A stretch of DNA of 29,390 bases from positions 1 to 29,390 of the IMG/VR virus record IMGVR_UViG_3300025015_000383. One strand, given 5' to 3'. Below the pieces are notes generated by a model. It saw nothing but the letters and a program-made list of their open reading frames with translations. It made no database searches and was not told the DNA's origin. Position numbers and translations under genes: made by a program. Origin of the DNA: a virus (lineage: Duplodnaviria; Caudoviricetes). Shown in pieces: positions 1 to 29,390 of the stretch. Numbering within the stretch: the first letter of the stretch is position 1; each line of letters begins with the position of its first letter.

Positions 1-123
1 TTTGTATTTTGACCAACGATTAATCAGCGATGATGTGCCAATGTTAAATAGCGACCAATCAGCAGAATATCCAAGATTAGTCCTGACTGCGCTTAATGCC
101 AAATTTGTAGTTGCCAGTGCCAT
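1..123 (-). CDS. N-terminus of a putative virion/tail-associated protein, running off the window edge
   Basis: Manual translation from ATG at 123: MALATTNLALSAVRTNLGYSADWSLFNIGTSSLINRWSKYK..., open to the edge. The IN-x-WSKYK motif resembles proteins downstream of tail fibres in Bacteroidota phages. Confidence 0.6.
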   Translation of the reverse strand, partial: MALATTNLALSAVRTNLGYSADWSLFNIGTSSLINRWSKYK

Positions 124-124
124 T

Positions 125-288
125 TTAAGCAATTAACTCTTTTTTAGCATATTTGCCATGTTTTATATGAGATTTACTCATATTTATTCTTGCTTTAAAA
201 GAGGGACTTTGTTTATGTTTACCCATAGCAGGCTTACTCATTTTTAATTTTGTTTCATCAGACATTTTAACAATTCCTTTATTTTCAT
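125..288 (-). pseudogene. Remnant of a NUMOD3-repeat homing endonuclease (no nuclease domain, frameshifted)
   Basis: ATG at 288 gives MKIKGIVKMSDETKLKMSKPAMGKHKQSPSFKSKNKYE*; an overlapping frame gives ARINMSKSHIKHGKYAKKELIA*. Both resemble the S-E-E-T-x-x-K-M-S repeats of the two intact GIY-YIG genes in this window. Confidence 0.55.
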
Positions 289-289
289 A

Positions 290-2929
290 TTAAACTCCGT
301 AACAAATTACATCACCTTTAACTGTTAATGTACCAGAAGAAGATAATTTTTTTTGCCAAGTACCATTATAACTCCAATAATATTCCGTTGTACCATTTGG
401 AACTTGTAACCAATAATTGGCCTCAGTCGAATCATAATGAATAATATTATTACCTGCTCTAATCCCCAGTTCTCCAAATAATGTGAGTTTCTGACTTCCG
501 GCAGTGCCTCCAATAATGACATTATGACTTGTAAGAATAGTTATGGCAGATGTATTTCCGACATCTGCTGAAATCATTATTTTCCCGCCTTCACTCCTTA
601 GTGCAATATCACCGCCTACCGAGCCATTAATTAAAAAATTAGTACCATAAGCAGCTCCTATATATCCCTTTGTAACATCAGATAAACTAAACGTAATTGC
701 AGAATTAGCCGTGCTGCTATTAAGATTTAATAATTGAGATTTAGTTGTAGTACCGATACTAACCTGACCTGTAAACGTAGGATTTGTAAACATTGTAGCC
801 TTACTCTCATTAGTCACATTACCAAGTCCTACATCTGATGATACTAATGCAAGAGCCGTTTTAAAATTTGCTGCATTCAAAGCACTAACAGAATTATTAG
901 CATTGAGACGGATGAAAGTAATCGCTCCGGGATTGGCCAGAGTAATCAGATTATTTCCTACTGTTGTATTTACCAGTGAAGTTCCCCATGCCGTACCTGT
1001 TGAAAGAGCAATACCAGATGCAGGATAAGTAGATGAAAGTATAATACTGGAGTTTGTCGGAGTTGCCGCTGCAGGCACTGTCCATGCCCCCTTTGCATTT
1101 AAAAAATAACTTGCACCAGCGTTATTAGCACCAGGAACCATGCCTTTTATAGGAGACGACGTACTGAATAATGCTCCTTTTGTAATTATTGAAGCGGCCT
1201 TAATAAGCCTATCTTGTAGAGTATGCGGTACAACCGGATTTGCTAAAACGACTTTTATCTTATAAGGATTAACCAGCGGGTATTCAATACTCGAAATTCT
1301 GATTAACTTATTAATTGAAAGTGCTGAATCAATTATAGTAACCCTGTTGCCTGCTTTTAAAGATATATTATTCAGTTTTGCATCCTTTGGGTCGATCTCT
1401 AAAGTATATAATACATGAGGAGCACAGTTTTCATTCAGGTATCTTTGCGTAGCGGCCTGTAATGTGGCCTCTGCCGTGTCGATATACGTTTGAGGCATTA
1501 TTATATTAACAAGTGTATAAGTATCCCCAATTACAGGCAGATGAGTTGCATTCGGCTGTATATATCCATCAGAATCAGTAAATGATTCTATATAAATTCG
1601 TTTTGTAGTATAATCAAAGTGCGAGATTTCACACTGTACCCCGGAAAGGACACCTGATTTAAAGACCACTGATGCCGTTTGTCCTGAGATATTATAATCA
1701 TTTATATCAAAGTTAATTGAGGTATCTTCAATAAAACTTGTTTCCGGATTTAAATCCGTACCTGTCCCTCCGGCTGCATTTGCGATTAAATTATCAGCAG
1801 TTCCCGATCCTGGCGTAATTGTTGCTGCTGCAAAATCTACACCCGGCACAGCAGCCATAAATAATATTTCTGAATTGGAAATTCTTGTCAGCGTAACGGC
1901 CCCAAAATCATTCTGATGGTCAAGATAAAAAGCAAGTACTGTAACTGATACACTTGTATTCCAAACCATTGTTTCAGAGTAACCGTTACATCCTACTGTA
2001 CAATCTCCGGATGCATTATTTTTTGTTATCTTGTCAATCCTTGCTACCGCACCTGATCCACCGGCATCGAAATTCATTGTTACCGCTGTGATTGTTCCGG
2101 TACGTTCAGGAAATATATTATCATCCACGAAAACACCTTCAATAGTACCATATAAGGCTGATGCAGAAGGTGAATCCAGATAGCCTGATGCCGCATAACC
2201 TGATGGAGCGAAAATGAGTCTTTTATTCCCGTTTCTGTAAGTGTCCGGGATATTTGTTTGTCCTCCAAATCCGTAACACCGGGTAATGATGTTTTGATTC
2301 AAAACCTGTTCACGGGTTAATTTATAAAGTCCGTTTTCACGACCATATTCAAAACTATATCCCGAAGCCCCGGCAATAGAATCCTGTAAACTAATAACCT
2401 TATCAGTGATATCATATTCCATTTTATAAGCTTCTGCAATTTTTGAAAGAGCAGATAGACAGGATTCGTTTGTAAATTGCAAGGTCTTATCTATACCAGT
2501 TGAACAAGTACCGGAAGCCCACGTAGGATTTATTTCATTAATATTCGTAAGTATCTTACTGATAAAGTCTACAGGTGACCCATCATAACTAAAATCAGTC
2601 AACCCATTTGCGCCGTCTTTAAAAAGTTTTTTATTAAGATTATAAAGATTAGCCTGGAAATCTACATTGTATTTAAAAGTCGAATCATTGATCTTAACTA
2701 CACTCGGAAGCTGATTAATAAAATAGTTCTCCCCGGTTGCTGCGCCTCCACTGGCAGGATATGTGATATAATCACCGATAGTTATGTCAAGAGCGGAAGC
2801 AGAATTATGAATGAACTCCGAAGTTATCTTATGTTCACCCATTAACTTTTTACTATAAACACACCTATCATCAATATCAACTGTAATTGGTATTGCCCTT
2901 CCGCTGCGATATATATCGATACTTATCAT
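290..2929 (-). CDS. Tail tip/baseplate hub protein with C-terminal fibre-like region
   Basis: 879 aa, located after tape measure and Dit-like genes. The N-terminus (MGEHKITSEF...ITIGDYI; ITRCYGFGGQTNIP) is typical of Bacteroidota phage tail hub proteins. The C-terminus is G/S/T/N-rich with the fibre motif DVGLGNVTNESKATMFTNPTFTG. Confidence 0.75.
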   Translation of the reverse strand: MISIDIYRSGRAIPITVDIDDRCVYSKKLMGEHKITSEFIHNSASALDITIGDYITYPASGGAATGENYFINQLPSVVKINDSTFKYNVDFQANLYNLNKKLFKDGANGLTDFSYDGSPVDFISKILTNINEINPTWASGTCSTGIDKTLQFTNESCLSALSKIAEAYKMEYDITDKVISLQDSIAGASGYSFEYGRENGLYKLTREQVLNQNIITRCYGFGGQTNIPDTYRNGNKRLIFAPSGYAASGYLDSPSASALYGTIEGVFVDDNIFPERTGTITAVTMNFDAGGSGAVARIDKITKNNASGDCTVGCNGYSETMVWNTSVSVTVLAFYLDHQNDFGAVTLTRISNSEILFMAAVPGVDFAAATITPGSGTADNLIANAAGGTGTDLNPETSFIEDTSINFDINDYNISGQTASVVFKSGVLSGVQCEISHFDYTTKRIYIESFTDSDGYIQPNATHLPVIGDTYTLVNIIMPQTYIDTAEATLQAATQRYLNENCAPHVLYTLEIDPKDAKLNNISLKAGNRVTIIDSALSINKLIRISSIEYPLVNPYKIKVVLANPVVPHTLQDRLIKAASIITKGALFSTSSPIKGMVPGANNAGASYFLNAKGAWTVPAAATPTNSSIILSSTYPASGIALSTGTAWGTSLVNTTVGNNLITLANPGAITFIRLNANNSVSALNAANFKTALALVSSDVGLGNVTNESKATMFTNPTFTGQVSIGTTTKSQLLNLNSSTANSAITFSLSDVTKGYIGAAYGTNFLINGSVGGDIALRSEGGKIMISADVGNTSAITILTSHNVIIGGTAGSQKLTLFGELGIRAGNNIIHYDSTEANYWLQVPNGTTEYYWSYNGTWQKKLSSSGTLTVKGDVICYGV

Positions 2930-3741
2930 GTCACTGAAACTGCTATCAAACTCATTCGAAACTTTGCAATAACACCCAAATTATAAAGAAAAATATTATC
3001 AACCTTAAAGCCTGAAGTGGCAAAGCAAACTACTGTAACCCCATTCAAAACTATTGATCTGGTTCCGGCAGAAGAAAAAACTTTATAAAGAGCCTGTATC
3101 TTACTTTGAAAATCCGACAAAGAAGACCCTGTGATAAATCCATTAAATTCCAGAGTATTATTTTTGCGCTTTACTATCTGATAACCCTCTGATCCATATT
3201 TAGTGAATTGCTGCTCTTTGAGCTCAGGCAAATCATGTAATGCTTCTGCTTTGGACAAATATAGTCCAAAAGATAAAAAAGGTATTGAATCAATAGTATA
3301 AGTACTTATACCTGATGCAGGTAAAGTTCCGGTTAAGCTAACTACCGTCTCCCTGAAGGTCATTACAACACTTGCTCCTCCGTTCATGTATTCAGGTATT
3401 ACCGATTTAACGTAACCCGAAGCACTATTATATGGCGTCTCGAAAATACTTAGTCCGGTTGCTGCATTAATGGCAGTATAGAAGCTACTCAAATAACCAT
3501 TTATACCTGATGCAGTTCCACCAATTGAACCTGAAAAAATAATATCCCGTCCGGCAAAAAATATCTCATCAGCCAAAACCCACGGCTCCACGCCTGACTC
3601 ATCGCCCCATTCATGAAAACATTCTCCTGCTCTTTCCGGCATGTTGAAACAGTTCTGAATAGCAATATTTGAACCCGGTGAATGCCCTGCCCGGATATTG
3701 TAAGTATTGTATAAATTTATGCCATCAAGTAAATATGCCAT
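2926..3741 (-). CDS. Distal tail (Dit)-like protein with two internally similar halves
   Basis: Position between tape measure and tail hub; ATGA overlap with the next gene. The halves begin YLLDGINL and YTIDSIPF and share a F-x-G-x-I-x-G segment followed by an amphipathic helix. Confidence 0.6.
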   Translation of the reverse strand: MAYLLDGINLYNTYNIRAGHSPGSNIAIQNCFNMPERAGECFHEWGDESGVEPWVLADEIFFAGRDIIFSGSIGGTASGINGYLSSFYTAINAATGLSIFETPYNSASGYVKSVIPEYMNGGASVVMTFRETVVSLTGTLPASGISTYTIDSIPFLSFGLYLSKAEALHDLPELKEQQFTKYGSEGYQIVKRKNNTLEFNGFITGSSLSDFQSKIQALYKVFSSAGTRSIVLNGVTVVCFATSGFKVDNIFLYNLGVIAKFRMSLIAVSVT

Positions 3742-4514
3742 TATGCAACCTTATTTTGCTTCCGAATTATCCATGCTTTTTTCTGTGCCTCACTCATTAT
3801 TTTTAATTCCGCTTCAGAATGTTTTCTTTTCTTACCAGCCTCACTTAATTTTCTTCTATGTTCATCTGACATATTTAAAGTTGCTATTCTTTTTTTATTT
3901 CTGGATTCAATGGAATCTTTTTTACCATAATTTGGGTTATTTTTACCAGAATGATTAAATCCAAACATTGGATTATCTGATCCTAATCCCTTCCCTTTAT
4001 GTGAAATGCTTTTCTTTCTTCTTGTTTCAACTGAATCAGTAGGTCTTTGTTTGGCTGCTTCACTTTGTTTCTTTATGGACTCTTTTGTATGGTGTTTCCT
4101 AAAAAAGTGATTTTTTTCACCCATTAAGGATTCACTTATTTTTATTCTAGTTTCCTGCGAAGGTTCTCTGCCTTTTGCTTTTTCACTTAATATTAATTTA
4201 GTCTTTTCAGAGTGTAAAAATCCAAGAGTACTACCAGCAATTTGACAAACATTAAAATAAGGTTTTAAGGTATCAATATAAAACTGTTCTCTTATAATTA
4301 GAAATTCAGGAAAACATGGCTCGATAATTATAAATACTAAATCAGATTCACTATATTTATTAAAATGTCTTTGAAGTTGTGGTGAATGATGTTTATTGTT
4401 TCTTAATGATTTTAAATGACATCTCCATCTATCTCTAAAGTTAATAGCGCTACCAATATAACACCGTCCGGGATTTATTTGTGATTGAATTTTATATATA
4501 CCTGAATATTTCAT
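3741..4514 (-). CDS. Free-standing GIY-YIG homing endonuclease with NUMOD3 repeats
   Basis: SGIYKI...CYIGSA...RWRCH, REQFYID...FN, then repeated HSEKTK/SQETRIKIS/SVETRRKKS DNA-binding modules. Confidence 0.93.
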   Translation of the reverse strand: MKYSGIYKIQSQINPGRCYIGSAINFRDRWRCHLKSLRNNKHHSPQLQRHFNKYSESDLVFIIIEPCFPEFLIIREQFYIDTLKPYFNVCQIAGSTLGFLHSEKTKLILSEKAKGREPSQETRIKISESLMGEKNHFFRKHHTKESIKKQSEAAKQRPTDSVETRRKKSISHKGKGLGSDNPMFGFNHSGKNNPNYGKKDSIESRNKKRIATLNMSDEHRRKLSEAGKKRKHSEAELKIMSEAQKKAWIIRKQNKVA

Positions 4515-4534
4515 ATTTAAAGATACAAATATTT

Positions 4535-6997
4535 TTAAAAAGAACCTACTGCTGGCTGTTTAGTATTTGAAACAATGCTTTTTAATTCTATTACGGCTAA
4601 TTGTAATTGCGTTACTGTTTCTGCGGTATTTTTCTCTATACCCACAAGATGATTGACTCCCATAAGAGTATAATCTTTGCTAATACGAATATCATCTGAT
4701 GTACGTCTCCATATACCGGCCAACTCCGTCCCGGTCTGCTCTGAAATCTGTCTCTGGATACCCATCGAAAGACCCTGATTTAAAACCTCTCCCCCTATAT
4801 TTAATCCGCTTGTCATAGTTTCATAAGCCTCTTGGTTTTCATCTGCTATTTCTGCTATCCTTCTGGCATTTTCTTCTTTTTCAATATTAGTAATACCTCC
4901 GGTCATTGCACCCTTCAACCATTCCATGTAAGCAAGCATTTTAGGACTTGATAAAAGTGAATCTGTAAATACACTCATCACGGCATCAATTAACACCTGG
5001 TTCATATAGTCTGCAAAATCATCAACTGATGTTTTCCCTTCCTGAAATCCTTGTGCAATAACATCTGCAATAGTATTTTCTGTAATACCCCCTGTAAGAA
5101 AATCTGTTAATGCCTGTTCAGCATCTTCAATTAATCTGTTAGTCTCTTCGAGTGCATCATTAACTTCCTTTAATTTATTTTTTCCTGAACCAACCAATCC
5201 ACCCAAAATACCGGTCCGATGACTTGCTATCTGAATTTCAAGTTCTTTTTGTCTCTTCTCTTGAGTTACTTTTAATTGTCTGAGATACTCAAGTTCGTCT
5301 TTTCTGGCTTGTTCCTGACCTCCTTTTCTTTCTGATAGTTCAATTAACCGTGCCTGTTCCTCAAGTAGTACATTAATATGCTCTATCTGTGATTCAAATT
5401 TCATAGCAGCAGTCGGGATATATGATATTATCCCGGCTAACATTTTACCTGCTGCGCTGGCTATTGCAGCAGGATTACCGGTAGCCATCGCAATGAAAGT
5501 ATCCAGTGAACTATTTAGCAATGCCATTGACTTTTCGTCCAGTCCAATTTGTTCTCCGATCTGATAAACCAGGTCAGCAGCAGCATTAACTATATGATTC
5601 CTTAAATCTAACTGTTCTTTTAATAGTTCTATTTGATCTTTGTCATTTTCTGCAATGTCTTTCTGCATCTTCTTATACCACTCAACGCTCCCGGAAGCTA
5701 ATTTAAAATTATCCGCCCCTTCTTTGCTAAATTCAGAGCCTATTGCCGGAGTCTTCCCTTTTCTTACTAAAGCCCTGTTAAGTATTGAATATCCTTTGCC
5801 GGGATCTATCTTACTAAGTATTTCATCTATTTTTTCATATTCTTTTTTAATAGCTTCGAGAGCCTCTTTTGCTTTTTGTTTCTCAGAATCATACAATTCC
5901 TTTCTTGCAGCCATTAAACTATTAGTTGCCCTCACTTGTCTCTGATCACTTTCTTTCTGCAGATTGATTTCCTCTGCAATGGCCTCCTCAAGTTTCTTCC
6001 TATCTTCATCCCTTAATTGTCCCCGTTTTTCGAGTTCAACATTCTGATTCCTTATATTCAGAATTACCCACTGCTGATGCTTAATTTCATTCTGCGCTGT
6101 CCTATTTTCCAGATCAAGAGCCTTTTGAAGTGCAGTTATTCTTACTTCTGGCTTCTTTGTATCATCAGCATAAAGTAACCTGGCCTTAACAATTTCTGCG
6201 TTAGCTTTTGCCCTTGGTACGATCATTGCACGTTCAGCATCTCCCAATTCTTGCTGTCTTCGTGTATAATTTTCAGCAGCCTCTCCGGCTTCATTCATTG
6301 ATGTTGTAAGGTCATCAAAATATTTCCTTACTCCGGGAATAAAGTTTGCAGTTGTCGAAATTAATTTCAATCCATTTACAAGTCTGGTTCCCCAGGGAGT
6401 CGCCTCATCACCTTTCTCCCCGACCATTGATTTTCCTAACTTAATAAATTCACCCTGCAATACTCCAACCGCCGCCTTTAGTCCAGATATTTTTCGTTCA
6501 AGTAATTCAATCCCTTCCTGCGACCTTGTTAAAAATGATAATACAGTTTCTTTCAGTACCTTAACTACCGCCTGAACAGAAACATAAGCAAGCGCCATTC
6601 TGCCTATCTTATCTATAATTCCAGTAGAAGACTTTTCAATCTGAACATTCCCTTCAATCTGTTGTTTTTGTAATTTAGCAAGCTGCGCCTGTTCTTCTGC
6701 GAGTGCTCTCTTAACTGACTTTAATTCCCCTGCAGCAGCCATTTTACTCCGTCCCGCCGTTGCATCATCATAGGCTTTTTGAAGTCGCTTAACATCCTGC
6801 TCAATAGATTTGATGAGAGTCTTTTGCTCAGCGATAGCCTGTTTAAATGATTTGGTCATTTTATTAAGGCCCTGATCTGCCTGACTTCCGGCCTTCTCAA
6901 CACCTTTTGCCCAGTCTCTGACAGTTTTATTACTGTTTCGGATAGCAGTTTCAAGCTGTACGGTATTTAACGAGGCATCAAAAATTATACTACTCAT
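4535..6997 (-). CDS. Tape measure protein
   Basis: 820 aa, largely helical/coiled-coil and A/E/K/Q-rich; directly follows the tail assembly chaperone; C-terminal ISEQTGTELAG motif typical of Bacteroidota phage tape measure proteins. Confidence 0.85.
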   Translation of the reverse strand: MSSIIFDASLNTVQLETAIRNSNKTVRDWAKGVEKAGSQADQGLNKMTKSFKQAIAEQKTLIKSIEQDVKRLQKAYDDATAGRSKMAAAGELKSVKRALAEEQAQLAKLQKQQIEGNVQIEKSSTGIIDKIGRMALAYVSVQAVVKVLKETVLSFLTRSQEGIELLERKISGLKAAVGVLQGEFIKLGKSMVGEKGDEATPWGTRLVNGLKLISTTANFIPGVRKYFDDLTTSMNEAGEAAENYTRRQQELGDAERAMIVPRAKANAEIVKARLLYADDTKKPEVRITALQKALDLENRTAQNEIKHQQWVILNIRNQNVELEKRGQLRDEDRKKLEEAIAEEINLQKESDQRQVRATNSLMAARKELYDSEKQKAKEALEAIKKEYEKIDEILSKIDPGKGYSILNRALVRKGKTPAIGSEFSKEGADNFKLASGSVEWYKKMQKDIAENDKDQIELLKEQLDLRNHIVNAAADLVYQIGEQIGLDEKSMALLNSSLDTFIAMATGNPAAIASAAGKMLAGIISYIPTAAMKFESQIEHINVLLEEQARLIELSERKGGQEQARKDELEYLRQLKVTQEKRQKELEIQIASHRTGILGGLVGSGKNKLKEVNDALEETNRLIEDAEQALTDFLTGGITENTIADVIAQGFQEGKTSVDDFADYMNQVLIDAVMSVFTDSLLSSPKMLAYMEWLKGAMTGGITNIEKEENARRIAEIADENQEAYETMTSGLNIGGEVLNQGLSMGIQRQISEQTGTELAGIWRRTSDDIRISKDYTLMGVNHLVGIEKNTAETVTQLQLAVIELKSIVSNTKQPAVGSF

Positions 6998-7248
6998 GGC
7001 TTAATATATTTTCCAAGTATTAAATTTGCCTGATCGCCGGTAATCATCTTTTTTGCTTTGTAATCCCAGTAAGGATAATCATACATTTGAAGTTGTAAAG
7101 AAATCCAAGAACTTTCCATTAATTCTTTCTCTGTTAATCCAAGTTTCACACGCATCAAAGCCAACCGGCCAAAGATAGACTCTCCTCCTATTGTTCTTCC
7201 TGTTTCACTACTGTCCGGATCATCCCTTTTGCTGAAATTATAATGTAA
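6994..7248 (-). CDS. Tail assembly chaperone -1 frameshift extension (gpT-like), absent from the ORF track
   Basis: The -1 frame is open from the T9 run to a TGA overlapping the tape measure ATG: LHYNFSKRDDPDSSETGRTIGGESIFGRLALMRVKLGLTEKELMESSWISLQLQMYDYPYWDYKAKKMITGDQANLILGKYIKP*. Confidence 0.75.
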   Translation of the reverse strand, partial: LHYNFSKRDDPDSSETGRTIGGESIFGRLALMRVKLGLTEKELMESSWISLQLQMYDYPYWDYKAKKMITGDQANLILGKYIKP

Positions 7249-7601
7249 AAAAAAACCTCTGAATCACATTGTTTTCTGACAATATTAAATAAAGTCTGAA
7301 TATCTTTTAACGGAAGTTTAAGAATAGCCCTGTAAACAATCCATTTATATTTTGTCCCTGTAGCAATAGTTATTACCTTAGCTATATAACGGATATCAGG
7401 AATGCCAGACATTAATGCCGGGAACATTTCTTGCTCTTTGTCAATCTCTTTGATCTGAGATACTTCGCCACTGATATCAATTAACTGTCTGGCTGTAATG
7501 GGTTTTATTTTTAATCTAAATCGAAACCAACCATACTTTAAAGTAAAGCGGTCTTGTGACCCCGATAGTCCAAGAATAATATTTGAAATCTGTCTCTGCA
7601 T
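7188..7601 (-). CDS. Tail assembly chaperone (gpG-like)
   Basis: 137 aa between tail tube and tape measure genes; contains a slippery T9 run near its 3' end. Confidence 0.75.
   Translation of the reverse strand: MQRQISNIILGLSGSQDRFTLKYGWFRFRLKIKPITARQLIDISGEVSQIKEIDKEQEMFPALMSGIPDIRYIAKVITIATGTKYKWIVYRAILKLPLKDIQTLFNIVRKQCDSEVFFYIIISAKGMIRTVVKQEEQ
7247..7255 (-). other. Slippery site (GTT TTT TTT TAC) for programmed -1 ribosomal frameshift
   Basis: Nine consecutive T on the coding strand. The -1 frame has a TGA three codons upstream and is then open up to the tape measure start. Confidence 0.65.
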
Positions 7602-8284
7602 TAAGCTACTCTATTTTGATGTTTTTCATTATATGCTTTTTTACGGCCTTCAACCATTTTGCTTAATGTTTTTTCTGAATATGGATTAACCTTTCCTTTA
7701 TTCCACGGTGTTTTGCCTTGATGTTTTTTAAGAGTTTCTTCTGAATATTTACTCCCTTTAGCCCAAGTATTTCTACCTTTCATCCCCTTGCTGTGATTTT
7801 CTCTTGTTTCTTCTGACATCGGAGGTCTTTTTTTGGCTGAATCACTCATCTTTTTACTTGTTTCTTTAGGGACGCCTTTTTTACCTTTATTCCATGCAGT
7901 CTTACCTTTGTGTGCCTTACTACTTTGTAGTTTAGATTCTATTGTATGATGTTTACCAAACATAGGATTATCTTCACCAAACAAACCTATATGCGAAGGC
8001 TCACCTGTAATCTTACAAATATTAAAGAATGGATTTAGAGTATCAATATAATACTGCTCTCTGACAAAAAGAAATTCAGGAAAACAAGGTTCAATAATAA
8101 TTAGCACTAAGTCTATTTTCCCATACTTATCAAAATGACGTTGCAATTTTAAAGAATGATGATCTCCTTTTCTTAAAGAGTTTAAATGACGAGACCATCT
8201 ATCCCTAATATTAAGGGAGCTGCCTATATAAATTCTTTCAGGATTTATAATAGACTGAATTTTATATACACCGGATAGTTTCAT
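7601..8284 (-). CDS. Free-standing GIY-YIG homing endonuclease with NUMOD3 repeats (second copy)
   Basis: SGVYKI...IYIGSS...RWSRH, REQYYID, and repeats AWNKGK/SEETRENHS/PWNKGK. ATG at 8284 is preferred over TTG 8290 because it aligns with the paralog start MKYSGIYKI. Confidence 0.93.
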   Translation of the reverse strand: MKLSGVYKIQSIINPERIYIGSSLNIRDRWSRHLNSLRKGDHHSLKLQRHFDKYGKIDLVLIIIEPCFPEFLFVREQYYIDTLNPFFNICKITGEPSHIGLFGEDNPMFGKHHTIESKLQSSKAHKGKTAWNKGKKGVPKETSKKMSDSAKKRPPMSEETRENHSKGMKGRNTWAKGSKYSEETLKKHQGKTPWNKGKVNPYSEKTLSKMVEGRKKAYNEKHQNRVA

Positions 8285-8287
8285 ACC

Positions 8288-8295
8288 CAAAGATA
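8288..8295 (-). promoter_or_regulatory. Bacteroidota -7 promoter box TATCTTTG, 3 nt upstream of the GIY-YIG ATG
   Basis: Exact TAnnTTTG match; the paralog has TATCTTTA (4518-4525) at the same spacing. Confidence 0.55.
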
Positions 8296-8303
8296 CAAAA
8301 TAA

Positions 8304-8335
8304 TAATTAAGATCCTCTTCGGAGGCTCTTAATTA
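8304..8335 (-). terminator. Hairpin after the tail tube gene (putative terminator)
   Basis: TAATTAAGA-G-CCTC-CGAA-GAGG-A-TCTTAATTA followed by TTATTTT. Confidence 0.6.
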
Positions 8336-8827
8336 AAATGCGCTAATCTTCCAACTACCAGTGTTATCCAATGTCATTTGAGGGAGGGCCTTGAGCTCCA
8401 AAGAAAAAAGCTTATCCCTTCCACCACCGCCGGTGATGCGAGTGATGCAGTTTGCATTATACATCTGAAGCTTATGCCCTGAATCAAGTAAAAGCTCCAA
8501 TGCAAGGTTAATAGTCGTGTAGCCGGTTGCAGGAGTGTATCCGGAGGCATTGCCTGTACCACCTTTCAAGGCAGCAATATTGGCGAAGGTCATGTCATAG
8601 AACTGCATGATTGCAGAAAGTTCGCCTTCTTCTGTTTTTACGCTTCTGACAGGTGAAAACTTCTGATCAACATAGAAGTTAGTCAGAGATCCTTCTGTCT
8701 CCTCAATACTTACAGATCCCTTAACGGTATCCGGTAAGGTAGTCAGAGCGGCACCCGAAGGCATATTGCTCCCGGTTGCGGCTGTTCCGTATTTTACGGA
8801 TGCTATTCCAAATAAATAAACTGCCAT
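8333..8827 (-). CDS. Major tail (tube) protein
   Basis: 164 aa, beta-rich, G/T-rich; follows the tail terminator-like gene and precedes the chaperone/tape measure genes. Confidence 0.75.
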   Translation of the reverse strand: MAVYLFGIASVKYGTAATGSNMPSGAALTTLPDTVKGSVSIEETEGSLTNFYVDQKFSPVRSVKTEEGELSAIMQFYDMTFANIAALKGGTGNASGYTPATGYTTINLALELLLDSGHKLQMYNANCITRITGGGGRDKLFSLELKALPQMTLDNTGSWKISAF

Positions 8828-8831
8828 ATTC

Positions 8832-9227
8832 TTAATTATTAATGTTTTTGAAACTAAATCTTAAATTTGAATAATGTTCTCCAAGTTGCTCCTCCCTTAT
8901 TGTCTCCTGACTTTCAAGATCAATGAGATAACTTGTTGTAGAGACTTGTTTTAATGCTGCCAGAATTAATGCTGATCCGGCTTCCAATTTTGTGGCATCA
9001 GGGATTAACCCGATACCCGGCCCTCCGTCAATATCCTTAACGTGATAATTCACGTTGACATAACATTTTTGCATCACATTAGCATTTACCGGGAGCGAGT
9101 TGATGACCACGTATTCTGTTGCGGTTGACTTGCTGGGTTTTGTCTTTAAATATTTTGGTTTCGTTATAGACCCCAAAAGTGAGTAAACAATACCTATTAT
9201 GTAATCCGTAGTCTTATAATCGCTCAT
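8832..9227 (-). CDS. Tail terminator/completion protein
   Basis: 131 aa; synteny; EYVVINSL...VNVNYHVKD pattern of Bacteroidota phage tail completion proteins. Confidence 0.65.
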   Translation of the reverse strand: MSDYKTTDYIIGIVYSLLGSITKPKYLKTKPSKSTATEYVVINSLPVNANVMQKCYVNVNYHVKDIDGGPGIGLIPDATKLEAGSALILAALKQVSTTSYLIDLESQETIREEQLGEHYSNLRFSFKNINN

Positions 9228-9742
9228 GGTATAAATGTTTCTTCCATTCGTGCTGCCGTGCCTTCCTTAATGACTTCGAGTTTTTCCAAGTGTAATGCCA
9301 GATCAATCATACAAACATCTGCCTGGTAAGAAATGACATTATATCCTTTCGACTCTACATAAGAAGCGTAATTCATCCCTGCAATGAGGATCATCTGAAA
9401 ACCAGTCGGTTTGATGAACTCCTGAATTGATTGTTTATTCATTGATGCAATTTCTGCAGCAGATAACCGACCTTCAGTTATTTTTCCAGCAAGTGTCCCC
9501 GGTTCCTTTCCGATAATCAATTCCCCATTATGGAAAATATAATACCCGATTGAGTTCCGAAGGTTAGCCGTTACATCTTCATATTGCCCTGCTACATGAC
9601 TTTGCGCCTGTCCACGTGCATTAATAATAAATTGTTCAGCATCATTAATAAACGCATCAATAATTTGTTGATAAAGTAATCCAGCCTGTTTTTCAATATC
9701 TTTCATTGACTTAGCCTCGTTGAAATTACTCTTTAGAGCCAT
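9224..9742 (-). CDS. Neck/tail completion protein (HK97 gp10-like)
   Basis: Y-x-D-x-T-A-N-L-R-N-S-I-G-Y and AGMNYASYVESKGYNVI motifs; synteny. Confidence 0.75.
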   Translation of the reverse strand: MALKSNFNEAKSMKDIEKQAGLLYQQIIDAFINDAEQFIINARGQAQSHVAGQYEDVTANLRNSIGYYIFHNGELIIGKEPGTLAGKITEGRLSAAEIASMNKQSIQEFIKPTGFQMILIAGMNYASYVESKGYNVISYQADVCMIDLALHLEKLEVIKEGTAARMEETFIP

Positions 9743-10047
9743 AGTCTTGAATTTAATTGACCATTCGAGGCACGTTTTACTTTACCCGTGATCGTACCGT
9801 TTGAAAGTGCAGTAAGAACAAAATCAGATCCTGCCGGTATGACCACTGTTGTAACAGGCATGAAAAGATCAAAAGAATAATCTATCATCACTCCATCTGC
9901 CCCTGCTATTTTCTTCCCCGTGCCGTTCACTTCTGCCCGGCATGAAAAAGTATAATCAGTTGTCTCCCCTGCAGTCCAAACTCCGCTTGCATTCTGTGAA
10001 CCAGATGCAGAAGTAGTTACTACGATACTATCAGGATATTGTTGCAT
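9733..10047 (-). CDS. Head closure (stopper) protein
   Basis: 104 aa beta-rich protein following the adaptor gene; synteny. Confidence 0.6.
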   Translation of the reverse strand: MQQYPDSIVVTTSASGSQNASGVWTAGETTDYTFSCRAEVNGTGKKIAGADGVMIDYSFDLFMPVTTVVIPAGSDFVLTALSNGTITGKVKRASNGQLNSRLWL

Positions 10048-10364
10048 CAGAAACGTTGTACAAAGGTTGCCGTTTTTTTCAAAGAACTTGCTGGTATTGG
10101 ATTCACTGCACTATACTTTGTATAAATACCTGCTGCCAAACTTAAAAGAGTTGTCTTATCAGCCAAACTGACCTGATACCCCCCTTCAACAACATTAGGG
10201 ACAGTTACAAGTGTAGTGATCGCATCAGCATAAGCAAGATCAAAAGACTCACCACCTGAATAAATACCAGCAGAAGCAAGCCCTCTGTCCTGTAACGCAA
10301 GAATAAAAGCATTCTCAGACAAAGGATAATTCATCTTGGCTTTTATCGCTTCAAGGTTTGTCAT
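10047..10364 (-). CDS. Head-tail adaptor protein
   Basis: 105 aa directly after the capsid gene; MTNLEAIKA...L-x-D-R-G-L...PNVVEGGYQVS pattern. Confidence 0.65.
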   Translation of the reverse strand: MTNLEAIKAKMNYPLSENAFILALQDRGLASAGIYSGGESFDLAYADAITTLVTVPNVVEGGYQVSLADKTTLLSLAAGIYTKYSAVNPIPASSLKKTATFVQRF

Positions 10365-10377
10365 GTCGTTTTATTAA

Positions 10378-10404
10378 AATAGGAGTAGGAATCCTACTCC
10401 TATT
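10378..10404 (-). terminator. Intrinsic terminator after the major capsid gene
   Basis: Perfect 12-bp stem AATAGGAGTAGG-ATT-CCTACTCCTATT running into a short T tract. Confidence 0.7.
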
Positions 10405-10413
10405 AATATATAA

Positions 10414-11502
10414 TTAACTCCATGAAGTCGCATCAACCTTCAGGATAAATATCCCGTCCACATCGGTAAACCGGGGAAAGGCATTGGCCTGCCCTTTAGT
10501 AAATTCACCGAAAGGCTCCAACTCTGACCACTTCGATAAAAGTATATGATCTCGCTTGACCTGGATGGATTTTTTACTTACTGATTCACTGGTTTCCTCA
10601 GCTATAGGTCCGTGAAGGACGTTACCGATTTTTAGATCAGGAATAAAGGTTACATAACCATTTTTCCATGCAGCTACGTTGGTAAGTGCATGTGCATTGC
10701 TTTCAAATCTCACATTCGAGTCAACTATAACAATCTTCGGAAGAAGCCTTGATTCAAATAGATTACTCAAATCCGTAAATGTCGGAGTGGCTTTCGTGGT
10801 TGTATTACGGAGTACTGCCCATTCATTCTGTACCTGTGTTGATGCTACAAGCTCATTAAATGCTGTTCTATCGCAACACATATACTCCAAAGGATACCCG
10901 GAAGCCCTTGCATTATCTGTAAGAGTCCTGATATCAGTCATTGGAACACTACCAGATGCTTGTGACCATTGAAGAGTAACGCCTGTTTTATTCCCAGTAG
11001 GAATACCGAAATCACAAACATCTTCAGTTATGATCCCATTATTGTTTGAGGAGGTAAGAGATATCTGACCATAACTAAGTGCCTGCATAGCAAGGTACTC
11101 AGTACGTGCCATAACACCTGTATAACAGAAATCAATGTCATTAAACACGAGGTCAAGAAGTGCGCTCCTATTAATATCGCCCAAAGATAATGCTTTCAGA
11201 ATGTTATAATCATTCATATCCTTTTCATCCATCTGCCTTTTAATGGCTATCTTTGGGATGTCTCCGGTTATCTTGGTGATAATTCTACGAGATTTGAGAG
11301 GCGCAGAAGAGTTATACTCGATAACATCTGCCATTACAGGATTACCACCCGACCCAGAAAGGGATTCCCATGTTAATTGAGTGGTATATTTTAAAGGGAA
11401 AAACTGTTGCCAGAAAAGTTTATTAAGGAACAGTTCACGCCGACGGTTAACGTAAGCTTCGACATTCACTTTCGTTAACTCTTTTAAAATTGATCTTTCC
11501 AT
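10414..11502 (-). CDS. Major capsid protein (phage capsid E-like, HK97 fold)
   Basis: 362 aa; FFP, ADVIEYNSSAPLKSR, GDIPKIAIKR, ARTEYLAMQALSYG, DFGIP motifs; follows scaffold and decoration genes. Confidence 0.88.
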   Translation of the reverse strand: MERSILKELTKVNVEAYVNRRRELFLNKLFWQQFFPLKYTTQLTWESLSGSGGNPVMADVIEYNSSAPLKSRRIITKITGDIPKIAIKRQMDEKDMNDYNILKALSLGDINRSALLDLVFNDIDFCYTGVMARTEYLAMQALSYGQISLTSSNNNGIITEDVCDFGIPTGNKTGVTLQWSQASGSVPMTDIRTLTDNARASGYPLEYMCCDRTAFNELVASTQVQNEWAVLRNTTTKATPTFTDLSNLFESRLLPKIVIVDSNVRFESNAHALTNVAAWKNGYVTFIPDLKIGNVLHGPIAEETSESVSKKSIQVKRDHILLSKWSELEPFGEFTKGQANAFPRFTDVDGIFILKVDATSWS

Positions 11503-11521
11503 TTTTTCTATTTTTTAAAAG

Positions 11522-12106
11522 TTAAACGAAACGAACTAAAGGAAGTAGTGCCTTAATGGTTGCATCAACAAAATAAGGCAATTGTGAAGTACGAACACGA
11601 CCACGGACCAAAAGTCCACAACCGTTATTATCGTTAGTCAGATCGACAGGGTTAGTTGCAATAGCAACAGGAGAGTATCGAAATCCACCGCCATTAAATC
11701 CTGAAGTAGCATTTTCAATTACCAACCCACTTGCAGCAATAGCAATACTCAAATTACTACTGAGGTTAAGCACATCTTTCCCTGTGCCAGAAGCTACAAC
11801 TGATGTGATCCTGACGCCTGATGCAGTGCCTAAACTATAACCAAGAAGATCGCCTGCTTTAAATTCATGGTTGTTATAAACTACGACATGATTAAAACCT
11901 GATGCTACCAAAGCATTGGCTAACATAGCTGTTTTCGTGAGATGATAAATCCCATCAGAGTCCACTCCAAGGAGTGCACCCTCTTTCATCCCAGTTGCTG
12001 AAGTCGGAAAATCATCTTTCTCGACCACACCGCCTCCGGGAATATCCTCAAGGATCAGCTCGACGGCTAAATTCCTTTCGGTATCTGTTGAAGAAAATGT
12101 TTGCAT
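11522..12106 (-). CDS. Head decoration/cement protein
   Basis: 194 aa between scaffold and capsid; DIPGGG N-terminal motif and LP...IKALLPLVRFV C-terminus. Confidence 0.65.
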   Translation of the reverse strand: MQTFSSTDTERNLAVELILEDIPGGGVVEKDDFPTSATGMKEGALLGVDSDGIYHLTKTAMLANALVASGFNHVVVYNNHEFKAGDLLGYSLGTASGVRITSVVASGTGKDVLNLSSNLSIAIAASGLVIENATSGFNGGGFRYSPVAIATNPVDLTNDNNGCGLLVRGRVRTSQLPYFVDATIKALLPLVRFV

Positions 12107-12111
12107 AATTA

Positions 12112-12813
12112 TTATTTTTTAATTAATACTTTGCCTTGCGGCTCTTTCGGGAACTTCTCATTAAGGTAAGCATCGATTGTAGATTTCTCACTTTGCTGCC
12201 CGCCTCCCGTTGGCGGTACTGAAATAACGACCCCCTTCTCTGCCATTTCCTGTTTGAATCCGTTGTAATCGGTTTCAATAGATGCGACCAGTTGATCAAT
12301 CTCGGCCTCTGATTTTGGAATCAGATTCCGACCCTTTAAATACGATGCAGGTATATCCTTTAATTTTTCATGCTTACTCACTTTTTCAGCTAATGAGGCT
12401 AAAGTCTTTTCCTGTTTTTGCTTTTCAATCTCCGCTTTAAGAGTCTCAGTTGATTCCTGTTGTTCTTTTTTAAAAGCAGTGAACCAAACAGGCTCATTCG
12501 GATCAGGATCAGCGTCTTTGTCTTTCGGAGGTCTGCCGACTTTCTTTATCGGCGTACCGTCTTCATTAAGTCCGTGTTTTTCCTGGAAATTCTTTAAAGC
12601 TGTCTTTTGTGCTTCTGTTGCTCTGCGGTCGCCTTCGATCTGAAGTTGTGTTGCAGAGAATTTGAGTGTCTCGATGATCCCGTCTGTGAATACGGTCTCA
12701 ATATCTTTTTCTTCTTTTACGGTTTTGCTGAACGTATCTGCAACCCCTGATAAAAATGATTCACTGACCCCGGTTAATTTCGATTTCAGGAATGCTAAAA
12801 TTTTCTCTTTCAT
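12112..12813 (-). CDS. Capsid scaffolding protein
   Basis: 233 aa, charged and helical with a P/D-rich linker; MKEKILAFLK, EGDRRATEA and EPVWF motifs; upstream of head genes. Confidence 0.7.
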   Translation of the reverse strand: MKEKILAFLKSKLTGVSESFLSGVADTFSKTVKEEKDIETVFTDGIIETLKFSATQLQIEGDRRATEAQKTALKNFQEKHGLNEDGTPIKKVGRPPKDKDADPDPNEPVWFTAFKKEQQESTETLKAEIEKQKQEKTLASLAEKVSKHEKLKDIPASYLKGRNLIPKSEAEIDQLVASIETDYNGFKQEMAEKGVVISVPPTGGGQQSEKSTIDAYLNEKFPKEPQGKVLIKK

Positions 12814-12832
12814 AAAATGAATATATTTTGTT

Positions 12833-12840
12833 CAAAATTA
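12833..12840 (-). promoter_or_regulatory. Bacteroidota -7 promoter box (TAATTTTG) for the scaffold-capsid operon
   Basis: TAnnTTTG match 19 nt upstream of the scaffold ATG in a divergent intergenic region. Confidence 0.55.
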
Positions 12841-12902
12841 CGTTAAAGTATATTGTTAGTTCAATAAGATTATTTAACTTCGTCCGCATATAGACAAGCA
12901 AT

Positions 12903-13154
12903 ATGGTAATAACAGTTGAAGAGTATGCCAAAATGTTCCCCTCGAAAGGGAAAGAAGTCTCCCCAAAAACTATTATAAGACGTTGTATAAATGGTTTTTT
13001 GCCCTCACATCACCACGCAAGGAAACTACCAGGCGATCAGGGCCAATGGGTGATTGAAATAGCGGATGAAATTCCCAAAATAGTCGTAACAAAGACAGAT
13101 CCACCAAAACCGGATATAAGAAGTATGAATCGGAAATATTTTAATTTTCAGTAA
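12903..13154 (+). CDS. Small DNA-binding protein (excisionase/MerR-like winged HTH)
   Basis: ITVEEYAKMF...VSPKTIIRRCINGFLP...ARKL...QWVI pattern. It is the only convincing plus-strand gene, occupies otherwise free space and ends at a shared terminator. Confidence 0.65.
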   Translation: MVITVEEYAKMFPSKGKEVSPKTIIRRCINGFLPSHHHARKLPGDQGQWVIEIADEIPKIVVTKTDPPKPDIRSMNRKYFNFQ

Positions 13155-13155
13155 T

Positions 13156-13188
13156 AAAAAAAGCCCCTCCGATATGGAGAGGCTCTTT
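13156..13188. terminator. Intrinsic terminator between convergent genes, probably bidirectional
   Basis: Minus strand AGCCTCTCC-ATATC-GGAGGGGCT-TTTTTT; the plus strand has a weaker CTCTTT tail. Confidence 0.8.
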
Positions 13189-13204
13189 CCGAAAAACCTG
13201 GGGG

Positions 13205-13633
13205 CTAATTATGAATTTCTAATTCTTTTAGTTTCTCAGGCGCAATCATTCCCTGCACTTTTGCGGTATCTAATAATCTATTAAATGAAGCAGTTTTTGC
13301 ATCTCCATTTTGCTTTTTATAAAGTAATTCCTTCAAAACATATTCTGCATCATTTACCATTGGTATCTTCCAACCAGTTACAATAAAAGTTCTGTTTTTG
13401 CTTTTTGTTAATTTTCGGGATGGAATTATAGAATGACCGAGACGGGTAGCAATTTCAGATACTTGAAACATTTGCGTTTTCATCATCTTAATATAATCAT
13501 ACCTGAATTTCTTTACAGAATATCCCTGTCCGAAAATTGCATGACCTAAATCATCATAGGTCATAAAGGCGTTTTCTCCTTTTGTATTTGAAAGGAGTAA
13601 AGCATAAATTTGTGATGCTAAACTTAGTTTCAT
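13205..13633 (-). CDS. Hypothetical protein, partner of the ParB-like gene
   Basis: 142 aa, basic, starts 5 nt after the ParB-like stop; no family recognised. Confidence 0.6.
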   Translation of the reverse strand: MKLSLASQIYALLLSNTKGENAFMTYDDLGHAIFGQGYSVKKFRYDYIKMMKTQMFQVSEIATRLGHSIIPSRKLTKSKNRTFIVTGWKIPMVNDAEYVLKELLYKKQNGDAKTASFNRLLDTAKVQGMIAPEKLKELEIHN

Positions 13634-13638
13634 AATTA

Positions 13639-14544
13639 TTATTTTTTATTGGTTTGTATAAATGTATCTATCATTGTAACTGTTTTGTTGAGATTATTAA
13701 CAAGTTTCATGTGCCAGTTAATCTGTTCCCAAAATTTTGGGACGCCACCAACTTCACGATAAAGTGTAGTTAATCTTAAAAGCTTATCCTGTAAGTCAGA
13801 ATTAAGAGAATCAACAGATTTTATTTCATTCTCAATAGTTCTGGAAGTATCAATAGATTCTTTCTTCTTCTTTGGAACTATCACTTCTTCAATAACAGCA
13901 TTAGTCATTGCCCTTTGTCCACCCTCAGATTCTTTATATTTTGCAACGACTGCTTTTTGCTTTCCTTTTGGAATATCAAACTCCTTAACAGAAGTAATAA
14001 AGTTTCTGGCAGCCCTTTCGGTAGGTAAACTATCTATTGCTTCCCGATCAATTTTATCATCCTGAATCATCTTCAGACGTTCAAGAGAATAGGAAACCCG
14101 GCTTTCATTCCAGTTAAGAAACTGTGAAATCATATCCTTACCTATAATAGTTAGGCGTCCATGGGAGCTTAACTTCTTCACTTCTTCCGGGTGCTGCTCA
14201 AGAAATTGCTTTGTGACCCTGACCGTCTCATCAATGACTCTCGGCAATGCTGTCCATGCTTCCATGTTCTCATTTGCCATAATCTTTATCATTGTTGCAT
14301 CATCCAATTCCTTCACCGGAATATCAACAAAGTCTATGGACTTAAACACTTCTCTTATTGCTGCCAGTCTGTGATGACCATAAGCAATTTGATATTTGTT
14401 TCCATGTTTCCGGGAAAGTATATTATCCCAAAATCCTGTTTGCCGGATAGATTCAATAAGGCTTTTCACCTTTGCCTCATCCATAGGATAATTATTCATA
14501 TCCCTGTATGGATTAGGTTCTAAATTCTTAATTTGTACTTTCAT
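13639..14544 (-). CDS. ParB/Srx N-terminal domain protein
   Basis: LEPNPYR...LIESIRQTGFWDNILSR...YQIAYGHHRLAA...MANEN, followed by a possible HTH (ISQFLNWNESRVSYSL). Confidence 0.85.
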   Translation of the reverse strand: MKVQIKNLEPNPYRDMNNYPMDEAKVKSLIESIRQTGFWDNILSRKHGNKYQIAYGHHRLAAIREVFKSIDFVDIPVKELDDATMIKIMANENMEAWTALPRVIDETVRVTKQFLEQHPEEVKKLSSHGRLTIIGKDMISQFLNWNESRVSYSLERLKMIQDDKIDREAIDSLPTERAARNFITSVKEFDIPKGKQKAVVAKYKESEGGQRAMTNAVIEEVIVPKKKKESIDTSRTIENEIKSVDSLNSDLQDKLLRLTTLYREVGGVPKFWEQINWHMKLVNNLNKTVTMIDTFIQTNKK

Positions 14545-14682
14545 ATATAAAAAAATTAAGCCCCACTAAAAAGAAAAAGCCAGAGGTAAGTACAACCGAA
14601 CCTTCTGGACAATTCCCCGTTAATGGGGCAATTTTAAAATTAAATAATTTCTTCATGTTGTACTTTTAGAATACCAAAGATA
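14528..14682 (-). promoter_or_regulatory. Structured leader A: promoter + 42-aa uORF + interleaved stems, upstream of the ParB-like gene
   Basis: TATCTTTG 14682-14675; arm AAGTACAAC 14665-14657 complementary to GTTGTACTT 14596-14588; stems GCCCCATTAA/TTAGTGGGGC and CCAGAAGG/CCTCTGG; uORF 14656-14528. Confidence 0.65.
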
Positions 14683-14685
14683 AAC

Positions 14686-15729
14686 CTATTTTTTGATTTT
14701 CATAATGTTTTCGATAATATTTTGATTGTCCTCAATCCAGAACGGAGTACTTTGGTATTTTGAATACCTGTCAAAATTTTCTTTTACATACTTTTGAAAC
14801 TTATCTGAATAGGTTGTAATCTGTTTAGCCTTTAGCGGTTCATTACCTTTTAGGTATGCGTTAAAATCATCAGGAGGCATTAAAACAGCGACCGCATGAC
14901 AAAGGCAAATCGGATGCCAGCCTACCCAAACAAATGTTTTTGGATAAGTACCTTCACATTCATCACAAATATCAAATATTTTATGCTGTGCTGAAAGTGA
15001 TATTTTTTTACCAATAACCATCGGAAGTTTCAACCAACGAATATGGTCTGCCAGAAGATACGCCTGATTCGTGTTTGTACGTGCCACACGCATAGCATTT
15101 TTATAAGCCGAGTTATACACTCCCTGGCCTGGTTTATTCTCCAACATTGCCTTACTTGCAATAAGACGGCCATTATTATCACGTACACGACGAAACAAAG
15201 CATCTGGATTTTTAAGGTAAGTTCTAATCCTGCGTGAAATAGTACTGGCACTGTCCCCATTCGCTAATCCGATACCTAAATGAATTTTAAGTTCGCCCCT
15301 TAATTGTTTTGCTACCTGCCAAACTGAATCTGAAAGTGTTTTAGTTCCATGCTTGCCGGAAATAAACGCTTTGAGTGCCGGAATGTTAGGCAAAAAGTAT
15401 TTTGCAGATTGTACTGCTTTAATTTTGCCAATAGTTGAAAGGTAATCTTTTACTATCTGATCATTTTTAGAGTTACTTAGTCCCCAGCTCTTTTCAATAT
15501 CCAGTTCAGTTAAATCCAAAACGTCCTTATGAAACGACTCAATTATGATGTCAATCTTTTTATTGATAGCACCGTTATATCGGAAACTTTTTGAAAATTT
15601 TATAGAAGGATCATTTGAAAGTAAGGCAAATTGTTCAGCAACCCGGTTAAATATTTCCCGGAATTTTTTATCATACTGCAATTGCCGTTTTAAAAACTTA
15701 TTGCGATATTCGAGTGAATGATCAGGCAT
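14686..15729 (-). CDS. Minor head/head morphogenesis protein (SPP1 gp7/Mu gpF-like)
   Basis: LSDSVW, NPDALFRRVRD, GQGVYNSAYKNAMRVARTNTNQAY, CDECEGTYPK...GWHPICLC motifs. Confidence 0.88.
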   Translation of the reverse strand: MPDHSLEYRNKFLKRQLQYDKKFREIFNRVAEQFALLSNDPSIKFSKSFRYNGAINKKIDIIIESFHKDVLDLTELDIEKSWGLSNSKNDQIVKDYLSTIGKIKAVQSAKYFLPNIPALKAFISGKHGTKTLSDSVWQVAKQLRGELKIHLGIGLANGDSASTISRRIRTYLKNPDALFRRVRDNNGRLIASKAMLENKPGQGVYNSAYKNAMRVARTNTNQAYLLADHIRWLKLPMVIGKKISLSAQHKIFDICDECEGTYPKTFVWVGWHPICLCHAVAVLMPPDDFNAYLKGNEPLKAKQITTYSDKFQKYVKENFDRYSKYQSTPFWIEDNQNIIENIMKIKK

Positions 15730-16549
15730 AACCTTCTGATTTAAGTACCAAAGTTACACCATTTTTTAATTGTCCCATCTGATCGCACCATTTAATTGAC
15801 CGTTCAAAATTATCATTTAAGGCCGGTAACATATCATCATAAATTCCAGGCTTTAAATAATTACAAACAGCAACTATCTCTTCCACGTCATTAACATCAA
15901 TAATCCCGTCCATATTAAAGAAGTCGCTAATATTCCTGCACCCATAATAAATCGGTACTGTCCGGGTCTGAAAGCAATCAATAAGTTTTTCGGTAAAGAA
16001 ATTAGCTATTGAAGTATTCTCAATCGCAATATGAAACATGGAATCAAATAGCGGATTTTTTGAGTCACCCAAAATTAACTGCCCTGTATAGTCTGCCTCA
16101 TTCCACGGAACGAATGTATGAAAATGTTTTGCATTGCCGCTTAGATAGAATTTTTTCGGAATGGTTATCATATCCTTTTTTCTCCATAATTCATGCCTTA
16201 ATTCGTGACCTTCTAAAGTCTGAATATTCTTACCCCCGACGACAGTTGAAACGCTAAACTCTTTTCTTGGTTCATAACCTTTGACCCACGTATTCGGAAA
16301 GTGAAATAACCTTGCTTTTGGATTCGTCTGCAGAACTTCTTCCTGGTATGTCAGTACGTAATTATAATAACCTTTATACTTTTGTACAAGTGGAACCATA
16401 GGCGACCGCCACGGCTCTTGTAAGATGATAATACGAAGCGAATCCGGCGGGATATCTTCTAAAGTAAATTGATCTATATAGACATTGACTTCTTTGTTGC
16501 AGTCAATATCTAAATTGATCGGATAGGCGTAATGAAATTTAACCTTCAT
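15722..16549 (-). CDS. GT10-like glycosyltransferase (alpha-1,3/4-fucosyltransferase family)
   Basis: Family motif FHIAIEN...FFTEKLIDCF...VPIYYG. Confidence 0.85.
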   Translation of the reverse strand: MKVKFHYAYPINLDIDCNKEVNVYIDQFTLEDIPPDSLRIIILQEPWRSPMVPLVQKYKGYYNYVLTYQEEVLQTNPKARLFHFPNTWVKGYEPRKEFSVSTVVGGKNIQTLEGHELRHELWRKKDMITIPKKFYLSGNAKHFHTFVPWNEADYTGQLILGDSKNPLFDSMFHIAIENTSIANFFTEKLIDCFQTRTVPIYYGCRNISDFFNMDGIIDVNDVEEIVAVCNYLKPGIYDDMLPALNDNFERSIKWCDQMGQLKNGVTLVLKSEGYA

Positions 16550-17307
16550 GATATAAAGTTCCAGTCATTTAAAAAAACATCTGTTATCTCATTTGCAATA
16601 GTCCCGGAAAACCAAACAGCCGGAGCGCAAACAATTTTATTTGTATTTTCATTCAGGTATGCACCCCAACGGGAATAAGTCGAATTTGCTATTATATTGT
16701 GTGTGCATTTAGTCTGCAGGTAGAAATCAATGTAATCAGGGACACCTTCGCTAAATATTACCCTTTGATCTTTAAATGTCTCTTTACACCACGGAATGTC
16801 ATCAGAGATAATATAAATATGGTCTATCTGAGTCTTTGAATCCATAAAAGATAAAGCCTTTTTATAGTAATTTTCACCACAAATATGACTCGCATTTATA
16901 AGATAGTCACCCCTTCTGACGTGAAGCGAAACACTATTTATAAAATCAAACTTTATACTTTCAAGCATCTCGTGATCTTTGAATAGTTCAATAATTTCCT
17001 TCCGGTATTTGTCGAAATATTTCTCACTTGAAAAGTACCCACCGATCATTAGATTCTTTTGGTAAGGAATAGGGTCATAATTATACCTTCGTTCCTGATA
17101 ATATGCTTCTTGCTTCCAACCTGGCGGTAAATCTTTGAGCTTTCTGAAAACGTTATTCCGGTATGTTGATGGATGAACTCCCTGACTCAATGAACCCATA
17201 TTAAGATTAAAGGCACACTCATCATTATTTTCGAGTGCAAGGGCGTAAGCGGCTGCTATTTGAAACATCCGTCCCCCTAAACCACCACATAACATTGCTG
17301 AAATCAT
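16546..17307 (-). CDS. GT11 glycosyltransferase (alpha-1,2-fucosyl/colitosyltransferase family)
   Basis: GGLGGRMFQ, GYFSSEKYF, SLHVRRGDY, ISDDIPWCK, IIANSTYSRWGAYL motifs. Confidence 0.9.
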   Translation of the reverse strand: MISAMLCGGLGGRMFQIAAAYALALENNDECAFNLNMGSLSQGVHPSTYRNNVFRKLKDLPPGWKQEAYYQERRYNYDPIPYQKNLMIGGYFSSEKYFDKYRKEIIELFKDHEMLESIKFDFINSVSLHVRRGDYLINASHICGENYYKKALSFMDSKTQIDHIYIISDDIPWCKETFKDQRVIFSEGVPDYIDFYLQTKCTHNIIANSTYSRWGAYLNENTNKIVCAPAVWFSGTIANEITDVFLNDWNFIS

Positions 17308-18443
17308 CTGTTTAAAATTTCTATTATAAAGTCCATATCCTTTTCGCTTAAATCCTGATGATTAGGCAGATAAAATCCAAAGTTATGAATTAAATCAGCA
17401 TTTGGATATTTATAATTTCCATGTTTTTTCATCCAGAATGGTTGTTTTCCGATTGACCCCGCTATCAGTGGCCTGGTTACAACTCCATTTTCCTGCAGTT
17501 CCCTGACTATCCGGTCTTTTTTAATACTCACAACAGGATAGGCAAAATTTGAAACATAACCCCTTTCTTTAAGAATCAGAATATTATCTTTGATATGTTT
17601 CAGGTAGTACCGAAAATTATAGTTTCTTTTTTTGGAAAACCGAGCGAGTTTATCCAATTGTCTGAGTCCGATAAATGCCTGCAGATCAGTTGACCTTAAA
17701 TTAAGTCCCGGATAATAGAAAGTATAAAGAGAATTGAAATCTTCAACGTTCCACTTCTTTTTATGCCGCTGCGTTGTCTGGGCATCCCAATCACGATCCC
17801 ATCCGTGGTTACGCATCGAAACAAGAAAGTTATATAATTCGGTGTCGCTTGTATTTATAAAACCTCCCTCAATTGTACTCAAATGATGCCCATAATACAT
17901 GGAAAATACAGACGAATCGCCATACCGTCCCAGCATCTCAGCGCCAATACGTGAACCCATGCTCTCGCAGTTATCTTCAATTAATATAACATTAAATTCC
18001 TTGCATAGATTAACGATACTATCCATATCCGGGATTAATCCAAGGGGCGCAACGGAAATAAATATATCAGGCTTAAACTCGGCAAATATTTCTCTTAACT
18101 CTTTCAGGTCACATGACAGGTCCCTGAGATTGCAATCACAAAGCCGAACATCATAACCTAATAACATCGGAGAACTGACATCCGTGACCCAGCTCAATGC
18201 CGGAACCACTATCTTAGGATTATAACCAAGTATTTCCTTATATGCTGCCAAAAGCAAGAGAATACCTGACGATCCCGAATTGACAAAAACAGAATATTCA
18301 GTTCCGACCTTCTTTGCCCACTTAGATTCAAGTTCTTTTGTAAGGGGCCCTTTTGTTAGCTGTGGAATAGGGTCTTTTTGCAGCCATTCGATCAGTGCGT
18401 TGATATCTTCCCGGTCTATTGTATCACTTACAAGGTTTATCAT
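17304..18443 (-). CDS. colD: PLP-dependent DegT-family enzyme, ColD-like GDP-4-keto-6-deoxymannose 3-dehydratase
   Basis: VNSGSS, VPALSW, EDNCESMG, SMYYGHHLSTIEGG (His where aminotransferases have Lys), RNHGWDR, YPGLNLR; no Fe-S cysteine cluster. Confidence 0.7.
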   Translation of the reverse strand: MINLVSDTIDREDINALIEWLQKDPIPQLTKGPLTKELESKWAKKVGTEYSVFVNSGSSGILLLLAAYKEILGYNPKIVVPALSWVTDVSSPMLLGYDVRLCDCNLRDLSCDLKELREIFAEFKPDIFISVAPLGLIPDMDSIVNLCKEFNVILIEDNCESMGSRIGAEMLGRYGDSSVFSMYYGHHLSTIEGGFINTSDTELYNFLVSMRNHGWDRDWDAQTTQRHKKKWNVEDFNSLYTFYYPGLNLRSTDLQAFIGLRQLDKLARFSKKRNYNFRYYLKHIKDNILILKERGYVSNFAYPVVSIKKDRIVRELQENGVVTRPLIAGSIGKQPFWMKKHGNYKYPNADLIHNFGFYLPNHQDLSEKDMDFIIEILNR

Positions 18444-18907
18444 CTCTTTAAATTTAAATAAGTTGGTTTCCCGGAATAGATAATTTCTGACAAGTTAAAA
18501 CCTTCTTCCGGCACTAAAAAATTAATATTTTTGAACTGCTTTAATATCTCATGATCTGAAGCATCATGACTAAATCCCTCATGAGAGTAATCCTGACCCC
18601 TACCGGCTCCTGCAAGTATTACCGGGATGCTCTCATGGTCGAGGTATAGCCGAATCGCTTCCATTGGTCTGAAAATAAGAAATGGCGTGATTGTGTAAAC
18701 TACCGGGATACGACCCGACAAAGCTAATCCGACTGCCATAGTTATTGCTGCCTGCTCCGCTGCACCAACATTATAAAACTGATCCGGCATCTCTGATCTT
18801 ATACGGTCAGCATAAAAATAACCAAGGTCAATAGAAATAAGAATAATATTTTTATCCTTAACCATTAAATCATAAAGAGAATCAAAAAAGTACTTTCGCT
18901 GATTCAT
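18440..18907 (-). CDS. Transketolase-like pyrimidine-binding subunit (short, lacks the C-terminal domain)
   Basis: DLGY, FYNVGAAEQAAITMAVGLALSG, PFLIFRPMEAIR, GFSHDASD. Confidence 0.85.
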   Translation of the reverse strand: MNQRKYFFDSLYDLMVKDKNIILISIDLGYFYADRIRSEMPDQFYNVGAAEQAAITMAVGLALSGRIPVVYTITPFLIFRPMEAIRLYLDHESIPVILAGAGRGQDYSHEGFSHDASDHEILKQFKNINFLVPEEGFNLSEIIYSGKPTYLNLKR

Positions 18908-19451
18908 TTTTTCTTATTTTATGATCATATCTACTATGACATGGTACACACATTCTTTTAAAATCAGACTTATCTCTTATATATTTCCCTGAAAGATTTG
19001 CCCAATGATATTTTCTATTTGAGTCACTAAGTCCGCAAACTTCACATCCTATTGGTTGTCCCAAATGTTTTGTTACCCAGTCATGGATACCATAATAACC
19101 TACCTTTTCGCCTTTCCATTTAGGATGTTTCGTTTCATCCATTCCAATTCTCGACCTTCCATCATAAGCACCAAAACAATTGCGTGAACAAAATATTTTT
19201 TCACCCCAACGTTTTATCCCATAAGAAGAAGCGACACCTTTTTTATTATAACTGGCAATATTATAATATTTTTTACCACACTCTAAACAATATTTATATT
19301 TTTCCGTTACTCTTTGATCTATCTGTTTCCTTTTACCACGGATAGCTTCAAAATAGCAATCTCTTGAACAAAATTTAGTTTTCCAGTTTTGATTTTTAGG
19401 AGAAAAATCAACTCCGCATTGTTTACATTTTAGTATTCTCATTGTTCTCAT
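18882..19451 (-). CDS. Zinc-finger/His-Me (HNH-like) endonuclease, probably a free-standing homing endonuclease
   Basis: Two CxxC...FCSxxC repeats, HPKWKG, then IHDWV...CEVC...YHWAN...CVPCH; start placed at ATG 19451, coupled to the uORF stop. Confidence 0.7.
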   Translation of the reverse strand: MRTMRILKCKQCGVDFSPKNQNWKTKFCSRDCYFEAIRGKRKQIDQRVTEKYKYCLECGKKYYNIASYNKKGVASSYGIKRWGEKIFCSRNCFGAYDGRSRIGMDETKHPKWKGEKVGYYGIHDWVTKHLGQPIGCEVCGLSDSNRKYHWANLSGKYIRDKSDFKRMCVPCHSRYDHKIRKNESAKVLF

Positions 19452-19590
19452 AAAAATTGCCCATACCAATTACAGAGGCGATCCAGTCGTGTAATATTAC
19501 ACAATTTGGCAATGTAACTGATATGGGACTTTTTGTTTTTCATAACTGAATCGCATTACAAATATATAAAATAATCAAATCAACTGCAAA
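19448..19590 (-). promoter_or_regulatory. Structured leader B: promoter + 31-aa uORF + interleaved stems, upstream of the HNH-like gene
   Basis: TTTG (19590-19587)-20 nt-TATATTTG (19566-19559); GCGATTCAGT/ACTGGATCGC; CCCATATCAGTTACA/TGTAATTGGTATGGG; uORF 19543-19448. Confidence 0.7.
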
Positions 19591-19598
19591 TTTTCTTC

Positions 19599-20135
19599 TC
19601 ATGATATGTAAAAATATACTGCCCCGTAATCCGGGAGGCTGTTAAATGTTATTTCCGGATGCCTTAACTTAAATTCTGCCAAAGCCGTAACAACACCCTC
19701 AATATTTACCGTATCATCCATTACAACAAATAACCTCTTCTTCTTTGCGAATAATTCTGCAAGTTGTAAATCTAAAGTGACATATTCAAAAGAATGGTTG
19801 CCATCAATAAATAAAACGTCTGGCTCAATAAGTTCATACAATTTCCCTTTCAAAAACGCTTCATCAGTCATATCAAAATGAAACACATTATCACAATCTT
19901 TTGTATTATTATAAAATACCTCTCTTATTGCAGTAAATAAATCACCTTTTCCAACTCCATTCCCTGATGTATGTCCATCCTCAATAAATGGATCAATAGA
20001 ATAGAATGTCTTGTCAGGGAATTTATTGCTTAACATTGCGATTCCCTCCCCATCATATGAACCTATTTCTAAATATACCTGATTACTGTATAAGTTATCA
20101 GTTATTATTCCTTCGTATAATTGCCTCGCTAACAT
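19599..20135 (-). CDS. Class I SAM-dependent methyltransferase (Methyltransf_24-like, probable sugar O-methyltransferase)
   Basis: YLEIGSYDGEG, YSIDPF, DVLFIDGNHSFEYVTLD, VMDD motifs. Confidence 0.85.
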   Translation of the reverse strand: MLARQLYEGIITDNLYSNQVYLEIGSYDGEGIAMLSNKFPDKTFYSIDPFIEDGHTSGNGVGKGDLFTAIREVFYNNTKDCDNVFHFDMTDEAFLKGKLYELIEPDVLFIDGNHSFEYVTLDLQLAELFAKKKRLFVVMDDTVNIEGVVTALAEFKLRHPEITFNSLPDYGAVYFYIS

Positions 20136-20713
20136 CAGATAGTTATATAATGTGCTGATAATCCTTTTAATCCATAATCTTCCACTTTTGTATATCTTAT
20201 TTCAATCTTTGGGAATATATGTATAACATTCCATTGCATCCAATCTTCTATAGAATCATAAGCTGAAAACCCGTTCCAATTAATGTAAACCTTTAAGTTT
20301 GTGACATTATATTTTCTAATCACATTTGCAGACTCGTAGATAATGCCTTCAAAAGCCTCCCCGTCAGAAATAAGACAATAGACGTTTTTTGTCCTGTCTG
20401 CCAGTGCCATCCCTACTGATATACCAAGTCCCATTCCGAGTGACCCGGTTGAACAATATATTTTATCTTCTAAATCCCGATGCGGATGTGTGCCATGTTT
20501 TAAGTAAAGTTTTTCAGCATCAAAACCATAGTATTTTTCAAGGATGCAATAAAGAGATAGTCCAGCATGTCCGCAGGAAAGGACAAATGGCTCATCTTCT
20601 TTTTTAATCCGGTAAATCTCATCAATTATCCCTAAAGATGTATAACAAGATCCAAGGTGAGATAATTTGTATTTTTTAGCTATTTCTGTTATTCTGCCAA
20701 GCATTTTCTCCAT
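20135..20713 (-). CDS. Transketolase-like ThDP-binding N-terminal subunit (short)
   Basis: SHLGSC, LSCGHAG, HPHRD, STGSLGMGLGISVGMALA, SDGEAFEG...N ThDP motif. Confidence 0.87.
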   Translation of the reverse strand: MEKMLGRITEIAKKYKLSHLGSCYTSLGIIDEIYRIKKEDEPFVLSCGHAGLSLYCILEKYYGFDAEKLYLKHGTHPHRDLEDKIYCSTGSLGMGLGISVGMALADRTKNVYCLISDGEAFEGIIYESANVIRKYNVTNLKVYINWNGFSAYDSIEDWMQWNVIHIFPKIEIRYTKVEDYGLKGLSAHYITI

Positions 20714-20758
20714 TTATGCGATGCTTCCTTTCTTATTAATTTCATGTCTTGTGAGTTT

Positions 20759-21499
20759 TTAATAGCGTGACATTGATTCATAAGTTCTTTTTAATCCTTC
20801 ATACATTCCAATATCTTTTACTCCCTCTTTACATACCCAATCTTCATTGTCATAGATCCTTAAAGTCCCTGATGTGTATTTCAGTTTCTTCCCGGAAATC
20901 TGTTCTAACATTCTTACAACTTCGAGGTTTGATATTTTGATCCCAGCACCTATTCGAGTCGCCCCGGCAAATAATGCTTCAACTGCACAGTCAATATAAA
21001 CCCAGTCATGGCAGGCTCTTTCATCAAGTATCATCTCTGCACCTGTATTCAGACAATCTATGATGGTAGGAATAAACCGGTGTTTCTGTTCACCGGGGCC
21101 ATAAATAGAATAAGGCCGGACGTTAATCACATTCTTATACATCCCTGCCAGTTGTTCACCGCAAAGCTTCGTTATGGAATAATATGTAGGCTTATCAAAG
21201 AAAGTTACTGATGAAGTCGATAGATTATAAAATGTCTTATAATTAAATTCTTTAGCGGCCTCCAAAAGATTGTATGTTCCGATAATGTTAGCATTTACCA
21301 CTCCTATAAAATCTCTCTGATAATACTGGTTGCCATAGGCTGCGAGGTGGATAATCACATCAGGATTATTTAAATAAAATAACTGCTTGAGTTGCTCAAT
21401 TGACTGGTGCCGTGGGATGGAAAATACTGATTTACCCTCCAGGTACTTTGTTATCGCAGTTCCTAAAAAACCTGACTGCCCGGAAATATAATAATTCAT
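20759..21499 (-). CDS. NAD-dependent epimerase/dehydratase/reductase (extended SDR)
   Basis: GQSGFLG, IIHLAA, NIIGTYNLLEA, YSITK, RPYSIYGP; start reassigned to ATG 21499, which gives an ATGA overlap with the upstream gene. Confidence 0.88.
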   Translation of the reverse strand: MNYYISGQSGFLGTAITKYLEGKSVFSIPRHQSIEQLKQLFYLNNPDVIIHLAAYGNQYYQRDFIGVVNANIIGTYNLLEAAKEFNYKTFYNLSTSSVTFFDKPTYYSITKLCGEQLAGMYKNVINVRPYSIYGPGEQKHRFIPTIIDCLNTGAEMILDERACHDWVYIDCAVEALFAGATRIGAGIKISNLEVVRMLEQISGKKLKYTSGTLRIYDNEDWVCKEGVKDIGMYEGLKRTYESMSRY

Positions 21500-21726
21500 A
21501 ACAGTCCCCCGTCCGGATGATAGTGATCGTAAATAAGAATTCCTATTACAAATATAGCCCATGCAAGTGTAGGAATCCATGCATATTTCGTATTGCCACT
21601 ATAATCCTCTGCCATACCATAAAACATTAATCCCCCCAGTATTATAAGTAACGCAATAACAAAAACTGCAACTATATTTTCCCATATAGTCCCCCACTTT
21701 ACTTCCTTTAATCTTATTGTTTTCAT
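21496..21726 (-). CDS. Small membrane protein (two hydrophobic helices)
   Basis: IVAVFVIALLIILGGLMFYG and AWIPTLAWAIFVIGILIY; tightly packed in the operon. Confidence 0.65.
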   Translation of the reverse strand: MKTIRLKEVKWGTIWENIVAVFVIALLIILGGLMFYGMAEDYSGNTKYAWIPTLAWAIFVIGILIYDHYHPDGGLL

Positions 21727-21736
21727 AATTTTGATA

Positions 21737-23014
21737 TTAAAATTTCTTTACAACTTTTTCAATGTATTCAAATATTTCACCTCCATAATGCGGCGCAGCT
21801 CCAATAAAAAATACTTTATCGAGTACTTTGTTTGCCTCTGGATAGTTTCTGTAATCATCATGAAAAGCGTAACCGGGATGCATCAGAATATTACCTGTAA
21901 AATAATTCCTTGTCTGGATGAGGTGTTTTTCAAGGTGTGCGACTAACTTATTTTTTAATCCGTCCTCGCAAATAAAAGGAGTCCCAAACCAACAAACATC
22001 AGCCCTGCCTAATGTCTGAACCCCATGCACTCCTGGAATCTTACTTACAATTTTCTCTATTATTGTTTTTGAATGTTTTCGCCGGGCCTCAATCTCTGTA
22101 AATTTGTCGAGCTGGACCAATCCTATTGCACCCTGTAAATCAAGTGGTTTAAGATTATATCCCATGTTTGAAAATACGTATTTATGATCGACAATCCCGT
22201 CATAAGCTTCGAGCCATTTATCAAACCGGTGGCCGCATGATCCTTTCAGTAACATATTATCTGAACCGATACAATTACAATCCCGTCCCCAATGAGCTAT
22301 ACTTGTCATAATTTCCATCAGGCCTTTATCATTAGTACTGATCATACCTCCTTCCCCGGTACATAGTGTATGCGCGGCATAAAATGAACAGGATGAAGCG
22401 ATACTATATTCATTCAGGTATTTCCCGTTCCACTTTGTCCCCAGAGAATCGCAGTTATCCAGGATCGGTTTCAATCCATACACATCACATAAATACAAGA
22501 GTCGGTCAATGTCCGGCGGATTACCAAGTACAGGACTTAAGAATATCGCTTTGGTACGATATCCTATCTTTGATTCAATTTGATCTAAGTCAAAATTCAG
22601 GGTGTTCCATTCAATATCTACAAATACCGGGTTGAGCCTATTTTGATAAAGCACAGATATTGTTGTCGGAAATCCAACTGATGAAACAATAACCTCATCT
22701 CCGTCCTGCCAGTTATAATATTTTTTTAGAGCGGCAATCATAACCAAATTAGCCGATGATCCAGAATTGACCATTAAAGAATAACCAGAATTAAATTTCC
22801 TACTGAATGCCTTTTCAAAAACATTAACCTGGCCGCCTGATGAAATCCACGTACCGTTAAGGAATGTATTTATTGCCGCTTCACTTTCTTTATTGTCCCA
22901 GTATGGACCGGAATAAGGAATGACAGTTTTACCTGGTTTGAAGTTCACAGAATTATAAAGATATGGTGCAACATGATTGCCAACTAAAGATTCTATTTTA
23001 TCAGGTAATATCAT
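21737..23014 (-). CDS. rfbH: RfbH/DdhC-like CDP-4-keto-6-deoxyglucose 3-dehydrase (E1)
   Basis: VNSGSSANL, GFPTT, DNCDSLG, SFYAAHTLCTGEGG (catalytic His), WGRDCNC...CGHRF Fe-S cysteines, DHKYVFSNMGYNLK. Confidence 0.85.
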   Translation of the reverse strand: MILPDKIESLVGNHVAPYLYNSVNFKPGKTVIPYSGPYWDNKESEAAINTFLNGTWISSGGQVNVFEKAFSRKFNSGYSLMVNSGSSANLVMIAALKKYYNWQDGDEVIVSSVGFPTTISVLYQNRLNPVFVDIEWNTLNFDLDQIESKIGYRTKAIFLSPVLGNPPDIDRLLYLCDVYGLKPILDNCDSLGTKWNGKYLNEYSIASSCSFYAAHTLCTGEGGMISTNDKGLMEIMTSIAHWGRDCNCIGSDNMLLKGSCGHRFDKWLEAYDGIVDHKYVFSNMGYNLKPLDLQGAIGLVQLDKFTEIEARRKHSKTIIEKIVSKIPGVHGVQTLGRADVCWFGTPFICEDGLKNKLVAHLEKHLIQTRNYFTGNILMHPGYAFHDDYRNYPEANKVLDKVFFIGAAPHYGGEIFEYIEKVVKKF

Positions 23015-23748
23015 AGATCAAGTGTTAAAATATGTTTTGCTCTATATTCCTTATTTTGTCTTAATATTTCAAAAACTCTTTGGTTTATCTCCCATTTTGA
23101 CGGGTCCCATGCCGTTGAATGATGCTGATGAAGCACAATAGGGTTATCGGTTATTTCAACCTTCAATCCTAACATTGCTATCTGATGAAGGAAGTAATTA
23201 TCTTCATAAGCGCAACCATCTTTAAACCGTTCATCAAAACCATTTAACTTAATCAGGTTCTTTGTTGTAATTGCTGAACAGAAGTTATAACCTACCGGTC
23301 TTATCTCAGGATGATTATACCACGATCTTTGCCCATCCGTAGTGCATGGCCTATTCAGCATCTCGAATGACCCAGGCGTTTCGTCCTTGCCTAAAGAATA
23401 ACAACCAAAGGAAATATATGTTTTGTCCGTTACCTGTTTGGCACGGCTTAATATGTCCCCGTGATGATAGCACTCTGACTGTTGCATGATAATAATATCC
23501 GGGTTTTCCTGAATTGCATAGAATAAACCCATGTTAATAATGCCTGTATAGATATGCACCCACGGTTCGGTAGTGAATTTAATTACCCGGACTTTGTAAG
23601 GCAAATCAGGGAATATAATATCTTCTTTGCTGTTATCATCAACTATAATCACACTGAAATCTTTAGGATCGTATTGAAGTAACGACTTCAAAGTCCATTT
23701 TAAGGATTCCGGGCGGTTGATGTATGTCATTAAAATAACTACTTTCAT
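23011..23748 (-). CDS. GT2/GT7C-like glycosyltransferase
   Basis: TYINR, IIVDDNS, NGFDERFKDGCAYEDNYF, LHQHH. Confidence 0.85.
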   Translation of the reverse strand: MKVVILMTYINRPESLKWTLKSLLQYDPKDFSVIIVDDNSKEDIIFPDLPYKVRVIKFTTEPWVHIYTGIINMGLFYAIQENPDIIIMQQSECYHHGDILSRAKQVTDKTYISFGCYSLGKDETPGSFEMLNRPCTTDGQRSWYNHPEIRPVGYNFCSAITTKNLIKLNGFDERFKDGCAYEDNYFLHQIAMLGLKVEITDNPIVLHQHHSTAWDPSKWEINQRVFEILRQNKEYRAKHILTLDL

Positions 23749-24131
23749 GATTCCATTTCTAATTCGTTTCCGGTTAAAGCAAAGTAAAGGTTCTGAAGCT
23801 GATGGACATATTTAAATTCAGTCCAGCAACAATCATCAAAATTAAACTTAGGGTAAAAGAGTTTGCAATCCGTTTCTATTACAAATCTGTCATCCCCCTC
23901 CCACCCTATGCCCTCTTTATGTTCAAATACCTGACCATTAAGTCCAATGCTTTTAAATCCGAATTTTTCTAACCACAACTCGGTTAATGGGACAGGAATT
24001 GCCCAACCTGGATGTTCAGAAAGCGCATAAAATTCACTGGCTTTTATAGGCCTTATCTCATTAGGGAACTTTCCCCCTCCTGCAATTAGAAGCTCTACTA
24101 TATTCCCGATTCTTAATTCCTGTATTTTCAT
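23745..24131 (-). CDS. Conserved phage hypothetical protein
   Basis: ELRIGN...PVPLTELWLEKFGF...YVHQLQNLYFALTGNEL pattern, common in Bacteroidota phages. Confidence 0.7.
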   Translation of the reverse strand: MKIQELRIGNIVELLIAGGGKFPNEIRPIKASEFYALSEHPGWAIPVPLTELWLEKFGFKSIGLNGQVFEHKEGIGWEGDDRFVIETDCKLFYPKFNFDDCCWTEFKYVHQLQNLYFALTGNELEMES

Positions 24132-24760
24132 CTGAATATTCCTCCCATACTATGTGATTCCCGACAAGTTTTGAAGTAATACTGCTCATCCGCTGGCATA
24201 TCTTCAAATTTAAAGTAATACCACGGCATATGGCGACAGGTATATGGCCTGTTAGTCCTTATCCCTTTAGTTGAATGAAAAGGTACTTTGTATAATGCAA
24301 ACGTGGTATCGACAGGTGCGTCATAATACCTGCCATCAAGTGGATTCTGCCAGAATTGTATTTCCCAGTCAAGAGGACAAAAAGGTGTTTTTGGAAGGTC
24401 TTTTATTTCAAGTGAAAACCCGCATTTATCAAATTGAGGGTAACGATTTAATCCTTCCTCCAAAACACTCAGAAAGTCATCCGGAATGCCTGTTAAGTCC
24501 AAGTCAGGATCGGTGACAATGTAATTACCTGTTATTCCGAGCTTCTCCAAAAGGTTCTGTTCCCAGACTACCTTGTAACCGTAATTCTGAGGCATGCGGA
24601 TAATCTGATAAGGAGTTGTTTTGTAGTATTCTAATAATGGCGGGTAATCAGAATTGTTATCGACAAAAATAGGATCAACATTTATCTCCCAAAGCCAATC
24701 CGCAATTTTTACGGGCAGTTGCAAGCGATTGTACACAATGATAAATGCCTTACACTTCAT
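24128..24760 (-). CDS. GT-A fold (GT2-like) glycosyltransferase
   Basis: IIVYNR, FVDNNSDYPPLLEYY, YIVTDPDL (DxD), APVDTTFALY, RHMPWY; start reassigned to ATG 24760. Confidence 0.75.
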   Translation of the reverse strand: MKCKAFIIVYNRLQLPVKIADWLWEINVDPIFVDNNSDYPPLLEYYKTTPYQIIRMPQNYGYKVVWEQNLLEKLGITGNYIVTDPDLDLTGIPDDFLSVLEEGLNRYPQFDKCGFSLEIKDLPKTPFCPLDWEIQFWQNPLDGRYYDAPVDTTFALYKVPFHSTKGIRTNRPYTCRHMPWYYFKFEDMPADEQYYFKTCRESHSMGGIFR

Positions 24761-25337
24761 GACAAACAAAATATTCCGGTGTTTCAATCTTCTTACCTTC
24801 AAACTTCCGTAGTTGCTGGATGAACTGATAATCGTGACCATATCCGGCCTTTTCCCATTTCAACTTAAGGCGTGAAGCATGGCAGATATTCGAGGTTCCG
24901 CAATGACCGTACAAAGAAACGTCAATTTGCCGCTCAATGAACTCAGTGCCTGACCATCTGAAGTCGTTAAAATACAGCCAGTTCTCAGTATTATCCATCT
25001 GATCATTGATTTTCCGTAAATGATCCGGGCCATACTTATCGTCATTGTCAATATAGATAATATACTTACCTTTTGCGGCCTCAATACCGGCGTTCCGGGG
25101 TGTATTCGACCATAGCTCTTTACGTTCGACTCTTAAAAGATTAATCCGCTTATCGGTGAAATTGTGCTTAACTACAAATTCAGTTAAAGGGCATCCATCA
25201 GCCACTATGATTAACTCAAAGTTTTCGTATGACTGCTTTAAAACTGATTCCACAGCCCGGATGAGTTTTTTATCTTTGCCGGTCGCTGATCCCGGGTAGT
25301 CGGAAAGCAGGGATGCCATAATCACGCTAAACTTCAT
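24750..25337 (-). CDS. GT2 glycosyltransferase
   Basis: FSVIM, RAVESVLKQSYENFELIIVADG, RNAGIEAAKGKYIIYIDNDD; start reassigned to ATG 25337. Confidence 0.9.
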   Translation of the reverse strand: MKFSVIMASLLSDYPGSATGKDKKLIRAVESVLKQSYENFELIIVADGCPLTEFVVKHNFTDKRINLLRVERKELWSNTPRNAGIEAAKGKYIIYIDNDDKYGPDHLRKINDQMDNTENWLYFNDFRWSGTEFIERQIDVSLYGHCGTSNICHASRLKLKWEKAGYGHDYQFIQQLRKFEGKKIETPEYFVCHEV

Positions 25338-25338
25338 A

Positions 25339-25533
25339 CTATTTCCAATTAGTTGACCTAAATAAAAATCCACATAAAAGATTAATTCCTAAACTCTGCC
25401 AAAAAGTTAGTTTCATTAATCCAAATATTGTTGGCATAAGCCAATTCCAAAGCCACATTACTGGAAATGCCAAAAGAAGTCCAATTCCAATTATTAAAGC
25501 AATTACGCCCAAAATTTTAATTACTTCTTCCAT
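25339..25533 (-). CDS. Small membrane protein
   Basis: MEEVIKILGVIALIIGIGLLLAFPVMWLWNWLMPTIFGLMKLTFWQSLGINLL; start reassigned to ATG 25533. Confidence 0.7.
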   Translation of the reverse strand: MEEVIKILGVIALIIGIGLLLAFPVMWLWNWLMPTIFGLMKLTFWQSLGINLLCGFLFRSTNWK

Positions 25534-25537
25534 CTTG

Positions 25538-25661
25538 TCAGTTATTAAAAGCCCCGCAAACAAAAGGGCTATCAACTACACCCGAGGGGATAATTGCTTT
25601 TGTTTTTGGGGCTGTTACTGTTTTTGATTGCATAGTGTAGTTAATAGCCGTAACAAATTTA
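25538..25661 (-). promoter_or_regulatory. Structured leader C: promoter + 31-aa uORF + interleaved stems, upstream of the membrane protein/GT operon
   Basis: TAAATTTG 25661-25654; GGCTATTAACTACAC/GTGTAGTTGATAGCC; AGCCCC-AA-AAACAAAAG/CTTTTGTTT-GC-GGGGCT; uORF 25633-25538. Confidence 0.7.
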
Positions 25662-25682
25662 CACATTTTTTTGAATAAACAA

Positions 25683-26663
25683 CTAAAGCAAAGAATTTAT
25701 TATATCAACTCTCAAATCATTCACCTTCGATAAAAGCAAGCAATCGCAAACATACTCCCACGCCTCTTTTGTCAATTTAGTTTTATCTGCTTCGCCTGAA
25801 AGAACTGACCTGATCGCTTCGTAATAAGAAGGGCCGTCAGTATAAGGCAATGATCCGGGAGCGTTCCACCATGCAGGAGCAACACACACGGCCCCGAAGT
25901 AAGTCGCCTCAATATATGCGATATTGCTTTTTGCCCTGTTAAATAGATTGTCATGAAGTGGAACATGAAGACAGGACGGGGCCATATCAAAGAGAGTTTT
26001 CATGTACATGGCAATATCCAATGACGGGACGTGTCCTTTGTTATCTGTTTCAGTCAGGAACCAGGGCGAAAACCCGCAAAACATGAATCTCCATTCCGGG
26101 AACTCTTTAGTAGCTTCATTAATCTGCTTGCTGAATGACATCAGGTCAAAGATATGCGCCTCAGGACCACGCCAGACAATATGATTTGTCCGCTTTGGTA
26201 ATTCGGGACGTTTGAATAGCAAGTCATTTAAAGCGTTCGGGACAATATGAATATTCTTGTTAAAATCGCTGTATGCCTGCCTGAGGTATTCCGTTGGCAC
26301 ACTTACAACATCTGCCAGCTGCAGCATTGCTTTTATATTACCCTGAGTCTCAGGGTTGTTATAAAGTGCATAAGTCGGATTCTCAGGATTAAGAGCAAAA
26401 AGGTTATCATCATAGTCCAACCAGATTTTTACACCGCACTGTTTAGCATAACCGCAAACATTAAGCGACTCCTTTGAAAATGCCCTCTGATGGTAAATGA
26501 GATCGAACTGAGTCAAGAATGACCAGTTCATCGGGGCCTGGTTCATCTGTACCAGTGTAATGTTGTGTTTTGTTTTCCTGCGAAGGTCTTTTAAGACTCC
26601 TGCTGAGCGATAAAAACTGCAAGTATCTCCATTTTCAATAGTTAAAAAAAGTACTTCTGCCAT
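25683..26663 (-). CDS. GT-B fold (GT4-like) glycosyltransferase
   Basis: FYR, DYDDNLF, ADVVSVPTEYL, IVPNAL, PLHDNLFNRAKSNIAYIEA motifs. Confidence 0.8.
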   Translation of the reverse strand: MAEVLFLTIENGDTCSFYRSAGVLKDLRRKTKHNITLVQMNQAPMNWSFLTQFDLIYHQRAFSKESLNVCGYAKQCGVKIWLDYDDNLFALNPENPTYALYNNPETQGNIKAMLQLADVVSVPTEYLRQAYSDFNKNIHIVPNALNDLLFKRPELPKRTNHIVWRGPEAHIFDLMSFSKQINEATKEFPEWRFMFCGFSPWFLTETDNKGHVPSLDIAMYMKTLFDMAPSCLHVPLHDNLFNRAKSNIAYIEATYFGAVCVAPAWWNAPGSLPYTDGPSYYEAIRSVLSGEADKTKLTKEAWEYVCDCLLLSKVNDLRVDIINSLL

Positions 26664-26725
26664 AGGTTTTTAGCTTGTCTCCGATAGGCTGGAGGTTTTT
26701 GACTAAGTTTAATAATATCAATTAA

Positions 26726-28180
26726 TTACAAATTATCATTTTCTGACCCGGAAAGCTCCGCCGTGGCATCTGCTTTCATACGCTCCATCTCTACTTTTGA
26801 ATCTTTAACCAAAGGATTCTTTTCTATTGCTGTTTCTTTTGACATTATCCCTCCTGTGACAGCTACCGATAAATTATCAATAATTTCCGTTGTGTTCATT
26901 GGAAGGTAAGGTGTAACCTCAGGCTTCAATTGAACTGTCCTGCATTCACTTGCCAGCGAAGTGTCGATTAGAGCTCCTATGGCCGCCTTGATGATATTTA
27001 ACCGCCTTTGAAGTCCTATCCCGAACGTTTCCTCTTCCATGCGAACTGCCATATGCGGATCTGAGAAAATCATTTCTGCTGCAAATCCTGACATCTGGCC
27101 TATTGTCATCATTTGGTCAAATGATATGTTCGGAGTCTGCGACATTGCATGAATGAACTTTTCAAGATTCGTCTGCTCCAGGCTTATCGACTGCGGCTCT
27201 GAGGCTAAATTAGCGTAACCGGCCGTTGCCCCGTTCTCGAGTTGCATAACTGACCCCTGAGCGTTGTCAATTATCTCGCCCTGGATTTCACCGGCCACGG
27301 TGAAGATAGGCGCCCCGAACTTATCGTTCATCCCGCCGTGATTCGAAGTCAATGTTTCGTGACGGTCAATCATTGACTGCACGTTATGCCATACCGGTTT
27401 TTTCTGATTGTAGTATTCAACTAGAATCTTCTTTGCGGGATTCGGGACCGGATTAGCGGGGATATAGTCGCCTGTCTCCACTGATTTGCCAATTGCATCA
27501 GGATCAAGTGTCCACTGGCCATCTTTTTTGATGTACTTGTAAGTAAATTCAGCAGTGTAAATATCCGAATGCTCAATATCTTTGCCGTTCTCGGATAACT
27601 TATAATCCCTGCGAAATGATATCATCGTTCCGTTACTGTCAAACAGTGGGTAAAGAGTGTCACCAAGTTCCGGGGAGACAATCTTGCTGTTTAGTGTAAA
27701 CTTGTATTTTGGATCATTCGTTTCAACATAATACCAAATAACAGCGACTTCCAGCTCAGACAACTTCCGGCGCAGGATCTCTTTATTCTTGTAATCCATT
27801 TTATTGTCGTTCTGGATCCTCTCTACCAACTTAACAAGCTGTTTTTCTTTTTCGCTTTCAGTATCCCATATTACATTTGTTTTAACAGGATGCGAAAGTG
27901 TGAACCCGACCCGGCGTTCTGTGATTATGTTCTGCCAGGGAATGCCGACTCTCACAACATCTATCCACTTATCGGTCCAGTTAACATTACCTGCAGAGTC
28001 TTTTGTGCCTGAATCAATTTTGATCTTACGCATTGGCCGGATAGCCTTATCAAAGACATCATGAGTATCGACATTGTACTGTTTAATAGCATCTGCCTGA
28101 ACCCCGGTATCAACCTGGCGGGTGAATAGCTTATCAATCGCTTTAAAGTCCTGTGATTTAATTACGTCAAGTGCTGCCAT
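26726..28180 (-). CDS. Portal protein (SPP1 Gp6-like)
   Basis: 484 aa after the terminase; LYPLFD, SQTPNISFD...SGFA, LQRRLNII, GIMSKETAI...P...E.ER motifs. Confidence 0.9.
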   Translation of the reverse strand: MAALDVIKSQDFKAIDKLFTRQVDTGVQADAIKQYNVDTHDVFDKAIRPMRKIKIDSGTKDSAGNVNWTDKWIDVVRVGIPWQNIITERRVGFTLSHPVKTNVIWDTESEKEKQLVKLVERIQNDNKMDYKNKEILRRKLSELEVAVIWYYVETNDPKYKFTLNSKIVSPELGDTLYPLFDSNGTMISFRRDYKLSENGKDIEHSDIYTAEFTYKYIKKDGQWTLDPDAIGKSVETGDYIPANPVPNPAKKILVEYYNQKKPVWHNVQSMIDRHETLTSNHGGMNDKFGAPIFTVAGEIQGEIIDNAQGSVMQLENGATAGYANLASEPQSISLEQTNLEKFIHAMSQTPNISFDQMMTIGQMSGFAAEMIFSDPHMAVRMEEETFGIGLQRRLNIIKAAIGALIDTSLASECRTVQLKPEVTPYLPMNTTEIIDNLSVAVTGGIMSKETAIEKNPLVKDSKVEMERMKADATAELSGSENDNL

Positions 28181-28200
28181 ATCTTTTTGTGTAAAGTTAT

Positions 28201-29390
28201 TTAAATTTTTCCTAACAGGCTTGAAAGGTTTGTTTTTTTACGATTATGTCCGATAACCTCTTCTAGAATCACATAACGCCCTGCGTCAATACTGTTATGT
28301 ACTAATATGCCATTTGCGAAATATTCATGCACTCCTTCGACGTGGATATCGAATACCTGCATCTTTTCGCCTTTTACGCAATGCTTTTGCTTTACAGTTT
28401 GGATGACAGTATTTTGATATTCCTGAATGTCTTGTTTGATATTCTCTTCCGCAAAATTGACAGATAAGCGTTTTTTGTCCTTTATCCTTCCATCCTTCTT
28501 TACTATGTTCTGAGTGCCATTCTCTTCCTTCTTTTGAACCATGCCATTCTTTTGCTTTTTCAATACCCGCATTATGAAATTTATCAAACCATTCTTTGTC
28601 TCGCGAAAACCGCGACTTCCCATGTTCTGACAAATGCTGATGCTTTTCTTTAATTTCAATATTTTCGGGTTGATTATCCCATGTATTTTCGTTTTTATGA
28701 TGAACAGTAAACCCCTTAGGAACTTTGCCATTATAAAATTCCCAGACTGCGACATGCATCCGTTTTGTTCCTCTTGAAAAGTATCGTTCTCTTGGATAAA
28801 GTCTGTATGTTTTCCCATTAAATGTTTGCTCAGGAATACCTGCATCCCCGATTCTAATTGTGAAATCTGTTCCCATCCTTGCGTTGTTTTAATTAAATGA
28901 TCTTCTGTACAATGCAAAGATAATGAAAACATATCGAATTGTATCGAATAGTTATTAACTTGTTTTAATCCATTATGATATAATTTTATAACCCGACTAA
29001 ATCCTTCCGAAGTTAAAACATCATCAGATGTTTTTATATCACAAATATTTTTTATTCCTTCTTTCGTAATTATTTTAGTATCTGAAACAAAACAGTGATT
29101 AAACTCATCAACTGGCTGGTTAAGATATCTACCTTCCTTATCCTGATCATAAACGTAATTATCTATTTCCTTCTTAATATTAGTCGACCTCTTGGTGATT
29201 TTGAGATTATACTCTTTCATCTTTGCCAGCCCGGCATTGATTGATCCCTGAAACTTTTCAACCGCATGGATATTTAACCCTGCATTATGTATCTCATCTA
29301 TTAGTCTGGGGTCTGCACTTTCAGAAATAATCTTTTTATTTTGACATTCTGATTTTAAGACTTTAATAATATCATTTGTCAACATTTTAG
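28201..29390 (-). CDS. terL: Terminase large subunit, C-terminal nuclease domain, intein-containing; 5' end outside the window
   Basis: SESADPRLIDEI, GSINAG, EIDNYVY, PVDEFNH|SIDAGRY after removing the intein; the frame stays open to the window edge. Confidence 0.92.
   Translation of the reverse strand, partial: KMLTNDIIKVLKSECQNKKIISESADPRLIDEIHNAGLNIHAVEKFQGSINAGLAKMKEYNLKITKRSTNIKKEIDNYVYDQDKEGRYLNQPVDEFNHCFVSDTKIITKEGIKNICDIKTSDDVLTSEGFSRVIKLYHNGLKQVNNYSIQFDMFSLSLHCTEDHLIKTTQGWEQISQLESGMQVFLSKHLMGKHTDFIQENDTFQEEQNGCMSQSGNFIMAKFLRGLLFIIKTKIHGIINPKILKLKKSISICQNMGSRGFRETKNGLINFIMRVLKKQKNGMVQKKEENGTQNIVKKDGRIKDKKRLSVNFAEENIKQDIQEYQNTVIQTVKQKHCVKGEKMQVFDIHVEGVHEYFANGILVHNSIDAGRYVILEEVIGHNRKKTNLSSLLGKI
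28294..29094 (-). mobile_element. Intein (267 aa) in the terminase nuclease active-site motif
   Basis: Starts CFVSDTKIIT (block A); TEDHLI (block B); VFDIHVEG (block F); YFANGILVHN followed by Ser+1 (block G). Confidence 0.93.
28325..28876 (-). CDS. HNH homing endonuclease nested out-of-frame inside the intein
   Basis: MHVAVWEFYNGKVPKGFTVHHKNENTWDNQPENIE...H HNH motif; C-terminal CQFC...YCHPNC zinc finger; own ATG and TGA. Confidence 0.88.
   Translation of the reverse strand: MGTDFTIRIGDAGIPEQTFNGKTYRLYPRERYFSRGTKRMHVAVWEFYNGKVPKGFTVHHKNENTWDNQPENIEIKEKHQHLSEHGKSRFSRDKEWFDKFHNAGIEKAKEWHGSKEGREWHSEHSKEGWKDKGQKTLICQFCGREYQTRHSGISKYCHPNCKAKALRKRRKDAGIRYPRRRSA

Follow-up and report, generated by a model that had tools for sequence, protein, structure and literature searches.

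Three sequence-unrelated leaders in a Bacteroidota phage share one arm-and-hairpin RNA architecture and may act as self-made locks on accessory genes

Gene control in Bacteroidota phages is, to our knowledge, poorly described. The window considered here, the whole 29,390-nucleotide stretch of phage DNA that was analysed, poses a specific question: why should three leaders on its minus strand (A, B and C, at 14682, 19566 and 25661), among which the longest common match is at most 10 nt, be built to the same plan?

Architecture of the three leaders

Each leader comprises a TAnnTTTG box, a 5′ arm, an upstream open reading frame (uORF) and a long hairpin (S2) that contains the complement of the arm (the anti-arm), the arm-loop helix (S1) and S2 being interleaved in the order S1a-S2a-S1b-S2b in 3/3. 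This combination, first proposed in an initial annotation, was confirmed by folding and by a strict arm/hairpin descriptor. A family-C profile search of the window found C as its sole match. The annotated uORF lengths of 31-42 codons also held (A 42, B 31, C 31), as did the placement of the arm, which ends 0 nt from the uORF ATG in all three; the proposed arm length of 9-15 nt failed for C, at 16 nt. The U-rich tract described after the hairpin is present and weak, being short or interrupted overall and interrupted in both A and B.

All coordinates below refer to the minus strand. Leader A begins with a putative promoter, a -7 box (14675..14682) that fits TAHHTTTG, followed by a 9-nt arm (14657..14665) running up to the uORF ATG and identified by the strict descriptor and by homologues. 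The hairpin (14549..14654, core 14560-14629) carries the anti-arm (14588-14596) in its terminal loop, and the 42-codon uORF (14528..14656), which has no Pfam match, stops 17 nt inside the cargo gene (13639..14544), encoding a 301-aa protein with a ParB N-terminal domain (PF02195, E 3e-08). A partial second copy of the arm (14533..14541) lies in the first codons of this cargo and is a possible second target.

Leader B has its box at 19559..19566, with a TTTG 20 nt upstream, an 11-nt arm at the predicted transcript start (19544..19554), a hairpin (19452..19533, core 19460-19527) with the anti-arm at 19478-19488, and a 31-codon uORF (19448..19543) whose end overlaps, as ATGA, the gene of a 189-aa HNH-like endonuclease (18882..19451; phrog_1271, E 2.6e-07). 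A 20-codon open reading frame (19540..19602) overlaps the stop of a methyltransferase gene, spans the box and arm, and has its own stop overlapping the uORF ATG. Comparison with relatives identifies it as a remnant of the start of a transketolase C-subunit gene; its length is identical in L186, and the intact gene (150-153 aa), with the same start, is found in L187, L192 and L200. Leader B marks an insertion into the transketolase start.

Leader C consists of a box (25654..25661), its arm at the predicted transcript start (25634..25649), a hairpin (25539..25620, core 25550-25613) with the anti-arm at 25567-25582 and a 4-U run, and a uORF (25538..25633) that stops 4 nt before the ATG of a 64-aa membrane protein (25339..25533). 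A family-2 glycosyltransferase (24750-25337) is the constant downstream gene at this site. The cargo between the two falls into 18 clusters across 31 copies, with the glycosyltransferase directly behind in 7, and the leader is absent from 8/33 orthologous sites; judged by these comparisons, cargo genes are swapped freely behind the leader. ParB-like, HNH-like and exchangeable membrane-protein cargos agree with the annotation of the downstream genes as accessory.

The strict descriptor accepts 3 of the 50 TAnnTTTG boxes in the window, namely A, B and C, as against 88 of 67,258 boxes in 1,863 shuffled windows, only one of which held three matches; its thresholds were chosen post hoc, with A, B and C already known, and it misses the known homologues L264, L265, L288 and L186-B. 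The topology is therefore enriched over shuffled DNA, a comparison that the annotation had called for. A looser duplex descriptor was dropped, as it gave 10 matches in the window and 6.1 per shuffled window, with at least three in 128/138 shuffles. Folding z-scores are -4.5, -3.6 and -2.8 for A, B and C on the minus strand and -3.2, -2.2 and -2.6 on the plus strand, and the continuous helices (S1/S2 core) contain 0/1, 2/2 and 2/0 G-U pairs, respectively. In the long-hairpin fold, 8/9 (A), 6/11 (B) and 7/16 (C) anti-arm positions are predicted to be unpaired. In a same-phage matrix of four arms, cognate arm-loop pairing scored -13.6 to -26.2 and foreign pairing -4.2 to -10.3; the four arms do not cross-pair among themselves. 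The best partner of each anti-arm in the window is its own arm, narrowly so for A (-11.3 vs -10.6).

Co-variation and its limits in related phages

In related phage DNA, 17/340 boxes on the coding strand and 0/316 on the other strand pass the strict test. Together with co-varying homologues, these matches support the proposal of a recurrent Bacteroidota-phage architecture, and the coding-strand bias and compensatory S1 changes in families A, B and C bear out both the suggested co-variation and the claim of selection on RNA pairing. The evidence is most extensive in family C, where 19/28 pairs across both helices vary on both sides (S1, 10/15), a level reached in 0-4 of 500 shuffles, although the homologues are related by descent and such counts are not independent events. 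Slid-alignment controls are 39-47% paired, compared with 81% observed. A family-C arm pairs with its own loop at -18.5 kcal/mol and with foreign loops at -11.9, and 494/524 swaps are worse; arms nevertheless still cross-pair across phages (mean -11.9). Swaps within the 16 disjoint nearest pairs are worse in 8, neutral in 5 and better in 3.

In family A, six homologues (L288, L266, L265, L264, L200 and L008) have altered arm letters with a matching anti-arm, L288 carrying a three-base compensatory change, and the own loop is the best partner in 6/7 rows. An A-type leader occurs at 3/9 non-identical ParB loci. The B copy of L186, whose uORF has 29 codons, shows a two-base arm change matched in the anti-arm, and a search with the HNH cargo returned only 3 loci, all identical. 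Pattern scans added one member to family A among 16 stretches and none to family B among 16. An arm-biased pattern matched 25 stretches, and an anti-arm was absent wherever the box lacked its TA. Pattern clusters pass the strict test in 26/56 cases (30/56 fail it), compared with 71/2,240 arm-shuffle controls; a scan of 401 host-phylum genomes with the pattern gave 7 matches (reversed control, 5), and 0/7 pass.

The arm starts 4-5 nt past the box in 23/33 family-C copies, which matches the transcript start expected from the portion of PMC6847099 describing the TAHHTTTG box, with a start site 4-5 nt downstream. The uORF is a less constant element. Its start is kept at the arm end in 28-29/34 family-C copies, 5/34 have no start codon and 5 an early stop, and frames and peptides differ; the frame is open in 21/27 copies where shuffling predicts 5.2. 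(A comparison of frames, open in 19, 0 and 6 of 23 copies in frames 0, +1 and +2, was set aside for the shuffle test because ATGA itself closes frame +1 and the pattern missed 5/28 ATG copies.) The uORF is thus favoured yet dispensable. The annotated contact between its stop and the next gene is seen in A, B and C and is tight (within 4 nt or overlapping) in just 14/31 family-C copies.

Mu-like prophages of the gut carry a free-standing, mostly uORF-less version that ends in 3-8 U, some copies having no same-strand gene behind them; hankyphage is one of these prophages, with its copy at BK010646 40550-40690. Since such copies exist, the short RNA itself may be the product. Alleles related to one Mu-like locus (L103) are present in assembled contigs of three RNA runs and one other. 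Masking of the uORF start, which the annotation took to be the task of the hairpin loop, cannot be the whole function, because the arm-loop helix is retained both in the 5/34 family-C copies without a start codon and in this Mu-like version.

A second target at the cargo start was rejected as a general feature: own and foreign sites score -4.92 and -4.86 (permutation 0.40, n=40), and only A of the window, at -7.7 kcal/mol, and L288 rank top among the 40 cargo starts.

How the leaders might act

S1 is present in nascent folds of 32/33 copies with a probability near 1, and S2 in full-length folds of 27/33; the full-length S2 state is predicted to be 6-11 kcal/mol more stable, with part of the anti-arm exposed. 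We suggest, at a probability of roughly 45%, that each leader is a self-made lock resembling that of P4 CI, permitting early expression of its cargo and then shutting it down. The first 9-16 bases would pair with a private complement inside the leader's own downstream hairpin. On the growing RNA, S1 is predicted to fold first and to delay S2, letting polymerase read through, while a ribosome on the uORF would keep S2 from closing and feed ribosomes to the start of the cargo gene. The completed RNA would relax into S2, exposing part of the anti-arm, and short or processed S2 RNAs could accumulate and bind the arms of new transcripts in trans. Such binding would remove S1 and uORF initiation and let S2 form, leading to termination, polarity or an untranslated cargo. 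Each module would have one address, and its cargo would be expressed in a burst when the cell is naive and only weakly thereafter. At B, the upstream 20-codon frame may serve as a relay by which late read-through transcripts bypass the lock. Several observations count against a lock: a short RNA that escapes processing would still contain the arm and could thereby lock itself, the anti-arm is just partly free in B and C, a general second target is absent, and U runs in family C are just 3-5 long (25 copies). Furthermore, cis pairing alone would equally give non-crossing addresses and co-variation.

This last point leads to an explanation that we regard as a real possibility, a kinetic attenuator or dose limiter acting in cis only. 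Nascent S1 would be an antiterminator that briefly hides the uORF start, and S2, or an S1+S2 pseudoknot, would later set the arrival of ribosomes at the cargo; the input could be ribosome loading, or there may be none, the leader imposing a fixed low dose on nucleases and replication initiators. The near-certain S1 of nascent folds, the mostly open uORF and the lack of a general second target (n=40) are all consistent with it, as is the finding that many cargos across elements are endonuclease-like or replication initiators. It accounts poorly for the retention of S1 without a uORF start (5/34) or in free-standing copies that lack a same-strand downstream gene, and for the A-type address lying in a terminal loop that has a closing stem of its own.

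We think it improbable that the element functions independently as a small non-coding RNA, either a 5′-end-protecting pseudoknot or a regulator of other RNAs, with the cargo using leak-through from its promoter. The free-standing Mu-like version and the variety of cargo at site C speak for this; the lack of common primary sequence in A, B and C, the preference of each anti-arm for its own arm in the window (narrow for A) and the uORF start kept at the arm end speak against it. Much less probable still is a structure acting as DNA, either a single-stranded DNA signal or a recombination platform for cassette exchange, as might be suspected from cargo exchange right behind the hairpin, from sites lacking the leader and from the insertion at B. 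Its difficulties are the strand asymmetry of strict matches, the fixed spacing to the promoter box, single appositions inside Watson-Crick stems of family C (G-U 9, other 7, A-C 0) and a sense strand that is the more stable in 28/33. Ordinary promoters followed by nothing more than normal terminators or fortuitous complementarity, a scarcely credible reading despite the loose descriptor matching shuffled DNA as often and the pattern clusters and chromosomal matches (7/7) that fail the strict test, are opposed by the strict descriptor and largely refuted by compensatory changes in three separate families and by the arm-shuffle control.

If the lock does act in trans, it would account for the separate silencing of each add-on gene inside a late operon and would provide several orthogonal RNA regulators for use in Bacteroides. 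In its widest form, which we consider rather doubtful, the proposal is that a minimal RNA lock, built on one hairpin and freely re-addressable, serves Bacteroidota phages as a promoter module of general, plug-in use. Homing nucleases, replication initiators and accessory genes of every kind could each bring along an orthogonal RNA repressor in their leader, so that one genome would hold several. Genes would then be expressed only on entry, and incoming copies would be silenced according to their address, with no protein repressor involved; the hankyphage-like free-standing version would be the same device, gating antisense transcription into the late operon. Bacteroidota hosts do not use Shine-Dalgarno pairing, and a lock at the 5′ end would therefore suit them. 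Because the address changes, the class is invisible to sequence-family searches. Hankyphage is a cultured prophage carrying a copy, and the question is testable now.

Relation to known antisense and attenuation systems

We found no description of such a leader class in the literature; its short motifs are absent from one of the eight supplement files of PMC8040213 and from six files of PMC10690425, tables that may hold no sequences, so that the class may still figure among automated candidates. Rfam models C4, c4-2 and isrK gave no match, the window yielding four unrelated sub-threshold matches at E<=5 and 20 loci yielding three matches, all unrelated, at E<=1. With no Rfam match and no general second target, the leaders lie outside the C4/CI family. 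They do have one of its traits, in that the 5′ end of the transcript carries a target whose complement lies in a downstream loop of that RNA; the cargos of A, B and C are not the icd/kil, antirepressor or replication genes that C4/CI-type RNAs control.

In leader-peptide attenuators and in CopA-tap-repA of plasmid R1, translation of a uORF opens a structure before the coupled gene. The likeness to R1 extends to A-type relatives in L030 and L008, which sit before replication initiators. Unlike these systems, the leaders have neither a conserved peptide nor control codons, family C showing no conserved, required uORF, and their antisense part lies in the leader transcript itself rather than in a counter-transcript. 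Nor do the uORFs resemble type I toxins, being unconserved and without a Pfam match.

The c4 antisense RNA of P1/P7 (Rfam RF01695) lies in the order a1b1 - c4 - a2b2 - icd - ant. The leaders share with it a short 5′-end address, a loop complement and a small ORF beside the downstream gene, and differ in lacking a general a2b2 site and an antirepressor behind A, B or C, and in having a dispensable uORF. P4 CI and P1 C4, which the annotation named among its analogues, are the nearest, a view reinforced by the related phage L030: there a complete two-target cassette, opening with box and then arm as the leaders do, lies ahead of an ORF of 80 aa and a gene for a Rha/ANT antirepressor. As far as the available text of PMC4825925 describes it, the IsrK - orf45 - anrP region of Gifsy-1 likewise uses a single promoter for two transcript forms, a short terminated one and a long read-through one, and couples a uORF to the next gene; IsrK activates in trans, whereas the leaders are predicted to be repressive and have no sequence or Rfam match to it.

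P4 CI (seqA / CI / seqC, kil-eta), in the sections of PMC4825925 and PMC10111431 that deal with it, also places a promoter-proximal target and its complement on one transcript of a mobile element, with an ORF across the structured region and a tie between translation and termination; according to the same part of PMC10111431, translation across the CI region prevents termination. P4 makes a processed, multi-stem RNA that serves an immunity operon, whereas the leaders described here have one target, a single hairpin of ~100 nt, accessory cargo and several independent addresses per phage.

Three leaders and their recurrence beyond chance

Leaders A (box 14675-14682), B (19559-19566) and C (25654-25661), all on the minus strand, have the coordinates and the order of parts that the initial annotation gave them: a 5' arm, a small ORF (uORF) starting at its end, and a long hairpin (S2) whose loop can pair with the arm (S1). 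With a strict descriptor tuned on these same leaders (continuous arm helix of at least 8 bp starting 2-10 nt past the box, crossing hairpin of at least 6 bp, U-rich tail), 3 of 50 window boxes pass against 88 of 67,258 in 1,863 shuffles; a looser descriptor failed its own control. In a set of 78 related loci (585 kb, what remained of 112 after removal of 34 as identical or redundant), 340 coding-strand boxes gave 17 matches, 14 of them in family C (leader C and its homologues) and partly known before the test. The 316 boxes of the opposite strand gave none, and each round of shuffling gave 0.83 on average. A cleaner test fixed the box and hairpin base alone. This pattern gave 102 distinct matches in 56 clusters among the 120 loci listed (about 650 estimated), and among the matches listed 26 of the 56 clusters pass, versus 71 of 2,240 with shuffled arms.

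The window covers structural genes of a tailed phage, almost all of them minus-strand: terminase, portal, a sugar and glycosyltransferase cluster, head morphogenesis, capsid and tail genes. The TAnnTTTG boxes and the portal's one relative in the genome collection (65% identity, uncultured Bacteroidetes) suggest a Bacteroidota host. Between portal and head morphogenesis genes, a sugar biosynthesis cluster (15722-25373, minus) holds two DegT aminotransferases, an epimerase, a split transketolase and glycosyltransferases of families 2, 10 and 11. The C-terminal part of the terminase (28201-29385, minus) has a weak intein (Hint) match. Both GIY-YIG/NUMOD3 endonuclease genes carry a TATCTTT(G/A) box (8288-8295 and 4517-4524, minus) just 3 nt 5' of the ATG, possibly indicating leaderless transcripts or else a weak promoter. 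An opposite-strand 83-aa ORF (12903-13154, plus), with no Pfam or PHROG match, converges with a strong terminator-like hairpin near 13155-13190.

Paired changes, cargo and the uORF

Family C comprises 34 distinct homologues (35 found, one containing N left out). Both sides have changed in 19 of 28 pairs across 31 aligned copies, and for the arm helix taken alone the count is 10 of 15. A three-base compensatory change occurs in family A (L288), and the single family-B homologue carries a two-base one. Every one of the 33 complete copies in family C has the arm helix, with energies from -8.3 to -26.2 kcal/mol, and in 23 of them it starts 4-5 nt past the box, the Flavobacterium start-site spacing given in PMC6847099. 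In 6 of 7 rows of family A, an arm finds no better partner than its own loop. Within this phage, each of the four arms pairs with its own loop only. The fourth leader, of A type, lies outside the window (L008:1127-1270); the genes behind it are an ORF of 55 aa and a replication initiator.

The family-C leader occupies 25 of 33 sites between two glycosyltransferase homologues, and the 31 genes behind it fall into 18 clusters, HNH, endonuclease VII-like and GIY-YIG genes among them. Family A precedes ParB homologues in 3 of 9 cases and also lies at or just 5' of replication initiators (L030, L008). Leader B and its nuclease break up the beginning of a gene for a transketolase subunit, and in both B copies the 20-codon remnant of that gene connects the stop codon upstream with the start of the uORF.

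The uORF is favoured, yet dispensable. In family C it starts with ATG in 28 copies, GTG in one and not at all in five, and it is open in 21 of 27 (5.2 expected). Its stop had been described as overlapping or abutting the next gene; among 31 copies with cargo this holds for 7 that overlap and 7 that stop within 4 nt, but not for the other 17 (5-30 nt away in 6, early stop in 5, no start in 4, fused or open in 2). In 28 of 31 copies at least two of the three frames of the spacer contain stops, so abutment is nearly automatic once the frame is open. In the family-C copy at L186:2990 the uORF is fused in frame with its HNH cargo (202 codons). Among the elements tested, cargo starts do not in general carry a second target.

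Folding and a possible self-lock

With the pseudoknot left unscored, folding predictions give S1 a probability near 1 on the growing RNA and S2 at full length, where S2 is predicted to be lower by 6-11 kcal/mol for A, B, C and the fourth leader. The address is immediately preceded by UUCG in A, L266 and L200, which fits YUNR, a loop motif found in antisense RNAs. By analogy with P4, we give a probability of roughly 45% to a self-lock, in which transcription would at first read through and accumulating hairpin RNA would then bind the 5' arm of new transcripts in trans. PMC4825925 and PMC10111431 describe how CI of P4 pairs with both seqA and seqC, and how translation of that region keeps termination from occurring. 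Attenuation in cis only would account for the co-variation as well as the trans self-lock does. Two points speak against the trans model: its U runs are weak and a second target is missing. We regard the cis-only explanation as somewhat less likely than the self-lock.

Related forms and known systems

Among the matches listed, 21 of the 26 passing clusters differ from the uORF-plus-cargo type, most having longer arms, no uORF and an opposite-strand gene starting 15-19 nt upstream. Gut Mu-like prophages (L178, L058, L059, L065, L076 and L105 clusters) carry a uORF-less element that is usually free-standing; its 5' pairing spans about 30 bp, it has 3-8 U, and 15-19 nt separate the promoter box from the start of an opposite-strand gene. 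The hankyphage copy (BK010646, L178, 40550-40693, minus) converges on the flanking gene, and S1 is predicted to remain its lower-energy fold; its opposite-strand gene encodes 80 aa with a weak Mor-like match, under the cut-off. In the passages of the hankyphage paper (PMC12135933) that a term search covered, neither a small RNA nor a terminator is mentioned. A more compact leader occurs in L026 after 4315 and at L019:1444; its parts cross in the same order, and it has a short arm, an additional hairpin and a small pseudoknot. In L026 it is followed by a short ORF whose beginning resembles that of the HNH cargos.

A relative of this phage has a full two-target, C4-like cassette (L030:6565-6760: two addresses with their complements, plus a copy further downstream), and behind it lie an ORF of 80 aa and a Rha/ANT antirepressor gene; an Rfam search of it gave no match. 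The c4 motif is listed in PMC2864571 (Proteobacteria and phages) and PMC5737381. The leader architecture is real and uncatalogued, no description having been found in the literature and the large automated catalogues having been checked in part. The initial annotation named P4 CI and P1 C4 as analogues, and the leaders would work in a similar way; with no Rfam match, no second target and different cargo, they fall outside the C4/CI class.

Follow-up and report, generated by a model that had tools for sequence, protein, structure and literature searches.

A phage terminase intein with a separate, conserved HNH endonuclease gene in its −1 reading frame

The large terminase gene (terL) of a 29,390-nt phage fragment (hereafter the window; positions 1–29,390 of IMG/VR record IMGVR_UViG_3300025015_000383) is interrupted by an intein whose DNA, read in the −1 frame, also encodes a separate, conserved HNH endonuclease. 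With a probability of roughly 80%, we read this protein as a likely homing endonuclease that likely has its own promoter and would copy the insert into intein-free terL alleles; splicing, expression and cleavage are predicted from sequence comparison. An earlier note on this DNA had proposed a dual-coded selfish element with uncoupled nuclease expression, a proposal that fits the frame-specific selection, the stop avoidance, the patchy distribution and the predicted internal promoter laid out below.

The window has 37.5% GC and its own record is rated 56% complete. Its long genes lie on the minus strand, as do all window features described here. The last part of the TerL N-extein, an RNase H-like nuclease domain, occupies 29095–29390 (Pfam Terminase_3C, 33.7 bits), and the 30-aa C-extein, which begins at Ser+1 and carries the Asp of the conserved xIDA motif, occupies 28201–28293. 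The ATG at 29385, previously listed as the start of this ORF, is present and is internal rather than the true terL start: the gene begins beyond the window edge and forms a 662-codon open frame in locus L001. Against annotated phage records, the best 20 listed matches to the window's TerL are all TerLs of Bacteroides phages (37–38%). Directly downstream of terL is an SPP1-type portal gene (26726–28180; Pfam SPP1_portal). Between the portal and head-morphogenesis genes lies a run of about 18 genes (15722–26663) that includes two glycosyltransferases, two aminotransferases and one nucleotide-sugar epimerase, a sugar-modification cluster within the packaging module. The head-morphogenesis (MuF-like) protein (14686–15729) also matches a PHROG labelled Bxa ADP-ribosyltransferase, at profile positions 229–384 of 869, probably through a shared head domain.

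The insert in terL is a class-1 intein by its motifs, by the predicted Hint fold of its two ends and by its clean absence from homologues, and is predicted to splice. It comprises 267 aa in frame with TerL (28294–29094, 801 nt) and splits the TerL nuclease motif at the junction DEFNH|SIDAGRY. Cys1, at 29094, is invariant in 32 of 32 aligned inteins; the other motifs are T63-E-D-H66 (block B TxxH), G73-W74, VFD of block F and the terminal HN|S. Block F/G, QVFDIHVEGVHEYFANGILVHN, ends at 28294, and the Ser+1 codon is AGT. These coordinates and motifs, which the earlier note had given as a complete intein, were all reproduced on the minus strand. Pfam Intein_splicing scores 28.1 bits on this frame, under its cut-off of 35.8, and no nuclease family in Pfam matches it, in agreement with the earlier observation that the intein frame lacks a nuclease motif. 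In the AF2 model (32-row alignment), the splicing domain consists of residues ~1–90 and ~229–267 and the middle has no confident fold, block pLDDT being ≥90 at both ends and <50 at 94–123 and 157–226. Foldseek returned 38 matches to this model at E ≤ 0.001, the best being the gp41-1 intein (6qaz, E 4.5e-8). A fractured gene with a split intein was ruled out for the window, as the 801 nt hold no stop.

Within the same DNA, an ORF of 552 nt runs from an ATG at 28876 to a TGA at 28325 and encodes a 183-aa HNH endonuclease. The start is offset 509 nt from the listed ATG at 29385, which places the gene in the −1/+2 frame, and the ORF with its zinc finger was recovered exactly as first described. 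It matches phrog_15471, its sole Pfam match at E ≤ 0.1 is HNH_3 (48.4 bits, cut-off 24.8), and its AlphaFold model reaches pLDDT 90 (26-row alignment). In the catalytic core (residues 39–81, 28634–28762), H59, H60, N68 and N72 are invariant and H81 nearly so. A C-terminal four-cysteine zinc finger (C139, C142, C157 and C161; 28394–28462), invariant in 26 of 26 aligned sequences and weakly matching the YacG finger (Z 4.2), likely binds DNA. The homing enzyme I-HmuI (1u3e) is the top match by profile (E 0.0044), by Foldseek (E 0.026) and by VIA-align (Z 6.8), all of them modest, with an rmsd of 3.4 over 79 aligned residues; the match covers HNH residues 1–91 only, and the remainder consists of helices and the Cys4 finger. 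By its core and catalytic residues the protein is likely I-HmuI-like (HNH_3), with a predicted homing role. An identical HNH protein occurs in five viral contigs, which may derive from the same source as the window.

The HNH start codon is made from the intein's Gly-Trp codons (GGA TGG, 28874–28878), combining the A of the codon before Trp74 with TG. The usual HNH stop in the family is a TGA within the block-F Tyr/Phe-Asp codons; the window has TTC GAT there and its HNH reads 8 codons further, to CAT GAA, so that its overlap with block F is real. With the start in Gly-Trp and the end past block F, the earlier claim that the HNH ORF overlaps conserved intein segments stands.

The −1 arrangement recurs widely. 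Searches that began from the HNH yielded 47 and 78 viral loci, 69 metagenome loci and 22 phage records; 232 loci were collected, and removal of duplicates, weak matches and L134 left 102 non-redundant elements. In this collection of terL intein homologues, which the earlier note had called for, the alternate HNH ORF is conserved: 90 of the 102 carry it at −1 in an open intein frame, 6 at +1, 1 in frame and 5 as free-standing genes outside any intein. Because searches of this kind are blind to inteins that lack an HNH, we also scanned by the intein C-terminal motif, obtaining at least 127 loci and, once 49 with too little flank and 17 duplicates were dropped, a set of 61. Among the matches listed, 59 of the 61 have an intact −1 HNH (57, plus 2 in which only the terminal stop was counted), one is decayed, one is a mini-intein and none is in frame; the motif was derived from the window's family, so these counts describe close kin only. 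The mini-intein (L294) is 129 aa long and the decayed intein (L308) has a deleted, stopped HNH; both sit at the same motif. A single-protein scan for inteins gave 9 loci, the intein alignment being too variable to serve as a scan query.

The insertion points cluster near the final conserved Asp of the TerL nuclease domain and fall into five registers, which hold 50, 24, 3, 3 and 1 of 85 elements; 4 of 85 lack a register. The sole in-frame member (L046, 2653–3564) is inserted two residues past this Asp. No longer protein with an in-frame HNH fusion was found among 1083 candidates, a weak negative since L046 is itself such a fusion, and a GTDB genome scan for the family gave one 20-residue match that was dropped as a non-member. 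Several loci vary on the theme. In six (L035, L036, L038, L041, L042 and L045) the HNH frame opens much earlier, with an ATG at about +86 to +101, so that the HNH overlaps most of the N-terminal splicing domain and has an extra N-terminal CxxC motif. In the TerL of Vibrio phage 1.245.O (L240, 1500–3200), an intein occupies a similar motif and an HNH/zinc-finger ORF lies at −1; stops interrupt this intein frame and its C-half carries a separate annotation, possibly a fractured, split-intein state. The terminase of L044 (224–3724) holds a second, canonical-looking intein in its N-terminal half, as judged by eye.

Five named phages carry the element: phiCDHM19, phiCD119, LS06-2018-MD07, Highwayman and TJE1. 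The HNH ORF is unannotated in the GenBank records of all five, so such nucleases are missed and the inteins around them would be read as decayed; the word intein is absent from the four papers found in a search on phiCDHM19, phiCD119 and TJE1. The phiCD119 and phiCDHM19 inteins are 99.2% identical, and six one-base gaps break the terL frame of phiCD119, which may be errors in that record.

These homologues bear on a reading of the window as an ordinary in-frame HNH intein disrupted by an assembly frameshift, or as an intron removed at the RNA level, to which we assign a negligible probability. It has a precedent in the one in-frame relative, L046. The homologues refute it: they keep the −1 ORF, which excludes an assembly frameshift, and both halves lie in one open frame in all 79 of the 90 −1 elements that have both intein ends called. 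Indels that would restore an in-frame HNH, a check the earlier note had named, were sought in assembled contigs and none was found; contigs of runs X1 and X3, which may come from the same material as the window and do not count as independent reads, span the element with no differences or gaps. An Rfam scan of the window, in which a group I intron ribozyme core was sought, gave no family at the gathering score, and a group I intron reading is unnecessary because the protein-splicing motifs are complete.

Several observations support two separately maintained frames. First, the earlier statement that both frames are stop-free over 552 nt was confirmed, and re-encoding tests place this beyond chance. 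Re-encoding the intein-frame protein gave a mean of 13.9 stops in the HNH frame, with none of 20,000 trials open, and re-encoding the window HNH gave a mean of 3.2 stops in the intein frame against 0 observed (P(0) = 0.02). Nineteen ordinary genes of the window have 12.7 stops per 183 codons in the corresponding frame, with a longest open run of 77 codons. Stop avoidance in the intein frame, a prediction of the earlier note, was borne out across 55 related loci, which hold 0 stops against 253.7 expected; because the loci are related, this and the other counts and p-values given here overstate independence. The free-standing HNHs of L236 and L237 are also stop-free in the corresponding frame, showing that openness alone can arise without an intein.

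Second, selection differs between the frames. Pooled omega, over 15 hand-picked pairs that share members, is 0.22 for the HNH frame, as predicted of a gene under purifying selection, 1.01 for the overlapping intein frame and 0.33 for the N-terminal splicing region. An omega of 1.01 together with zero stops indicates that the intein frame is kept open while its residues over the HNH are free. Third, in 33 close elements, entropy by codon position is 0.76/0.71/1.27 and 0.52/0.33/1.25 in the two splicing regions and 0.73/1.18/0.82 within the overlap, so that the most variable position shifts from the intein third to the HNH third. For the middle part, these results reverse the description of the HNH as overprinted: what is conserved there is the HNH protein, which has free-standing relatives, and the intein text over it is filler under no constraint. 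Only at the ends of the overlap, at the start, the stop and the predicted promoter, is the sequence truly constrained in both frames.

The predicted promoter is a Bacteroidota −7 element, TATCTTTG (28915–28922), within splicing-domain codons, identified by enrichment and by the published consensus. It lies 46 nt before the HNH ATG and predicts a transcript start near 28910 with a 34-nt leader; no clear −33 element was seen in the window. The Bacteroidota promoter is reported, in the part of PMC6847099 available to us, to carry TANNTTTG at −12 to −5, refined to TAHHTTTG, and initiation there is aided by A at −3, −6, −12 and −13. The window's HNH start has A at −3, −12 and −13 and no Shine-Dalgarno site, and its predicted leader is close to the medians of 24–32 nt given for Bacteroidota in the accessible text of PMC9723704. 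The other 29 gene starts of the window, inspected by eye, are mostly without Shine-Dalgarno sites, which together with the Bacteroides phage TerL matches points to a Bacteroidota host.

Among close relatives, TAnnTTTG stands at this place in 17 of 37, against 0.81 expected under a codon-aware null (maximum 5 in 2000 simulations), and, among the matches listed, in 26 of 47 members of the intein-first set, which overlaps in part with these relatives. A TATAAT-like box stands there instead in 6 of 37 against 2.4 expected, a weak excess. Shine-Dalgarno use also separates the two groups, at 0 of 80 starts in TAnnTTTG loci versus 5 of 32 in TATAAT-like loci (p = 0.0015). Sigma-70 scoring of 17 loci, chosen afterwards and without a null, gave 8 with at least 10 of 12 and 9 with at most 9 of 12; phiCDHM19 has TTGACA-17-TATAAT, 12 of 12 for sigma-70, 69 nt before its HNH ATG. 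In L024 and L033, TTGACA-18-TA(C/G)AAT ends 7–9 nt before the HNH ATG, which suggests leaderless HNH transcripts. The sigma-70 scan of the window region gave 6 sites against 5.6 expected, none assignable to the HNH.

Alternatively, the HNH might have no promoter of its own and be translated from the long terL message, through internal initiation or −1 ribosomal frameshifting. We consider this unlikely. Frameshifting is common in phages in general, and 20 of the 37 close relatives are without TAnnTTTG; against this stand the enrichment of the motif in the other 17 and an HNH ATG kept well above codon expectation. Among the matches listed, 47 of 60 −1 elements of the intein-first set have ATGG at the HNH start, against about 37% expected from codon usage (13.5 of 37); the presence of the ATG in 33 of 33 close elements follows from how that set was selected and is no test. 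Frameshifting in particular is hard to reconcile with L082 and its kin, which have a stop in the HNH frame directly before the ATG and so no upstream window for a shift, and no canonical slippery heptamer was seen by eye upstream of the HNH ATG.

The long mRNA may also carry a hairpin that pairs the promoter region with the AUG (28869–28930; z −2.6 against shuffles). It would mirror I-TevI control, T4-type intron endonuclease genes having their own promoter and hairpin (PMC2988022, available text), and is a weak lead: in the window, 14% of codon-aware nulls fold as well. The hairpin is good there and in the nearest relatives of the window, but against that null only 2 of the 16 loci with the promoter reach p ≤ 0.05. 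The AUG hairpin is 72% paired versus 50–57% when slid, with little two-sided change.

The distribution of the element points to likely mobility, being patchy and horizontal, with cleavage and homing predicted. The close-TerL set comprised 24 of 29 loci, four identical to the window and one short locus having been left out, and one of the 24 ends before the site; of the 23 with a readable site, several of them near-duplicates, 20 are empty and 3, the window included, hold the intein. In 40 pairs, HNH identity of at least 60% is found in exteins of at most 35% identity; L001 and L007, for example, share 23% in the extein, 76% in the splicing domain and 64% in the HNH. Across 62 elements, the identities of extein, splicing domain and HNH are correlated overall (rho ~0.6), so much of the inheritance is vertical; L052, L184, L215 and L222, with wrong automatic intein ends, and L126 were left out of this comparison. 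A low-depth X1 contig of a related phage lacks a net 801 nt at the site and reads NHAIDGG.

At +1, 16 of the 20 empty alleles have Ala and one has Ser. Of the elements, 92 of 93 have Cys or Ser at +1, a count that is partly circular because intein ends were called by that residue. Homing would consequently have to co-convert the +1 codon. Phage introns are known to co-convert their flanks, according to the available text of PMC2988022, and that of PMC11855218 mentions the idea for inteins as speculation.

It is very improbable that the window copy was once mobile and no longer homes, its HNH being intact through recent ancestry only. As such a history would have it, distant terminases yielded no near-identical intein, and identity in the closest horizontal pairs is 60–76%. 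The catalytic and zinc residues, the ATG and the promoter motif of the window are nevertheless intact, omega against L006 is 0.10, and run X1 holds the empty allele of a related phage.

Free-standing relatives of the HNH sit beside terminase genes. Fifteen distinct phage records with the HNH were fetched, 6 with it in an intein and 9 with it free, and all 9 free HNHs adjoin terminase genes: 8 lie between terL and the next structural gene (one of them antisense and one read from translation only) and 1 lies before terS. A quick maximum-likelihood tree of 93 HNHs, in which 34 of 90 forks are open, requires 6 changes for the free forms, of which strong branches force at least 2, and 3 changes for the +1 forms. 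We take exchange between free and embedded states to be likely from these placements; with so many forks open, the tree does not fix the direction free-to-embedded, and the in-frame case, L046, is not rooted well enough to be called derived. In L204 (500–2100), a free HNH directly follows an intein-less terL (NH|ALD) and is nested among intein-borne HNHs in the window's broad clade, and may represent an escape from an intein.

The same neighbourhood would suit a domesticated packaging cofactor of the terminase, kept for the benefit of the phage like HK97 gp74; HNH proteins of that type stimulate terminase end cleavage (PMC10448857, available text). We rate this as quite improbable. In its favour are the 9 of 9 fetched free-standing relatives beside terminase genes and the link raised for brucellaphages in the available text of PMC4422536. 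It is opposed by the lack of the insert at the site in 20 of 23 close TerLs, by the spread of the element across very distant terminases, by the existence of decayed and mini forms and by a homing enzyme as the nearest solved structure.

For the homing element that we favour, we propose the following course. A free-standing HNH beside terL would have entered a mini-intein at the HNH's own target. The long terL mRNA would yield a precursor that splices out the 267 aa, with the unstructured middle of ~140 aa as a tolerated loop. The host sigma-ABfr would start a short mRNA near 28910, on which ribosomes would begin at the AUG without a Shine-Dalgarno site. During co-infection, the free HNH would nick or cut an intein-free copy of terL close to the DxxNH|AIDA motif, and repair would copy the intein together with the +1 codon, changing the usual Ala to the Cys or Ser that splicing needs. 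The intein would offer a place that does no harm within a target both essential and conserved, and the nuclease would supply mobility. The element is probably functional and would resemble an intron-style homing element in its mode of action, its nuclease being expressed separately and its base being an intein.

A broader reading, which we hold tentatively and at a shade under even odds, is that this is a stable, widespread two-gene parasite and not a passing intermediate. Its HNH promoter, start and stop would be written into splicing codons, its promoter re-tuned to the host sigma factor between phyla (TAnnTTTG versus TTGACA/TATAAT) and its +1 nucleophile brought along, and the family would hold all states of capture: free beside terL, −1, +1, in frame, decayed, mini and fractured. 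Such a parasite would make it possible to test directly how inteins acquire their nucleases and by what means a nuclease hidden in another frame is expressed. Recent papers, in the parts available, treat out-of-frame intein nucleases as rare and as possible intermediates and leave their mode of expression open; in the window's family the out-of-frame state is the rule (59 of 61 among the matches listed), is old and under selection, and is accompanied by a predicted host-matched promoter.

The layout itself is already known, from a brucellaphage TerL (2015) and two preprints (2025 and 2026). The earlier note had left open whether it had been reported; it has, including a terminase intein with an HNH (PMC4422536, available text). 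The basic layout has thus been in print since 2015, and the TerL nuclease-domain family and the predicted promoter add detail. In the brucellaphage TerL, the intein-encoded HNH gene lies out of frame within the intein, and brucellaphages Tb and Pr (JN939331, ORF07/ORF08) resemble the window in having a TerL, a contiguous intein and a same-strand HNH and zinc-finger gene in another frame. In Tb, however, the insertion is in the N-terminal half of TerL (NRAD|CVIIDD) and not at the nuclease-domain site, and the HNH gene, at +1, starts with GTG and places its zinc fingers ahead of the core, whereas the window's gene is at −1 and has the HNH first. The brucellaphage HNH scores only 17 bits against the profile of the window's family. 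Membership in the brucellaphage element was rejected, as site, frame, domain order and score all disagree. No selection or promoter analysis was found in the available text of PMC4422536.

Gosselin, Arsenault and Gogarten (bioRxiv 10.1101/2025.01.02.630785), in the text available, describe frame-3 and antisense homing endonucleases in actinobacteriophage inteins and propose invasion by a free-standing endonuclease with a possible later shift into frame. Like the window, their inteins include an Endonuclease VII-like enzyme in frame 3, the same offset, over an unfolded in-frame middle. Their HNH inteins are in frame and their second ORFs 'typically lie outside' the splicing domain, unlike the window's HNH start, stop and predicted promoter, which lie within it; the word promoter is absent from the main text. 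The window shows the features of their non-canonical inteins, namely a contiguous intein frame, an endonuclease in another frame and an unfolded middle. It falls outside the frame-3 endonuclease VII subtype, with HNH_3 as sole Pfam match and I-HmuI as top fold. Phillips et al. (bioRxiv 10.64898/2026.09.14.751524) report a cyanobacterial DnaX intein with a LAGLIDADG enzyme in a +2 ORF, which shares with the window a frame-dependent dN/dS pattern and the coexistence of empty, mini and full alleles and differs in its LAGLIDADG enzyme, chromosomal gene and Shine-Dalgarno start, with no promoter described in the part seen.

The ShiLan domain (PMC11855218, 2025) is, in its available text, likewise an out-of-frame HNH with zinc fingers in an open host frame, with free-standing relatives that adjoin the host gene; it has no intein, its host is a non-essential methylase and its mode of translation is left open. 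Fractured genes with split inteins (PMC2677866, 2009) and T4-type intron endonuclease genes (PMC2988022) also have a separately expressed nuclease, located between or within the splicing elements, but, as far as their available texts go, the host frame is broken in the former and removed as RNA in the latter, whereas the window's stays one open frame. In the openly accessible literature we found neither this HNH family at the nuclease-domain site nor any internal promoter described for inteins of the kind; the supplements of the two preprints could list TJE1 or similar members. The window's element belongs to a described class of non-canonical inteins, outside both the EndoVII and the brucellaphage subtypes, to which the present analysis adds a predicted −7 promoter motif in splicing-domain codons and free-standing relatives beside terL.
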